From the NCBI GenBank assembly GCA_039815185.1, contig JBCBZT010000002.1, positions 32,001 to 96,000 of the forward strand: a DNA stretch of 64,000 nt, written 5' to 3'. Source of the DNA: Cyanobacteria bacterium P01_A01_bin.123. Its GTDB lineage: Bacteria; Cyanobacteriota; Cyanobacteriia; Phormidesmidales; Phormidesmidaceae. The translations under genes and the position numbers were made by a program. Positions within the stretch are counted from its first letter, which is position 1; the number at the start of each line of letters is the position of its first letter. The notes beneath the pieces are model-generated. The model had not been told where the DNA came from. It ran no database searches and was given only the letters and a program-made list of their open reading frames with translations. Shown here in pieces: positions 1 to 64,000 of this stretch.

Positions 1-1311
1 ACACTCTTTCGCAATGGTGCGGGAAGACTAGATGTTAACGGACAAAAGATTGGCCATCCTTTCGATGGAGATGGCATGGTCTGTGCCATCACGTTTAATC
101 AAGGTCGTGCTCACTTCAAAAACCGATACGTCCGTACCGAAGGTTATCTCAAAGAACAAGCAGCCGGGAAAATCCTGTATCGAGGTTTTGGCACGCAAAA
201 GCCTGGAGGATGGCTCGCCAATATTTTTGACACCAATTTCAAAAATGCAGCTAATACAAACGTTATTTATTGGGGCGGTAAATTATGGACGATGTGGGAA
301 GGCGGTCAGCCTCACCAGCTCGTTCCTGAAACATTGGAAACTGTCGGTACGGATGACCTTGATGGTTTACTAGAGCCTAATCAACCCTTCTCAGCGCACC
401 CCAAAATCATAGATAATCACTTTGTTAATTTTGGGGTTAGTGGCATTACATCTCAAACCTTAACTATCTTTGAGTTAGACGACCTTGGAAACAAATTAAA
501 ACAGTACTCCCATTCCTTGACAGGGTTTGCATTTTTGCACGATATGCTAATTACGGATAATTACTGTATATTCATGCAACATCCCTTTCAGGTGAAAGGA
601 TTACCGTTCCTCCTCGGATTTAAGACCATAGAGCAATGTTTTGACTTCAATCCCAAGCAACCGACCAAAATCATCGTGATTTCTCGTCATGGAAACCATG
701 ATCTAGAGATATTAGAAACAGAATCTTTCTTCGGATTTCACCATGGCAATGCTTGGGAAAAAGATGGGAAAATCTATTTAGAGTCAATTTGTAGCCAATC
801 TTTTCCTCAAAAGCAAGAAGCGGAGTTAGATTTTACAAAGATTGACTTTGATATTTTCCCTAAGGGAGAACTATGGGAGTTTGAGTTAGATTTAGCCAAA
901 AAAACTGTAAATCGCCGAAAAATTGAAGAAAGAGGGTGTGAATTTCCTTCAGTGAATCCGATGTGGGTGGGAAAAGAACATCGTTATCTTTATATGAATG
1001 CCTGCGATAGTCCAACCGGAAATGGCCCCCTGCAAGCCATTCTGAAACTAGACAAAGGGTCAGGAGACCGTCAGTTATGGAACCCGCCCCCGAGGGGGTT
1101 TGCGGGCGAACCCATTTTTGTCCCTCGTCCTAACGGAATTGAAGAAGACGATGGATGGTTAATCTCATTGGTTTACGACGCCGAGACACATCGGTCTTAC
1201 GTTGTCATTTTAGATGCACAAAATCTTGATCAGGTGATTGCGAAGTTATATCTTGAGCACCATATTCCCCATGGATTTCACGGCAATTGGGCATCTAAAG
1301 TATTCGTTTAA
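1..1311 (+). CDS. Carotenoid cleavage oxygenase / lignostilbene dioxygenase family (5' end lies outside the window)
   Basis: Frame 1 is open from base 1 (TLFRNGAGRLDVNGQRIGHPFDGDGM); motifs FSAHPK, FLHDM, FHHGN, EFP, GEPIFVP, EDDG and HGFHG supply the four Fe-binding His. Confidence 0.9.
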   Translation, partial: TLFRNGAGRLDVNGQKIGHPFDGDGMVCAITFNQGRAHFKNRYVRTEGYLKEQAAGKILYRGFGTQKPGGWLANIFDTNFKNAANTNVIYWGGKLWTMWEGGQPHQLVPETLETVGTDDLDGLLEPNQPFSAHPKIIDNHFVNFGVSGITSQTLTIFELDDLGNKLKQYSHSLTGFAFLHDMLITDNYCIFMQHPFQVKGLPFLLGFKTIEQCFDFNPKQPTKIIVISRHGNHDLEILETESFFGFHHGNAWEKDGKIYLESICSQSFPQKQEAELDFTKIDFDIFPKGELWEFELDLAKKTVNRRKIEERGCEFPSVNPMWVGKEHRYLYMNACDSPTGNGPLQAILKLDKGSGDRQLWNPPPRGFAGEPIFVPRPNGIEEDDGWLISLVYDAETHRSYVVILDAQNLDQVIAKLYLEHHIPHGFHGNWASKVFV

Positions 1312-1440
1312 TCTACTGTGGTGGGATATGCTGAAATCTAACAACGCTGTGTAAGGAATGCTTGATTAAAGTTTTCGGTTAAGCTGTTTTCAGCTGCTCA
1401 CATTCCTAATAGCTAGCTATTAGGTGCATTTACAAATGTC

Positions 1441-2052
1441 CTAGACCTGCAAAATACCCACTAACGTCATAACCAATAGTTCAATATCGGCGGGCACCTT
1501 GAACGATTGGATATCGCGGGTAATCATTTGCTGGGATTGATCTAGAGTGCCAAACACCCATAATTCACCAATAGTGACTGCGCCATAAATCAGATTCAGC
1601 TCCGGATTCACCTTAGCTAAGGCAATCATTTCAACCCCCAACTGGGTAAATCCTCGTGTTAAGTCATCGCGCTTGGCTTCGACGACTACCAGGTTGGTTG
1701 CAGATTGCATCAAATAATCCAAGGTGCCTTGCAAATAATCATCTACAGCAAGCGAATATTCAATTCTCAAGAGCGTCTGACAGGTGATCGCGACCCGCAT
1801 CAAAACTGGAGCCACCAAAGCCTCCCGTTTAGCGGCCTCGCTACTGAGGGTCACATAGGGAATCACGGCTTCAAGCTGCTGCTTCAAGTCAGAGAGGTGG
1901 GGAATGGCAGTTTGGCTGCGGGGCAACTCTAGATAAGCGCGCTGAAAGCGATAGCCAAACTCCGCTAAGATTTCGTCGGTATCGTAGGGCAGTTCAAAAT
2001 AAGAACGAAACGAATAGCGATTGCCCGCTTGCAGAATTTTAGGGTGAGCCAT
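1441..2052 (-). CDS. Conserved cyanobacterial hypothetical protein, PD-(D/E)xK nuclease-like
   Basis: 203 aa ORF with GTLDY...VVVEAK motif. Confidence 0.6.
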   Translation of the reverse strand: MAHPKILQAGNRYSFRSYFELPYDTDEILAEFGYRFQRAYLELPRSQTAIPHLSDLKQQLEAVIPYVTLSSEAAKREALVAPVLMRVAITCQTLLRIEYSLAVDDYLQGTLDYLMQSATNLVVVEAKRDDLTRGFTQLGVEMIALAKVNPELNLIYGAVTIGELWVFGTLDQSQQMITRDIQSFKVPADIELLVMTLVGILQV

Positions 2053-2139
2053 GAGATTGCTGGGAAGGGAGTATGCTAAGGCTGATGGTTAGCGATCGCT
2101 CCTCTATCATAGAAGCCCTAATTCCACGCCATTAACCCA

Positions 2140-2670
2140 ATGTCCGTGATCAACACTGAGCCCAATGTCGGCTTGGCTCCAGAGCTATTCCAAGTGAATC
2201 CGCCCCACTATCATCTATGGGATTTTGCCGGGGTAGATGGACTGCAGGTCGCGATCGCCCTCTTCGCCCCCACAGTCAATCACATCTCCCCCTTCCAATC
2301 CCTGACATCAAACTTCAACCAGCAACCTTGTGCCATCCTACGACTGTGTGAAAACAATTTTCGCGTTGCCCTGCCAGCAGAAATGCCCTTTGATCAGGCT
2401 GTCGCCGATTTAGAGTTAAATGTCTGGGTTAAACCCTGCCAAGCGACTACGATTGTTTTGCCTGTCGATTTTGGGCTTCAGCGCTTGGCTCAAATCGCCA
2501 CGACAAAACCCACTTATACGCTCAACCCATTTCCTCTGAATCAAGCCGTACCTGCCCGCATCAACGGCATTGCCATCTTGGCTTGGCATCACCCCTGGCA
2601 AGGACAACCCAAGCTGGTCATTCAAACGGCGGCCACTGATGCGGATGCCATTCGAGCGACTTTTTCTTAG
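2140..2670 (+). CDS. Hypothetical protein, possibly sarcosine oxidase gamma / aminomethyltransferase-like
   Basis: 176 aa ORF; LWDFAG and ILRLCENNFRV segments loosely resemble SoxG/GcvT-fold proteins. Confidence 0.4.
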   Translation: MSVINTEPNVGLAPELFQVNPPHYHLWDFAGVDGLQVAIALFAPTVNHISPFQSLTSNFNQQPCAILRLCENNFRVALPAEMPFDQAVADLELNVWVKPCQATTIVLPVDFGLQRLAQIATTKPTYTLNPFPLNQAVPARINGIAILAWHHPWQGQPKLVIQTAATDADAIRATFS

Positions 2671-2675
2671 CCTGC

Positions 2676-3110
2676 TTAAGCCGCTACGAATTCAAACGGG
2701 TTGAACACCGCAACACCCGACTCCAAAAGATCCTTGACATTGCGCGTTGCCACGCAGAGGTTATGCTGCCTCGCGATCGCGGCGATGAACAAATCGGGTT
2801 GACTAAAGGTATAGCCACGCTTTCGTCCCTGCTCAAGCATTTGCCGCCAGATTAAAATCGTCTCCTCATCAATATTGAGAATTCGCGCTGTAAACCACGG
2901 TCGTAATATGTTGTCGATCCAGTGTGTTAACTCCGCTGCAAAGGTGGAATCGGTAACCTGGCAAATGCCAAAGCGAATCTCTGCGAGCGTTATCGTACTC
3001 AAATAAAAGGACTGGGGCGGCTGGCTTTCACTCCAAGCCTTAACAGCAGGATGGCAACGCGGCTTCCTCAATTCTGAAACGATATTGGTATCTAGCAACC
3101 AGCCATTCAC
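2676..3110 (-). CDS. vapC: VapC-family PIN-domain toxin
   Basis: LLDTNIVSE, AEIRFG, DLFIAAIA and TRNVKD acidic PIN motifs; overlaps the upstream antitoxin by 4 bp. Confidence 0.9.
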   Translation of the reverse strand: MNGWLLDTNIVSELRKPRCHPAVKAWSESQPPQSFYLSTITLAEIRFGICQVTDSTFAAELTHWIDNILRPWFTARILNIDEETILIWRQMLEQGRKRGYTFSQPDLFIAAIARQHNLCVATRNVKDLLESGVAVFNPFEFVAA

Positions 3111-3472
3111 AATTCAATTTCTCGAATAGGGGATTGAACGCTAGCCGATTCAAATTCAAGCTTGCTTAATGGTGATTGAGAAAGGAGGGCATGCAAGTTA
3201 GGCTGAGCAAGCAACGGCAATATCTTTTCAAAAAGCTGAGTCGAGATAACGACTACCGCCTCTTCTCCTCGCACAGTAATCCTTTGTGGCTCTGTATGTT
3301 TTGCCTGCCTAACCACTTCACTCAATCGAGCTTTTGCATCTTCCAGTTTCCAATCTGGGAATTGCTCGAGTTGAGCAGCGAGTTGTTCACTGAGATGGGT
3401 TGATTCTGAAGACATATAGAGTACCTGACTAGCACTGGTCAGATCATATATCCATTGACAAATAGGCGGCAA
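3107..3472 (-). CDS. Phd/YefM-family antitoxin (true start probably downstream, about 3415)
   Basis: WKLEDAKARLSEVVRQA..EPQRITVRGEEAVVVIS. Confidence 0.85.
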   Translation of the reverse strand: MPPICQWIYDLTSASQVLYMSSESTHLSEQLAAQLEQFPDWKLEDAKARLSEVVRQAKHTEPQRITVRGEEAVVVISTQLFEKILPLLAQPNLHALLSQSPLSKLEFESASVQSPIREIEL

Positions 3473-3519
3473 ATAGGAGTAAACGTCTATTTTTCTAGTG
3501 TTTTGCTCCGCTTTGTAGT

Positions 3520-3537
3520 ACTGTAAAGTTTTGTAAC
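3520..3537 (-). promoter_or_regulatory. HLR1-like (RpaB) direct repeat upstream of desB
   Basis: Minus strand reads GTTACAAA-AC-TTTACAGT, close to (G/T)TTACA(T/A)(T/A)-N2 repeated twice. Confidence 0.5.
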
Positions 3538-3706
3538 TATCTTTCGCTCTCGATGCTGTAAAGCGATTTCAACTCTAGACTCCGTCCACACCTAAGTCCG
3601 TGGTATTTGCTTGAGGAAGATTACGGTCTTCAACTTGGGAAGAGTCTAGTCTCCAGCTCCGCATCCCAGACAAAGGTAGCGTTGAGGCGTTAACCGAGAA
3701 CTATTT

Positions 3707-4774
3707 GTGCAATTAAGTATCCCACCCAATGCGGGGGCTGAGGCAACCGCGACTTCTCGCAGGCAAGAACTTCCTTTTACTCTCCAGGAATTGAAAGCTG
3801 CGATTCCGGCTTACTGCTTTGAGCCGTCTACGTTCAAATCGCTGGCCTATTTCTTTCTAGACCTTGGCGTCATTGCCGGGCTTTACGCCCTGGCGGCCTA
3901 TCTCAACTCTTGGTTATTCTTTCCCATCTTTTGGCTGGCGCAGGGCACGATGTTCTGGGCCCTTTTTGTGGTGGGTCACGACTGTGGTCACGGGTCTTTC
4001 TCCAAGCATAAATGGCTAAATAACTTGGTTGGGCATTTGTCACATACCCCAATTTTGGTGCCTTACCACGGTTGGCGGATCAGTCATCGCACCCACCACG
4101 CCAACACGGGCAATATCGACACTGACGAAAGCTGGTATCCTGTGTCTCAGGCTGAGTATGACGGCATGCACTGGTCGGTAAAGCTGGTGAGATTTCAAGC
4201 CCTGCTATTGGCCTATCCCATTTATTTGTTTGTGCGCTCCCACAATCGGGGTGGCTCCCATTTCTTGCCCAGCAGCTCACTCTTTAAACCCTCTGAAAAG
4301 AGGGATGTGATTACCAGTACGGTTTGCTGGAGTCTGATGGTGGTTTTCTTGGTTGGCCTTGGATTGATGTTTGGGCCATTGTTTGTGGTCAAGTTTTACC
4401 TGATGCCCTACATCATCTTTGTGGTGTGGCTCGACTGGGTGACTTATTTGCACCACACCGTGCCTGAGATTCCCTGGTACCGCAACGATAGCTGGTATTT
4501 CTTGAAAGGGGCATTGTCTACCATTGACCATGACTACGGGTTTATCAACAATATTCACCACAATATTGGTACCCACGTGGCGCACCATATTTTCTTGAAT
4601 ATGCCGCACTACCACCTCAAGACCGCTACGGCAGCGATCAAACCCATCTTGGGTGATTACTACCGAGTTTCTGACGAGCCCGTTTGGAAAACGCTCTGGA
4701 AGTCAATGCGGACTTGTCACTACGTTCCTAACAGTGGGCAAAAGGTCTACTACCAAGCGGCTCAGCCCAAGTAG
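3707..4774 (+). CDS. desB: Omega-3 (delta-15) acyl-lipid desaturase
   Basis: His boxes HDCGHGSFS, HRTHH and HHNIGTHVAHH; FAD3/DesB-like N-terminus LPFTLQELKAAIP. Confidence 0.88.
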   Translation: MQLSIPPNAGAEATATSRRQELPFTLQELKAAIPAYCFEPSTFKSLAYFFLDLGVIAGLYALAAYLNSWLFFPIFWLAQGTMFWALFVVGHDCGHGSFSKHKWLNNLVGHLSHTPILVPYHGWRISHRTHHANTGNIDTDESWYPVSQAEYDGMHWSVKLVRFQALLLAYPIYLFVRSHNRGGSHFLPSSSLFKPSEKRDVITSTVCWSLMVVFLVGLGLMFGPLFVVKFYLMPYIIFVVWLDWVTYLHHTVPEIPWYRNDSWYFLKGALSTIDHDYGFINNIHHNIGTHVAHHIFLNMPHYHLKTATAAIKPILGDYYRVSDEPVWKTLWKSMRTCHYVPNSGQKVYYQAAQPK

Positions 4775-4804
4775 TCTGCCTGCACCCTAGATTAATCATC
4801 AACC

Positions 4805-4842
4805 TGCGGGTCGGGAACGCTATTCCTGACCCGCACTTTTTT
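4805..4842 (+). terminator. Rho-independent terminator after desB
   Basis: TGCGGGTCGGGAA / TTCCTGACCCGCA stem followed by T6. Confidence 0.8.
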
Positions 4843-4953
4843 GGGGGCGATCGCGTCAGGGCACCCATCCTTGGCATTCCTCCGGTATCGCCGATAGCAA
4901 AAGCCAATCTCAAAAATGGAGTATAAAGCCCACAACGTTTATCAGCGATTGCT

Positions 4954-6312
4954 ATGCCCTCCCGTGTTGCCATTATTGGGGCTGGCCCCTGTGGTCTTTC
5001 CCAACTCCACGCCTTTGAACAGGCACGCCTGAAAGGTACCGAGATTCCTGAACTGGTGTGTTTTGAGAAGCAGGCGGGTTGGGGGGGCTTATGGAATTTT
5101 ACTTGGCGCACGGGGCTTGACGAGTATGGTCAACCCGTCCACGGCAGCATGTATCGCTACCTGTGGTCCAATGGCCCCAAAGAATGCCTTGAATTTGCTG
5201 ACTACACCTTTGAAGAGCACTTCGGGCAAGCGATTCCGTCCTTTCCCCCCCGCGAAGTGCTTTACGACTACATTGTCGGACGGGCTAAAAAGAACAAGCT
5301 AGAACGCTACATCCGCTTTAGCACCCCGGTTCGCTACATTGAATACCTTGAAGCCAGTGACACCTTCCGGGTGCGGGTCAAAGACCTCGAAGCTGATCAG
5401 GAATACACTGAAGAATTTGACCATGTCATTGTTGCCAGTGGGCATTTCTCAGTGCCCAATATGCCAGTCTTTGCAGGCATTGACCGCTTTCCGGGTCGCG
5501 TGCTCCACAGCCACGATTTCCGGGAAGCTCGGGAGTTTACCGGGCGCGATCTACTAGTGGTGGGCGGTAGCTACTCTGCAGAAGATATTGCGCTGCAAAG
5601 CTACAAGTACGGGGCTCGCTCGGTCACGATCAGCTACCGGACGGCACCCATGGGGTTCGAGTGGCCAGAGGGAATCAAAGAAGTGCCGCTGATGACCTAT
5701 CTAGACGGTAAAACTGCCCACTTCAAAGATGGCAGCAGCCAAGACGTAGACGCGATCGTGCTCTGTGTGGGCTACCAGCATAGCTTCCCCTTTTTAGAAG
5801 ACAGCCTCCGGTTGAAAACTAAGAACCGCCTGTACCCAGGGTCACTCTACAAAGGCATCTTCTGGGAACCCAATCCCAAGCTGATGTATCTGGGCATGCA
5901 AGATCAGTTCTACACCTTCTCAATGTTTGATGTGCAGTCCTGGTATGCCCGCGATGTGGTGTTAGGCCGCATTGCGCTGCCGGATACAACCGCTATGGCA
6001 AAAGATATCGCCCTTTGGCAGCAGCGCGAAGAAGCTTTGCAGGATGCCTTTGAGCAAATTGATTTCCAAAAGGACTATGTGGTTGATCTGGCTGACTGCG
6101 TTGACTATGCCCCCTGTGACTGGAATATGACGGTCGATTTGTTCAAGGAGTGGGAGCACGATAAAGAACACAGCATCCTGGGCTATCGTGATAAGGCATT
6201 CCCGTCTGCCTGCACGGGTACAAAAGCGCCTGTCCACCACACGCCGTGGATTGAAGCGATGGATGATTCGATGGCCTGCTTCTTAAGCAAACAGCCCGCT
6301 AGCGTATCCTAA
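4954..6312 (+). CDS. tmm: Bacterial flavin-containing monooxygenase, trimethylamine monooxygenase type
   Basis: GAGPCG FAD motif; WGGLWNFTWRTGLDEYGQPVHGSMYRYLWSNGPKECLEFADY; FMO fingerprint FPGRVLHSHDFR; GGSYSAEDI NADPH motif. Confidence 0.85.
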   Translation: MPSRVAIIGAGPCGLSQLHAFEQARLKGTEIPELVCFEKQAGWGGLWNFTWRTGLDEYGQPVHGSMYRYLWSNGPKECLEFADYTFEEHFGQAIPSFPPREVLYDYIVGRAKKNKLERYIRFSTPVRYIEYLEASDTFRVRVKDLEADQEYTEEFDHVIVASGHFSVPNMPVFAGIDRFPGRVLHSHDFREAREFTGRDLLVVGGSYSAEDIALQSYKYGARSVTISYRTAPMGFEWPEGIKEVPLMTYLDGKTAHFKDGSSQDVDAIVLCVGYQHSFPFLEDSLRLKTKNRLYPGSLYKGIFWEPNPKLMYLGMQDQFYTFSMFDVQSWYARDVVLGRIALPDTTAMAKDIALWQQREEALQDAFEQIDFQKDYVVDLADCVDYAPCDWNMTVDLFKEWEHDKEHSILGYRDKAFPSACTGTKAPVHHTPWIEAMDDSMACFLSKQPASVS

Positions 6313-6393
6313 ATTAAACGGTGCGTCGGGCTTTGCCGCGACACACCCTACGGCTGAAACATGAAAATTCTCAGCAATTTGTGAGGTGGTGCT

Positions 6394-7188
6394 GTGTCTG
6401 TTGTTGGCAAGATTGAAAGCATCTGGCGTTATCCCGTCAAAAGCATGTGCGGGGAAGAACTGGAGGAAGCCTTTGTCTCCTTTGCAGGGGTGATGGGCGA
6501 TCGCGTTTATGGCTTCCTTAAAAGCAACGGCAATCCCGGTTTCCCTTGGCATACCGCCCGCGACCAAGAATCGCTGCTGCTGTACAAGCCCCGATTCAAA
6601 AATGCGAGTCTGACGATCAAGCCTGAAAATCTGGCAGCGGCGCAAGATATGGGTCCAGGCATTAATCCGGTCTATCCAGAAACAGCGCAATTTGCAGTCG
6701 AGGTTGAAACCCCAGACGGTGAGGTTTACAGCGTCGAGGATGAGGCTTTTGTAGCGCATCTCAAGACAGTAACGAATAACGAAACCCTAAAGCTGCACTT
6801 CACCCAACGGAGCCAGTTTGACTGCCGCCCACTCACCCTATTTTCACTACAGTTGGGTGAACTGTTGAGTGAAGAGTTGGGCATCACCCTTGATAAGCGA
6901 CGGTTTCGGTCTAACCTTTACGTGAATTGGAGCGGTGATAAGCCGAAGCTTTATGAAAAAGAGCTAATCGGGAAACGCCTAAAGATTGGGGACATGCTAG
7001 AAGTGAGTTTGCTAGAGCGTGACCCCAGATGCAAAATGATCACCCTTGATCCAGACACCTCTGAGGCAAATCCTGAGGTGATTAAGCATGTCTCGAAGGC
7101 TCACGAAGGCTATGCCGGGGTCTATGGTGCAGTGCTGGTTGAGGGTGTGGTGAAAACAGGGGATGCGATCGAGCTTTTGGATGATTAA
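6394..7188 (+). CDS. MOSC-domain (mARC/YcbX-like) molybdoprotein
   Basis: IWRYPVKSM, GDR, RRFRSNL and PRCKMIT (Moco-binding Cys). Confidence 0.85.
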   Translation: MSVVGKIESIWRYPVKSMCGEELEEAFVSFAGVMGDRVYGFLKSNGNPGFPWHTARDQESLLLYKPRFKNASLTIKPENLAAAQDMGPGINPVYPETAQFAVEVETPDGEVYSVEDEAFVAHLKTVTNNETLKLHFTQRSQFDCRPLTLFSLQLGELLSEELGITLDKRRFRSNLYVNWSGDKPKLYEKELIGKRLKIGDMLEVSLLERDPRCKMITLDPDTSEANPEVIKHVSKAHEGYAGVYGAVLVEGVVKTGDAIELLDD

Positions 7189-7271
7189 AGTGGCATTTAT
7201 TACAGGGGAATGCATATAGTAGGGCAAGGTAATATTTGAACCAAATTAATACTTTGCGCTAGGTATAAGGC

Positions 7272-8135
7272 ATGCCAGATCCTCGGCTGATTGCGATTAA
7301 AGGTACCGATAATGCCGACCGTCAGGGGGACGTGATTTTTGTCCATGGCCTGGGTGGCAGTGCCCTAGAAACCTGGCATACAGATAAGAAAGCCCTAGAA
7401 AAAGCTCAAAAGTCTGAGGGTGAGGCATTTCAACCGGGGCAGTTAAATTTTTGGCCTGCCTGGTTGGGTGAAGATTATCCCCAACTGGGGATTTGGTCGT
7501 TAGATTACGACATTGAACCCTTAGCTTGGCGGGGAAACACCATGCCGCTGACGGATCGGGCCACGAATATTCTGCAAGTCTTCTCGAACAAACGGATTGG
7601 CAATCGCCCCATTCTGTTTATCACCCACAGTATGGGCGGATTGTTGGTCAAGCAGATGCTCCGCAGCGCTTTTGATTTTGGCAACCCCCGGTGGAAAAAG
7701 ATTGAGGAAAATACGAAGGGGATTGTCTTTTTGGCGACGCCCCATTCAGGATCTGACTTGTCGAACCTGATGCAGTTCGTCAATCGGGTTTTGCAAGGGG
7801 TGATGCGGGCTAGTGTGAGTGTGGAAGAACTGGAAGCGAATCACTCGCGTCTGCGGGAACTGAACAATGTCTACCGGAACCATACTCGGCTTAGTCAGAT
7901 TCCGGTTGACGCCTATTTTGAGACACAGCCCTACAACCCCGTTGGGCTGGTCGTAGATCAGGCCAGTGCTGATCCGGGTATGCAGGGGGTGGTGCCCATT
8001 GGTGTTGGTGCAGACCACATCACGATTTGCAAAATTGCTCCTGAAGACAAGACCAACAGCATTGTTTATAACAGCATCAAGCTGTTTATAGAAGATTACT
8101 TACTCGCAAAGACAGAGGTACCTCAACGCCCTTAA
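7272..8135 (+). CDS. Alpha/beta hydrolase (SERAC1/SesB-like)
   Basis: VIFVHGLGG, THSMGG nucleophile elbow, FLATPHSGS, ADHITICK. Confidence 0.85.
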   Translation: MPDPRLIAIKGTDNADRQGDVIFVHGLGGSALETWHTDKKALEKAQKSEGEAFQPGQLNFWPAWLGEDYPQLGIWSLDYDIEPLAWRGNTMPLTDRATNILQVFSNKRIGNRPILFITHSMGGLLVKQMLRSAFDFGNPRWKKIEENTKGIVFLATPHSGSDLSNLMQFVNRVLQGVMRASVSVEELEANHSRLRELNNVYRNHTRLSQIPVDAYFETQPYNPVGLVVDQASADPGMQGVVPIGVGADHITICKIAPEDKTNSIVYNSIKLFIEDYLLAKTEVPQRP

Positions 8136-8161
8136 ATGCCCCTCCGTCTGATACTGGCATA

Positions 8162-10375
8162 GTGCCGGAGGGGCCAGCAGGTGTGCCATTGTTGGAGCAT
8201 CCATTTCACGGAGATGCTGACAAGGATAACTGGTTTGGAGGCTTTACTAATCATTCAGGCAGCAGTGGCCGAGTTGAAATCCATCAACATTATGGATTGC
8301 CCAACACCAAGCCCGATGCGATCCATAGGGATAAGAAGGAAAAGATTTTAATTGATGCAGTTTGGACGGAGGTAGAAGATCGTTTAAGGCAATCTTTGCA
8401 CAATGCGATTTTGATTCGCTTAGATATGGCGGAGCAGCGTAACCAGGTGAGTCGCCCTTGGGACAGCCAGTTGCGCACGGCTGAGCAGGGTATAAAACCC
8501 TTAGAACCCGGCACCCACATTGCCGACGTGTTTGATCGGCGGGATGTGGGGGGTAAGCTGCTAATTTTGGGTAATCCCGGTTCAGGAAAGACGACCACGA
8601 TGTTGGATCTGGCAGCAGTGCTGATTCAACGAGCCAATGCCCAGCCTGACCAGCCGATTCCGGTGATGTTTAATCTGTCGTCTTGGCAGAATGCCAAGCA
8701 AAGTATTACCGACTGGCTGCTGGGTGAATTGAAGCTGAAGTACGGGGTATCGCCAAAGCTGGGACAGACCTGGCTGGCGGAGAAAAAGCTGTTGCCGTTG
8801 CTAGATGGGTTAGATGAGTTACCCCCGCAGCGACAAGAACCTGTGGTGCAAGCGATTAACGATTGGTTGCAGTCGGGGGAGGGGCCAACGCGACTGTTGG
8901 TGTGCAGCCGCATTGAAGAGTATGGGCTGTATGGGGCAAAACTGGCGTTGAATGGGGCCATTTGCCTGGAACTGCTCACAGATATACAGCTCCAGGACTA
9001 CTTAAACTCATTAAGAATGGGTGACCTATGGCAGACTCTGCAACAAGACACCGCGCTGCTGGGCTTGGTGAGGACACCACTTGTGTTATGCGTCTCGGTT
9101 TTGACGCATGAGGCAATCGATCCAGATCAGTGGAGGCGAAAGCAAACAACCACAGAGCGGACGGGCTATTTGCTAGACGCATATGTAAAACGACAGTTGC
9201 ATAAAGCTGTCAAGAGAGAGAGAAATCTATCAGTCAAACAGTTCACAGCGAAACAAATTCGTCGCCAACTTACTTGGCTTGCAAGAAGATTAATAGCAAT
9301 TTCCTCAGATGAGTTTTCTATTGAAGAGATTCAATCAGATTTTCTAAATAAACGGCGAAAAAGAGTTTACAAGATGGTTGTTTCTCTTGGTTTCGGAATA
9401 ATTATCGGTTGCATTTATTGGCTATTATGCAGAATTATATATACCTTGGTCATCGAAAGCGACTATCTTGTTGCATATATTGAAAATCTTGTTAGTACTT
9501 CATTTCCTTCATTTCCTTCATTTAGACATAACCAAATTTTTGATTCTTATATAAAAGGATTTGATTTCGCCTTCCACAGAGGAGCTCTTTGGGGAATGAT
9601 AATATCAATGCTTTGCGGAGCATTTCTTGGCTTCAATGAAAGTAGAAGAAATATTATGTTTACGGAGGCATTTTCTTTTCAGGGAATAAATAGAAAAACT
9701 CTAAAGATTTGGTTGATTGCTAGTCTAGCTTTAGGACTTGGCTTTGGCTTGATCTGTTTGGCTACTTTTGGAATTAATATCCTATATTCTCCCCGATTTT
9801 ACATTTATTCTGAAACTATTGACTCGCAAGCTCTAGGGCCAGCAGGTTCTATCGAGCCCATATTTTTGAAAGGCTCATTTCCTTATAAAATGGGAGTTAT
9901 ATATCTCCTTTTTACAGCTATTTCTTGGATAAAATTCTGGATTTTGTTCGGCATATTCAAAGGTATAAAAAAGCCAATTGAGGTAAAATATTTCTCCTCC
10001 CAAGGGATCTTAAATAATTTCAGGATGGCTGCATTATATTCTTTCTTTATATGTATTTTGATCACATTTTTCTCATTTATATGCCTCTCTTTTATTTCTA
10101 ATGTAGGCAATGTAGTTCATATCGTTTGGATTACAATGCCAATAATTTTTTTGTGTGCAGTTCTGATGAGCTTGGCATCTCTTGGTTTGCCATTAATTCA
10201 ACATTTTGTGCTTCGATTCTTACTTTGTAAGAGTGAAGGAATTCCCTGGAACTATACCTGCTTCCTCAACCACTGCACTGAACGCCTCATACTCCAGCGA
10301 GTCGGCGGGCGCTATCGGTTCATCCACAAACTTATACAAGAGCATTTTGCAGCCATGCCGATGGGGCGAGAGTGA
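8162..10375 (+). CDS. NACHT NTPase with C-terminal transmembrane region (bacterial NLR-like); frame is open from 8072
   Basis: Walker A GNPGSGKTT, Walker B LLDGLDE, VCSR, RTPL; several hydrophobic helices; C-terminal IPWNY...LQRVGGRYRFIH. Confidence 0.88.
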   Translation: MPEGPAGVPLLEHPFHGDADKDNWFGGFTNHSGSSGRVEIHQHYGLPNTKPDAIHRDKKEKILIDAVWTEVEDRLRQSLHNAILIRLDMAEQRNQVSRPWDSQLRTAEQGIKPLEPGTHIADVFDRRDVGGKLLILGNPGSGKTTTMLDLAAVLIQRANAQPDQPIPVMFNLSSWQNAKQSITDWLLGELKLKYGVSPKLGQTWLAEKKLLPLLDGLDELPPQRQEPVVQAINDWLQSGEGPTRLLVCSRIEEYGLYGAKLALNGAICLELLTDIQLQDYLNSLRMGDLWQTLQQDTALLGLVRTPLVLCVSVLTHEAIDPDQWRRKQTTTERTGYLLDAYVKRQLHKAVKRERNLSVKQFTAKQIRRQLTWLARRLIAISSDEFSIEEIQSDFLNKRRKRVYKMVVSLGFGIIIGCIYWLLCRIIYTLVIESDYLVAYIENLVSTSFPSFPSFRHNQIFDSYIKGFDFAFHRGALWGMIISMLCGAFLGFNESRRNIMFTEAFSFQGINRKTLKIWLIASLALGLGFGLICLATFGINILYSPRFYIYSETIDSQALGPAGSIEPIFLKGSFPYKMGVIYLLFTAISWIKFWILFGIFKGIKKPIEVKYFSSQGILNNFRMAALYSFFICILITFFSFICLSFISNVGNVVHIVWITMPIIFLCAVLMSLASLGLPLIQHFVLRFLLCKSEGIPWNYTCFLNHCTERLILQRVGGRYRFIHKLIQEHFAAMPMGRE

Positions 10376-10388
10376 TGGAGGTACTTTG

Positions 10389-10625
10389 ATGGTCGAAGGA
10401 CTAATTTTTCGCTACGACAAAGTAGGAGATATCCTTTATATCGACAAATGCTCACCTTACCCAGAGCAAGAATCTGATGAAATTGGCGATGAAATGATTG
10501 CTCGCTTTAACCCTGACTCTGGGGAGATTGAAAATCTGGAAATTCTGTTTTTCTCTAAACGCCTATTTGATGCCAACATTTTGGAACTCCCCGTCATTGC
10601 GAATATGCGGTTGGCGGCATCTTAG
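10389..10625 (+). CDS. DUF2283-like small protein (putative antitoxin family)
   Basis: ATG at 10389; YDKVGDILYI...GEIENLEIL. Confidence 0.7.
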   Translation: MVEGLIFRYDKVGDILYIDKCSPYPEQESDEIGDEMIARFNPDSGEIENLEILFFSKRLFDANILELPVIANMRLAAS

Positions 10626-10633
10626 AGAGATCG

Positions 10634-11172
10634 TTAATGCCTTGGTTTGTAGTTCAGCATGCCGCCCATCATCGCCCCGATAACCGTGGCAGGGAGCACC
10701 GCCAAAATCAGGACTAGACCGCTATAGGTGATGCCCAACATGCCGTCACCGGCTGTTTCAGGATTTGCCATCTCTACAAAAATCCCAGGACTAGCCACGC
10801 GGCAACCGATGGCAAAGGCAATCACGGCGGCGATCAGACTTCCCAGCACCATGTTTAACCCCAGTTGGGCACCTTTGAGTAGAGATCGCTGCACCATAGC
10901 GGCAATGATTCCCGCCACTAAGCTAATTGCCGTGCCAAGAATGCCAGCGATAAAGACCGTGATGAAAACTAAATAGACGAGGGCAGGCCATCCCCCGCGA
11001 TCGCGAGATATAAAACGCTCACCCCTACCATTGCCCCCACCAGCCAAGGGATAACTGCCCGCGATCGCCTTTGCCGCTGCATCAGTTTGAGGATGACAGT
11101 AAGAGCAACGCCCACCAGCATCACAGGAATCAAAAATATAACGTAGCCTAACCATGGATCGGCAATCAGCAT
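10634..11172 (-). pseudogene. Membrane protein split by a one-base frameshift (or a sequencing error) at a G5 run near 10992-10996
   Basis: The hydrophobic 67 aa ORF continues as GWPALVYLVFITVFIAG in the other frame if one G is added. Confidence 0.6.
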
Positions 11173-11294
11173 GACCAGTTGCGATGATGTGTATCAGATA
11201 CCCCAGAAAACATCATGCCTTTCGGGCATTCCGCGTAATCTTTTGCAACCTCGCTAAGATTTCATGACTTAACACGACCCTGTTCACCTGCTAG

Positions 11295-11338
11295 GTATCC
11301 ACAGCTACAGAGTCGTCGGGGCAGGCCCGATTTACTAT
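11295..11338 (+). promoter_or_regulatory. NtcA-type site with a downstream -10 box
   Basis: GTA-TCCACAGC-TAC (GTA N8 TAC) at 11295-11308; TACTAT at 11333 after a 24-nt spacer (canonical spacer about 22-23). Confidence 0.6.
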
Positions 11339-11449
11339 CCACAAGACCGCAGCAGATAACAGTCCAACCCAGGCTGCTGATAATAGACCCCATCCGGATT
11401 TAGAAAGTCAGATTGAGATGGGGTCGATATTGAAATTGGAGAGATTTTT

Positions 11450-12952
11450 GTGACTGTAGCGATTTCCAAACCCGAAACCCTCACAGACTTAGAAGCCTAC
11501 GTAAGCCAGTCAGAACGGGCTGAGCTGGTGAAACAGGTACGGGCCAAAATTGATCAACTGGGCATTCAATACATCTACTACCAGTTCGTTTCTGTCACCG
11601 GGCGGATCACGGGTAAAGGGGTTCCGGCGTCTCACTGGGAAAGCATTGCCGAGCGTGGAATCCAGCTCGTCTATGGGGCAATGGCAAACCTGTTTTTAGA
11701 TCGCTACGGTAACTACATTGGCTATGGGCCAGAAGCGTCAGAACTGGTTGCGATTCCTGACCCAGATACTTTTTGCCAACTGCCCTGGGATAAGCGTGTG
11801 GCGCGGGTGTTTTGCACCTGCTTCCGCAACCGGGAGGAGCCTGAAAATCCTGGCGGGTATCTGACTGCCGATTGCCGGGGCAATCTGCGTCGTATCCACG
11901 CCCAGTTTCAAGCAGACCATAACGGCCTCCATTTGCGCCACGGCACCGAACCCGAAATGATGTGGTTGAAGAAGGGGGCAGATGGCAAACCCGACGGCGG
12001 GGCGACCCATCCCTACTGCTATCACATCGACCAGTTTGAGCAACTGCGTCCGGTGGTGTTGAAGGTGATTGAGTACTGCAACGCCATGGGCCTAGACATG
12101 ATCCAGGGCGATCATGAAGATGCACCCGGTCAGCTCGAACTAAACTTTATGTTCGATAATGCCCTACGCACTGCCGATCGATTAACTACGTATCGCCAAA
12201 TTTGCTCCCAGGTAGCGCGGGAGTTTGGGCTAATAGCTTGCTTTATGTCTAAGCCGTTTATGGGCCTCTCTGCAAATGGTTGCCACCACAACCTATCGCT
12301 TTGGTACGGTGGTGAAGACAAGGTAGAAACCTTAGGGCAAGACTCACTCCCAGGCATGGAAGGCACGTTCAGCTATCGTAAGGGGGGTGAAAACACCTTC
12401 TTGCCTGACCCGGAGTTGAGCAAGACGAAACCTGGCCCTATTGGTCTCCAGTCCATTGGCGGGGTGATTGAGCACTTGGGTGCCCTGACTGCCATTGGTT
12501 GCTCTACTGTTAACTCTTACCGCCGCCTGTGGGATACGGGCTTATGGGCTCCCGTCTATGCCGACTGGGGTTTTCAAAACCGGACGTGCGGGCTACGGGT
12601 GTCGGCCCCAGGGCGGTTTGAATACCGGGCGGTGGACTCGATGGTGAATCCGTATTTGATGGCGTCTGCCATCCTCAAAGCCTTTGACGACGGCATCAAG
12701 CGCAACCTGGATCCGGGTGAACCGGAAGAGCGCAATCTTTACGAAGCCATGGAGGCGGGTAAGCAAGTGAAGAAGCTGCCCATGTCCCTAGGCGATGCCC
12801 TGGCTCGTTTAGAAGAAGACGAGGTGATTCAGTCGGCGATGCCGGAGGATATGTACCGGATCTTTGCCTGGTACAAGCGGGATGAGTGGGAGAAGTTTTT
12901 GGCGACCGTGACGGATTGGGATACAGATATGTATCTGGATTGCTTGCCTTAG
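11450..12952 (+). CDS. Glutamine synthetase-family gamma-glutamyl ligase (gamma-glutamylmethylamide synthetase-like), not canonical GlnA
   Basis: GTEPEMMW, DHEDAPGQLELN, FMSKPF, NGCHHN, NSYRRL, NRT, FEYR; lacks GlnA-type N-terminus. Confidence 0.8.
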   Translation: MTVAISKPETLTDLEAYVSQSERAELVKQVRAKIDQLGIQYIYYQFVSVTGRITGKGVPASHWESIAERGIQLVYGAMANLFLDRYGNYIGYGPEASELVAIPDPDTFCQLPWDKRVARVFCTCFRNREEPENPGGYLTADCRGNLRRIHAQFQADHNGLHLRHGTEPEMMWLKKGADGKPDGGATHPYCYHIDQFEQLRPVVLKVIEYCNAMGLDMIQGDHEDAPGQLELNFMFDNALRTADRLTTYRQICSQVAREFGLIACFMSKPFMGLSANGCHHNLSLWYGGEDKVETLGQDSLPGMEGTFSYRKGGENTFLPDPELSKTKPGPIGLQSIGGVIEHLGALTAIGCSTVNSYRRLWDTGLWAPVYADWGFQNRTCGLRVSAPGRFEYRAVDSMVNPYLMASAILKAFDDGIKRNLDPGEPEERNLYEAMEAGKQVKKLPMSLGDALARLEEDEVIQSAMPEDMYRIFAWYKRDEWEKFLATVTDWDTDMYLDCLP

Positions 12953-13059
12953 ATCGGGATGGCGATGCCGTTGATGATGAGTACCCCTCTGCCTGCGGCA
13001 CCTCCCCTTATGAAGGGGAGGATGGGTTGGGTCTGCTGTTAATGCACTCAAGTTGAGCT

Positions 13060-15042
13060 ATGTCTTGGATTCCCTGTGTACGTGGCTGGTTTATTTCCCT
13101 TTGTCTGCTGATCACTGTATTTATTGCAGGCTCAGGTTCAGCCTGGGCTGCTGCCTCACATCCCATGGATGCCCTCAGCCCTGCGGAATATAAGACCGCG
13201 CTTGGCATCTTAAAAGATGAGGGGCTGGTCAACGAAGACAGCCGCTACCCGTTTATTCAGCTCCAGCCACCCCCTAAAGCTGCCATGCTGGATTGGCAAC
13301 CAGGGGAACCTTTTGAACGTTCAGCTTTTGCCATGGTTAAGCAAGGGCCTGAGGTTTATGAGGCGGTGGTAAATCTAACGCGACGGGAAGTGTCGCGTTG
13401 GGAAGCGATCGCGGATGTACAAGCGGGCATCCTCTTAAGCGAATGGACGGGGGCTCAAGACATCACGCTGGCCGATCCGGCGTGGCAGGCGGCGGTTAAA
13501 AAACGGGGCATTGAAGCGGCTGACTATGGGGGCATTGTTTGTGCGCCCCTGACTGCAGGCTATTATGACCTGCCAGAAGAAGCAGGGCGGCGCTTATTTA
13601 AGGTCAACTGCTTTGATGGGCGGGATACGGAAAACTTTTGGGGTCGTCCGATTGAAGGCATCACGGCAGTCGTCGATATCGATGCGGGTCGGGTAATCAA
13701 GCTGGTGGATACGGGCGTTGTGCCGATGCCCACCGCATCTGCTGGATATACCGAAGCAGAAGTTACTCAGCAGAGCGCGCCCAAACCCCTGGACTGGACA
13801 GAAGCTAAGGGTCATGACTACACCTTTAACGGGCAAGTGGTGGATTGGCACAACTGGCAGTTCCATGTGCGCCTGGATTCGCGGGTGGGGCCGATTTTTT
13901 CCCTAGTAAAGTACAACGATCACGACAACTGGCGATCGGTAATGTACGAGGGGTCGCTGTCGGAGCTGTTTGTGCCCTACCAAAGCAGCGACCCCAACTG
14001 GTATTTCCGCACCTATATGGATGCGGGGGAATATGGGGCAGGGAAGTTGGCGGTGCCGCTGGAGCGCGATCGCGATTGTCCTTCCACTGCGGTGTATCTG
14101 GATGCAGTATTTGCCGATGACAGGGGGCAACCCTATACCCAAGCCGATGCCGCCTGCATCTTTGAACGCTATGGCGGCGACCCGGTGTGGCGACATACGG
14201 ATGCTCTGGTAGGTAAGTCGGCTAGCCGTCGCGATCGCGAATTGGTGGTTCGCTTCGTCACGGTCATTGGCAACTATGACTATCTGTTTGACTGGTCTTT
14301 TGGCGAAAACGGCACGCTCAAAGTGCGCTTTGGGGCCAGCGGGATGGAAGAGGTGCAGGCGGTTCCGGCGATGCGCGTTGACGGTGAAGCGATGACGAGT
14401 GAAGCCTTTGGTCGCATGGTTGCCCCCCAAACCCTAGCTGTCAACCACGACCACTTCTTTAGCTTCCGCCTCGACATGGACGTAGACGGGCCAGACAACA
14501 GCTTCGTTTGTGACGACCTCAAAACTGTTGCGGTCAAAGCAAGTCCCCGTACCAGTCTCTGGACCGTTGACTCTCACACGGCCAAAACCGAATCGGAAGC
14601 CCAGATGCGGCTGAATATTCGTGAACCTGCCCTGTGGCGAGTGGTCAATCCCCATGCGGAGAATTTTGTGGGCTATCCCACTAGCTACGAGTTCAAATCC
14701 CACGGTAATGCCATGTCGCTAATGCAGCCCGACGACTATCCTCAGCAGCGGGCAGGCTTTACCAACTATCACCTGTGGGTAACGCCCTACGCAGCAGATG
14801 AACGCTATGCGGCGGGCAATTATCCCAACCAAAGCCATGGCGGCGATGGGCTACCCGCTTGGACGGGGCAGGATCGTCCGATTGAAGATACGGATATTGT
14901 GGTTTGGTACACGCTGGGGTTACACCATGTGGTGCGGGCAGAAGATTGGCCGGTGTTGCCAACGGAATGGCACGAATTTGAAGTGCGGCCTTTTGACTTT
15001 TTTGATGGGAATCCAGCGTTGGAGATTTCGTCTAAAAGTTAG
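13060..15042 (+). CDS. tynA: Copper-containing (TPQ) amine oxidase with signal peptide
   Basis: Signal-like N-terminus ending AWA; HPMDALS; YMDAGEYG; GNYDY TPQ consensus; HDH and HHV Cu ligands; EDWPVLP. Confidence 0.9.
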   Translation: MSWIPCVRGWFISLCLLITVFIAGSGSAWAAASHPMDALSPAEYKTALGILKDEGLVNEDSRYPFIQLQPPPKAAMLDWQPGEPFERSAFAMVKQGPEVYEAVVNLTRREVSRWEAIADVQAGILLSEWTGAQDITLADPAWQAAVKKRGIEAADYGGIVCAPLTAGYYDLPEEAGRRLFKVNCFDGRDTENFWGRPIEGITAVVDIDAGRVIKLVDTGVVPMPTASAGYTEAEVTQQSAPKPLDWTEAKGHDYTFNGQVVDWHNWQFHVRLDSRVGPIFSLVKYNDHDNWRSVMYEGSLSELFVPYQSSDPNWYFRTYMDAGEYGAGKLAVPLERDRDCPSTAVYLDAVFADDRGQPYTQADAACIFERYGGDPVWRHTDALVGKSASRRDRELVVRFVTVIGNYDYLFDWSFGENGTLKVRFGASGMEEVQAVPAMRVDGEAMTSEAFGRMVAPQTLAVNHDHFFSFRLDMDVDGPDNSFVCDDLKTVAVKASPRTSLWTVDSHTAKTESEAQMRLNIREPALWRVVNPHAENFVGYPTSYEFKSHGNAMSLMQPDDYPQQRAGFTNYHLWVTPYAADERYAAGNYPNQSHGGDGLPAWTGQDRPIEDTDIVVWYTLGLHHVVRAEDWPVLPTEWHEFEVRPFDFFDGNPALEISSKS

Positions 15043-15128
15043 AAAGATGCGTCACCATCTCAGCACGTTTGAGTCAAGGTTGCTCCCTATCAGATGCACT
15101 AGTGTTGCGGAGGTATTCCCTGTAGAAC

Positions 15129-15497
15129 CTAGCCATTCATGCCGTCCTCGTCGTTTTCGACGGCGATCGCTTGATCAATCTCATCGGCATGGCTGGCATA
15201 GTAGGCCCGTGCCACGGTTAGGTCGAAGGGAGTGAGCCCAGGAAAGTTATGGAGCAGTTCAGCATCGTCAGCGCCTTGTTCTTGCAAGGAGATTAGCGTC
15301 CAAACGGAAATGCGGGTGTTACGGATACGAGCATGTCCGCCACAGACCCCCGCTGTTTTTTGGACGCTGCGGGTGGTGAGTTGTTGTTGGAACAGGGCAT
15401 AGTCCTCTGGAGGCAAGGACTCAACGGCCTGGACGAGGGATTCCACAAGTTTGGTGTTCATCAAAGCAACCGGGAAAAGGGGCTGAACTCTTTTCAA
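15129..15497 (-). CDS. DUF433-domain protein (antitoxin-like)
   Basis: TAGVCGGHARIRNTRISVWTL...ELLHNFPGLT. Confidence 0.8.
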   Translation of the reverse strand: MKRVQPLFPVALMNTKLVESLVQAVESLPPEDYALFQQQLTTRSVQKTAGVCGGHARIRNTRISVWTLISLQEQGADDAELLHNFPGLTPFDLTVARAYYASHADEIDQAIAVENDEDGMNG

Positions 15498-15739
15498 AAT
15501 CTAGCGTCACGACTTCATAGGGGATACAGAATTTTAAGATTGAATCACAAGCTGAGGCACAGGCTAATTCAATCGTCAAAGTCGCGTCAATCGATTTATT
15601 AAGTCTGACTACGAATTTTGATAGCAGGAGTTATAAGCATAGATTGTGCCAGCAATACAGGCTCGAAAAATTGCAAATGAGTACCCTTACAAATCCGGGC
15701 ATAATGGAGTAAGCCAGATACTCACATAGGAACTATCTT

Positions 15740-17881
15740 ATGGTCAACGTCGTTCGAGGCGATGTCGCTAAACCAGTTTCATCTAAAAGGCTAGCCGAAT
15801 ACTTTGAAGCCAGAGTTGATATTGATGGCAGCCTATACATGGGATATCCAATTATAGGAACTCCGCAAGGAGGCTATCAAATCGACGCTCTTTTAATATC
15901 AAGAGAACACGGCGTCGTTATTTTTAACTTGGTAGAAGGTATTGAAAGTGATGTTGATATAGAAGAGGTACAGGATGAGAGTATAACTAAAATTCAATCG
16001 AAGCTCCTTCAACATAAGGCACTGACTAGTAGAAGAAGGCTAATGGTTGAAATCAATGTTGTCACTTATGCACCGGCTTTAAGTCATAAGCCAAGTATCT
16101 CCGAAGATTATCATGTGCTCATCAATGAGAATGAGTTAGCAGAGTATCTCAATTCTCAGAGTTGGGAACATGATGAATATTTTGAGAAGCTTAATTCAGT
16201 AATTCAAGCCATTACCTCTATCAGAAAAAGAAAACAGAGGAACTATGTACAACAGGAGAATTCTCGAGGTGCAAAGTTAAGCAGATTAGAGGATTCAATA
16301 GCAAATTTAGACAGGAATCAGAGTGCTGCTGTAATTGAAACTGTAGAGGGAGTACAAAGAATTAGAGGGCTTGCAGGCTCAGGAAAAACTATTGTTCTAG
16401 CTCTCAAGGTTGCATATTTACATGCAAAGCATCCTGATTGGAATATAGCTGTAACTTTTAATACTCGCTCGCTTAAAGGTCAGTTCAAACAGCTAATTAA
16501 TACATTTACTATTGAACATACTAGCGAGGAACCAGATTGGGAAAAGGTAAAAATCATACATGCTTGGGGTAGTCCTTCCAAGGATGGAATTTATTATGAA
16601 TTTTGTAAGAGACATAATGTAGAATATCGAGATCTCAGCAGAGCCAGAAAAATCGCTAACTCATATGGTCAGGAGTTTGATGCTGTTTGCGAGGAATCCC
16701 TCAGTAAAGTATCAGAATTTGAACAATATTATGATGCGATTTTGATTGATGAAGCACAAGATTTCTCCAAACACTTCCTAAGGCTTTGCTATGAAATTCT
16801 CACAGAACCAAAGAGGCTAGTGTATGCCTATGATGAATTGCAAAGCTTAAATAAAAAAGTAATGGAATCGCCAGAGTCTATTTTTGGTGATGACTCTTAT
16901 GGTAATCCTCGTGTTCTATTGCAGAATCGTATTGGTGAACCTAAACAAGACATTATCTTAGAGAAATGCTATAGAAATTCCCGCCCAATTTTAGTCTCTG
17001 CTCATTCTCTTGGCTTTGGGATATATAGGGACGATGGGCTGGTTCAGATGTTTGAATACTCTGGTTTGTGGAGAGATATTGGCTACGAGGTTGAAGAAGG
17101 AAATTTAGAAGACAATAGTTCTGTAAAACTTGCTAGAAACGAGAATACAAGCCCAAGATTTCTCGAAACTCATTCCTCAATAGAGGACTTAATTATATTT
17201 AAGTCATTTGATACTGATGGTGATCAAATTGAATGGCTTGTTAACCAGATAGACACAAATTTGAAGCAAGATGAGTTAAAGTATGACGACATAATGGTCA
17301 TACATACAAATCCATTGACAGCCAGAAAAGCCCTAGGAGTTGCTAGAGAAGCTCTTTTTGACAAAGGCATTAACTCCAGCTTAGCCGGAGTAACGACTTC
17401 ACCCGATGAATTTTTCAATGAAAATTCCATCGTTTTCACTAGTATCAACAGAGCCAAAGGTAACGAAGCTGCAATGATTTATGTGATTAATGCACAATTA
17501 TGCTTTTCTGGTTTTGAGCTTGCGAGAAAGAGAAATATTCTATTCACTGCAATGACTCGAAGCAAGGCTTGGTTGAGAGTTGTCGGACATGGTGAGAGCA
17601 TGAAAAGCTTAGTGCATGAATATGAAAAAGTAAAACAAAAGAATTTTACTCTCGATTTCCTATATCCCAGCGAATCAGAACGAAGGAGAATGAATCTTGT
17701 TAATAGAGATATGAGTCCTAGAGAACGTGAACTTCTGAAAGACAGGAGTAAGCAGGATAATTTCAAGGAAGTACTTGAGGCTCTTGTGCAAGGTGAAATC
17801 CATCTTGAAGACTTACCTTCTGATGTTCAAGAGAGTTTGAAGAAATTTGCAACCAATCAGCCTGAGACCAAAAGTGACTAA
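15740..17881 (+). CDS. SF1 (UvrD-like) helicase with N-terminal NERD/nuclease-like domain
   Basis: GLAGSGKT, LIDEAQD, CYRN, SINRAKGNE and FTAMTRSK motifs; visibly AT-rich. Confidence 0.85.
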   Translation: MVNVVRGDVAKPVSSKRLAEYFEARVDIDGSLYMGYPIIGTPQGGYQIDALLISREHGVVIFNLVEGIESDVDIEEVQDESITKIQSKLLQHKALTSRRRLMVEINVVTYAPALSHKPSISEDYHVLINENELAEYLNSQSWEHDEYFEKLNSVIQAITSIRKRKQRNYVQQENSRGAKLSRLEDSIANLDRNQSAAVIETVEGVQRIRGLAGSGKTIVLALKVAYLHAKHPDWNIAVTFNTRSLKGQFKQLINTFTIEHTSEEPDWEKVKIIHAWGSPSKDGIYYEFCKRHNVEYRDLSRARKIANSYGQEFDAVCEESLSKVSEFEQYYDAILIDEAQDFSKHFLRLCYEILTEPKRLVYAYDELQSLNKKVMESPESIFGDDSYGNPRVLLQNRIGEPKQDIILEKCYRNSRPILVSAHSLGFGIYRDDGLVQMFEYSGLWRDIGYEVEEGNLEDNSSVKLARNENTSPRFLETHSSIEDLIIFKSFDTDGDQIEWLVNQIDTNLKQDELKYDDIMVIHTNPLTARKALGVAREALFDKGINSSLAGVTTSPDEFFNENSIVFTSINRAKGNEAAMIYVINAQLCFSGFELARKRNILFTAMTRSKAWLRVVGHGESMKSLVHEYEKVKQKNFTLDFLYPSESERRRMNLVNRDMSPRERELLKDRSKQDNFKEVLEALVQGEIHLEDLPSDVQESLKKFATNQPETKSD

Positions 17882-17920
17882 CATATTAATAAGTAGAATG
17901 ATACATAACTATTCTGTTAA

Positions 17921-18038
17921 GAGCACCTCGAAAATAAATTTGGACTCCAAAACCGATAGCTGAAATCCTTTAATTCTCGTTGATGATTCTCAATCATGAG
18001 AGCTTATTCTCAATGACCTTGAATTAATCGAGGTGCTC
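17921..18038. mobile_element. MITE-like element of about 118 bp
   Basis: Terminal inverted repeats GAGCACCTCGA / TCGAGGTGCTC, flanked by TTAA and TTCA; no coding capacity. Confidence 0.65.
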
Positions 18039-18199
18039 TTCAGATAATTAATTCTCATTAAGTTCAAAAAAAATGCGCTGCTTTCGAAAGCAGCTTCTTT
18101 TATGTATTCTATGAAAATGTTATATATCTATTTAAGATACTGCTGTTTGGATCTAGAGTTTGAGCAGTGGCAGCAATTTCACAATGAATCATTTTAGCT

Positions 18200-18865
18200 A
18201 TGCTAGACCATCTCGGCATTCATAATCAGGTGAGTACAATTACTCAGAAGTTGATATCTATTAACTTGTCAGTTAAACAAAAGTTTCCTTCATGTACGAC
18301 AACGGGAAGAGATAGCTACAAAATCTCATATTCGGGCATGCAGGATATTTCGATAGCTCTTAAAAATGTTGAGTATAAGGAAATATATGAAGAGTTAGAT
18401 GAAGATGAAAATTACAATATAAAAATGATTGATGGGGCACTAATACAACTCTTATATACTTACAAAGACTCTACCTTAGCTTCACATCGGCTAGCCTTCT
18501 TTCCATCTCCTTTTTTACACGACTTTCAGAATGAACCTGAAATATATGAGGAAGATGAAATATATGCAGATATAATAGCTAAAAATGTACTACCTGTTCC
18601 TGTCAGATTTGATTTTGATTATGATCCAAAAAAACACGTAGAGTTAGACCATCCTAAATGCCATTTAACTTTGGGACAGTTTAAGAACTGTAGAATCCCT
18701 GTGTGTTCTCCGATCACTCCAAATGCATTTATAGATTTTATTCTTCGCAGTTTTTACAATACTGCATTTCAAAAATTTACTGACCAATTAAATTTCTCTA
18801 GTAATTTATTTGATGAGACTATTACTTCTACAGAAAAGAAGCTAATACATTTAGCTATTTCTTAA
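18200..18865 (+). CDS. DUF2290-like protein (partner of the helicase, putative anti-phage system)
   Basis: YNIKMIDGALIQ, HRLAFFPSP, PVRFDFD, HPKCHLTLGQFKNCRIPV, FIDFILRSFYN. Confidence 0.75.
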   Translation: MLDHLGIHNQVSTITQKLISINLSVKQKFPSCTTTGRDSYKISYSGMQDISIALKNVEYKEIYEELDEDENYNIKMIDGALIQLLYTYKDSTLASHRLAFFPSPFLHDFQNEPEIYEEDEIYADIIAKNVLPVPVRFDFDYDPKKHVELDHPKCHLTLGQFKNCRIPVCSPITPNAFIDFILRSFYNTAFQKFTDQLNFSSNLFDETITSTEKKLIHLAIS

Positions 18866-19157
18866 AGGTTCTAAAAAATTAGTGTAATCGCTCATCGCCG
18901 TAGGATAGGCTGAGGAATAAAACCCATCAGTTAAGATATTTTTTCGCCTGATTTATTCCTTCGTTTTATATGTTGAGATGTCTACTTTTAAGATAATCAT
19001 TTGATTGGATATCCAATACTTTTTATTAGGTTATGCTATCACCAACCCAACCTATAAGGGCGGCGATCGCATTGCTCAACAAGAGCAGCAAAGTTATTTT
19101 TGTTCTTTAGCTCTGAAACTTTATGCGACCTACAATGGTACCGTCTTGAGATTCCTT

Positions 19158-19405
19158 ATGGATTTCCTATCTGTTCGTCAAGCTAGAGACAAGCTGTACT
19201 CCCTGATTGATGAGGTTGCCGAAAATCACAATCCTGTTTTTATCGCTGGCAAGCGCAACGAAGCGGTTCTCATTGCTAAGGCAGATTGGGCGCGATTCAA
19301 GAAACCTTATATCTCAATAACATTCCTGGGATGGTTGAATCTATTCAGAATACAGCACAAGAACCGCTTGAAGACTGCACAGAACTTAAGGACTTAGATT
19401 GGTGA
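19158..19405 (+). pseudogene. Phd/YefM antitoxin with a one-base frameshift near 19288-19290
   Basis: MDFLSVRQARDKLYSLIDEV...DW continues in the -1 frame as AIQETLYLNNIPGMVESI...LDW*. Confidence 0.75.
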
Positions 19406-19490
19406 GCTGGAAGGTCGTCCTATCTAAGCAGGCAACTAAAGATGCTAAGCAAGTGGCCGCTTCTGGCCTTAAGCGCAATGTCCAGAAATG
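19402..19490 (+). pseudogene. Truncated Txe/YoeB-family toxin
   Basis: GTG overlaps the antitoxin stop; MSWKVVLSKQATKDAKQVAASGLK; similarity ends at the convergent Uma2 fragment. Confidence 0.65.
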
Positions 19491-19770
19491 TCATAGCGTG
19501 TCTGGATCAATGCCGCGATCGCGTAGTTTCTGCAGAAGCTCTTCTCTCTGCTGTCGCTCCTGAGCCGCTAACGCCTCAGCCTGCAAGCGTCGCTGCTGTT
19601 CTTGAGCTGCCCTTGCACGCTCCAGTGCAATCACATTTTCTGGGGCTGGGTAAGCTTGCCCCTGTGGGTCATACCAATGCAGCCAGTCACGTAGCGGTAG
19701 ACCCTCATGAGTGCCCTGGGCAACGCCAATAAATACCCAACCCAATTTCTGGCATCCAAACCGGGTGGGT
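19491..19770 (-). pseudogene. C-terminal fragment of a Uma2-family endonuclease
   Basis: PVWMPEIGLGI, then a TATT duplication shifts the frame, then WLHWYDPQG...LRDRGIDPDTL. Confidence 0.65.
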
Positions 19771-19794
19771 ATCAAAACACCTAGCTCAGCCAAT

Positions 19795-21297
19795 TCAATC
19801 ACCAACGCCGACTGTCTCACCTACAGCATTTTCTCCATAGTCTTGAATGCGACGGTTCAAATTCGAAAAATCAAACACATTGTTTGACCCAAGCCGGGCT
19901 GTAATCGTGTTCCAAAGGCCAACAATCACGCCAGAGACCACAATCGGCACCACAAAAGCCACTAGCAAATCCCCAGCAAACGGCAATGGCGTCCACGGTG
20001 AAAAGTCAGGTTTTGGGAAAAATAAAGCCCCTGCTCCGATCCCCAACAAAGAACTCACAAAAGCCACTGTTCCCGTTAGGCGACGAGAATACAGGCCGTT
20101 AAGCATAGGGATGAGTGCCCCAGCGCAAACTAAATCTGCCAGCAGAAATAGATAAAGCACATTGTAGCCCTGGGCTGCGATCGCGATCGTCGGTAACCCA
20201 ATCACAACTGTCAAAATACGCGATGCCCGCAGCAAGTTACTGGGCTGCATCGTCGGAAACAGGCGGGTTAAATCCAGAGTGAACACACTGGCAATGCCGT
20301 TAAGCAAGGTGTCAATACTGCTCATCACCAGTGCTAGGGCTAAAATCAACACCCCGACTATCATCCATGTGGGTACCGCCAAAGCTTGCAGTAGCGAGAA
20401 AAAAGCCCGATCATCGGCAAACTCAAAGTGCATCGCCACGATACCTAAGAGTCCAGCAATCAACAAAATGGGCACAATCGCCACCGCAGAGGCCAGAAAC
20501 GATCGCCGCACCACCCCATCATTACGGCAGGCATAAATCCGCTGCCAGTTGGATTGGTTGAACATTTCAGCAGAGATCACTGCGATCACTAAGATCAAAC
20601 CAAATTTGAGGCCGGGGCCATTGCCCAAACTCAGCAGTTGGGGCGCGGCATCTTGAACGGGCGCGATCGCAGCTCCCCAACCCCCCAAGGCAATCACCGC
20701 AACGGCAAAGCTCAACAGCAACAGCGGCACGATAATTACAAACTGTACGGCGTCAGTAAAAATCGTCGTGCCCAACCCACCCACAGACGTGTAGGCAAAC
20801 ACCGCTACCATCACCACCAACGCTGTCAGACCCAAAGGCACGTTGCCCATGATTTCTACTGCCTTCGCGATCGCGGTTAGTTCGGCAGCCAGGTAGACAA
20901 ACATGTAAAACACGATAATGCCCAGTACCAAGAGATACATGGCATTACCAAAGCGATAAAACACATATTCGTTTAGCGAATGACCCTTGGGCATGAGATG
21001 GCGGATGCGAATGCCAATTACCGCAAAAATCGCCGCAGGCGTTGCCTGACCCATGCAATATCCCAAAATCCCAGCCACACCACTCGTCGCCCCGACTTCT
21101 GGCGGACTAAACAAAATCCAAGCCCCCATAGCCGATGCCACGATAGTCGCAAAAGCCATCCAGGTACCCACCCGGTTACGACTCACCATGTAGTCTTCTA
21201 AATTGGCCTTTTGCCGACGGGCGTGAAGCAGCCCCACTAACGTAAATATCCCAGCCGTTGCCAGGGTGGCCATCAGCGCGATCGCACCAATTGACAT
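19795..21297 (-). CDS. Sodium:solute symporter, probably for thiamine or a thiamine precursor
   Basis: Many TM helices; YTSVGGL, TDAVQ, WQRIYA and MSSIDT SSS motifs; TPP riboswitch upstream. Confidence 0.85.
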   Translation of the reverse strand: MSIGAIALMATLATAGIFTLVGLLHARRQKANLEDYMVSRNRVGTWMAFATIVASAMGAWILFSPPEVGATSGVAGILGYCMGQATPAAIFAVIGIRIRHLMPKGHSLNEYVFYRFGNAMYLLVLGIIVFYMFVYLAAELTAIAKAVEIMGNVPLGLTALVVMVAVFAYTSVGGLGTTIFTDAVQFVIIVPLLLLSFAVAVIALGGWGAAIAPVQDAAPQLLSLGNGPGLKFGLILVIAVISAEMFNQSNWQRIYACRNDGVVRRSFLASAVAIVPILLIAGLLGIVAMHFEFADDRAFFSLLQALAVPTWMIVGVLILALALVMSSIDTLLNGIASVFTLDLTRLFPTMQPSNLLRASRILTVVIGLPTIAIAAQGYNVLYLFLLADLVCAGALIPMLNGLYSRRLTGTVAFVSSLLGIGAGALFFPKPDFSPWTPLPFAGDLLVAFVVPIVVSGVIVGLWNTITARLGSNNVFDFSNLNRRIQDYGENAVGETVGVGD

Positions 21298-21502
21298 CTC
21301 ACATACCTCTTGCAAAACACACAGCGGTGGCTAGAGGTTGGGTGATCTACAGCAGTCTTAACGTAAAATCACCCTACAAACTGACCCGTTAGCACTGACG
21401 CGATCTCAACCCTTAAAGGATTGAAATCAAAAGCTCCCAACCCTTTAAAAGGTCAGGAGCTAGGATGCGATCGTTCGTCGTTTCGGTTAATCAAACCTAA
21501 AT

Positions 21503-21586
21503 CAACGCTTCCCTCCGCTGGTACTAACCAGGTCAGGTTCTGAGGGTATAATCTCAGCCCGATTTCGTCGGACACCCCTAGCTTAG
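21503..21586 (-). ncRNA. TPP riboswitch
   Basis: Minus strand: CTAGGGGTGTCC...GGGCTGAGATTATACCCTCAGAACCTGACCTGGTTAGTACCAGCGGAGGGAAGC. Confidence 0.92.
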
Positions 21587-21726
21587 GACTGATTCTAGCA
21601 CCGTATGGGTAAGGGAAGAGTGGCGTTAATGCTTCGTAAGGGGTGAGGCACAAGGGGGTGGTTTTATCCCTGACCTACCCCTCGCCCCTCACGAAAATAC
21701 CCTCCGCTCATCCCTGGTTAATCAAT

Positions 21727-23640
21727 CTAGCTTTGCAAACTCACCACGGGCTGCGCCACATCAAATGTTGATAGGATTTTCTCAGCCATTTGAGACGGCG
21801 TCAGACCCAGCGCAATTTTTGATTGGTCAGGTTTAGCGTGGTCAACCAGCACATCAGGGACACCCAGACGCAATACGGGGACAGTAATTTGAGCATCGAG
21901 CAGTGACTCTGCGATCGCAGACCCAAAGCCCCCCATCAAACAACCCTCCTCAAAGGTCACCACACGACCGATTTGTTTTGCCAAGGGATGAATCAGGGAT
22001 TCGTCTAGCGGTTTAGCAAATCGGGCATTAACGACTGTGGCTTCGATGCCGTGCTCACTCAAAATTTCAGCCGTTTGCAGGGTGGGATACACCATTGATC
22101 CATAGCCCAGCATCAGCAGATCATCCCCTCGACGCAGAATTTCTGCTTTGCCGATGGGTAGTGGTTCGATACCATCTTCCATCAGAGGCACCCCATAACC
22201 ACTGCCACGGGGATAGCGGACGGCAATCGGACTGTCGGTGTGGTTAATGCCAGTCACCACCATTTGCTGGAGTTCAGCTTCGTCCTTCGGTGCCATCAAG
22301 ACGATATTGGGGATGCAGCGCAAATAGGCGATGTCGTAAAGCCCTTGATGGGTCGGCCCATCAGCTCCCACAATCCCGGCCCGGTCTAAGCAGAAGAACA
22401 CGGGTAGATTTTGAATGCAGACATCATGCACGATCTGATCAAAGCCACGCTGCAAAAAGGTGGAATAGATCGCCGCCACGGGCCGCATGCCCTCGCAAGC
22501 CAATCCAGCAGCCAAGGTCACGGCATGCTGTTCTGCGATACCGACATCGATGTACTGCTTAGGTAGCTTGTCTTGCAGTTTATTGAGGCATGTCCCTGTT
22601 GCCATCGCGGCAGTAATCCCAATGATTTTGGGGTTGTGCTCTGCCAGTTTCACGAGGGTTTCGGCAAAGACCTTAGAGTATTTTGGCGGCACAGGTTTGC
22701 TGGCCGGGGCACCTTTGCCCGTCGCCAGATTAAACGGCGATTGAGCGTGGTAGCCCACTTGGTCTTTCTCGGCCAGACTGTATCCTTTGCCTTTTACCGT
22801 GGCCACATGGACGAGGACGGGGCCGGGGTGCTGGTGCGCTTCCTTGAAGGTAGCCATCAGCTCGGTTAGATTGTGGCCGTCTATTGGCCCCATGTAGGTG
22901 AACCCTAACTCTTCAAAGACTGCCCCGACCTTAGGAACAGCCAGACGCTTCATCCCTTCTTTGACTCGATTCAGCTCTGGGGAAAGAGACTCGCCAACAA
23001 AGGGTAAATGTTTGAACTGCTCTTCTAAGTTCTCTGAAAGAAACTGTACGGGTGGGCTGAGACGCATTTTGTTGAGATAGCGTGGAATTGCCCCTACATT
23101 GGGCGAAATGGACATCTCATTATCATTGAGCACGACCAATAGCTTGGTGTTGGGCAGGTGTCCCGCATGGTTGATCGCTTCTAAGGCCATACCCCCAGTT
23201 AGCGCTCCATCACCAATAATGGCGGCTACTTTGAAATCTTCACCTTTGGCGTCGCGGGCTAAAGCCATCCCTAGTGCAGCAGAAATACTGGTGGAGGCGT
23301 GACCTGCGCCGAAATGATCGAATTTGCTTTCGCAGCGTTTGAGATAACCCGCAACGCCCTGTCGCTGGCGCAGGGTGTGGAAGTCGGGATAACGTCCCGT
23401 AATCAATTTGTGGGGATAAGCTTGGTGACCTACATCCCAAACCACTTTGTCGCGATCGAGATCGAGTGTTTGATACAAAGCCAAGGTCAGCTCAACCACA
23501 CCCAAGCCCGGTCCCAGATGACCTCCGCTTGTCGCGACGGTTTGCAGATGCTTCTCTCGGATTTGGCGAGCGATCTGTTCAAGCTGATGAATGGAAAGGC
23601 CATGCAACTGGTTGGGGTGAGTAATTTCACTCAGGTGCAT
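21727..23640 (-). CDS. dxs: 1-deoxy-D-xylulose-5-phosphate synthase
   Basis: [52 protein letters not shown]. Confidence 0.97.
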
Positions 23641-23863
23641 ACTGAAATACCCTCTAGACGTATTGTGTGGTAAGTGCCACTGCTTTCACTGTAGTCAAAA
23701 TTGAGTCTCAGGACGCGTAGCTGCTCAGAATATGATGTGGGAGGATAAATATATGGGACTCAGTTTTGCAGTTGTGTTACTTTGGCTTCTGTTAGCGTAG
23801 AACAACGCTTGTTACATTTGATCCATAGTTTTCATTAAGCGATATAAGCCTTAAATTTCTGTC

Positions 23864-24388
23864 ATGGTTAATTGTCGTTTGCGTTCTAATCCTTTCCGGT
23901 TTTCTGTGATACCGTTTGCGATCGCAGGTTTGGCTGCCGCCGCCCTCCCGATCACGGTTCAGGCCCCAGCCCAAGCCAATGATTATGAGAGTTGTGCCCA
24001 AGGCTTAACTGACGTTGGCATTACTGTCGAAGATGCCGCCTATGCCTGTGCCACAGCCCTCCATCCCACTGATGTTTCCACCTGCTTTACCAAGGTGAAT
24101 AATGATGTGGGACTCGATTCGTCAGCCTTACTCTCTGCTTGTCGGCGGGTGCGGCGTCCTGTGGATTTAGCCACCTGCGTTGTAGACATTCACCGCGATC
24201 GCCTGGGTGAAGGGTCACTCGCAGTGCTCGATAATTGCCGCCGTAGCCTGTTGCCCGTGCGCTACTCCGAATGTGTGACTGGGCTGATTGAGGCCACTAC
24301 CCTACCGATAGATGACTCCTTGAGCGAATGTATTGCCGGAGGCTATCGGCCTCGTGACATCGCACCAACGTTTATCCCAGTCGATTGA
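23864..24388 (+). CDS. Secreted cysteine-rich hypothetical protein with internal C-x7-P-x4/5-C-type repeats
   Basis: Signal-like APAQA; CATALHPTDVSTC, CRRVRRPVDLATC, CRRSLLPVRYSEC. Confidence 0.7.
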   Translation: MVNCRLRSNPFRFSVIPFAIAGLAAAALPITVQAPAQANDYESCAQGLTDVGITVEDAAYACATALHPTDVSTCFTKVNNDVGLDSSALLSACRRVRRPVDLATCVVDIHRDRLGEGSLAVLDNCRRSLLPVRYSECVTGLIEATTLPIDDSLSECIAGGYRPRDIAPTFIPVD

Positions 24389-24434
24389 TTGAGACAGTGG
24401 ATGTCTAGGGGCAGATTCTAAAGTTCTATTGGGG

Positions 24435-25634
24435 CTACTTAGAGGCGCGGTTCAACAGGTAAATACCTGCGACTAGCCCCAATAGGGTGGGTAACCAAGC
24501 CGCCATAAACGGCGACAGCATCCCTGTTTTGCCAAACGCGTCGGTAATAAACGAAAGCAGATAATAGCCAAAGATAATAACCACGCTGACGCCAAAGCTA
24601 GTGGCTTTCCCTGTGCGTTGAGGTCGTACCCCTAGAGCTGACCCCACAATGCCAAAAACCACACAGACAAAAGGCAACGCATATTTTTGTTGAATTCGCA
24701 CCTGCCAGGTGCGAATTTCTTTCTCGTCACCTCCTTGGCGAATTAAATCTAGGTATTGAGTCGCTTGGGCAATGTTTAACTCGCTGTCACTGCGGGTTCG
24801 AGACGCTAAATCTAGGGGCGTTTTAGGCAGTTGTAGGGCTTGCTGATTGAACCGCACAATGTTGCGGAATGATCCATCTGGGGAGATGACATAGACCGTG
24901 CCGTTTTCAAAGTTCCAGAGGTTTTGCCCCAAATCCCAGGTGGCTGCCTCTGCACTGACAATTTGGTCTAACCCCTGTCGTGAAAAGTCAACAATGGTTA
25001 AACCTTGCATTTCTTCGCCATCGAACTTGCGGGCGTAAAATAACCGTTTGAGTTCTTGGGCACCACTCCCGTCTGAGGCTGGTTGGAATTCCTGATAGAA
25101 AATATTGCGTTCTTGAAAAGGTGGACGTTCTGAATTGAGCGCTTGTTCTAGGGTAATTGCCGCTTGATAATTGGCTGCTGGCGTAATTAACTCATTAAAG
25201 GCAAAAGTCAATCCCGTCACAAATAGACTGAGCACCACCGCTGGTGCAATAATCCGTCGCACGCTCACCCCACAGCCGCGCAGGGCGATTAATTCACTGT
25301 CTCCAGAAAAGCGGCTGTAGGTCATCATGCAGGCCAACAGCGTTGACATCGGAAAGGCCAACACCACAAACTCAGGTAGCTTGAGCAAGAAGATTTGCAA
25401 GGCTAAGGAAGTGGCTAGCCCCGATTCTGTCACCTGGCGAATCAGCTCAAACAGCGCCCCAATCGAAACCCCAATGGATGAAAAAGCGCCGACCCCAAAC
25501 AAAAATGGCAGCGTGAGTTCTCGAGCAATGTAGCGATCCATCACAGACACAGACGGCAGCAATCCACCCAGTAGTGAAAAACGATGGTCGGTTTCAGAGA
25601 CACTAGAAGCCATAGCAGCGTTAACGATATACAA
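24435..25634 (-). CDS. LptF/LptG-family LPS export permease
   Basis: MDRYIAREL, SELIALRGCGVS, MAAWLP; co-oriented with lptB and lptA. Confidence 0.88.
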   Translation of the reverse strand: MYIVNAAMASSVSETDHRFSLLGGLLPSVSVMDRYIARELTLPFLFGVGAFSSIGVSIGALFELIRQVTESGLATSLALQIFLLKLPEFVVLAFPMSTLLACMMTYSRFSGDSELIALRGCGVSVRRIIAPAVVLSLFVTGLTFAFNELITPAANYQAAITLEQALNSERPPFQERNIFYQEFQPASDGSGAQELKRLFYARKFDGEEMQGLTIVDFSRQGLDQIVSAEAATWDLGQNLWNFENGTVYVISPDGSFRNIVRFNQQALQLPKTPLDLASRTRSDSELNIAQATQYLDLIRQGGDEKEIRTWQVRIQQKYALPFVCVVFGIVGSALGVRPQRTGKATSFGVSVVIIFGYYLLSFITDAFGKTGMLSPFMAAWLPTLLGLVAGIYLLNRASK

Positions 25635-25663
25635 TCTGTTGCTTAATCAAAGATAGCGTTCCG

Positions 25664-26473
25664 TTACAACTTAAAGCTGTCTCCCAAATAGTGTTCACGC
25701 ACCAGGGGATTGTTGTACAAATCATCGGCATTCCCGGCAGCCAGAATTTGGCCATCGCTCATGATGTAGGCCCGATCGATAATTTGGAGGGTTTCTCGGA
25801 CATTGTGATCGGTAATTAAAATGCCCATATTGCGATCGCGTAGGGTTCCTACAATCTCTTGAATCTCAGCTACGGCGATTGGGTCTACGCCGGCAAAGGG
25901 TTCGTCTAGGAATAAAAATTTGGGGCCATCGGTACCTGCCGCCAGCGATCGCGCTAATTCCGTTCTGCGTCGCTCTCCTCCCGAGACTTGAATTCCCAGA
26001 GTATTGGCTACCTTCTCCAAACGAAAATCTTTGAGCAACTCCTCCAGCCGATCGGGTTGTTCATCGGCCGGAATCTGGGTTTGTTCCATAACCAGTCGAA
26101 TGTTGTCTTTGACAGTGAGATTACGAAAAATGCTGGCTTCTTGGGCCAGGTAACCAATGCCCAACCGGGCCCTTTGGTGCATCGGTAGGGTGGTAATATC
26201 AATTTCGTTGAGGCAAACCTTACCAGTGTCAGGCTTTTCTAGCCCCGTTGCCATGTAAAAAGTTGTGGTTTTTCCAGCGCCATTTGGCCCCAATAGCCCG
26301 ACAATCTCACCCTGGGCCACTGACAAGCTTACCCCTTGAACTACGGTTCGTTTGCCGTAGGTCTTTTGAACGTTATCTACAACGATTTTCAAAGGGTTGA
26401 TCCGAATGGGAAAAACATCTGCGTCTTTCTCAAATCTTAAAGGCAACGACATTGATTTCGACCAAGGACTCAA
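25664..26473 (-). CDS. lptB: LPS export ABC ATPase
   Basis: GPNGAGKTT, SGGERRR, LDEPFAGVDP, ITDHNVRETL. Confidence 0.93.
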   Translation of the reverse strand: MSPWSKSMSLPLRFEKDADVFPIRINPLKIVVDNVQKTYGKRTVVQGVSLSVAQGEIVGLLGPNGAGKTTTFYMATGLEKPDTGKVCLNEIDITTLPMHQRARLGIGYLAQEASIFRNLTVKDNIRLVMEQTQIPADEQPDRLEELLKDFRLEKVANTLGIQVSGGERRRTELARSLAAGTDGPKFLFLDEPFAGVDPIAVAEIQEIVGTLRDRNMGILITDHNVRETLQIIDRAYIMSDGQILAAGNADDLYNNPLVREHYLGDSFKL

Positions 26474-26478
26474 AAAAA

Positions 26479-27018
26479 CTACTCTGCATCGGGGTCGGCG
26501 ATCGGATCAAGCTCTAGCGCAGGAGGGGGGCTGGGGATAGGTGCGAGTTCTGGAGACCCGGCAGCATCGCCGCCATTTTCGGGTGCAGGAGTCTCGTCAG
26601 AAGCCGGCACAATGTAAGTCGCTTCGACCTGCTCTTCCGGCTGGGGCAGCGCGACAAAGCGCCCCTCATCAACCAAGTAAGTGACGGTTTCAGCCCTTAG
26701 GGTATTCCCTTCTTGATTGACCACAACGTTGCCGCTTAACACGATCCGCCTTTCATTGCTGTAGTACTGAGCCTGAGCTGCGGTGGCAAAGATCTCTTGC
26801 TCTGGATAGTCAATCTGGACATTGCCGGTGGCAGTCACAATACCTGTATTGGCGTTAGCCTCTTGTACATCAGACCGCAGGGTAATGGTGCCCCCGGAGG
26901 CCTGACCAGAAGGCTGGGCTCCAGCCCGATTAGAGACCAGCCCAACAAATAGGGCACTGGACATGACGATGCTAAAGGCCAAAGGCTGAAAGTATCGACG
27001 AAAGTGAGCAGAGATCAT
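26479..27018 (-). CDS. lptA: LptA/OstA-family periplasmic protein
   Basis: Signal peptide; ATGNV and LSGNV beta-jellyroll motifs; upstream of lptB. Confidence 0.8.
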   Translation of the reverse strand: MISAHFRRYFQPLAFSIVMSSALFVGLVSNRAGAQPSGQASGGTITLRSDVQEANANTGIVTATGNVQIDYPEQEIFATAAQAQYYSNERRIVLSGNVVVNQEGNTLRAETVTYLVDEGRFVALPQPEEQVEATYIVPASDETPAPENGGDAAGSPELAPIPSPPPALELDPIADPDAE

Positions 27019-27350
27019 AAGTATGGTTTGGCCGTTAGCTTTGCCAGCAATCCGTTAACTGCAATTAAGGTACAGCATGACTCAAGCAAGGTACCTTGAT
27101 CGTGCCATAAATTAGGGGGCTAATCAAATTCTTCCAGAAGTTTGGTGTACTTTCCGCGATCGCCCCACTTTCTACATACAATAATCACATTTGATGCGGT
27201 GTGGTGAACGGCACAAAACCTCACCAGGAGTAGATTTGAGGACGGTTATTAACCTAGAAAGTTTCCGCAGCGCAGACTGAGCCCCGAACCGAATCGATAG
27301 TGAGTAGCATAGGAGCGTAAATTGCTTGCTGTTATTCAGGATGCCCAGCT

Positions 27351-28052
27351 ATGGCTCAGCCTATTGATCTCTACTATTGGCCCACCCCTAACGGTTGGAA
27401 AATTAGCATTTTTCTAGAAGAGGCGGCATTACCTTACACGGTTAAGCCCATCAATATTGGTGCGGGTGATCAGTTTGAGCCGGATTTTCTCAAGCTCAAC
27501 CCCAACAATAAGATGCCTGTCATTGTCGATCCAGAGGGCCCAGAGGGGAACCCCATCACATTGTTTGAGTCGGGTGCAATTTTGTTATACCTAGCAGAAA
27601 AGACAGGTCAATTTTTGCCCGAGACAATCTGCGATCGCTACCGGGTAATCCAATGGTTAATGTTTCAAATGGGGGGAATTGGCCCCATGTTGGGACAAGC
27701 CCATCATTTTCGTCAGTATGCGCCAGATCAGATTCCTTACGCCGTTGATCGCTACACCAATGAAGCCACCCGCCTCTATCGTGTGTTAGATAAACAGCTG
27801 GGGGAAACTGAGTTCGTGGCGGGTGACTACTCAATTGCTGACATGGCAATTTTTCCGTGGATTGTGCCTTACGAACGTCAGGGTCAAGACATGGCCAACA
27901 CCCCTAATCTCAAGCGTTGGTTTGACACAATCAACAGTCGGCCAGCGGTACAGCGGGGGCTAGCGGTACTCAAAACCGAGCGTAGCAGTCAAAAAATGGA
28001 CGATAAAGCTCGGGAAGCTTTGTTTGGAAGACGTCAATTAGAGCAGCGGTAA
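27351..28052 (+). CDS. Glutathione S-transferase (YfcG/nu-class-like)
   Basis: WPTPNGWKI, NPNNKMP, FESGAIL, YSIADMA. Confidence 0.9.
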   Translation: MAQPIDLYYWPTPNGWKISIFLEEAALPYTVKPINIGAGDQFEPDFLKLNPNNKMPVIVDPEGPEGNPITLFESGAILLYLAEKTGQFLPETICDRYRVIQWLMFQMGGIGPMLGQAHHFRQYAPDQIPYAVDRYTNEATRLYRVLDKQLGETEFVAGDYSIADMAIFPWIVPYERQGQDMANTPNLKRWFDTINSRPAVQRGLAVLKTERSSQKMDDKAREALFGRRQLEQR

Positions 28053-28554
28053 GTAGGCCGACCGCAATCCTCAAGGCAGGTCTGATTGTGGCTCCTCCAC
28101 AGTCTTGTGAACAGTTTGATCGTGAGCACGATGTCTGGGATCCCTGACACAAACTAAGGCTTTTCCTTAAGACAGTTGCGATGGGAAACTGTCTTTTTCA
28201 TTAGCTATACTTTTAAATAGGTTCTGCGAGTTGTCATTTGAAGCAAAAAACGAAATCTTGTAGCCCAACCACAGCAATCGTTTTGCGCAACCCTAAAGAA
28301 ATGCTGGTGGAAGGTTAAGCGGCAGAGCCGTTAATATTGAGCCAGATCAAATAGTGTTCTCTTTAGAATCCATAGTCTTTGCTAATGATTTTTCTAAGAA
28401 AATTTTGAAAAATCGTTCGGCTATCGCTAGCGTATACAACGGAAAAATCGGTATGATTAGCTACAGAAAGCTTTTTATTTATTGAGCTTTCTGTAACGTT
28501 TTTTTGCTTGATCAGTCCATCTTCCTTCCAGCCGGTCGCTAGACAGGGTGAATT

Positions 28555-28776
28555 ATGTTTCAGACTCTCCGCTTTTCCATTGATATGATCCAAGACGAAG
28601 CCCGCCAACTTGTGCAGCGGGGTGTTGTTAGCCGCCAGCAACCGATCTATACCCTTTGTCAGTACATCCCAGCTCGGGAATGGGAAGGGGTTGAAGCTGC
28701 GCTTGAACGTCAAGGTTTCTTGTTACGCGATCGCATCAGCGATTTAATGGGTCGCGAAGACTGGGAGAATGACTAA
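28555..28776 (+). CDS. DUF4327-family cyanobacterial protein
   Basis: IQDEARQLV..GVVSRQQPIYTLCQYIPAREW...W.ND. Confidence 0.8.
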   Translation: MFQTLRFSIDMIQDEARQLVQRGVVSRQQPIYTLCQYIPAREWEGVEAALERQGFLLRDRISDLMGREDWEND

Positions 28777-28830
28777 TTAGGGCTGAATCCCTCCAGTCAT
28801 CTATCAAGTTTGAGAATCGATCAAATCTAG

Positions 28831-29805
28831 CTATTCAAATAGGGTGAGCTGAGAGGGCTGCAAAGGCAGCTTAATCTCAGCCCAGGGGAGTGGCGGTAGA
28901 TCTGCCTCACCCACGACTGCAGCCAGGTCGTTTTGAAAGTGGCGGGCGATCGCAGGTGAACGCGACTCATCTGGACAATGAAAGAAACTGTAGACTTGGG
29001 TGCCTTGCTTGAGCCATTGGGCGATGCGAGGCACCCATTGGTCAAAATAGGGTTGGTTGACGGCCATTGAAGGATGGCCAATATAGCGGACTAGGGTAAA
29101 CGGGGCAGTCACGACGGGTTGTAAGGGCAATCTGGGTTTGCGTCGCTCTGAAGCGATTTGCGGATCTTCAGCACCGTCGTCAACGCAGTCATAAATTGGC
29201 CGCGTATCGAGTAAGACTCGACCCACACCGCGATCGCGCAGTAAGTCATTTAATCGCTCAGCGTGCGGTGGCTTAAACCAGTCAGGGTGGCGAACTTCCA
29301 CTGCGATCGCGCCCTGTTCTTTGGGCCAATGATCGAGAAATGCTTGTAAATCAGAGAATTGGTTTGGCCCATAGCTGGGCGGCAGTTGGGCAAAAAATGG
29401 CCCCAAGCGATCGCCCAAGGGCTGCATTTTGACAAGAAACCTGAGAGCTTCTGGCCAATGGGGCATCAGTTGACCCCCATGGGTGACGCTACGCGGTAGC
29501 TTGAGACAAAACTGAAACCCTGGAATGCTCTCCTGTGCCCAGCGTTTCACCGTGGCGTTATCGGGCACAGAATAAAAGGTGGTGTTGCCTTCAACCGCGG
29601 TCATCCGCTGGCTGTAGAGTTTGAGAAAATCACCGGGACGGCTTTTGGCTGGGTAAAAGTCGCCCACCCAATCTTTATAAGCCCATACGGCACAGCCAAT
29701 ATAAAAAGCGCGATCGCGATAATTCACCGAATAAACCACATCTAATTTGAAAGCTTGTTCGCGCAGCGTCTCCACAGGAGCAATTTTTAGCTTAAGGGAA
29801 AACAA
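28831..29805 (-). CDS. DUF72-family protein (start probably downstream of 29805)
   Basis: IGCAVW, VEGNTTFYSVP, QLPPS, AVEVRHPDW. Confidence 0.85.
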   Translation of the reverse strand: MFSLKLKIAPVETLREQAFKLDVVYSVNYRDRAFYIGCAVWAYKDWVGDFYPAKSRPGDFLKLYSQRMTAVEGNTTFYSVPDNATVKRWAQESIPGFQFCLKLPRSVTHGGQLMPHWPEALRFLVKMQPLGDRLGPFFAQLPPSYGPNQFSDLQAFLDHWPKEQGAIAVEVRHPDWFKPPHAERLNDLLRDRGVGRVLLDTRPIYDCVDDGAEDPQIASERRKPRLPLQPVVTAPFTLVRYIGHPSMAVNQPYFDQWVPRIAQWLKQGTQVYSFFHCPDESRSPAIARHFQNDLAAVVGEADLPPLPWAEIKLPLQPSQLTLFE

Positions 29806-29918
29806 TAGATCTGTATGGGGCCACGGTTTATTTCCCCTGTTCAGCGAGAAAAGTGTAACAATTTTGTCAGAGCCCTGCTCACGCTATAGCCTTTTACCAC
29901 CGCGATCGCTAACTGGTC

Positions 29919-30917
29919 ATGTCCTTTATCCATATCCCCAAACCTTGGCAACTGCCAGAAACCGCCGCTACTTCAGAAACCGCTTTTTTCAATCGGCGCA
30001 AATTTATCAAAACCCTTGCGGGTGCAGGCATTGGTGCTAGTGTGACATCACTAATCGGATGCCAGCGCCAAGCGCAAACCATTGATCCCGAACTGGAAGC
30101 TACGTTAGGGACTGAGTTAAAGTCAGTCCGCACCAATCGAGACTTTACGGCAGATACAGTGAATCGCCCCGTTACTGAGCAGGTGTTTGCCAGTCGTTAT
30201 AACAATTACTACGAATTTGGCAGCACTAAGACCATCTGGAAAAAAGCTCAAGACTTGCCCACCGACGACTGGAAGGTAGAAGTTACAGGCTTGGTCAATA
30301 ACCCCACAACGTATGATCTCGATGATCTCTATAAAAAGTTCCCGCTCGAAGAACGGGTTTATCGCTTTCGCTGCGTCGAAGCTTGGGCTATGGTGGTGCC
30401 TTGGATTGGCTTTCCGATGAAGCGAATTATCGAAGCTGTGGAGCCAACCAGCGACGCTAAGTTTGTGCGATTTATCTCCTTCTATGACGATAAAATTAGC
30501 ACTGGCCCGGCCTGGCCCCCGTCTGCCTATATGCCCTGGCCCTACACCGAAGGGCTAACGATTGAAGAAATGGCCAATGATCTGTCCTTCTTCGCGGTAG
30601 GCCTTTACGGACGCACCTTACCCAAGCAGCACGGTGCCCCCATCCGCATGGTGATGCCGTGGAAATATGGCTTTAAGGGGGCAAAATCGGTGGTCAAAAT
30701 CGAGTTTGTCAACGAACAGCCCGCCACGTTTTGGAATACTCTTGGGCCCAATGAATATGGTTTTATTGCCAACGTTGAACCCGATGTGCCCCATCCCCGC
30801 TGGTCTCAGGCGACAGAGCGGATTGTGGGCGAAGGGGCTAATCCATTTGCTTGGGAACGGCAGGATACGCTGCTTTACAACGGCTATGGGGAGTATGTTG
30901 CCGACCTCTATACATAG
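29919..30917 (+). CDS. msrP: Periplasmic methionine-sulfoxide reductase catalytic subunit
   Basis: Tat motif NRRKFIK; YNNYYEF; RFRCVEAW; PWKYGFKGAKS; HPRWSQATE. Confidence 0.93.
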   Translation: MSFIHIPKPWQLPETAATSETAFFNRRKFIKTLAGAGIGASVTSLIGCQRQAQTIDPELEATLGTELKSVRTNRDFTADTVNRPVTEQVFASRYNNYYEFGSTKTIWKKAQDLPTDDWKVEVTGLVNNPTTYDLDDLYKKFPLEERVYRFRCVEAWAMVVPWIGFPMKRIIEAVEPTSDAKFVRFISFYDDKISTGPAWPPSAYMPWPYTEGLTIEEMANDLSFFAVGLYGRTLPKQHGAPIRMVMPWKYGFKGAKSVVKIEFVNEQPATFWNTLGPNEYGFIANVEPDVPHPRWSQATERIVGEGANPFAWERQDTLLYNGYGEYVADLYT

Positions 30918-30969
30918 CATTGGCCTCTACACATAGTATTGGATTGTCAGTTCTCCTGGCGATCGCAAC

Positions 30970-31950
30970 TCACAAGCGATAGCCCAACTGACCAGCGGTC
31001 TCTCCTGCAATCTTTTTAATCAGGGAGACCTCTATCCGGCTGAGCTGACTGCTGTATTTTCGAATGGGTTCCTCGATCCGTTGTCCTAAGAGGGTTCGAT
31101 CCACCTTTAATTCGATGAAATCTTCTATCTTGGAGATTTCTCCGTCTTTGCCAATCAAATCTTCGTAGCGTACGATCAGGCTCTTTAGCCCAGCGACTTG
31201 AGTGGCAAAACCCTCCGCAAGGTATGACCAAAATGTCGCAAAGTCAGTTGCCGTATCAACCCTTAAATTAGGCCATTGAATATACCATGCACGGCCTTTA
31301 TAAGACCGATAGGCATCGATGGGATTGCGCGTCAAAAAGATAAATTTAGCGTTTGGAAACAGCCAGTTTAAATACAAGGCCTGATCAATATTTAACCGGA
31401 CTTCTTTCATGCCCCAATGCTTAAATCCCTGTTTAAGCGCCGGGTCTTGAAGTAACTTGATGAAAAAACTTTGGTGTGCATCATAAAGCGCTTGAACTGG
31501 CGGAAAGAGGCAAGCAGTCCAGGTTGTCGTCAATGCCTGAACATCGTCTGATGATATGGGCTGAAAGCATCCATCGTAAGGATAGTCAGATTTGAATGCC
31601 CTCAAATGTGAAAATAATGCATGACTTGGCATCGTGTCAGAATAGGGTTCTCCCCAGATCAAGGCCTCTCCACTACTCATCACCAAACGCTGTAACAGGG
31701 TAGATCCGGTTCGCCAACCCGTCGCGCAAATAAAAATTGGAGCATGGCTTTCGCCAGAATTTTGGGTCAAGTCATACACTTGTGATAACCGTTCAAGCAA
31801 AGCCAGAGACTCACTGTACTCGCCATAAACTCTCTTAAGTTCAGATTTCCTTACATTAGCCCTGAGATAAGGCTTGATGTAAGGGCAGTAAATCGATCTG
31901 TAGTAGAGTTGCCAGGAATATTTCAGGGGATTCTTTAAAGGCATCAGCAA
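30970..31950 (-). CDS. Sulfotransferase-family protein
   Basis: 5'-PSB loop WRTGSTLLQR; RNPIDAYRS; VRYEDL. Confidence 0.8.
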   Translation of the reverse strand: MLMPLKNPLKYSWQLYYRSIYCPYIKPYLRANVRKSELKRVYGEYSESLALLERLSQVYDLTQNSGESHAPIFICATGWRTGSTLLQRLVMSSGEALIWGEPYSDTMPSHALFSHLRAFKSDYPYDGCFQPISSDDVQALTTTWTACLFPPVQALYDAHQSFFIKLLQDPALKQGFKHWGMKEVRLNIDQALYLNWLFPNAKFIFLTRNPIDAYRSYKGRAWYIQWPNLRVDTATDFATFWSYLAEGFATQVAGLKSLIVRYEDLIGKDGEISKIEDFIELKVDRTLLGQRIEEPIRKYSSQLSRIEVSLIKKIAGETAGQLGYRL

Positions 31951-31965
31951 GTATATTGGGGCTGA

Positions 31966-32769
31966 CTATTGCAACGTCCAATTGTAGGCATGATCGCTAC
32001 TGGGATAAACACCGCTACGAACCTCTTCAGAGAACCGTTCCGCTGCCGCTGCAATATCGCAACGCAACGCTGCATATCGTTTGACAAAACGGGGTGAGCG
32101 ATCGCCATGTAGCCCCAACATCTCAGTTGAAACGAGTACCTGGGCATCACAATCAGGCCCAGCCCCAATGCCAACCGTAGGAATCTTCAATGCAGCTGTG
32201 ACTTCCCTGGCTGCTGTACTTGGGATAGCCTCGATCAGCAGTGCAAAAATACCCGCATCTTCGAGCGCTAGCGCATCTTGTATCAGTGCATCGACAGCAG
32301 CCCTTGTTCTGGCCTGCACTTTGTTACCCCCAAGTTGATGATAAGACTGTGGGGTCAGTCCCAGGTGCCCCATCACTGGGATACCAATTTGGGTGAGCTG
32401 TTTGATTAACGCCTCATGGCGACCTTCTAGCTTCACTGCTTGTACACCAGCCTCTTGCACCAACCTGCCAGCATTGCGAATCCCTGCTTCAACCCCATCG
32501 TAGGAACCAAAGGGCAGATCTCCAATGACCAGCGCATGACGAGCAGCACGAGCTACGATTTCGCAGTGATATACCATGGCGTTCATGGTTACCGAGATGG
32601 TTGTGTTATGGCCTTGAACAAAAATGCCCAGCGTGTCTCCTACCAGAAGCAAGGGAATGCCAGCCTGATCTAGTGCAGCCGCTGTGGGGTAGTCGTACGC
32701 TGTCAGCATGGCGAATCGTTCTCCCCGGGCTTTGTAAGACCATAAGTCCTGAATGGTAATGCGATTCAT
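31966..32769 (-). CDS. panB: 3-methyl-2-oxobutanoate hydroxymethyltransferase
   Basis: MLTAYD, LLVGD, DLPFGSY, VKLEG, GHLGLTPQ, GIGAG. Confidence 0.93.
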   Translation of the reverse strand: MNRITIQDLWSYKARGERFAMLTAYDYPTAAALDQAGIPLLLVGDTLGIFVQGHNTTISVTMNAMVYHCEIVARAARHALVIGDLPFGSYDGVEAGIRNAGRLVQEAGVQAVKLEGRHEALIKQLTQIGIPVMGHLGLTPQSYHQLGGNKVQARTRAAVDALIQDALALEDAGIFALLIEAIPSTAAREVTAALKIPTVGIGAGPDCDAQVLVSTEMLGLHGDRSPRFVKRYAALRCDIAAAAERFSEEVRSGVYPSSDHAYNWTLQ

Positions 32770-33010
32770 CTTCGTGAAGACCTCGTAAAAAGAGTAAGAG
32801 TAGCGATCATGCTTTGCCTAAACATCAAGCTATGCGCAAATAATCCATCAGCCTATTCCTAAGCATCAACCTCAATCGTATTTGAGAGATAAAACCAGTG
32901 ATTGGCGATCGCGAACCATGGCGCTGCTAGTTACGCTGTGTTTTGTGCCCAATGCAATCAATGCGACCGCTGCCAGGGATAATAAGAAACCACAGCCATT
33001 CTTTCCCGCC

Positions 33011-33922
33011 ATGACTCCCCGTCGATTTCAGCTCAATCAGTTTTTTCCCTTCTCTTTGTTTCGTGGCGGACAGGGAAAGGGTGCGAGTATCTCGGTCATT
33101 TTTATGGTTGCAGGGATTGTGATTACGCTGGGCTTTATTGCAATCGCGGTCTTTGCCCCCCTGCTTCAAAACTGGGGTATTTTGCAAGATCCCACAGCGG
33201 CTCTACAAAACCCAACCCACCAACCGCCATCAGTAGCCCACTGGTTTGGGACGACTCGTCAAGGCTATGATGTGTTTTCACGTACGCTGTATGGTACCCA
33301 AGCTGCCTGGAAAGTCGTGTTACTAGCCACCGCCATGAGCGTGGTGATTGGTGTGCCCTTGGGGATGGTTAGTGGTTATTTGGGCGGCAAACTCGATCGC
33401 GCCCTGCTGTTTTTTATGGATACAATTTACACCCTGCCTGGGCTGCTCCTATCGGTGACGTTAGCTTTTGTCGTCGGGCGGGGGGTGTTAAATGCTGCGA
33501 TCGCGCTCAGTATTGCTTATGTGCCCCAGTATTACCGGGTAGTGCGCAACCACACCGTCAGCGTCAAGACCGAATTATTTATCGAAGCAGCCCAGGCCAT
33601 GGGGGCATCTACCTGGGCCGTGCTGAGCCGTTACTTGTTTTTGAACGTGGTGCAGAGTGTACCTGTGCTGTTCACGCTGAATGCCGCTGATGCTGTCCTG
33701 ATTTTGGGAGGGTTGGGCTTTTTGGGACTGGGATTACCAGAGCAAACCCCAGAGTGGGGCGCTGATATTCGTCAAGCGCTGGATGCTTTGCCAACCGGTA
33801 TCTGGTGGACGGCGTTGTTTCCCGGCTTAACCCTGACCATGATGGTTACCGGGCTATCCCTTGTGGGCGAAGGTCTCAACGAATTTGTTAATCCCCTGCT
33901 GCGTCGAGAAAATTGGGAATAG
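33011..33922 (+). CDS. Peptide/nickel ABC transporter permease (DppC/OppC family)
   Basis: HWFGTTRQGYDVFSR; EAA loop FIEAAQAMGAS; PEWG; ATG at 33011 is the more plausible start than 32882. Confidence 0.88.
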   Translation: MTPRRFQLNQFFPFSLFRGGQGKGASISVIFMVAGIVITLGFIAIAVFAPLLQNWGILQDPTAALQNPTHQPPSVAHWFGTTRQGYDVFSRTLYGTQAAWKVVLLATAMSVVIGVPLGMVSGYLGGKLDRALLFFMDTIYTLPGLLLSVTLAFVVGRGVLNAAIALSIAYVPQYYRVVRNHTVSVKTELFIEAAQAMGASTWAVLSRYLFLNVVQSVPVLFTLNAADAVLILGGLGFLGLGLPEQTPEWGADIRQALDALPTGIWWTALFPGLTLTMMVTGLSLVGEGLNEFVNPLLRRENWE

Positions 33923-33980
33923 AGGCGTCCTACGTTACTCATCTCTAATGAAACGCTCACCTGTTAGCGTCTAAATATTT

Positions 33981-34787
33981 TTGTCCAGCAAGCCATTGAC
34001 CTCGAAATTGAACAAGATTTTTGTATTAGAGTCACCGACGACTCAAGCCCTGCCGATTTTGGCCAATCTTCCGCACAGTGGCCTTTTTGTCCCAGACGCT
34101 ATTCGTCAGCAGTTAACTGAAGCGCATCAGGCGTTTTTGCCCAATCAGGACTGGCACCTCGATCGGCTCTATGACTTTTTACCCGCGCTGGGTGTCTCCA
34201 CATTGCAAGCGACGCATAGCCGCTACGTGGTTGATCTGAATCGCTCTTTGAAACCCCCCTACTTGGGTGACTTCTGGAGTTCGGTGATACCCAATCAGAC
34301 TGCCTTTAAGGTGCCGCTGTACCAGACACTCCCCTCCCCTGAAGCGCTTAAGCAGCGGCTTCAGGACTATTACTTGCCATACCACGCCCGACTTGCCCAT
34401 CAACTCAGCCAGATGATTCAGCGATTTGGGCGAGTCTACCTGCTTGATTTGCACAGTTTCTACGGTTTGATTACTGATGATGTGTGTTTGGGTAACGCCA
34501 AGGGCAAAACCTGCTCAGAACGGTTGATGGCAAGTGTTGAAAGGGCATTCGTAGATCGAGGCTACGGTGTGGTGCGTAATAAGGCGTTTACGGGTGGTCA
34601 CATTACCCGTCACTATGGCAATCTACCCCATGTTGAAGCGCTACAAATTGAAGTCCGTTATCCGGTTTACTTAGACGAAGATCGGCTGGATGAGCTGACT
34701 GTTCCTGACTGGCAAGTGGCTAAATTTGAAGCGGCAAAGCAGCAGTTTAGGATGGGTTTTGAACAATTCATCGATATGATTTTCTGA
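33981..34787 (+). CDS. N-formylglutamate amidohydrolase family
   Basis: PHSG, DWHLDRLY, SRYVVDLNR, PYH, DLHS, LQIE. Confidence 0.85.
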   Translation: MSSKPLTSKLNKIFVLESPTTQALPILANLPHSGLFVPDAIRQQLTEAHQAFLPNQDWHLDRLYDFLPALGVSTLQATHSRYVVDLNRSLKPPYLGDFWSSVIPNQTAFKVPLYQTLPSPEALKQRLQDYYLPYHARLAHQLSQMIQRFGRVYLLDLHSFYGLITDDVCLGNAKGKTCSERLMASVERAFVDRGYGVVRNKAFTGGHITRHYGNLPHVEALQIEVRYPVYLDEDRLDELTVPDWQVAKFEAAKQQFRMGFEQFIDMIF

Positions 34788-34974
34788 CGGGCTTCTGATT
34801 GAATTGAGGCATTGATCAGTCTAGGTAAAATTCCCTAAAGAAATAATTTAACATTTAATTTCTTCCTCAGAAAATGCTCAGCATCTCCTTATGAGGAGAT
34901 CAGTTGACGCTAAACAATATGTCTCACTATAGGAAATATAGAGAACGTTAAACGCTTCAAAAAGGAGGTTAATT

Positions 34975-35148
34975 ATGAAACGTTATTTGTTTTCTGGGCT
35001 AATCGTCCTCCTAGCCACTGTTGTTACAATACCCCTTGCGAATGCTAGTCAGGTTGGGCTCCAAAATCTCGACGCAGATCTGAATGGAGATGGTCAAGTT
35101 ACCTTGACTGAGTTGAAAAACTACAACCGCGATCAACGTCAAAACTAG
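34975..35148 (+). CDS. 57-aa secreted protein with one EF-hand-like Ca-binding loop (absent from the ORF track)
   Basis: RBS AAGGAGGT; MKRYLFSGLIVLLATVVTIPLANA-SQVGLQNLDADLNGDGQVTLTELKNYNRDQRQN*. Confidence 0.8.
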   Translation: MKRYLFSGLIVLLATVVTIPLANASQVGLQNLDADLNGDGQVTLTELKNYNRDQRQN

Positions 35149-35212
35149 CTAATTCAGGTGGAAAACCGATGTGTCAGCTCCTTATTAGTGGTTCATCTTG
35201 ACGCATCATGTC

Positions 35213-35247
35213 TGCGGCTTTGATTAATTTCTTCAAAGCCGCATTTC
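35213..35247 (+). terminator. Stem-loop terminator after the small secreted protein
   Basis: TGCGGCTTTGA / TCAAAGCCGCA 11-bp stem followed by TTT. Confidence 0.6.
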
Positions 35248-35383
35248 CTATGTGGAATTCAGACCTAATTTGCTCTAAACCTTGACCAAATATAGATCCC
35301 CAATTTTCCCTGAATACGCGCAAGAATTTTCCCAGGCTAAACACTCAAGCTCTAAAGTCAGATGTGGTTTAAAATCTGCTCGA

Positions 35384-36718
35384 CTAAGTGGCTTCTTTTG
35401 AAGGCGTGGTGTTGCTGGCTAACTGTTCCCGCAGAAGTAATAGAATTCCGCTAGCGATCGCGGCGCTAAAGAGCAAGACTAGCCAGATATTAACCCCTAA
35501 CCATGCGGGATGATCCAAGGCCCAACCGCCTAAAGGAGGCCCGATTAAAAACCCGATTGCCCAGGATTCTGACTCCAGGGCAAAATAGATTCCCCGCAAT
35601 GTAGAGGGGGCGAGATCCCCAACGAGGGAAGAGGCCGAAGGGCCGTAGCAAATTTCGGCAAAGGCGATGAAGGCGAATGCCGTAAGCACCACAACTAAGG
35701 TGTTGATCGGCACAACCCCCGCTAACCAAATGAAGAAAAACCCCCCAGTCCATAGGCCCAAAGATCCCAATAGAACATTGACATGGGGAACTGGCCTTAG
35801 CCAGCGGGTAATTGGCAACTGCAGCAGGATTTTGAGCAGGGCGTGCCAAAAAAAGAAATAGCTGATTAGCTGTTCTGAAAATCCCCGCTCAGTGTTGCCA
35901 CCCGGTAGAAAGTTAGCCAGATATAGGGGCAGTGTGCTGCTGAGCTGGGCTGTGTAGATCGTGAAGAATAGATTGGCACTCAGGTAGGTCACCAAGCGGC
36001 GATCGCTGAGGGCTTGTCGCCAGTTTTGTAACAGGTTTTGAGGTTCCGTTTCGGGCGATCGCGTTTCGGGCGATCGCGTTTCGGCGATCGCCCCGAAAAT
36101 TACCAACCCAAACACCAGATAGGCCAAGCCTTTGCAAATAAACAATACTGGGTAGCTGCCTTCCATCGCGAGGTACTGCCCCGCGATCAATGCCCCCAGT
36201 CCCAACCCAAGATTGTCGGCTAATCGGGTGAGGGCCATGGCTTCGGTTCGATGTTCAGGCGCAGTTAGATCTGTGGTCGCTGCCAGCGTCGCCGGCCAAT
36301 AGAGGCTAATTCCCAGCCCCAACAGTAGGTTCCCGGCGACCAGTAGGGGGAAGGTATCGGCAAACGCTAAGGAGAAACTGCCCAGGGCTGCGATCGCAGC
36401 TGCCATCAGCAAGGTACCACGTCGCCCCAACCGCTCAGAATCAATCGCATTGCCCGCCCAAAATCTCCCCAACGTGCCTGAAATGCCGCCGCTTCCTAGG
36501 GCTAAGCCAACTTGGGTTGGTGAGAAGCCCAACGTGTTGACGAAATAGATAGACGCATAGACCAGGGTGAACCCCTGGCCGATAAACAGGAGTAGCTGGC
36601 CCGCTGCCAAAATCCAAACTTCCCGCCTTAGCTCTGGTAACCAGGCCAAGCCTCTGTTAGCGGGCTCAAAAGACGACTCTGGCTGCCCCATAAAAACTAA
36701 GCCACATCCGATTTGCAA
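35384..36718 (-). CDS. MFS transporter
   Basis: About 12 TM segments; DSERLGRR motif A; LRGIYF. Confidence 0.88.
   Translation of the reverse strand: MQIGCGLVFMGQPESSFEPANRGLAWLPELRREVWILAAGQLLLFIGQGFTLVYASIYFVNTLGFSPTQVGLALGSGGISGTLGRFWAGNAIDSERLGRRGTLLMAAAIAALGSFSLAFADTFPLLVAGNLLLGLGISLYWPATLAATTDLTAPEHRTEAMALTRLADNLGLGLGALIAGQYLAMEGSYPVLFICKGLAYLVFGLVIFGAIAETRSPETRSPETEPQNLLQNWRQALSDRRLVTYLSANLFFTIYTAQLSSTLPLYLANFLPGGNTERGFSEQLISYFFFWHALLKILLQLPITRWLRPVPHVNVLLGSLGLWTGGFFFIWLAGVVPINTLVVVLTAFAFIAFAEICYGPSASSLVGDLAPSTLRGIYFALESESWAIGFLIGPPLGGWALDHPAWLGVNIWLVLLFSAAIASGILLLLREQLASNTTPSKEAT
36047..36090. repeat. Three-copy 14-15 bp tandem repeat, each copy containing HIP1
   Basis: CGTTTCGGGCGATCG x2 then CGTTTCGGCGATCG; encodes ETRSPETRSPET in the MFS central loop. 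Confidence 0.85.
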
Positions 36719-36923
36719 ACTTGAGTTTTAGCTTAGGGGAAAATGCTGGCTCTGGATATGACCAAGATTCAGGGCAGTATGCACACTAGCGATATAGCGC
36801 TGGCCAGATTGCTTAATGCACCTAGTATCGCTGGGATGCCGAACACACAGGCAATCTGGCTCGCCGTAGCGCCCAAAGCTTTGTGGCTACGGCTATATCT
36901 CGAATTTGGGGAGAGCGATTAGG

Positions 36924-37130
36924 TCAAAGAACGGTTGAGCTGCTGGTTTCCAACCAGCTGAAAATCTGGTCTAGCTGCTCAGTGGTTACTAGCCCGTATT
37001 GCCAGAGCACCATCGGCAGTAGGTTAGGCGTCATCTTGCTTTGACGCAGACCCAACGCAATGGCATCTCGAGAGATAGCTAGATCAGAGACCAAGAATTC
37101 AATTAATGAACCATGTTGCAAGGGATGCAT
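36924..37130 (-). CDS. DUF2949-family cyanobacterial protein
   Basis: LPMVLWQYGLVTTEQLDQIFSWL. Confidence 0.85.
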   Translation of the reverse strand: MHPLQHGSLIEFLVSDLAISRDAIALGLRQSKMTPNLLPMVLWQYGLVTTEQLDQIFSWLETSSSTVL

Positions 37131-37217
37131 GAGGGATAGATGCCGGAATGATAGGGAGAGCGATTGGTGACTAGCATAGTGAACTATTCTGAATCGGAGA
37201 TGAGTATACCCCTAGAA

Positions 37218-37286
37218 TTAATAACCCCGACGAATCCGCCGGGGTAAGTTGGTTATAAAAGTTTCCATAGACTGCCCGAAGGCATT
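37218..37286 (-). ncRNA. Putative sRNA, copy 1 (tentatively PsrR1-like)
   Basis: -10-like TACATT, 5' hairpin TGCCTTCGGGCA, single-stranded CTATGGAAAC..TATAACCAA, terminator CCCCGGCGGATTCGTCGGGG-TTATT; phased TTTAC-like repeats upstream; paralog at 41563. Confidence 0.55.
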
Positions 37287-37708
37287 GACGACAATGTAGG
37301 CGATCTCACCCGGAGATACTGTAAATGTTTGGTAAAGCCTGATAAAGAAATTGCAAAAAAAATGTCAGCTAACGTTTGGCTCTCGACTCCTCTCTGAGCG
37401 ATCGCTCCCTGTTAGTAAGATATCTCACAAGACGGCGTGAATGAATAGCATCAAATAGCACAATAAAAGCCAAGGCTTTGGAAACAAACTCTCTAAAAGC
37501 ATGTCATAGTACTTTATATTCTGAAGTAATTGACTCTAGAAAAGCACTGGGTCAAAGTCAATCTAATTTGAATTGATTTGGCTCTTCGGAAATCTTGACC
37601 ATAGATTAGAGCAACTCTACCAGGTATAGGTCTAAGATTATTTCAGGGTGTTATCGCTTTATTTTGTTTGGGGCATCGCAGCGGTAAACCCAAGAGAGCA
37701 AAGCAATT

Positions 37709-38014
37709 ATGGACTTTGAAAAGTCAATTTCAAAGCAGTCTATCGCGACCGTTAAAAAAGGATTGCTAGCTTCAGATTTGGCAGGCAAAACAATTGTTCT
37801 CGATATAAATTCAGGTTGCTACTTTGGTTTGCATACAATCGCATCCAATATCTGGAACCTGCCTGAAACACCTAGATCGGATCAAGCGATTCAAAATTCT
37901 CTGATTGCAGGGTACCTGATAATGCCCGAGCAATGTGAGCGAGATATGCTGATGTTGTTGCAAGAATTACAGGGAGAAGGGTTAGTTGAGGTGAAAGATG
38001 AAGCAGTTGTATAG
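37709..38014 (+). CDS. PqqD-family RiPP recognition element (lasso B1)
   Basis: ASDLAGKTIVLDINSGCYFGL..IASNIW...CERD...LLQELQGEGLV. Confidence 0.8.
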   Translation: MDFEKSISKQSIATVKKGLLASDLAGKTIVLDINSGCYFGLHTIASNIWNLPETPRSDQAIQNSLIAGYLIMPEQCERDMLMLLQELQGEGLVEVKDEAVV

Positions 38015-38450
38015 GTTTTTTCGTCTCCCTTCCGGCGATCGCCAACTGCTCATCAAGACGTTTATTCTGCTCTCACTGATTAGATTGGGACTCTGGTTAC
38101 TGCCATTTCAAAGATTACGACAATTCCTAGATCTGATTCGCCAGGGAAACCGCCAAGCTTCACAGATCCAACCCACTGACCCGGACAAAATTATCACTGC
38201 CGTTAATATTAGCAGTCGCTATATGCCTGGGGGTGAAAAGTGCCTAGCCCGTGCGTTAACCACACAGACGCTGATGTTTTGGCATGGTTACTCGCCCCAA
38301 CTCCACCTTGGCGTGACTAAGGGAGAACAAGGAGAATTTGAAGCTCACGCTTGGGTTGAACATCAGGGACAAGTCGTCATCGGATATCTAGCAGATCTTT
38401 CGCGCTTCACCCCGCTCTACTACCCGTTTTGGAAGGGGGTTAGATTGTGA
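37998..38450 (+). CDS. Lasso peptide leader peptidase B2 (transglutaminase-like)
   Basis: KCLARAL (Cys), LGV, AHAWVE (His). Confidence 0.9.
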   Translation: MKQLYRFFRLPSGDRQLLIKTFILLSLIRLGLWLLPFQRLRQFLDLIRQGNRQASQIQPTDPDKIITAVNISSRYMPGGEKCLARALTTQTLMFWHGYSPQLHLGVTKGEQGEFEAHAWVEHQGQVVIGYLADLSRFTPLYYPFWKGVRL

Positions 38451-38506
38451 GCAGTATTGTTGGGATTGACTACCTTGATGAGCGATTCGTTCAGCCTGAC
38501 AGCTAG
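38447..38506 (+). pseudogene. N-terminal remnant of a lasso cyclase (asparagine synthetase-like C protein)
   Basis: GTG coupled to the B2 stop; MSSIVGIDYLDERFVQPDS* resembles the MSGIxG start of AsnB-like cyclases. Confidence 0.5.
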
Positions 38507-38579
38507 GACGAAACTAAGGATCATTGTGGCGTTAAATCCTTCTATCACGATGAGAGATGCCAACTTCAGTTGAGCTATC

Positions 38580-38687
38580 TATCCGGATCTAGGCGTTGGG
38601 TTACCCTGCGGGAAGCAAGCTACGTTCCTCAACCACAACCTACGCTTTCTTATATTTAATTGGGCCTTCCTACTTATCCGGATCTAG
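38580..38687. repeat. REP-like element bracketed by a 13-bp direct repeat
   Basis: TATCCGGATCTAG at 38580 and 38675, enclosing GTTGGGTT...GTTCCTCAACCACAACCTAC. Confidence 0.5.
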
Positions 38688-38800
38688 ATTCTAAGTCTAG
38701 AAATGATTTTGGCTTATGAATTCTGACGTCTGACTTCCTGAAATATCGAAAAATATCTCAGCTTTAAACACACTCCAAATTTCGCAATCTAAGGTATATC

Positions 38801-39718
38801 ATGTTTTCCTACTTCGCTTATGGGTTAGGCATTCAATCAGCTTTGCCAATACCAGAGTTTGTCTCTATGGAGGTCAAATGCGATGTCACAATTCATCTGG
38901 AGAACAATAAGACTTTAGAGGATTATCTGCCGAAGAATATTTTGGGCCAATCAATGGCGCTTAAATTAAGCAGAGAAGAAGCCATTTTTTATTTCAACGG
39001 CATCGGTGCTTTTCATATCTTGAAGGGCTGCAAAATTATTTTTATTCCAGCACAGGAGGCCTGTGAGCGGAGGGTTCGGCTGGCGCTTGTCGGTACAGTT
39101 ATGGCAATTTTGCTCTATCAGCGGGGCTTGCTGGTGCTCCATGCGAGTGCGGTCGAAATCAATGGGGGTGCCGTTGCTTTCTTAGGCGTCCCCGGTCAGG
39201 GCAAGTCGTCAACGGCTGCTGCCTTTCATGCCCATGGGTATGATTTCCTAACTGATGATGTTGCTGCTGTGACGCTCAGTCAAACAATCGCCACCATTGC
39301 CCCAGGCTTTCCACAAATGAAACTGAGTCCAGAGACAGCTGCCGCTCTGGACTATGATTTTGAGTCCCTGTTGAAACTGTACTTGGACGATAAAAAGCGG
39401 GGCTACCGTCCCATTCGCAACTTTGCTCAATTGCCATTGCCGATTCTGCGAATTTATGTGTTGGCGGACGATCCAGAGTTTGACATTGAACCCTTAAGTC
39501 CAAAGGAATCAGTGATGGAGTTGGTGCGTCACTCTCGCCCAACAACGTTACGGATCTCTGGCGATACACCGCACTTTATGCAATGTACTTCGCTGGCTAA
39601 GGCGCATACGGTTTATCGTCTGAAGCGTCCCCGTAACTTGGCCTTGCTCTCCCAGTTAGTCAAGGTCGTTGAAGACCATATTGCTTGTGAGGCGGTTCAT
39701 CCAACTCACGTGTTATGA
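38801..39718 (+). CDS. HPr kinase-like lasso peptide kinase
   Basis: LHASAV, GVPGQGKSS Walker A, LTDD. Confidence 0.8.
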   Translation: MFSYFAYGLGIQSALPIPEFVSMEVKCDVTIHLENNKTLEDYLPKNILGQSMALKLSREEAIFYFNGIGAFHILKGCKIIFIPAQEACERRVRLALVGTVMAILLYQRGLLVLHASAVEINGGAVAFLGVPGQGKSSTAAAFHAHGYDFLTDDVAAVTLSQTIATIAPGFPQMKLSPETAAALDYDFESLLKLYLDDKKRGYRPIRNFAQLPLPILRIYVLADDPEFDIEPLSPKESVMELVRHSRPTTLRISGDTPHFMQCTSLAKAHTVYRLKRPRNLALLSQLVKVVEDHIACEAVHPTHVL

Positions 39719-41532
39719 CTATCGGCCGTCCATTGAGACTGACGTTCCAGCAAATATTACGCTTTTTACCCGCGTTGAAATTCGTCTGGCAAAGTGGCCC
39801 TGGATGGACTCTGGCCCGGATCATTCTGGTGGCGTTGCAAAGCACACTACCTTTAATCTCTCTCTATCTCACCAAACTGGTTGTAGATTCAGTCGTTGCT
39901 GGTCTAACCACTCCTGAGAAGACGACGGTGTTCCGACAAGCGGGCACCTTGCTGGGGTTTGCTGGGGCAGTCATGCTGCTGCTGACCCTCTGTGTGTCTT
40001 TGTCAGAACTCGTCAATACGGCCCAATCTCAACGGGTGACCGACCATATGCAGGGGATTCTCCAGGCTAAAGCCGTTGGAGCCGACTTCGAATCTTACGA
40101 AGATCCCCAGGACCACGACACGCTGCAACGGGCTCAACAAGAAGCAGCTTATCGCCCCAACCAAATTCTTAACCGTTGGGTTCAAGCAACTCAAGATGGT
40201 ATTTCGTTGCTAGCCATCACTGGCTTATTGATCGCTTTGTACTGGTGGTTTGCAGCGGTGCTATTTCTGGCTGCGCTCCCCGTACTGCTGATTCGCCTAA
40301 AATATGCGCGAGTGATGTATCGTTGGCAATGCAAACGAACCCCCGTGGAACGACGGGCAGCCTACTTTAGCTGGCTGCTAACGAGTGATTTATCAGCAAA
40401 GGAGATTCGGTTATTTGATCTAGGGGGTCTGTTCAGGCATCGGTTTCGCCGCTTACGGCAGCAAATCTATACCGAGAAACTCAGCCTGGCGACTCGGCGC
40501 TCGATTGCCAGCTTAGGGGCTCAATTCATGACGGGTGCCGCCATGTTTGGGGCTTATGCCTTCATGCTTTATCAGGCGATTCAGGGTTCGTTTACGCTGG
40601 GTGATTTGGCCCTCTATCATCAGGCTTTCCAACGGGGACGGAGTTCGCTCCAGGGTTTGGTAGCCAGTCTATCTGGTCTCTATGAAGACAACCTATTTTT
40701 GATTAACCTCTACGAATTTCTCAACCTCCAGCCCAGAATTGTTGATCCCGCCATCCCTCAACAACTTCCCCAACCGATGCAGGTAGGTATTGTCTTTAAT
40801 CAGGTTGGCTTTCAATACCCGGCCACTACCTGCACAGCCCTCAAAGACATCAGCTTAACGATTCGACCGGGGGAAGTCGTGGCATTTGTGGGTGAAAATG
40901 GCTGTGGCAAAACCACGCTGATCAAACTGCTGTGCCGACTCTATGATCCAACCACTGGCAGCATTGCGTTTGATGGGATTGACCTGCGTCTGTTTGAAAT
41001 TGAGGCGCTACGACGCTCAATCAGTGTGATTTTTCAAGACTATATGAAATATCCGTTCACGGCCCAAGAGAACGTCTGGTTTGGCAATGCAGAGCTTTCA
41101 CCGACAGATGACAAAATTTCCAAAGCTGCGTTCCACTCTGGTGCTGATGACCTGATCAAAAGCCTGCCCCAAGGTTATAACACCGTCCTCGGTAAACGCT
41201 TTGACCAAGGGGAAGAACTCAGTATCGGCCAGTGGCAAAAAATTGCGTTGGCCCGTGTTTTCTTACGCGACTCTCAGGTGATTGTGCTAGACGAACCGAC
41301 TAGTGCGATGGATCCCAAGGCAGAGTACGAAGTCTTCAAGAGATTGCGCCAGTTGATTAAAGGGCAAACCGTGATTTTGATCAGCCAACGTCTCTCGACG
41401 GTCAAAATGGCCGATCGCATCTATGTGATGGCTAAGGGTTCCATCGTTGAGACAGGTAGCCATGAAGAACTGATGCAACATGGGGGGACTTACGCTCATT
41501 TATTTGAAACTCAGGCCAAAAGTTATCGATAG
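39715..41532 (+). CDS. ABC exporter (permease plus ATPase) of the lasso cluster
   Basis: AKEIRLF, GENGCGKTT, LSIGQWQK, LDEPTS; H-loop reads SQR rather than SHR. Confidence 0.9.
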   Translation: MTIGRPLRLTFQQILRFLPALKFVWQSGPGWTLARIILVALQSTLPLISLYLTKLVVDSVVAGLTTPEKTTVFRQAGTLLGFAGAVMLLLTLCVSLSELVNTAQSQRVTDHMQGILQAKAVGADFESYEDPQDHDTLQRAQQEAAYRPNQILNRWVQATQDGISLLAITGLLIALYWWFAAVLFLAALPVLLIRLKYARVMYRWQCKRTPVERRAAYFSWLLTSDLSAKEIRLFDLGGLFRHRFRRLRQQIYTEKLSLATRRSIASLGAQFMTGAAMFGAYAFMLYQAIQGSFTLGDLALYHQAFQRGRSSLQGLVASLSGLYEDNLFLINLYEFLNLQPRIVDPAIPQQLPQPMQVGIVFNQVGFQYPATTCTALKDISLTIRPGEVVAFVGENGCGKTTLIKLLCRLYDPTTGSIAFDGIDLRLFEIEALRRSISVIFQDYMKYPFTAQENVWFGNAELSPTDDKISKAAFHSGADDLIKSLPQGYNTVLGKRFDQGEELSIGQWQKIALARVFLRDSQVIVLDEPTSAMDPKAEYEVFKRLRQLIKGQTVILISQRLSTVKMADRIYVMAKGSIVETGSHEELMQHGGTYAHLFETQAKSYR

Positions 41533-41562
41533 AAAAATCCATCGTTGGGACAAAGATCAGAA

Positions 41563-41632
41563 ATAAATAACCCCGACGAATTCGCCGGGGCGGTTTGGTT
41601 ATAGTTGGTTAGCATAGATTGCCTGGGGCACT
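41563..41632 (-). ncRNA. Putative sRNA, copy 2 (paralog of 37218-37286)
   Basis: -10-like TAAATT, hairpin TGCCCCAGGCA, CTATG..TATAACCAA, terminator CCCCGGCGAATTCGTCGGGG-TTATTT. Confidence 0.55.
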
Positions 41633-41766
41633 GAAATCAATTTAAGCGATTTCACAGGAGAATGCGGTAAATGGTTGATAAAGCCTTGCGAAGAAATTGT
41701 AAAAGCTTCTGTTGATAAGGACTCTACGTAAGTGGGATTGCAGATATCGGTCACATGCATCAACAG

Positions 41767-41797
41767 GAAAGAAAGCGCCAGCCCTGGGAACTGGCGC
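41767..41797 (-). terminator. Terminator after the secreted repeat protein
   Basis: GCGCCAG / CTGGCGC stem followed by TTTCTTTC on the minus strand. Confidence 0.6.
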
Positions 41798-41844
41798 AGT
41801 TGCGTAGATTAACAGGGAACTGATGCACCAAGAATCTCATGGTC

Positions 41845-42266
41845 TTAGTCCGCTAGGGTTTCGTTACGGAGTTGGTCGAGGTTGGATTGGTCTTTGTCTA
41901 AGTTCTCGCGGCGTAGCTGGTCGAACTTGCTGGACTTCTCCAGGTTCTCTTCACGGATGTCGTCGAGGTTGGACTGATCCTTGTCGAGGTTCTCACGACG
42001 GAGTTGGTCGAACTTACTGGACTTCTCCAAGTTGTCGGCCCGCAGCTCATCCAAGTTGGACTGATCTTTGTCGAGGTTTTCGCGACGCAGTGGTCGAACT
42101 TGCTGGACTTTTCTAGGTTGTCTTCGCGCAGTTGATCAAAGCTGTTTTGGTCTTTGTCGAGGTTCTCATGGCGCAGTTGGTCAAAGTTAGGAGAAGCGTA
42201 GGCGATGGGTGCAAGGGTTGCAGAGGCGATCGCGAGGGTTAAAAGGGAGAGGGCAATGCGTTTCAT
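41845..42266 (-). CDS. Secreted tandem-repeat protein (FDQLRRENLDK-type repeats), with a one-base frameshift near 42090
   Basis: RBS AAGGAG; signal MKRIALSLLTLAIASATLAPIAYA; eight 14/15-aa repeats spread over two ORFs. Confidence 0.8.
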
Positions 42267-42680
42267 AATCAGCTCCTTAGAAATCAGGTGAGATGTGGAC
42301 TTCGTTCATCTTGATTTCTATAGTGCGATGCTCTCCTGAACCCCTCCTGACCGTGTGGTGAGGGTTGATTAAGGGCTCTCTGAGTGGGTTGAAGGGGAGT
42401 TCTCAGGAAAGATTCAGGGAGGGAACACGAGAGCGATCGCAGCCCGGTCAGATGTATGGTGCTGGCCAGATTGCTTCATGTACCGAGTACCGCTGGGATG
42501 CTTAGCATACAAGCAATTTGGCTCGCAGTAGCGTACAAAGCTTTGTGCCTACTGCTATATAAAACCCTCGCGCTATCGAAATCATTCACACCATTTAGCC
42601 AGCAAGGAACCTGGCTAAAGTCTCACCCAGAACAAAGGAGTCACTTCTGTTGATTCAACAGGAGAGCCGTCATTTGACAC

Positions 42681-43103
42681 CTAAGGAGGATGACGATCGA
42701 TCACGTAGAGTGCTCGCCGCAAATTGACCACTCCACTACGGTTAAGCTGTAGCTTCTCAACCGTGGCTCTCCCGATAGCCGTCAACCCTAAAACGATTGA
42801 GCAGTCATTATTCCATGCAAAATGTTTAGCCCAAGCTTGCTGGCGAGGATGATATAGAGAAACAGGTTTCCCCTGCACTGGATCATAGGCTGCTGTGTGG
42901 TTATATTTATGTCCATTACAGCCCTGACACGATAGCGCTAAGTTTTCCATATCATCGGTTCCGCCCTTTGAGACGGGGATGATATGTTCAATCGAAAAGG
43001 GATCCGGAGAAAAACGGGCCTGACTTTTGCAGTATTCACAACACCCCTTCGCTCGTTGGGCAACATATGCTCGTTGAGCAGCAGATACCCGAGGTTTAGC
43101 CAT
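42681..43103 (-). CDS. HNH endonuclease
   Basis: CEYC, IEHIIPVSKGG, NLALSCQGCNGHK. Confidence 0.88.
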   Translation of the reverse strand: MAKPRVSAAQRAYVAQRAKGCCEYCKSQARFSPDPFSIEHIIPVSKGGTDDMENLALSCQGCNGHKYNHTAAYDPVQGKPVSLYHPRQQAWAKHFAWNNDCSIVLGLTAIGRATVEKLQLNRSGVVNLRRALYVIDRHPP

Positions 43104-43491
43104 AAGCAGGTGATTCAATCCCTAGGTCTACCATCACGGTTTCAAGGCTGATGCCTCGTTGCTCCGCTAGGGTTATTAATGCTTGGATACGTTGGGTATT
43201 GGCTTGTTCAATTTCTTCAGAAATCGCAATCAATTCGGCTTGTTCCGTTGAGGATAGTTGTTCAGCTTGGCGCTTAGCAATCAAAGTATGGTAGTGCTCC
43301 CAGGTATTTTGCGAGAGTCCGATGTTAATTTGTGCGAGGAGTTCAGCTTCCGTGGGAGTAGATGAGGGTGGATTGAGACGCTGCTGCAATAAATTGAGAA
43401 TATAGCTGGCTGGGTCAATACCTTGCTGAGTAGCAATTTCCCTCAGGCGTTGTTCTAGGTCTGGGGAAATGGTTAAAGTTAGAGTTGCCAT
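43096..43491 (-). CDS. Hypothetical protein with RHH-like N-terminus, translationally coupled to the HNH gene
   Basis: LTLTISPDLEQRLREIA; 8-bp overlap with the HNH gene. Confidence 0.7.
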   Translation of the reverse strand: MATLTLTISPDLEQRLREIATQQGIDPASYILNLLQQRLNPPSSTPTEAELLAQINIGLSQNTWEHYHTLIAKRQAEQLSSTEQAELIAISEEIEQANTQRIQALITLAEQRGISLETVMVDLGIESPAYG

Positions 43492-43571
43492 AATTATGAT
43501 GCGTAGGTCGGTGCAGTTCGAAACTTGGGATTTCCGCTAACAAGGAAGCGATCGCTTCATGTCCAACCATC

Positions 43572-43673
43572 TCAAAGAATAGAACGAATCTCTTCCTGAG
43601 GAATCAATCCAGTTTTGGCATTTGCCCCGTCAACTCGGTTGGTAACCGTCAGTGTTGTCAGAACTTTGCCCAT
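43572..43673 (-). pseudogene. N-terminal remnant of a clan AA aspartyl protease-like gene
   Basis: MGKVLTTLTVTNRVDGANAKTGLIPQEEIRSIL* stops just before the expected LVDTG motif. Confidence 0.5.
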
Positions 43674-43850
43674 GCCGGAAGTAATTCCATGCGGTAAGCC
43701 TCCGAGCCAGTGTATTTCAATTATGACAGAGATCTACTGGGGCCTTGTTAGCTAAAGAATGGGGGAATTGTGCAGGCATCGCGCTTGAGAAAGTGGAGCA
43801 TGCGATCGCCCGTAAGTTTAAAAACTCAGACTAATCAACATCAAATCCTC

Positions 43851-45290
43851 TCAGGGTTCACCAGCGGCAAAAGCATCGATCGCGCTGAATAAATCAAGCA
43901 CTTGAACCCGCTCAGTATACGGATTCAACAAAACCGATCGCAGCCAGCGATGTCCCCGATACAGCGGTAAAGAGAGAAAGATATGGTGAGTCTCCAGCAA
44001 ATGCGCCTGTAGCTCAGCGTTCCAGTCATCCCAGCGATCCGGTGCAACCTCAGCCGGAACACCCCGGAAACAAACAATGTTCATCTCAGGGGTACTGGCT
44101 AATTCTAAAAAGGGACGTTTAATAATTTCCTCCATAAACAACTGAGTCAGCCCATAACTTTCATCAACGAGCTGAGCATAGCTGCGTTGACCTAAATGCT
44201 GTACTGACAGCCACAGCTTCAGCACATCCGCATGGCGAGTCCCCTGCACGCTAATTTCGCCTAGATTGATCTGGTCATCCAAACTGGCCATGTAGGGAGC
44301 TTGAATTTGGAAGCTGGCTTTTAGATCGCTAAAACGCTGGAACAACACCATGACAGAGGTTTTTGCCACATACAGCCACTTTTGGGGATTGAACGTGACT
44401 GAGTCTGCCTTCTCAATACCGGAGAGCAATTGGCGATATTGCGGTGAAAACATCAGCGCCCCACCATAGGCAGCATCAACATGTAGCCAGAGTTGATGGG
44501 CCTGGGTGACCTGATAAATGTCGTCGATTGGATCGATGTTGCCCGTCGTCGTTGTCCCTGCGGTGGCCACCACACAGAAGGGGGCTTGGTTAGCCGCTTT
44601 AGCTTGTTCAATTTTCTCTTGCAGCGCCTTGACTGACATCTGAGAGTTTTGATGGGTTGGTACCGCAATCACCGCAGCGGTGCCCAACCCCAGCAACATT
44701 GCCGCCTTATGCAATGACGTATGGGCCACCTCAGAGGCGAAAATAACAGGTTGCTGATCTAGACCTACGATGCCGCGTTCAAGGGCTTGAAATTTGAGGT
44801 TTCGCGCCACGGCTAAGGCTTGTAGGTTCGCCAATGTGCCGCCGCTTAATAGTACGCCCCCTGCCGACTCACCCAAACCAAATAATGTGGCAAACTGTTG
44901 AAGCAGCAACGGTTCCAACCGCGAAAAGAGGGGCGACATCTCAACGCTGAGCATATTGTTATTAACTGCCGATGCGATTAAATCGCCCAGCATCGACATC
45001 ACGGTTGGCATCGAGTCCATGTGGCCCATGTATCCGGGATGTGCGGCATTCATGGACGTTGCCAGGATTTGATCAAGCTGTTCAAGTAACTGCGGTTCAT
45101 CAGCAGGTGCGTCAGGAATGTTGGCGAGATCGGTAACTTCGATCGGGGTGGGCAGAGGAGCGCGATCGCGGGCCTGACTCAATCGAGCCAGCAACCGTGT
45201 CAATACCTGCTGGGCCAGTGCTTCAACTTCCTGATGATTTCCGCCAGTCGGATCAATAAAGGCTGTTAGCGGCAACTCTGAGCGATCCAT
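43851..45290 (-). CDS. Group II PLP-dependent amino-acid decarboxylase
   Basis: [30 protein letters not shown] (PLP-binding Lys). Confidence 0.9.
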
Positions 45291-45431
45291 GCTTTTATTA
45301 GCTCCTCAACGCAAGTCGCTAGATTTTAACCGCTGACAGATGATGGATTTACTTGTTTGCCGTTCGCAGCCAGCAATGGGTGATTCAAACCAATGGCAGT
45401 GATATTGCCTCAAGGTTCTGTCTCCGATGCC

Positions 45432-45800
45432 TCACGGTTCTGTCTCCGAGATGTCGTTTTCAGGATGAAAAGTATGACTGCCCTGTTGTTCACACTGCCA
45501 ACAGCGCTCTAGCCGCCAAACATTGTCTTCTTCAAGCCCATGGCGCTCGCAAAAATCTGAATAGCGAACCACAAAATCTTGATAGCTGACTTTCCAACAA
45601 TACTCTAGAGATGCGTTGTTGAGACAGCGATTTAGATGTCTGATTTTGTAGTTTTGCCAGTTTAGAGCGTGATCGAATTGTTCCATTTTATAGCGCTGCC
45701 AATATTGGACAGGATTGAAAATAGGGGGATTAGAACTATCCCAGAGGGGCTGGTTGAGATATTGCCAAAGTGGGAAATACATGGGGATATTCGCTTGCAC
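45432..45800 (-). CDS. Hypothetical protein (Trp/Tyr-rich)
   Basis: 122 aa ORF, FPLWQYLNQPLW; co-oriented with neighbours. Confidence 0.55.
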   Translation of the reverse strand: MQANIPMYFPLWQYLNQPLWDSSNPPIFNPVQYWQRYKMEQFDHALNWQNYKIRHLNRCLNNASLEYCWKVSYQDFVVRYSDFCERHGLEEDNVWRLERCWQCEQQGSHTFHPENDISETEP

Positions 45801-45869
45801 TCGCTCAAAACTATGTATGACTCATCCTTCAATCGAACATGCGTTTAATTCAGGTGAAAACTACTGAAT

Positions 45870-48602
45870 TTAAGTTTTCTGAGGCTGCCGTTGAAGCCCT
45901 TTATCTAACTCAATTAAACTGTAGATTACGGCCATTCCGACTAGGATTTTCCCCCAAGACGCAAGTGCAATAGGTTCGGTCTCAAAGATGGCGTTCATGA
46001 AGGGCGCATAGGTTAGCAAGAGCTGCAAAACAAATGCTAATGTGATGCCGCCCCAAATCCAGAGATTGCTAAAGAGGCCCAGCTTAAACATTGAGTATTT
46101 GAGAGAACGGTATCCCAATAGAAGGGCTATTTCACCGCCGACTAGTGCGTTCGTGGCGGCCGTTTGGGCAAAGCGGATGGAATAGCCCTGCTGGAGGGAG
46201 GAATTGTAGGCAGTAAAGGACAGCACTGCAAGTAAGACGCCTGCAATGAATATACGGCGGATTCTGGGGCGTTTGAATAAGGGTGCACGGGGGGGACGGG
46301 GCGATCGCTGCATAATACCCGGCTCTTTGGGTTCAAGGATCAGCGTTGAGCCCAGCAGCACAGCCGTGACGGTATTGATCCAGAGAATTTGCAGGGGCGT
46401 AATCGGGGGGACTACCCCTAGAAGTGTGGCCACTAAAATGATCAAGCCTTCGCCAAAGTTGGTCGGGAGGGTCCAAATAATAGCTTTAATAATGTTGTCA
46501 AAGACGCTACGGCCTTCTTCAACAGCGGCTTTGATAGTTGAGAAATTGTCATCGGTAAGCACCATATCGGCGGCTTCTTTGGCCACTTCGGTGCCGGTCA
46601 TGCCCATGGCAATGCCGATGTCTGCTTGCTGCAGTGCTGGGGCATCGTTGCTGCCGTCCCCAGTCATGGCAGCGATGTGGCCACGATTCTGTAAGGCTTC
46701 CACGAGGCGCAGTTTTTGTTGGGGGGTGACTCGGGCAAAGACAGACACCCGATCGACAGTGGTTACCAGTTCCTCGTTCGACAGCGCTTCAATGTCTCGA
46801 CTGCTGAGCGCCAGTGGTTGAGACAGGTTAGTGGGTTGGGAGATAATGCCAATTTGCTTACCGATGGCGATCGCGGTGCCAATGTGATCCCCCGTGATCA
46901 TTTTGATATCGATGCCCGCTGCTTGGCAAACTCGCACAGACTCCATGGATTCGGGGCGGGGCGGATCCATCATGCCCTGCAGCCCGAGAAACGTCAGCCC
47001 CTTGGCAACTGTGTCATGGTCAATCACGGTCGTGCCAGCAGTGAGGCTTAACCGAGCAAACGCTAATACCCTTAGGCCTTTTGTGGCCATATTATTGGCT
47101 TCTTGCTCAATCATGGGGGCGTCAAGCAGCGTCTCTTCCGCTTGGTCTGTGTAGGTTCGTTTGCATCGGGGCAGCAGTTGCTCAACAGACCCTTTGACAT
47201 ACACAACGGTTGAATTTGAAGGGCTACTCTCGTGCAAGGTAGCCATGTATTGATACTGCGATTCAAACGGAATCGCGCTGAGACGCGGCATCAGTTTTTC
47301 TAGGATGTAAGCATCTAGGTTCGCTTTAGCTGCACTGGTTAACAATGCCACTTCTGTCGGATCCCCCTCTGCCTGCCACAGGCTGTCTTGCTGCACCAAA
47401 CGAGAGTCGTTGCAAAGTACGCCTGCTTGTAAACAGTCCATCAGCGCAGTGTGGTTTGTGGGATGGATGGGTTGATGAGACTGATAAAAGTCTCCTTCAG
47501 GGGCATAGCCCCCGCCTGAGACTTGGAATCGTTCACCACCTGCGAAGACTTCTTGAACAGTCATCTCATTTTGGGTCAGAGTGCCCGTTTTGTCAGAACA
47601 AATGACGGTGACGCTGCCCAGGGTTTCAACAGCAGGCAATTTGCGGATAATCGCGTGTTGGCGAGCCATGCGCGAGACGCCAATGGCCAATGCAATGGTG
47701 ACAATCGCAGGCAGTCCTTCGGGAATCATGCCCACCATCAAGGAGATGGTGGCTTCAAAGAGATGGGTAACCTCTGAACCGTGTAACAGTCCGATGCCCA
47801 AGTTGATCACTGCCAGCACCAGAATCACTTTGAGCAGCATCTGGCTGAGTTGATTGATTTGGCGGGTTAGCGTGGTGGGTTGTTCTTCAATCGCACCAAT
47901 GAGTCTACCGATCTTGCCAATCTCAGTCAGGTCTCCCGTCGCCACCACGACCCCTGCACCGGTTCCAAAGGTGACAAAGGTAGACGAATAGGCCATGTTA
48001 GCGCGATCGCCCAACACGGTTTCCTCATCAAGATTGTCCGTTGCCCTTTTTTCAGCCGGTAATGATTCTCCGGTTAGTGCCGATTCATTAATTTGCAGAG
48101 CATGGCTGGTCAATAGACGCAAATCGGCAGGGACTTTATCCCCGGATTGTAAGAGAACTAGATCTCCGGGGACTAACTGAGTGGCTGAAATTTGCAGTTT
48201 CTCACCGTCTCGAATTACGGTAGCCTGACTTTCCATGGCGCGACTTAACGCCTCCATGGCCCTTGTGGCTTTTGCTTCTTGAGCAAAGCCAATCAAGGCG
48301 TTTAAGCTGACAACAATTAAGATCACAACGGTGTCCACCCATTCTTGCAGCAAATAGGTGATAAATGCTGCCGCGATCAAAATATAAATCAGTGGACTTT
48401 GAAACTGTTCAAGCAGAATTTTAAGCAAACTTTTCTGCTGAATTTTAGTCAGAATATTCTCACCATATTGCGCTAGCCGCTGTTCTACAAAAAGGTGTGA
48501 TAATCCCTGATTTTTATCTGTTTCTAATAGTGAAAGCAGATGATCGGATTGTAGATAATGCCAGGGTTGGGTGGCAGTTTTGGGTACAGAAGATAGAGAC
48601 AT
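45870..48602 (-). CDS. P-type (IIA-like) cation-transporting ATPase
   Basis: TGES, PEGL, DKTGTLT, MITGD, TGDGSND. Confidence 0.93.
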   Translation of the reverse strand: MSLSSVPKTATQPWHYLQSDHLLSLLETDKNQGLSHLFVEQRLAQYGENILTKIQQKSLLKILLEQFQSPLIYILIAAAFITYLLQEWVDTVVILIVVSLNALIGFAQEAKATRAMEALSRAMESQATVIRDGEKLQISATQLVPGDLVLLQSGDKVPADLRLLTSHALQINESALTGESLPAEKRATDNLDEETVLGDRANMAYSSTFVTFGTGAGVVVATGDLTEIGKIGRLIGAIEEQPTTLTRQINQLSQMLLKVILVLAVINLGIGLLHGSEVTHLFEATISLMVGMIPEGLPAIVTIALAIGVSRMARQHAIIRKLPAVETLGSVTVICSDKTGTLTQNEMTVQEVFAGGERFQVSGGGYAPEGDFYQSHQPIHPTNHTALMDCLQAGVLCNDSRLVQQDSLWQAEGDPTEVALLTSAAKANLDAYILEKLMPRLSAIPFESQYQYMATLHESSPSNSTVVYVKGSVEQLLPRCKRTYTDQAEETLLDAPMIEQEANNMATKGLRVLAFARLSLTAGTTVIDHDTVAKGLTFLGLQGMMDPPRPESMESVRVCQAAGIDIKMITGDHIGTAIAIGKQIGIISQPTNLSQPLALSSRDIEALSNEELVTTVDRVSVFARVTPQQKLRLVEALQNRGHIAAMTGDGSNDAPALQQADIGIAMGMTGTEVAKEAADMVLTDDNFSTIKAAVEEGRSVFDNIIKAIIWTLPTNFGEGLIILVATLLGVVPPITPLQILWINTVTAVLLGSTLILEPKEPGIMQRSPRPPRAPLFKRPRIRRIFIAGVLLAVLSFTAYNSSLQQGYSIRFAQTAATNALVGGEIALLLGYRSLKYSMFKLGLFSNLWIWGGITLAFVLQLLLTYAPFMNAIFETEPIALASWGKILVGMAVIYSLIELDKGLQRQPQKT

Positions 48603-48682
48603 TGAAAGTAAGCTCCTATCCGCTATTGGGGATGGTTACTTAAATGGCATACAAAAGATCTCAAGTTAGAGCACAGTTGCAA

Positions 48683-51600
48683 TCAATCTGTAGAGCTTCC
48701 GGCAGACACAAGCTCACGTACTTTAGCCGTTTGATTATTTTTGGGTGTTGATTGACGGCGTTTGAAGAGTAGATAGGCGGCGGGTGTGAAATAGAGCGCC
48801 AAGATGGGAGAACCGCCGATACCCCCTGCGATCGCGATCGCTAAGGGTCGCCAAAACGGATCGCCATCCATTAGCAAGGGGACAAAGCCGACCATGGTGG
48901 TAATCGTGGTGGTTAAGACGTGGCGGGTGGCCTTGACCACAACGGCTTGCACCGCTTTAGGGTTGCCCTGGCTCGCCTCAGGGTCTTCGTTAAAGGCTGA
49001 GAGCACAATGATTGCCCCGTTAATCGCAATCCCAACTAGCCCCATAATGCCGACGATCGCCATGAAGCCCATCAGCGACCCAAACACCTTGAGCGCAAAT
49101 AGGGCCATGCCGATCGATCCGATCGCGACTGCGGCCACAATGCCCGCCTGCCGAAAGGAACCCAAAGACAAGACTAGCGCGGTTACCATCACCAGCAATA
49201 GCAGCGGCACATAGAGCAGCAGGTTGCCGACAGCCGAGTTGCGGGCTTCATATTCACCGCCAAACTCGTACCCATAACCGGGCGGTAACTCAAAATTTTC
49301 AGCCGCTAGTTTATCTTGCAGGGCGGTAAGCACCTGGCTGGGCAACACCCCAGCGGTGATAAATATTTGCAGGGTATTGACCCGCTGCTCATCCCGGCGG
49401 GCAATGCTGGCGGCCTCGGGCAAAAGTTCAAATTCCCCGAGGGCAGCGGTGGGGCGAAATGCCCGATCTTGGCCTTGATCGGGCCTCAAATCGAGAGATG
49501 CCAGCCTTTCTAGGCTAGCCCGGTCGGGATTCGCCAAGCGCACCCGCACGGGAAGATTTTCGGTCGATTCCAAAATTGCGCCACCCGTCACCCCTTCTGA
49601 ATAGGCTGCCAGCTGTTGGGCAATGGTGGTGTTGTCGAGCTGGGCCTGCTGCACCTGTTCGTTGTCTACCACCAGACCCAACTTGGGGAGCCCTGCAGTC
49701 AAGTCATCCCGCACTTGCACCACATCTGGAATTTGGGTCGCCATTTCTCGCACCTGGATACCAAACTGCCGCAGCGTTTCAATATCGGGGCCGTAGAGAC
49801 GCATTTCCACGGGGGCGTCATAGGGGGGGCCTTGCTGGAGCTGTTGGGCCACAATCTGGGCTGAGGGAAACTGGGCGTCTAGCTCAAGCTGGAGTTCCTG
49901 GACGATACTTTGCACATTCTGCTTAGAGTGGAGCTGTACCATGGCTTGGGCATAGTGGGCTTGGTTTTGACGATTGCCCGTGAGGTTGTAGTAAAACTTG
50001 GGCGCGCTTTCGCCCATGAACCAGTGCACATCTTGGACGGCTTCGTGGGCCAGGATAGTCTCGCTGGCTTGATAAGTCATGGCGCGGGTATGGGCGATTG
50101 CGGTTTGGGGCGCAAACTCGATTTCAATCTGAAACTGGTCGCGGTTGACCAGCGGAAAAAACTGTTCCTCAAGGGTGCCAGCGGTGATAAAGCCGATCAG
50201 CGGTATGGCCAGGGTTACCGCAACGGCCAGTAAGGGCCGAGCTGTGACGCGACCGATTGACCCACGATACAGCCGACCCAAGCGGGGAGATGAAACCCCC
50301 TCATTCCACCAGGCACCGGGCTTCAGCAAAACCATCACCGCTTTATCGCGGAGGCTAGGTTGGGCACTGTGGCTGGCCCGTTCATAATCACGATTGCTGT
50401 TGCTGAGCATGCGCCCTGCCAGGGCTGCAATCACGGTCAGCGAAATCGCCAGGGACGAAATCAACGACAAAATTACGCTGAGGGCGATGGAGCCGACAAA
50501 CTCGCCTGCAGCCCCCGGTAGCAAATAAATCGGCAAAAAGGTGAGGACGGTGGTTAGGGTTGAGGCAAATAGCGGTACCTGTAGGTATTTGACGGTTCTG
50601 GTCACGGCCTGTAGCGGCGGCATCCCGTGCTGCAGTTCCACCTGAATTTCATCGACCACGACGACAGCATTGTCGATCAGCAACCCGAGGGCAATGATTA
50701 ACCCGGTGACCGACATTTGATGGATGGGCACACCGAAGACACTCATCCAGCCGAGGACGGCAAAAATGCTCAGCGGCAGGGCCAAACCCACTACCAGTGC
50801 TGATCGAAAGCCCATGCCCACCAGCGCCACCAGGATCACGAGCCCTGCCCCAAACACCAAATTCAAAATCAAGGTGCCGATGCGCTGGTCAACATAGCCG
50901 CTTTGATCAAATAGAACATCTAAGCTCACCCCTTCAGGCAGTCGTTCGCGAAAGGCCTCAAGCTGCGATCGCACTGCTGCCGCCCACTGATCAATCCTTA
51001 GTCCAGACTGCATCATCACCCCTAGGGCAACCGCCGGCTTGCCGCTGACAATCGCCTGATCGCTAAGGGGATAGCGGACCCCACGGCTGACCCCAGCAAT
51101 GTCACTGAGTCGCGTAAACTGACCGCCGCTGGTTTGAATCGGCAGTTGGCGAATTTGCTCTAGGGTTTTGAGTTCACTTTCAACCTCAATGGCCAAATTT
51201 TGGTCTGGGCTCCGCAGCTGTCCAGCGGTGACTTTGGCGTCGCTGAGGTTGACCTGCTGGGCCAGTTGCTGGGGAGATAACCCAACGCTGACCAGTTTTG
51301 AGGCGTCAATTTCCACCAAAATCTCTTCATCCGGGCTGCCAAAGAATTCCACCTCTTCAGTGCCGTCCACGCCCCGCATCACCACGGCTAACTCGTCGGC
51401 ATAGCGGCGCAACACGGCATAGTTGGGTTCGGTGGGCAGATTCCAAGTTAGTGAAGTGATCACGGTGTAGGCTTTGGTGCTGGCTTCATCTAGCTCTGGG
51501 GCGAGGGCACCAGTGGGGAACTCGGCAGCCGCATCAGCCATTTCATCTCGCACCTTGGCCCAGATCGGTTGGGCGTTGTTCACCGCATCCACAAGTTCGA

Positions 51601-51883
51601 CCAGTACTGTTGAAAACCCGACCCGCGAGTCGGATTCTAAAACGTCAATTTCCTCAAGTTCTGACAGTTCCTCTTCGAGCACAGTGGTCACCAGTGCTTC
51701 AACTCGCTCGGCACTGGCCCCCGGAAAGGCCGTTTTGACCACCGCGACCCGTGACACCAGTTCAGGATCTTCTTGACGCGGCAGGGCCTGAAAGGAAGAG
51801 ATCCCCCAGGCTAAAAGCATGACGATGGTGAGAATTAGGAGGCGAATATTTTTATAAAAGGGGCGGACCATGGGTTTCTCCAA
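48683..51883 (-). CDS. RND efflux permease
   Basis: PGASAERVE, GLLIDNAVVV, PLAIAIAGG; 1066 aa. Confidence 0.92.
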   Translation of the reverse strand: MEKPMVRPFYKNIRLLILTIVMLLAWGISSFQALPRQEDPELVSRVAVVKTAFPGASAERVEALVTTVLEEELSELEEIDVLESDSRVGFSTVLVELVDAVNNAQPIWAKVRDEMADAAAEFPTGALAPELDEASTKAYTVITSLTWNLPTEPNYAVLRRYADELAVVMRGVDGTEEVEFFGSPDEEILVEIDASKLVSVGLSPQQLAQQVNLSDAKVTAGQLRSPDQNLAIEVESELKTLEQIRQLPIQTSGGQFTRLSDIAGVSRGVRYPLSDQAIVSGKPAVALGVMMQSGLRIDQWAAAVRSQLEAFRERLPEGVSLDVLFDQSGYVDQRIGTLILNLVFGAGLVILVALVGMGFRSALVVGLALPLSIFAVLGWMSVFGVPIHQMSVTGLIIALGLLIDNAVVVVDEIQVELQHGMPPLQAVTRTVKYLQVPLFASTLTTVLTFLPIYLLPGAAGEFVGSIALSVILSLISSLAISLTVIAALAGRMLSNSNRDYERASHSAQPSLRDKAVMVLLKPGAWWNEGVSSPRLGRLYRGSIGRVTARPLLAVAVTLAIPLIGFITAGTLEEQFFPLVNRDQFQIEIEFAPQTAIAHTRAMTYQASETILAHEAVQDVHWFMGESAPKFYYNLTGNRQNQAHYAQAMVQLHSKQNVQSIVQELQLELDAQFPSAQIVAQQLQQGPPYDAPVEMRLYGPDIETLRQFGIQVREMATQIPDVVQVRDDLTAGLPKLGLVVDNEQVQQAQLDNTTIAQQLAAYSEGVTGGAILESTENLPVRVRLANPDRASLERLASLDLRPDQGQDRAFRPTAALGEFELLPEAASIARRDEQRVNTLQIFITAGVLPSQVLTALQDKLAAENFELPPGYGYEFGGEYEARNSAVGNLLLYVPLLLLVMVTALVLSLGSFRQAGIVAAVAIGSIGMALFALKVFGSLMGFMAIVGIMGLVGIAINGAIIVLSAFNEDPEASQGNPKAVQAVVVKATRHVLTTTITTMVGFVPLLMDGDPFWRPLAIAIAGGIGGSPILALYFTPAAYLLFKRRQSTPKNNQTAKVRELVSAGSSTD

Positions 51884-51889
51884 ATTCCT

Positions 51890-53278
51890 CTACAAGGGCT
51901 GGACTTGTTGTCCTGGTACGAGGCGATGGGTGCCATTGGCCACAATGCGATCGCCGGATTGTAGCGTCCCGCGTACCAAGACCCGCTCGGCTTCCTGATG
52001 GATAATCTCGACGGCTTGGGGCTGAACTTCGTAATGGTCTGGATTATTGTCATTGGGTTGAACCAGCACGTAGCAGTTCCACAATCCTCGAATGCCTTGG
52101 GTTAAGGCCTCGGTGGGTAGCCAAACGCCATCGGCTGGAATCGTATCCACCATTTCTACCCGCGCGGTTTGCCCCGGGCTCAGGTTGGTAATGGCGGCTT
52201 CTGCTAAGCGAAACACCACAATTTGGGTGCGGGTTTCGGCATCGACTTCTGGCAAGATCGCGACCACGGTTGCCGAGTAGGTTTCTGAACCAAGTTTGAG
52301 GGTTTGAGTGTTGCCCACTTGCAGTTGATTGACCGTATCTGTCGGCATGCCGATTCGCGCTTCTGGGGCTGCATTTTCCACCAGCCGAACGACGGATTGC
52401 CCTGAGCTGACAACGGTTCCTTCGTCAATTTGCCGGGTTGAAATAATGCCGTCAAAGGGGGCAGTGATGGTGCTTTTGCGGATGTTGACATCGACGTTTG
52501 CGATTCTGGCATCAAGCTGCTGAACCCGAGCTTGCTGGGCGGCGATTTGTTCTTGACGGGTGCCGTTGCGCAGCTCTCGCAAATTGCTGCGTGTTTGATC
52601 CAAGCGGGCCTCTAATGATCCTTGGCCAAAAGCAAATTCATCCAGTTCTTCTCTAGAAATTGCGCCTTCGGTGTAGAGGGCTTCGCGACGCGATCGCTGG
52701 GTTTGTTGCAAGGCGAGCTGCTGCTCTAGATCTCGCACAGCTGCTTCAGCAGCGGCGATATCTTCACTCCGGGGGCCGGTTTGCAGCTCGTTGAGTTGGG
52801 CCATGGCCTCTGCCTTTTCGGCTTCGAGCTGTTGCCGTTCGGTTTGCAGATTGCTGGTATCTAGGCGGGCAAGGGGGGTGCCAGCCGTAACGCGATCGCC
52901 CTCTTGGACGGTGACCTCAACCAATTGTCCCCCCCGTTCAAATCCCAAGTCGCTAGAACGCAGGGCAGCAATCTCACCCGTGTAGGCCCTTGACACCTCG
53001 TAGCTGGAAACAGTTTCAACGGTGAGCATCTCGACCGGCAACACTCTGGCCCCATTGGTTGCGCTCGATTCTGCCGCTGGCGCCAACTGTGTTTTGACAA
53101 TGGGGACGGCAAAAGTGAGCAACAACCCGGCTGTGCCAATACTGATCAACAAACGGGGATAGCGATTAAATTGCCGATGTAAATGGCTCACAATGCCGAG
53201 TTTGGAACGGGTGTGAATCTGTTTTGATAGCAGGGAATTAGACATCTTGATATCTCTGGAGGAGCAATTGTTGGTCAA
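51890..53278 (-). CDS. RND membrane fusion protein (start probably about 53245)
   Basis: V.EGDRV..G..LA.LD, coiled-coil hairpin, ITAPFDG. Confidence 0.9.
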   Translation of the reverse strand: MTNNCSSRDIKMSNSLLSKQIHTRSKLGIVSHLHRQFNRYPRLLISIGTAGLLLTFAVPIVKTQLAPAAESSATNGARVLPVEMLTVETVSSYEVSRAYTGEIAALRSSDLGFERGGQLVEVTVQEGDRVTAGTPLARLDTSNLQTERQQLEAEKAEAMAQLNELQTGPRSEDIAAAEAAVRDLEQQLALQQTQRSRREALYTEGAISREELDEFAFGQGSLEARLDQTRSNLRELRNGTRQEQIAAQQARVQQLDARIANVDVNIRKSTITAPFDGIISTRQIDEGTVVSSGQSVVRLVENAAPEARIGMPTDTVNQLQVGNTQTLKLGSETYSATVVAILPEVDAETRTQIVVFRLAEAAITNLSPGQTARVEMVDTIPADGVWLPTEALTQGIRGLWNCYVLVQPNDNNPDHYEVQPQAVEIIHQEAERVLVRGTLQSGDRIVANGTHRLVPGQQVQPL

Positions 53279-53360
53279 ACGTATGTTTTAATTTGATTCA
53301 GCAATTTAATTTTTGTCGCTATTCAAACGGTCGTTTGATATAATTAAAACGTACGTTTGA
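53275..53360. promoter_or_regulatory. Three palindromic TetR operator-like sites
   Basis: TCAAACGTATGTTTTA (53275), TCAAACGGTCGTTTGA (53323), TAAAACGTACGTTTGA (53345), between the divergent MFP and tetR genes. Confidence 0.75.
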
Positions 53361-53493
53361 ATAAATCGCAAGGAAATCGTTTAGCCCATTGCTTACAAGG
53401 GGTTGCCGGCGGGGAAGGCAACGATTTCCTGTGCGGATGTCGCCTCAAGCCGTTTCTCGTCTAGCATGAACGCAGTTTGTATGTTGTCAGGCT

Positions 53494-54132
53494 ATGGTTG
53501 CCGCCACTTTGACAGATACCAAAACAGATACTAAAGAACAGATTCTCAATGTTGCCGAGCGGCTGTTTGCCGAGCGGGGTTTTGTGGGTGCTACGCTCCG
53601 CAACGTGGTTGGTGAAGCTGGCGTCAATCTGGCAGCGGTACACTATCACTTTGGTTCTAAGGAAGAATTGTTTCGATCCGTCGTGGTTCGCATTGCTGAA
53701 CCCGTCGTCGAGCAAGAGCTACATCTCCTCAACCAGCTTCAGCAGCACGAAGAAGACCCATCGGTGGAAGCGATTTTAACGGCCCTATTGGCCCCACCCT
53801 TGGAATTGCTGACGACAGATGGCAGTGTTCAAATGGTGGTTAGGGCTCAGTTTATGGGCCGCTGCCGCACTGAACCAGAACCGATTCAAAGCATTGGTGA
53901 ACAAGCCTTTAGTGCAGCCAATCAGGCGTTTTTGGATGCCCTACAGCGAGCCTTGCCAGAACAATCGCGATCGCAGCTCCGCTGGAAACTCGATCTAGTG
54001 ATTGCAGCCTTAATTCGGGTTCTCAATGAGATCGGCAAACCGAATGCGTTGCTTCAAAGTAGTGCACCAGAAGATATCGAGCAAACGATTCCGCGACTGG
54101 TTAGTTTTCTGGCTGCAGGGATGCGGACTTGA
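53494..54132 (+). CDS. TetR-family regulator
   Basis: ILNVAERLFAERG...AGVNLAAVHYHFGSKEEL. Confidence 0.93.
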   Translation: MVAATLTDTKTDTKEQILNVAERLFAERGFVGATLRNVVGEAGVNLAAVHYHFGSKEELFRSVVVRIAEPVVEQELHLLNQLQQHEEDPSVEAILTALLAPPLELLTTDGSVQMVVRAQFMGRCRTEPEPIQSIGEQAFSAANQAFLDALQRALPEQSRSQLRWKLDLVIAALIRVLNEIGKPNALLQSSAPEDIEQTIPRLVSFLAAGMRT

Positions 54133-54190
54133 GAGGAAGGAGATTCCAGTTCAAGAGACCTTAACTCGTTGGCTGTAAGCGATCGCTCAG

Positions 54191-54403
54191 CTAAGCCAGT
54201 TTTAAAGCATTTACGGGTACATCTTCCCAAGTCTCAACAGTTCTAAGCCGGACAATCCAGCCAGCCTGTTGCTGTTCTGGGGTTAGATTTTGCTGAAATG
54301 ACTGATTACACGCCATTGCCTGGGTCTCATCGACACAGGCAATGCAGGCATAGAGAATGCCGCAGGGATCAATTTGTTCATTCACCCAAATAACGGTTGC
54401 CAT
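54191..54403 (-). CDS. Small conserved cyanobacterial hypothetical protein
   Basis: IWVNEQIDPCGILYACIAC...WEDVPVNALKL. Confidence 0.65.
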   Translation of the reverse strand: MATVIWVNEQIDPCGILYACIACVDETQAMACNQSFQQNLTPEQQQAGWIVRLRTVETWEDVPVNALKLA

Positions 54404-54476
54404 GTGCAGACTCCAGCAAAACACTTCCCATTAGCGTGACAGCCTGCGTAAGCGATGGCAAGGGGCAGTGACAGAC

Positions 54477-56240
54477 CTAGGATGCAGCCATTTCAGAGGT
54501 ATGCTCACCCGCAACACTGGTGATCGTTTGACGCATGTCTGCGATCGCCTGGAGCTGATAATCGCTAGCTTCTTGAAATTTAGCCAGTTCCCCAGCCAAC
54601 TCTTCTAGCTTTTGCTTGAGGGTATTGAGTTTCTCTTGGTTAGGAGTCAGTAGCTCTTCATAAAGGCCGACCTTACCGCGCAAAATCCCTAATTGATTGC
54701 GCTGTTCAAGCAGTTCTTCTTCAAGTTGCTTGATCGCGTCTCTCTGGCCTGAGTGATCGTCTGATTTCTTCTGGATCTCTTGTTTCAATCCGTCAATCTG
54801 TTCATGTAAGGCTTTGACATCGTCTTCGAGCTGCTGCAAGTGGGTCGAGGTTTGTTGCCGAAAACTATCAATTTGAGTTAGCAATGGCTCTAAATCGATA
54901 GAACTTGCAGGGGCTGCTTCCTCCGTGCTTAATCCCTGACGACGCATTAACACCGCTTGATGCTGACTCAAAATTTCCTGCCGTTCCAACAGGTTCCGTC
55001 GTTGACCCACCAGGGTTTCATTTAACATCTGGTAGCGGTCTTGCTCTTCAGCCAATTCTGTTTCCATCTGGAGGCGCTCGTATTCACTGACCTCAGGCAT
55101 TTTGACCTTGATTTCATCAATGGCCTGCTGCTGGAGTGTGAGTTCTTCCTCTTGCTCGTTCACAAATCGGGATACTTTGTCTAAGTCTTTCTCGAGATCA
55201 GACACGGTTGACTGCAAATCTTCCATGGACATGGTTTCCAAGGCACTAACGTCCACTTTGTCTCCTAGCCGGACTTTGTCTGACGTGTTCAATAATGCAT
55301 AAACTTGCTGATGCAGGTTGCTTTGAGCCTGCTGGGTCTCGGAAATCGCCTTAATTTGTCGTTGCTTTTGCTCCAACAAACCCTGCTGAAGCTTGAGATC
55401 GGCTTTGAGATTCGATAATTGAGCGTCTGACTCGTGCCAGCTTTTCCAGCGATCGCGGATCTCATCTGCCTGCTGACCAACGTGATCTTGCTGCTCGTTT
55501 AGCTTGGAACGATCTTGCTCCAGCATTTGCCAAGATTCATCAAGCTTGCCTTGATGACTACCCACGCCATCAAGAGCCGAATTGAGCTGCTCACGGATCG
55601 ATTCTGTAGGGGCGATCGCCCCTGTTAGGCGACTCAGAGACTCCTGAATACGCTGCATCTCAGCTTCACCCAGACCAGACTGTAGCTGCATCTCCTCCTG
55701 CCGTTCTTCCAGCCGCCGCATTTCACCATTGAGATGGGCCCAAGCACCGTCTAACTCCTGGGTTTTCCGTTCTAGTTCCTGTCGCAGTTGCTCCACTTCA
55801 GACCGAGAAGACTCAACCTCCTCGCGTTGATCCTCTAATCGTTCGACATCTGCCTCAGCCTGCTCGATTTGCTCCTGCCGAGCTTCCATTTCCATCTCTC
55901 GGCGATTCAGTTCCTGGCTCTGAAACGTCAGTGACTGCTTCCACTGTTCAATCTCTTCTTCCTGCGCTTTAAATTTCTTATTGAGATTTGAGAAGTTTTG
56001 CAAGATTGAGACCAGTTGGCGTCCGGCTTCAGAGTGACGCTGGATCTGACGATTATTACTCAGGTCAACCATGACCAAAGTCCCCGCACCGTAGGTGGCA
56101 TCGTCAGGCGCTGAGATTACCTCCTCTCCAGGTACAGCGCTCCAGCTCTGTTCACTGCGCTGGCAGGCTAAAAGCTTAAACTCGGCTTTTCCGCTACCGA
56201 TAAATCCACTCTTCCTCTGTACTTCAGCTAAATACAGCAC
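54477..56240 (-). CDS. hmpF: Pilus motility/taxis coiled-coil protein HmpF
   Basis: MLYLAEVQ...KLLACQRSEQSWSAV, EEEIEQWKQSLTFQSQELNRRE; divergent from the chemosensory cluster. Confidence 0.85.
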   Translation of the reverse strand: MLYLAEVQRKSGFIGSGKAEFKLLACQRSEQSWSAVPGEEVISAPDDATYGAGTLVMVDLSNNRQIQRHSEAGRQLVSILQNFSNLNKKFKAQEEEIEQWKQSLTFQSQELNRREMEMEARQEQIEQAEADVERLEDQREEVESSRSEVEQLRQELERKTQELDGAWAHLNGEMRRLEERQEEMQLQSGLGEAEMQRIQESLSRLTGAIAPTESIREQLNSALDGVGSHQGKLDESWQMLEQDRSKLNEQQDHVGQQADEIRDRWKSWHESDAQLSNLKADLKLQQGLLEQKQRQIKAISETQQAQSNLHQQVYALLNTSDKVRLGDKVDVSALETMSMEDLQSTVSDLEKDLDKVSRFVNEQEEELTLQQQAIDEIKVKMPEVSEYERLQMETELAEEQDRYQMLNETLVGQRRNLLERQEILSQHQAVLMRRQGLSTEEAAPASSIDLEPLLTQIDSFRQQTSTHLQQLEDDVKALHEQIDGLKQEIQKKSDDHSGQRDAIKQLEEELLEQRNQLGILRGKVGLYEELLTPNQEKLNTLKQKLEELAGELAKFQEASDYQLQAIADMRQTITSVAGEHTSEMAAS

Positions 56241-56971
56241 GCTGATCGTCCTCTTTATAACTGGTGCCTAACTTGTTGCCAAGATAAATGAGGGGTCACC
56301 CCTAATTGCCCCTCTAGAAACCTGTGGAACCAGCCTACGGGTTTCAAAATTGAGATTAAACAGCAAACCTCAACCTCGTTCGTGCCTAAAAACAATTTAC
56401 TTGGACACGCCATAGATGATTCTGCCCAGATTTTAACGATGAAACCGAGGTATGACATTAGCCTCGTCTGAGCTCTACGACACAACCTTACGATTACCAA
56501 AGCATAGCCTTGTTCCCATTTGAGGGGGCAGACCGCAGACAGAGCCTCGCCACTAGTATAATTCTGCTCCAATCGATCAACATCTGCTACAGATGTCCCT
56601 TATCGCTTAATTTATTCATTTATAGTAGCTTGACCTCCAAAAAACAGACAAAGAGCCTACTGAAACAAGTTGCTCTCCGTGGTTGCAGCCAATCCATAAT
56701 CCGATAATTCCTGAATTATTATAGAGAAACGCGAATTATACTAAGGGCACATAGTAAGCCTAAATTGGCCATTGGGCATTTTACGTGGTTCTGGATCCGC
56801 CCAAATTCTGGTTATCCAGTTCATTGGAGACTGCCTAGTCCGCAATTGGCTCAATGGCGTAAGATTTTGGCATGGGTTGCTTCAACCTTTGATAACACCG
56901 CTGCTTGGCAGGCTTGGACATCAGTCTTTACAGGTTTCGCATCTTTATAAGTTTTTCCTTCCCGAGGCTTC

Positions 56972-58231
56972 ATGCAGGGACATCTCAATGAAATTGACAT
57001 TCGTAGTATTCTGCAGCTGATTGAGTTAGGCCAGCGCACTGGGGAATTGTACGTTGAAGCTTATGTTGAGGCTGAAGCTGATCGACTCACTGACGCTACC
57101 GGAGATGCCCATCGGGTTCAGCAGGCTTGGTTAGTCTTTTTCTTTAATGGCCAAATTGTTTATGCGGGCAAAACAGATGGCCATTTAGGGCGACTCCGTG
57201 ATTACCTGCACCGTTATGGCTTAGATTATCGGCTCGACAGCACAGTTGTTTCAAAAATTGCCGCGCTGAATTCGCCAGAATATGGCTATTTTTGGACACT
57301 CCTAGAGCAGCATGTCGTCTCTGCCGAGCAGGGTCGTGCCATTCTTCAGGGCATGGTGCACGAGACTTTGTTCGATTTGCTGAGTCTACATCAAGGCTCT
57401 TTTGTGTTTAAGCTCAGCTCAGCGCTGAGTCCTCAACTGATGACGCTAGAGATTGGCCCCCTACTGGCCAATACGATGAAACAGATTCAAGAGTGGAAGC
57501 AATTTCATCCCCATATTCAATCCCCTCAACAACGCCTTGTGATCCCAGATGCTGAGAAACTCAAGGCGCTAATGCCTGAAGTAGCCTTTGTAAAACTTGC
57601 CCACTGGATCAATGGGGAACGCTCAATTCGCCAATTGGCCCGTTATCTAGGACGCGAGATTCCGACCTTTGCTAAAGCCATCTACCCCTACGTGCGGCGG
57701 GGGTTAATCCAATGTGCCCCACTTTCCCTAGAAACGAGCGAAAGGGCGCTTAAAAAGCCAGAAATTTGGCAAGAAACCGAAGTTCCTCGGATCGTTTGCA
57801 TCGATGATGGTGCTGTGATTAGGCAAGCCGTGGAGCAAATTTTAGATAGTTATGGCTATGAGGTGACCTCAATTGGGAATCCCCTTAAGGCTTTGGGGCT
57901 GTTATTTCAGCTCAATCCAGATTTGATTTTGTGTGATATTGCCATGCCTGAGCTAGAAGGCTACGAAATATGCGCTATGTTGCGTCATTCGTCTGCGTTT
58001 CGGCAAACCCCGATTGTGATGTTAACCGGTAGAGATGGCTTCATTGATCGGGTCAAAGCTCGGATGACTGGGGCGACAGACTATCTGACAAAACCTTTTG
58101 GAGCCCATGAATTACTCATGCTGGTGGAGAAATATGTTGGGGCGGGAAATCCTCAGCGCCCCAAGCCAGAGCATCTGCTAGCAGCGGCGATTCAAGATGA
58201 ACTAGAACTTGATATTCAAGGCTCCATTTAG
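56972..58231 (+). CDS. PatA-family response regulator (PATAN + REC; HmpA/PilG-like)
   Basis: GHLNEIDIRSILQLIELGQRTGEL; C-terminal REC domain CIDD, CDIAMP, KPF. Confidence 0.88.
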   Translation: MQGHLNEIDIRSILQLIELGQRTGELYVEAYVEAEADRLTDATGDAHRVQQAWLVFFFNGQIVYAGKTDGHLGRLRDYLHRYGLDYRLDSTVVSKIAALNSPEYGYFWTLLEQHVVSAEQGRAILQGMVHETLFDLLSLHQGSFVFKLSSALSPQLMTLEIGPLLANTMKQIQEWKQFHPHIQSPQQRLVIPDAEKLKALMPEVAFVKLAHWINGERSIRQLARYLGREIPTFAKAIYPYVRRGLIQCAPLSLETSERALKKPEIWQETEVPRIVCIDDGAVIRQAVEQILDSYGYEVTSIGNPLKALGLLFQLNPDLILCDIAMPELEGYEICAMLRHSSAFRQTPIVMLTGRDGFIDRVKARMTGATDYLTKPFGAHELLMLVEKYVGAGNPQRPKPEHLLAAAIQDELELDIQGSI

Positions 58232-58499
58232 GTTGGGTAGGTTTAGGGTGGCCTAAAACAGCTAACTTTTGTTGAGTTTCTGAGGATATGTTGGGCACCT
58301 AGGTACCGTAGAGGCGTGATTTCTATGGAGGATTTTTGAGAAAACTTTAGCAATTCGGAGATTTGGGGGTACCTTATTAGTCACGGGCGCTCTGCGGCTA
58401 TGTGGTGTTGCTCAAAGTAGTGTCGCGTTAGCATCTTAAGAAGTGGTATCTTTTCTAGTTTTTCTGCCAGCAGGGATTCTATTGGTGGGTCGTTAGGGT

Positions 58500-58865
58500 A
58501 TGGGCACAGTTTTGGTGGTGGAAGACAGTGTTGCTCAGCGGGAAATGATTACTGAGCTACTTAGGAAAAGTGGTCTTGATGTTACCGTTGCCAGTGATGG
58601 GGAAGAAGCTCTGGCGGCGATTCAGGGAAAGATGCCGGATTTGGTTGTACTTGACATTGTGATGCCAAAGATGAACGGATATGAAGTGTGTCGGCGGATT
58701 AAGGCCGATCCGACAACTCAAGATGTGCCAGTGGTTATGTGTTCGTCTAAGGGCGAGGAGTTTGACCGTTACTGGGGGATGAAGCAGGGGGCAGATGCTT
58801 ACATCGCTAAGCCATTTCAACCCACTGAACTGATCGGTACGGTTAAGCAATTGTTGCGAGGGTAA
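58500..58865 (+). CDS. CheY-like response regulator (HmpB/PilH-like)
   Basis: VVED, LDIVMP, DRYWGMKQGADAYIAKPF. Confidence 0.92.
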   Translation: MGTVLVVEDSVAQREMITELLRKSGLDVTVASDGEEALAAIQGKMPDLVVLDIVMPKMNGYEVCRRIKADPTTQDVPVVMCSSKGEEFDRYWGMKQGADAYIAKPFQPTELIGTVKQLLRG

Positions 58866-58880
58866 GGGCAGGTAAACACC

Positions 58881-59411
58881 ATGGTGGGCAATCCGGATTT
58901 TCAAACTGGCAGAGGCCAAGATCAAGCCCCTGAACTTCAAGAATTAGAAACGCCAGAAGGCGAACTCCACCTTCGTTTCTTTGTCGCATCAGGGGATGAA
59001 TTTGCACTGCCTGCCACTGGTATTCGTAGAATCATTGAACAGCCCCCTGATCGGATTACGCCTGTTCCTAATGTGTCGCCGCTGCTGCTGGGCACTTTGA
59101 ATGAGCAGGGTCGAGTTATCTGGGTTGCCGATTTGGGGCAATTTTTGGGTTATTCGAAGCAGTTGAATACAGATCGCTCAGAAATTCCGGTGATCGCGGT
59201 TGAAGACCAAGGAACTATGCTAGGCTTAGCCGTTAACCAGATTGTTGGTACTGAATGGCTTGATGTGGAAGAAGTGCATCTATCTAGGAATTACCCAGAT
59301 ACGATGGCTCCTTTCCTAAAGGGAGAGTGGATAGTTGCTTCAGAAAGTGATCGGACACTCAGACTACTCGATCAGATCGCGATTTTGCGGTCTGCAAGAT
59401 GGGCCGCTTAA
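58881..59411 (+). CDS. CheW-like adaptor (HmpC/PilI-like)
   Basis: ITPVPNVSPLLLGTLNEQGRVIWVADL. Confidence 0.9.
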   Translation: MVGNPDFQTGRGQDQAPELQELETPEGELHLRFFVASGDEFALPATGIRRIIEQPPDRITPVPNVSPLLLGTLNEQGRVIWVADLGQFLGYSKQLNTDRSEIPVIAVEDQGTMLGLAVNQIVGTEWLDVEEVHLSRNYPDTMAPFLKGEWIVASESDRTLRLLDQIAILRSARWAA

Positions 59412-59454
59412 CCCGGCGATTGATTTGGATGCTTGCACTGGCAGGAGAAGGTAA

Positions 59455-62400
59455 ATGGCTTCAAGCACAGACTACTCTCAAGCATATCAGAAAGCTGAGA
59501 GAGCCTATATGCAAGGCAGCTATGAAGAGGCTGCCGAGGCAATCGACCAGTTGGCAACCGAATATCCAACTGATCCTAATGTCTTGTTACTCCGAGGTCA
59601 TATTTATTGCTATGGTTTACAGCGATATGACATTGCCCGTGAGCAATATGAATCTGTCTTAGGGTTGACCTCTGATCCAGAGTTTATTGACTATGCCAAC
59701 AATGGACTAGCTTATGCCGGACAATTCGCCGATAGTGCTGTTGATGATCATGTTGACTACAGTACAGAAGAGGATTCCATAGGCCTCTATGGCGATGCTC
59801 CAATCGATGATTTTGATTTGGGTGAAGCTGATGCGGCGAGTCAATCGAACGCTGAGGAGAGTGATTGGCAAGAGTCGGCTGCAGCCAGTGCAGGCAGTGA
59901 GTTGTTGGATGAACCCCTTGATTTTGACGATTTAGAGCTGGATCAAACGGAAGCTAATCCCTTTGCCGATGGTTTGGATGGGGTAACAGAGGATGCTATC
60001 GGGTTTGAGGAATTTGGTGATAATCCCTTTGAAACTGATCCGGCAACGGCTTATGCAGACGCTGCTGCTCAAGTCGAATCTGAAGAAGAGCTAACAGAGT
60101 TTCTCGACCCGTTTACAGCAGATTCTGCTCTAGATGAGAGTGCGGATATAGCCGGAGACGCCGCTGTTCTAGATGGGCAGGCGAATGTGGTCGAAGCTGC
60201 CGAAGCATTAGATGATCCATTTTTGTCTGCCCCCTTGGAACCGGATGGAGTGGAGGCATTAACGGATGATCCTGATTTAGGGGAAGTGCCTGCTTTTGAG
60301 ATGGATAACATCCCTGGGCTTGATGAGGGGGATGACTTTGCAGATCCATTTGGTGAACAACCTGTGGCAGCAGGCGAGGAAAATCGCGATGTAGAAGCAG
60401 ATCTTGGCGATTTTGCCATGCCACCAGAGGATGAAGCTACTTTTGGTGCACCTGCGGCGTTTGCTGAAGATTATGGCGACGAGCAAACGCTGTTTATGAG
60501 TGAACCGATTGCGGATGAAGAGGGGTTGGAGGTAGATGAGGTGGTCAGCCCGGAAGCCGATGACCGGGTCAGCCTTGACTTTGAGGTTGAGGATGAAATG
60601 ACGTTTGTGGCCTCATCACAAGCATTAGAAGAAGATAATAACTTTGACGAACCTGAGTTTGACGAGCAAGATTTCTCGGATAATGGCGCGAGTCTGCCAG
60701 ATTTTGAGGAGTCTGAAAGCGGGCAAAGTAATGTTGACTTCTTAGATGAGTTTGATGAATTTGACGATTTAGGTAGCCTGCCTGACTTTGAGCTCTCGGA
60801 TAGCTCGGCTGGGTTTACAACGCCTTCGGTAGGCTCTTCTGGGTTTGGTGGTGGTGGCGAAAGTCCTGCTCATGAAAATAACTCTTCTTTCAATATTGGT
60901 GATAGTGGCGACCAGTCAGCCATTGGGGAAGAAGAGATTTTCACCATTTCTGAAACCAATGAGCAGATGCCCATTTTTACCCAAGGGGATGGGGCTGATG
61001 ACGAGTCCGTTGATGCAGCCAATCAAGGTTGGCTAGCGCCTTTAGAGAATGCATCGCTGGACACAAAGCGGTTAGTGGTGGCGGCAGCTGCCGGGATTGT
61101 CTCTGCGATCGCGGTTGCAGCCGTCAATTTTGGCTTTGCCAGTCGAACCCAAGCACCCAACCAGCCTTCCATGGCATCGAGATTTTATCCTGCTTTCATG
61201 GTTGGGGCCGCAGGGCTCGCCAGCTTTGGGACGGCTTATGGGGTGAGCTACTTTGCGAATCGCCGCGTTAAGCAGACTGTGGAGGAATTGAAAAGCCAGT
61301 TTGATTCTGTCGCTCAAGGCAACCTTTCTGCTCGGGTCAACCTTTACAGTGATGATGATTTCGGGCAGCTGGGTAAGCAGTTTAATCAGATGGCCCGGGG
61401 GATTTTAACCACTACTAGCGAGGCTCAACGCAAAGCCCAAGAGCAAGAGCAGGCAAAAGAAGATTTACAACGCCAGGTGATTCGGCTGCTGGACGATGTG
61501 GAAGGTGCAGCTCGGGGCGATTTGACTGTGCAGGCAGAGGTCACCCCTGACGTTTTGGGAGCCGTTGCTGATTCTTTTAACCTCACCATTCAGAACTTGC
61601 GAGAAATTGTGCAGCAGGTGAGCGTAGCGGCTCGGCAAGTGAGTAAGGGATCCGTGGAAAATGAAATGTTTGCCCGCAGTTTATCCTCTGATGCTCTGCG
61701 CCAAGCAGAAGAGTTGGCGGTAACGCTGAACTCGGTACAGGTGATGACGGATTCGATTCAACGGGTGGCTGAAAGTGCGCGGGAGGCTGAAGAAGTTGCG
61801 CGTTCGGCCTCGTCTACGGCGTTACGTGGCGGTGAAGCAGTGGAGCGTACCGTGGCGGGGATTTTGGAAATCCGTGAAACGGTTGCAGAGACTACCCGTA
61901 AGGTTAAACGCTTAGCCGAATCGTCCCAAGAGATTTCCAAGATTGTGGCGTTGATTTCGCAGATTGCCTCCCGGACTAACTTGTTGGCACTCAACGCTAG
62001 TATTGAAGCAGCCCGCGCTGGTGAAGCTGGAAGAGGGTTTGCGATTGTGGCTGATGAAGTCCGACAGCTGGCTGACCGAGCCGCCAAAGCATCGAAGGAG
62101 ATTGAACAAATCGTTTTACAGATTCAAAGTGAAACGAGCGGGGTGATGACTGCCATGGAAGAAGGAACCCAACAGGTCATTGAAGGGACGCGGTTGGCAG
62201 AGCAAGCGAAGCGATCGCTGGAGGATATCATTCAGGTATCCAATCGCATTGACGTCCTAGTTCGTTCGATTACCTCAGATACCGTCGAACAAACGGAAAC
62301 GTCAAGAGCGGTGGCTCAGGTAATGCAGTCGGTCGAATTAACGGCCCAGGAAACTTCCCAAGAAGCTCAGCGGGTATCAGCTTCTCTGCAAAATCTAGTC

Positions 62401-62469
62401 GGTGTTGCGCGAGATCTGTTGACCTCAGTTGAGCGCTTTAAAGTCGACTCTGCAGGGGAAGGGGTTTGA
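59455..62469 (+). CDS. Methyl-accepting chemotaxis protein with TPR-like N-terminus and long acidic linker (HmpD/PilJ-like)
   Basis: Two TM helices, [38 protein letters not shown]. Confidence 0.93.
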
Positions 62470-62561
62470 GCGAGCATTAAGGGTGGGCTACAAAGTCGGC
62501 AATCAAGTTTACTAGCGCTCCGCCGCTAGAAAAATAACGAAGCATTCAGGGAAAAAACACT

Positions 62562-64000
62562 ATGCAGCCTGAACAACAACAGCGAATCATGGGCTACTTC
62601 ATTGAGGAGGCCAAAGATCACCTCAATACGATTGAGCAAGGTTTGCTGAATCTTCAGGCAACAATTGGGGATGCCGAGATGGCCAACGAAGTATTTCGGG
62701 CGGCCCACTCCGTTAAAGGCGGGGCGGCGATGTTGGGGCTTGACAGCATCCAGCAAACTTCCCACCGCATGGAAGACTACTTTAAAATTCTCAAGGAGTC
62801 TCCGGTTCAGGTGGATCGGGCCCTAGAAACGATGTTTCTGCAAGTGTTTGATGCGCTGCAAGACTTACTCGACCAACTCCAAGGGCCTTTTGGGTTAACT
62901 GACGACAAAGCCCAGGAGATCATGACCAACGTTGAGCCAGTGTTTGGGCAAATTAGTACCCATCTGGATCAGCTCGTCGCCCAAGGGGCTTCGGCACCGT
63001 TGGCATCGCCTACCGCTCCCCCTCAAGTTGCTTCACCTGCAGCTACTCAAAGATCTGGTGTCGCCTATTCCGAGCAGAGTGCTTTGACCTTGGTGTTTAG
63101 AAGCGATGTGCCAGGGCATCTGCGGGATGTGTTGAATCTGTTCAAGCAAGCCGACAATGCCTCGACCCGTCAGCAACTGCAAGATTTGTGCGACACCTTG
63201 CATCGGATTGGCGAGCAGTTTGAACTAGCGCCGTGGTGTGACCTTGTGAAAACTGTACGGTTGGCGATTACAAGCCCAGAGAACAGCTATCGCAATCTCG
63301 CCCCAGTTGTGATCAAGGATTTGAAAAAAGGTCAAGACTTAGTCGTTGTCGGCAGGAGTGCCGAAGTGGCTGTTTCTGATGCGCTACAGGCTATGCTGCC
63401 AGAGGACGTGCTAGAGCTAGACGCAGCTTCTGATCTGGATGCATTGCTAGATGAAGCCTTGGACGAATCCCTGGAAGAACCGGATTTGAATGACTTGTTC
63501 GACGCGACAGCAGAACAAGTCGTTGAAGATCTGGCGTTTGAAGATCCTGGTGCTGACATATCGACCGATTCGTCAGAACTGGGCTTGGATGAACTCGACG
63601 GACTAGAAGCTTCTGATGCGGGGGATTTCGATGCCCTTTTTGGCGAAGCCGGTATGGCTACTCTAGACGGCGAGGGGATTAGTGGTGATAGTCACAGTTC
63701 CTTAAAATCCGGGCCAGAGGTAGGAACGGCCGAGCTAAATAGTCTGGCTGATTTGTTTGAAGGAGAAGGGGCCGACTTCAGTGATGCATGGCAAGAGGAA
63801 ACAGTGACCAGTGATGTCACTGTCTCTGCCAATGATTCAATGGATGTGGACATTACCAGTGATTTTTCAGATCTGTTACTGTCGGACGAAGCGGATGAGT
63901 CAGCTTCGTCGACAGAAGAAGAAGACCTCGCCGATTTGTTTGGCGACACCCTATTCGATACCCCTGAGGATAGTGCTGAAGCCAACGCTGATAGCCTAGA
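62562..64000 (+). CDS. CheA-like kinase (HmpE/PilL-like), 3' end outside the window
   Basis: MQPEQQQRIMGYFIEEAKDHL...FRAAHSVKGGAAMLG Hpt domain, then an acidic linker running to the window end. Confidence 0.9.
   Translation, partial: MQPEQQQRIMGYFIEEAKDHLNTIEQGLLNLQATIGDAEMANEVFRAAHSVKGGAAMLGLDSIQQTSHRMEDYFKILKESPVQVDRALETMFLQVFDALQDLLDQLQGPFGLTDDKAQEIMTNVEPVFGQISTHLDQLVAQGASAPLASPTAPPQVASPAATQRSGVAYSEQSALTLVFRSDVPGHLRDVLNLFKQADNASTRQQLQDLCDTLHRIGEQFELAPWCDLVKTVRLAITSPENSYRNLAPVVIKDLKKGQDLVVVGRSAEVAVSDALQAMLPEDVLELDAASDLDALLDEALDESLEEPDLNDLFDATAEQVVEDLAFEDPGADISTDSSELGLDELDGLEASDAGDFDALFGEAGMATLDGEGISGDSHSSLKSGPEVGTAELNSLADLFEGEGADFSDAWQEETVTSDVTVSANDSMDVDITSDFSDLLLSDEADESASSTEEEDLADLFGDTLFDTPEDSAEANADSL

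Follow-up and report, generated by a model that had tools for sequence, protein, structure and literature searches.

The question raised by this locus is whether two overlapping reading frames, an alpha/beta hydrolase and a NACHT ATPase, are expressed as two separate proteins or are joined by recoding at the end of the hydrolase. The window (the whole stretch of DNA analysed) comprises 64,000 nucleotides, and all features described below lie on its forward strand. ORF1 (7272..8135) encodes a putative free effector of 287 aa. It carries a nucleophile-elbow Ser120 and His249, presumably the catalytic residues. The -1 frame (8129..10375) encodes a variable linker, a conserved N-terminal helix, a NACHT ATPase and a C-terminal multi-pass membrane region, 748 aa in all when counted from the slip site. 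Walker A (8570-8593) and Walker B (about 8798-8818) were both located, and the NACHT module matches PF05729 at 33.9 bits (Pfam cut-off 26.7). The hydrophobic multi-TM region (9365..10213, six hydropathy peaks) is a putative sensor. The G+C content of positions 9400-10375 is 36%, compared with about 50% in the remaining locus and the genome. PADLOC and NCBIfam gave no match for the NACHT ORF, no sequence relative of the hydrolase was found in the PDB, and the hydrolase as query against the genome and metagenome contigs retrieved no related loci.

A sequence-only reading of the window had proposed a programmed -1 frameshift here, with a fusion of about 1030 aa. Its account of the frames was borne out: positions 8127-8135 read CGCCCTTAA, the NACHT is read in the -1 frame with respect to the hydrolase, open from 8072 (preceding stop 8069-8071), the computed transframe product would have 1034 aa, and Pfam identifies the partners as a PGAP1/DUF676-like alpha/beta hydrolase and a NACHT. 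The putative slip site is C_CCU (8129..8132), a Z_ZZN tetramer at which Pro CCU would re-pair to CCC. It is followed by a 5-nt spacer (8133..8137) that includes the 0-frame stop TAA (8133-8135), and then by stem 1. As had been claimed, this stem has 9 bp; its 3' arm (8166..8174) is exactly reverse-complementary to the 5' arm (8138..8146), and contains GGAGG, a possible hidden ribosome-binding site. The strands of a putative stem 2 (pseudoknot) lie within the loop of stem 1 (8155..8161) and at 8182..8188; the latter overlaps the in-frame GTG at 8183-8185, where NACHT translation, if it began independently, would most plausibly start. The pseudoknot suggested earlier, CTGG (8154-8157) with CCAG (8174-8177), had to be abandoned: both motifs are present, but base 8174 is already engaged in stem 1, and the pairing is possible in just 2 of the 51 elements described below. 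Two other candidates were rejected. Re-initiation through a mini-ORF (ATG 8136 to TAG 8162, overlapping GTG 8162) is, among L001-L005, seen in this locus only, and an upstream internal Shine-Dalgarno (SD) sequence as stimulator has an SD-like counterpart in just 10/51 elements.

Taken alone, the hairpin is unremarkable (z = -0.86 versus dinucleotide shuffles). Of 100 junctions of this genome that pass a loose filter (tetramer, stop and stem), it has the best folding energy. The best Rfam match reached 18.2 bits against a gathering threshold of 40.3 (E 0.83). The case for frameshifting is a comparative one.

C_CCU, the 5-nt spacer and a GC-rich stem recur at 51 junctions (48 distinct), for the most part in cyanobacteria and in a few cases in other phyla; the majority of the loci are kin from a single family. 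Excluded before this count were duplicates, five rows in which the same hairpins had been read again on the reverse strand, L007-L009 (all within a single unrelated gene), L218 (stop six codons on, no covariance-model score) and L267, L287 and L291 (short ORFs, two of them 47 nt long). Cultured strains are among the carriers, for example Nodosilinea nodulosa PCC 7104 (L282) and Skermanella aerolata KACC 11604 (L266). In 51/51 the -1 frame crosses the element without a stop, and the upstream frame ends one or two codons past the motif in 50/51. The -1 ORF has at least 100 codons in 45/51; in the other six it is shorter, once because the contig ends. The downstream partners are mostly STAND ATPases, with a Walker A in 40/51 and none in 11. 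The upstream partners have hydrolase, CHAT, TIR, trypsin or kinase domains, most ending in a Death-fold-like adaptor. The hydrolase-NACHT pair of the sequence-only reading is no special case, the cassette being common to many effector-STAND pairs.

The retention in homologues for which that reading had called was found: they keep C_CCT and the overlap in the -1 frame, and their stem covaries. The cassette lies at the end of all four hydrolase homologues in 172 other genomes of the family, and their ATPase partners are of two different kinds. A relative diverged by 7-10% (X2 record 11) is alignable over 8138-8191, where neither flank aligns, and keeps the frame offset (27 nt difference). The architecture was present at 25 of 29 distinct sites in the pattern search. 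In each of the 11 new covariance-model matches, an ORF of at least 108 codons ends at the motif and the -1 frame is open. Among adaptor-ended ORFs selected by protein domain, a -1 ORF of at least 130 codons follows 6/8 that have the cassette, versus 0/25 without it. A strict pattern run on a 401-genome sample of the phylum matched only in this genome and at L036 (probably a chance site); it missed variants later recovered by the covariance model. Of the 80 loci listed from the metagenome pattern scan, one gave a covariance-model score, and a viral scan gave five matches, none with the architecture.

Conservation extends to the slip codon and the structure. The terminal Pro codon is CCT in 21/21 adaptor rows, while another invariant Pro uses its codons 8/6/5/2; the invariance of CCT is partly fixed by the search pattern, but the eight domain-picked elements also read CCT and 20 of the 25 cassette-less ORFs do not. 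The full heptamer A_AAC_CCT occurs in 14/51, and is missing at this locus. Stem 1 is 93.5% paired, with two-sided changes at 5 of 11 pairs (30 cells; 0/500 shuffles in the covariation test), 24 of the 32 aligned elements having come from a pattern that already fixed part of the stem. The register of stem 2, chosen post hoc, gives at least four pairs in 31/51 elements and in 14 of 19 new ones. In these 19 the value was 4.47, versus 2.23 for shuffles and 3.76 ± 0.26 (maximum 4.95) for swapped partners, so that stem 2 beats shuffles clearly and swapped partners modestly, in a register picked after the data had been seen. The conserved pseudoknot is probably 8155-61/8182-88. The element spans just 34, 37 or 40 nt, and its indels are multiples of three.

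The stop codon directly follows the Pro codon in 8/51 elements and comes one codon later in 42/51, where the spacing from motif to stem is still 5 nt. Since the stop is mostly one codon on and the spacing is constant, slippage on the tetramer, stimulated by the structure, is a better fit than P-site slippage that an A-site stop would drive. Of the earlier proposal of a Pro-tRNA slip, the re-pairing from CCU to CCC is kept, but the drive by an A-site stop is not.

We consider it very probable that positions 8129-8188 form a portable, IS3-like cassette for -1 programmed ribosomal frameshifting, made up of the C_CCU tetramer, the 5-nt spacer, a stem of 9-11 bp and a probable H-type pseudoknot. 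The analysis established the sequence, how it is conserved and covaries, how the frames relate and which domains are joined; the slip, its low rate and its purpose are inferred, as follows. The majority of ribosomes would reach a stop within two codons, yielding free effector (the hydrolase in this case). A minority would pause at the structure, where tRNA-Pro would re-pair from CCU to CCC, and would go on to complete the effector-NACHT-TM protein. The few NLR-like sensors could then oligomerise when activated and recruit surplus free effector, via the Death-fold-like adaptor where present and here via self-association of the effector, with an outcome that may resemble inflammasome- or apoptosome-like defence or cell death.

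IS3-family -1 signals consist of a Z_ZZN tetramer or heptamer and a 3' pseudoknot. The likeness extends to the tetramer, the 5-nt spacer, the GC-rich structure, the nearby 0-frame stop and the products, a short 5' protein and a long transframe fusion (OrfA and OrfAB) (PMC4066793, PMC5009743). C_CC.U is one of six shift-prone tetramers that were placed 5 nt before an IS3 pseudoknot (PMC4066793). In E. coli, tetramers with the IS3 pseudoknot shift at 0.26-5.6%, with C_CCU in the lower part of the ranking. The weakness of C_CCU in E. coli and the missing heptamer at this locus count against frameshifting. The cassette differs from the IS elements in using C_CCU, the surveyed IS tetramers being mostly A_AAG and U_UUY, and in residing in chromosomal immune-like genes, not transposases, where it is common to unrelated gene pairs.

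The main rival is translational coupling, in which the hairpin hides an SD sequence in its 3' arm, the terminating ribosome melts it, and the sensor starts at a nearby GTG (8183 here), giving two proteins and no fusion. GGAGG (8167-8171) does sit 11 nt upstream of the in-frame GTG 8183, and 21/51 elements, this locus included, have an in-frame start at most 15 nt past a GGAG-like 3' arm; the other 30 have no start codon in the 15 nt downstream of the stem. An SD-like motif with a start precedes Walker A in 23/40, whereas L215 has no ATG, GTG or TTG ahead of Walker A at all, and in L010, L017, L021, L024 and L181 the first start lies within or past the conserved N-terminal helix. A stop adjoining the stem, as in 42/51, would suit coupling, and a coupled two-gene form exists in L159 and L161, which lack the cassette and have GGAGGGG with a GTG over the upstream stop. 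Caspase-adaptor genes have also been described as operonic neighbours of AP-ATPase genes (Kaur 2021, PMC8195603). Against this, GGAG is altered in L029, L184, L206 and L257, and L167, L215 and L258 read GTA for GTG with the loop changed to match, so that stem 2 is kept and the start is lost. Moreover, coupling needs neither an invariant C_CCT, nor a -1 frame open from the motif on, nor indels in threes upstream of the start. Coupling is unlikely as the sole explanation, and could run alongside frameshifting.

Still less probable are transcriptional slippage, an RNA pause or processing hairpin that merely stabilises or attenuates the message, and a conserved recombination seam at which effector and sensor modules are swapped. 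The element is conserved while its flanks are replaced and joins many effector-sensor combinations, as a seam would, but compensatory changes favour RNA pairing over DNA homology. A run of three Cs is shorter than ordinary polymerase slippage needs, the stem is not followed by a U-run, and the structure comes after the motif at a distance of 5 nt, as in the IS3 test cassette. An artefact of assembly, or the recent loss of one base from what had been an ordinary fusion gene, would be in keeping with the common in-frame hydrolase-STAND fusions (194 longer relatives, and P0052 of Moorena) but is extremely improbable here and refuted for the cassette class as a whole, as this -1 offset and structure are shared by 51 junctions that come from several families and join unrelated partners, and also by the diverged relative. 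The only contig to cover the stretch in full (run X1, depth 30.6), which is probably the source of this DNA, showed 0 differences and 0 gaps, with no indel listed at 8129-8132 in this comparison of assembled contigs.

Programmed frameshifting, as the preferred reading, can be set beside known receptor systems. bNACHT/Avs STAND receptors with N-terminal effectors share the effector-NTPase-sensor layout, TM-type C-termini and a cyanobacterial expansion (10.1101/2022.07.19.500537, PMC13581612); in each of these papers, the single mention of 'frameshift' concerns phage genes. In-frame counterparts of the cassette loci are P0001, 13 of 29 internal-adaptor rows and P0052, whose hydrolase-NACHT-TM order is that of this locus in one frame; here, the effector is proposed to be joined through recoding only. 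Chromosomal -1 frameshifts also set the ratio of two products in copA of E. coli and in csoS2 (PMC5009743). Those shifts truncate in single-gene cases that share no cassette, whereas the one proposed here extends. The same difference separates it from dnaX. Another chromosomal -1 frameshift sets the ratio of two products in E. coli dnaX.

In the EAD or bacterial Death-like adaptor systems, a small helical adaptor is fused to caspase, TIR, trypsin, kinase or hydrolase effectors and to STAND cores, and was proposed to couple the two through homotypic binding (Kaur et al. 2020, 2021; PMC7159879, PMC8195603). There the two adaptor copies are on separate genes, whereas here both would come from one gene; the main texts of PMC7159879 and PMC8195603 contain 'frameshift' 0 times. 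The adaptor of the relatives is predicted to be a small all-helical domain (four-helix model, pLDDT 90), fused to effectors and to NTPase cores: it is found at the C-terminus of 41/51 upstream ORFs, and in frame upstream of Walker A in the 13/29 internal rows. ORF1 and the rest of this locus lack it. Pfam gave no EAD match among 21 adaptor members and no EAD10 match in six linkers, while EAD7 or EAD1 occurs in 10-52% of the members of its Atlas neighbours. Its top fold matches are mostly CARD/DD/PYD/DED, at only Z 5-6.6 and an rmsd of about 3; a kinetochore protein heads the list (Z 6.9).

No report of a frameshift at such effector-STAND pairs was found in the literature, where the supplements of Antonov 2013 and Kaur 2020/2021 could list some pairs. 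Conserved chromosomal frameshifts are rare in bacteria, and none was found described for immune receptors. The 60-nt element, with its natural compensatory variants, is easily testable. If the proposal is true, annotation would have wrongly split many single recoded genes of cyanobacteria into halves, listed as 'effector-less' NACHT/NB-ARC genes and as 'stand-alone' caspase, TIR or hydrolase genes, and the function would be missed if just one half were cloned. It would also directly answer how the EAD coupling model keeps the adaptors of sensor and effector matched and in the right ratio. On a wider view, to which we give even chances, bacterial NLR/apoptosome-like systems may have a general device in one mobile cassette for RNA recoding, which domain shuffling would have carried through cyanobacterial families and into other phyla. 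One gene would then supply a big pool of free caspase-like, TIR, protease, kinase or hydrolase effector together with a few sensor-fused nucleators bearing an identical docking surface, and would allow inflammasome-type amplification, possibly regulated during infection.

The alpha/beta hydrolase ORF (PGAP1/DUF676-like by Pfam) occupies 7272-8135 on the forward strand and ends CGC CCT TAA. The NACHT ATPase ORF (Pfam) lies on the same strand in the -1 frame relative to it, is open from 8072, and has a multi-pass hydrophobic region at its C-terminal end. The C_CCT motif (8129-8132), a 5-nt spacer and stem 1, a perfect 9-bp stem (8138-8146 with 8166-8174, forward strand), form the cassette, which here stands directly behind the hydrolase. 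The hydrolase terminus, the open -1 frame and the stem, all reported in the sequence-only reading, were confirmed by re-reading. The junction feature is real. In a comparison of contigs, a spanning contig, probably the source of this DNA, showed 0 differences and 0 gaps at the locus. Taken alone, the hairpin is within chance expectation (z -0.86); it ranks first among 100 loosely defined junctions across its own genome, which carries a single hydrolase copy and several NACHT-TM paralogues. Within the NACHT ORF, the TM sensor region (9400-10375) has a GC content of 36%, versus about 50% elsewhere, which suggests a swapped-in or fast-evolving sensor region. The hydrolase (7272-8132) also matches the PADLOC model DUF626_VIII (E 4e-24), which we take to represent a type VIII retron partner.

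Several other genes lie near the locus. A 713-aa helicase (15740-17881, forward strand) is a full-length match to the PADLOC 'Helicase' model PDLC03002 (1203 bits) and, by this similarity, is a possible defence gene; NCBIfam gave no match for the ORF that follows (18200-18865). Small toxin-antitoxin-like genes, including DUF2283 (Pfam), are located at 2676-3472 (reverse), 10206-10625 (forward) and 15129-15497 (reverse); from their translations, the small genes near the locus presumably include a PIN-like/Phd-like pair and a DUF433-like ORF.

In a relative from a second run, with flanking genes 7-10% diverged from the window locus, the hydrolase and NACHT pieces show an offset of 27 nt, which preserves the frame relation; between them only the hairpin (8138-8191) is alignable. 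Hydrolase matches were found in 4 of 172 other Phormidesmidaceae genomes. All four end in C_CCT followed by five bases, the same stem and, in the -1 frame, a P-loop ORF, the partner being a NACHT-TM protein once and a different STAND ATPase three times; in three the stop lies one codon further downstream with the spacer unchanged. A search pattern derived from these five loci (the window locus and the four homologues) matched 25 of 173 family genomes in 34 rows, against 4 for the reversed control pattern. At 25 of the 29 distinct sites that the rows represent, an upstream ORF terminates at or shortly after the motif and the -1 frame is open; one unrelated gene contains 3 more, and the last is ambiguous. 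Upstream ORFs were CHAT (caspase-like), TIR, trypsin-like, hydrolase or adaptor-only; downstream ORFs were NACHT, NB-ARC, nSTAND1/AAA_35-like or TIR-AAA. The sequence-only reading had proposed looking for a conserved CCCT-stop, the -1 overlap and a covarying stem in homologous gene pairs; C_CCT, the overlap and the covarying stem recur there, the stop in most lying one codon further on.

Most upstream ORFs terminate in a 70-aa helical domain, the adaptor, which is absent from the window locus. A search of the family with this domain gave 348 matches in 74 of 173 genomes, of which 59 were fetched by rank, leaving aside pattern-found ones and one contig-end case. The adaptor was C-terminal in 33 of the 59. 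Eight of these 33 ORFs carry C_CCT and a stem of at least 7 bp with the spacing unchanged; several show compensatory variants that were new to the set. Six of the eight have a -1 ORF of at least 130 codons; none of the 25 lacking the cassette has one longer than 105 codons. On 32 elements stem 1 was 93.5% paired (slid registers, 40-58%), and 5 of its 11 pairs showed changes on both sides (30 cells; 0 of 500 shuffles); these sequences are related, and the invariance is partly built in by the search pattern.

A set of 51 elements was compiled. The element spans 37 nt in 42, 34 nt in 8 and 40 nt in 1, and the 0-frame stop lies two codons on in 42, one in 8 and 34 in 1. The -1 frame is open across the element in all 51, the +1 frame in 40. 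A -1 ORF of at least 100 codons is present in 45 and a Walker A motif in 40; six elements preceding short ORFs may be decayed. The adaptor closes 41 of the upstream ORFs, hydrolases number 9, and 20 downstream ORFs belong to the NACHT-TM family of the window. The terminal Pro codon is CCT in all 21 adaptor rows, while codon choice varies at other invariant Pro, Gly, Arg and Leu positions. The full heptamer A_AAC_CCT occurs in 14. At the loci L159, L161 and L183, adaptor-ended effector ORFs precede the same NACHT-TM family; the cassette is lost and the NACHT is in the +1 frame.

Of 150 genomes of the family scanned with a covariance model, 26 gave a match; among further genomes of the class Cyanobacteriia 6 of 150 did, spread over four other families, as did 1 of the 80 metagenome loci listed. 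In all 11 new matches examined an ORF of at least 108 codons terminates at the motif, and in 10 the -1 ORF has at least 162 codons; the other leaves its contig. When 185,579 species genomes were scanned by pattern, 34 matches emerged, 26 of them cyanobacterial by title; 3 are chance-like, and the remainder includes Brasilonema and Allocoleopsis. Outside cyanobacteria, Skermanella aerolata has a TIR followed by a P-loop-TPR ORF, an Actinomycetota MAG (binning as deposited) has a kinase followed by NB-ARC-TPR at the cassette, and a Binatia MAG has a cassette with a short -1 ORF. At locus L258 the cassette connects CHAT-TIR with an Apaf-1-like NB-ARC-WD40 protein. Several metagenome loci in the range L037-L116 (e.g. 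L037, L040, L043) contain a 42-nt palindrome matched on either strand by the hairpin pattern; it is present in many copies per assembly, has no covariance-model score and is probably an unrelated repeat.

The CTGG/CCAG pseudoknot pairing of the sequence-only reading is possible in only 2 of 51 elements. It was replaced by a stem 2 in which the loop end pairs with bases 5-10 nt past stem 1 (in the window 8155-8161 with 8182-8188, forward strand). In the first 33 elements (L218 included, later dropped), where the register was picked after inspection, the mean was 4.03 pairs versus 2.84 ± 0.17 for swapped partners; in 19 later elements it was 4.47, with shuffles at 2.23 and swaps at 3.76 ± 0.26. 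The strands vary between loci yet remain complementary. About a third of elements, mostly of one clade, have three or fewer pairs. The pseudoknot is probable, short of proof.

In E. coli tests, C_CC.U was among six tetramers prone to shifting when placed 5 nt ahead of the IS3 pseudoknot (PMC4066793). The anatomy of the window element matches this IS3-type design, and we infer that the cassette is a portable IS3-type -1 frameshift signal in NLR-like genes. The main interpretation of the sequence-only reading, a programmed slip joining effector to sensor, is supported with corrections, among them the exchanged pseudoknot pairing. A minority of ribosomes would slip to -1 and produce a hydrolase-NACHT-TM protein, computed at 1034 aa (about 1030 had been estimated), and free hydrolase would be the majority product. 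A natural one-frame hydrolase-NACHT-TM protein is found in Moorena (P0052; hydrolase 48% identical, NACHT-TM 31% over 677 aa). Coupled initiation of the downstream ORF may coexist with the slip, since the 3' arm contains GGAGG 11 nt ahead of an in-frame GTG in the window, a start is similarly placed in 21 of 51 elements, and in two cassette-less loci a GGAGGGG-GTG overlaps the upstream stop and the NACHT lies in the +1 frame, as it does in a third, decayed locus. Coupling cannot account for the 30 elements that lack a start at this place, for L215, with no start ahead of the P-loop, or for the GTG-to-GTA changes that preserve stem 2. For the putative frameshift signal, Rfam gave no match, and a literature search, covering papers outside subscription, found no recoded effector-STAND genes.

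A Gly/Asn/Ser-rich linker before the NACHT helix was seen in many loci, at about 8220-8290 in the window and just past the cassette in L012, L015, L016, L020, L022, L023 and L026; L159 and L161 have it in duplicate. The motif may serve in amyloid-type signalling; a Pfam search of six such linkers gave no match.

The adaptor of the relatives has a predicted four-helix fold; its similarity to Death-fold domains is at moderate Z, and it also resembles EAD1/EAD7-bearing clusters. From the effector and sensor families, the system may act in defence or cell death, in which sensing at the membrane would be followed by membrane-lipid hydrolysis. Kaur et al. name TIR, kinase, caspase, trypsin and hydrolase as adaptor partners, with caspase-adaptor versions sharing operons with AP-ATPases (PMC8195603), and propose homotypic coupling between an adaptor on the core NTPase and a second copy on free effectors (PMC7159879). 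If the junctions are frameshifted, both adaptor copies would arise from one gene.
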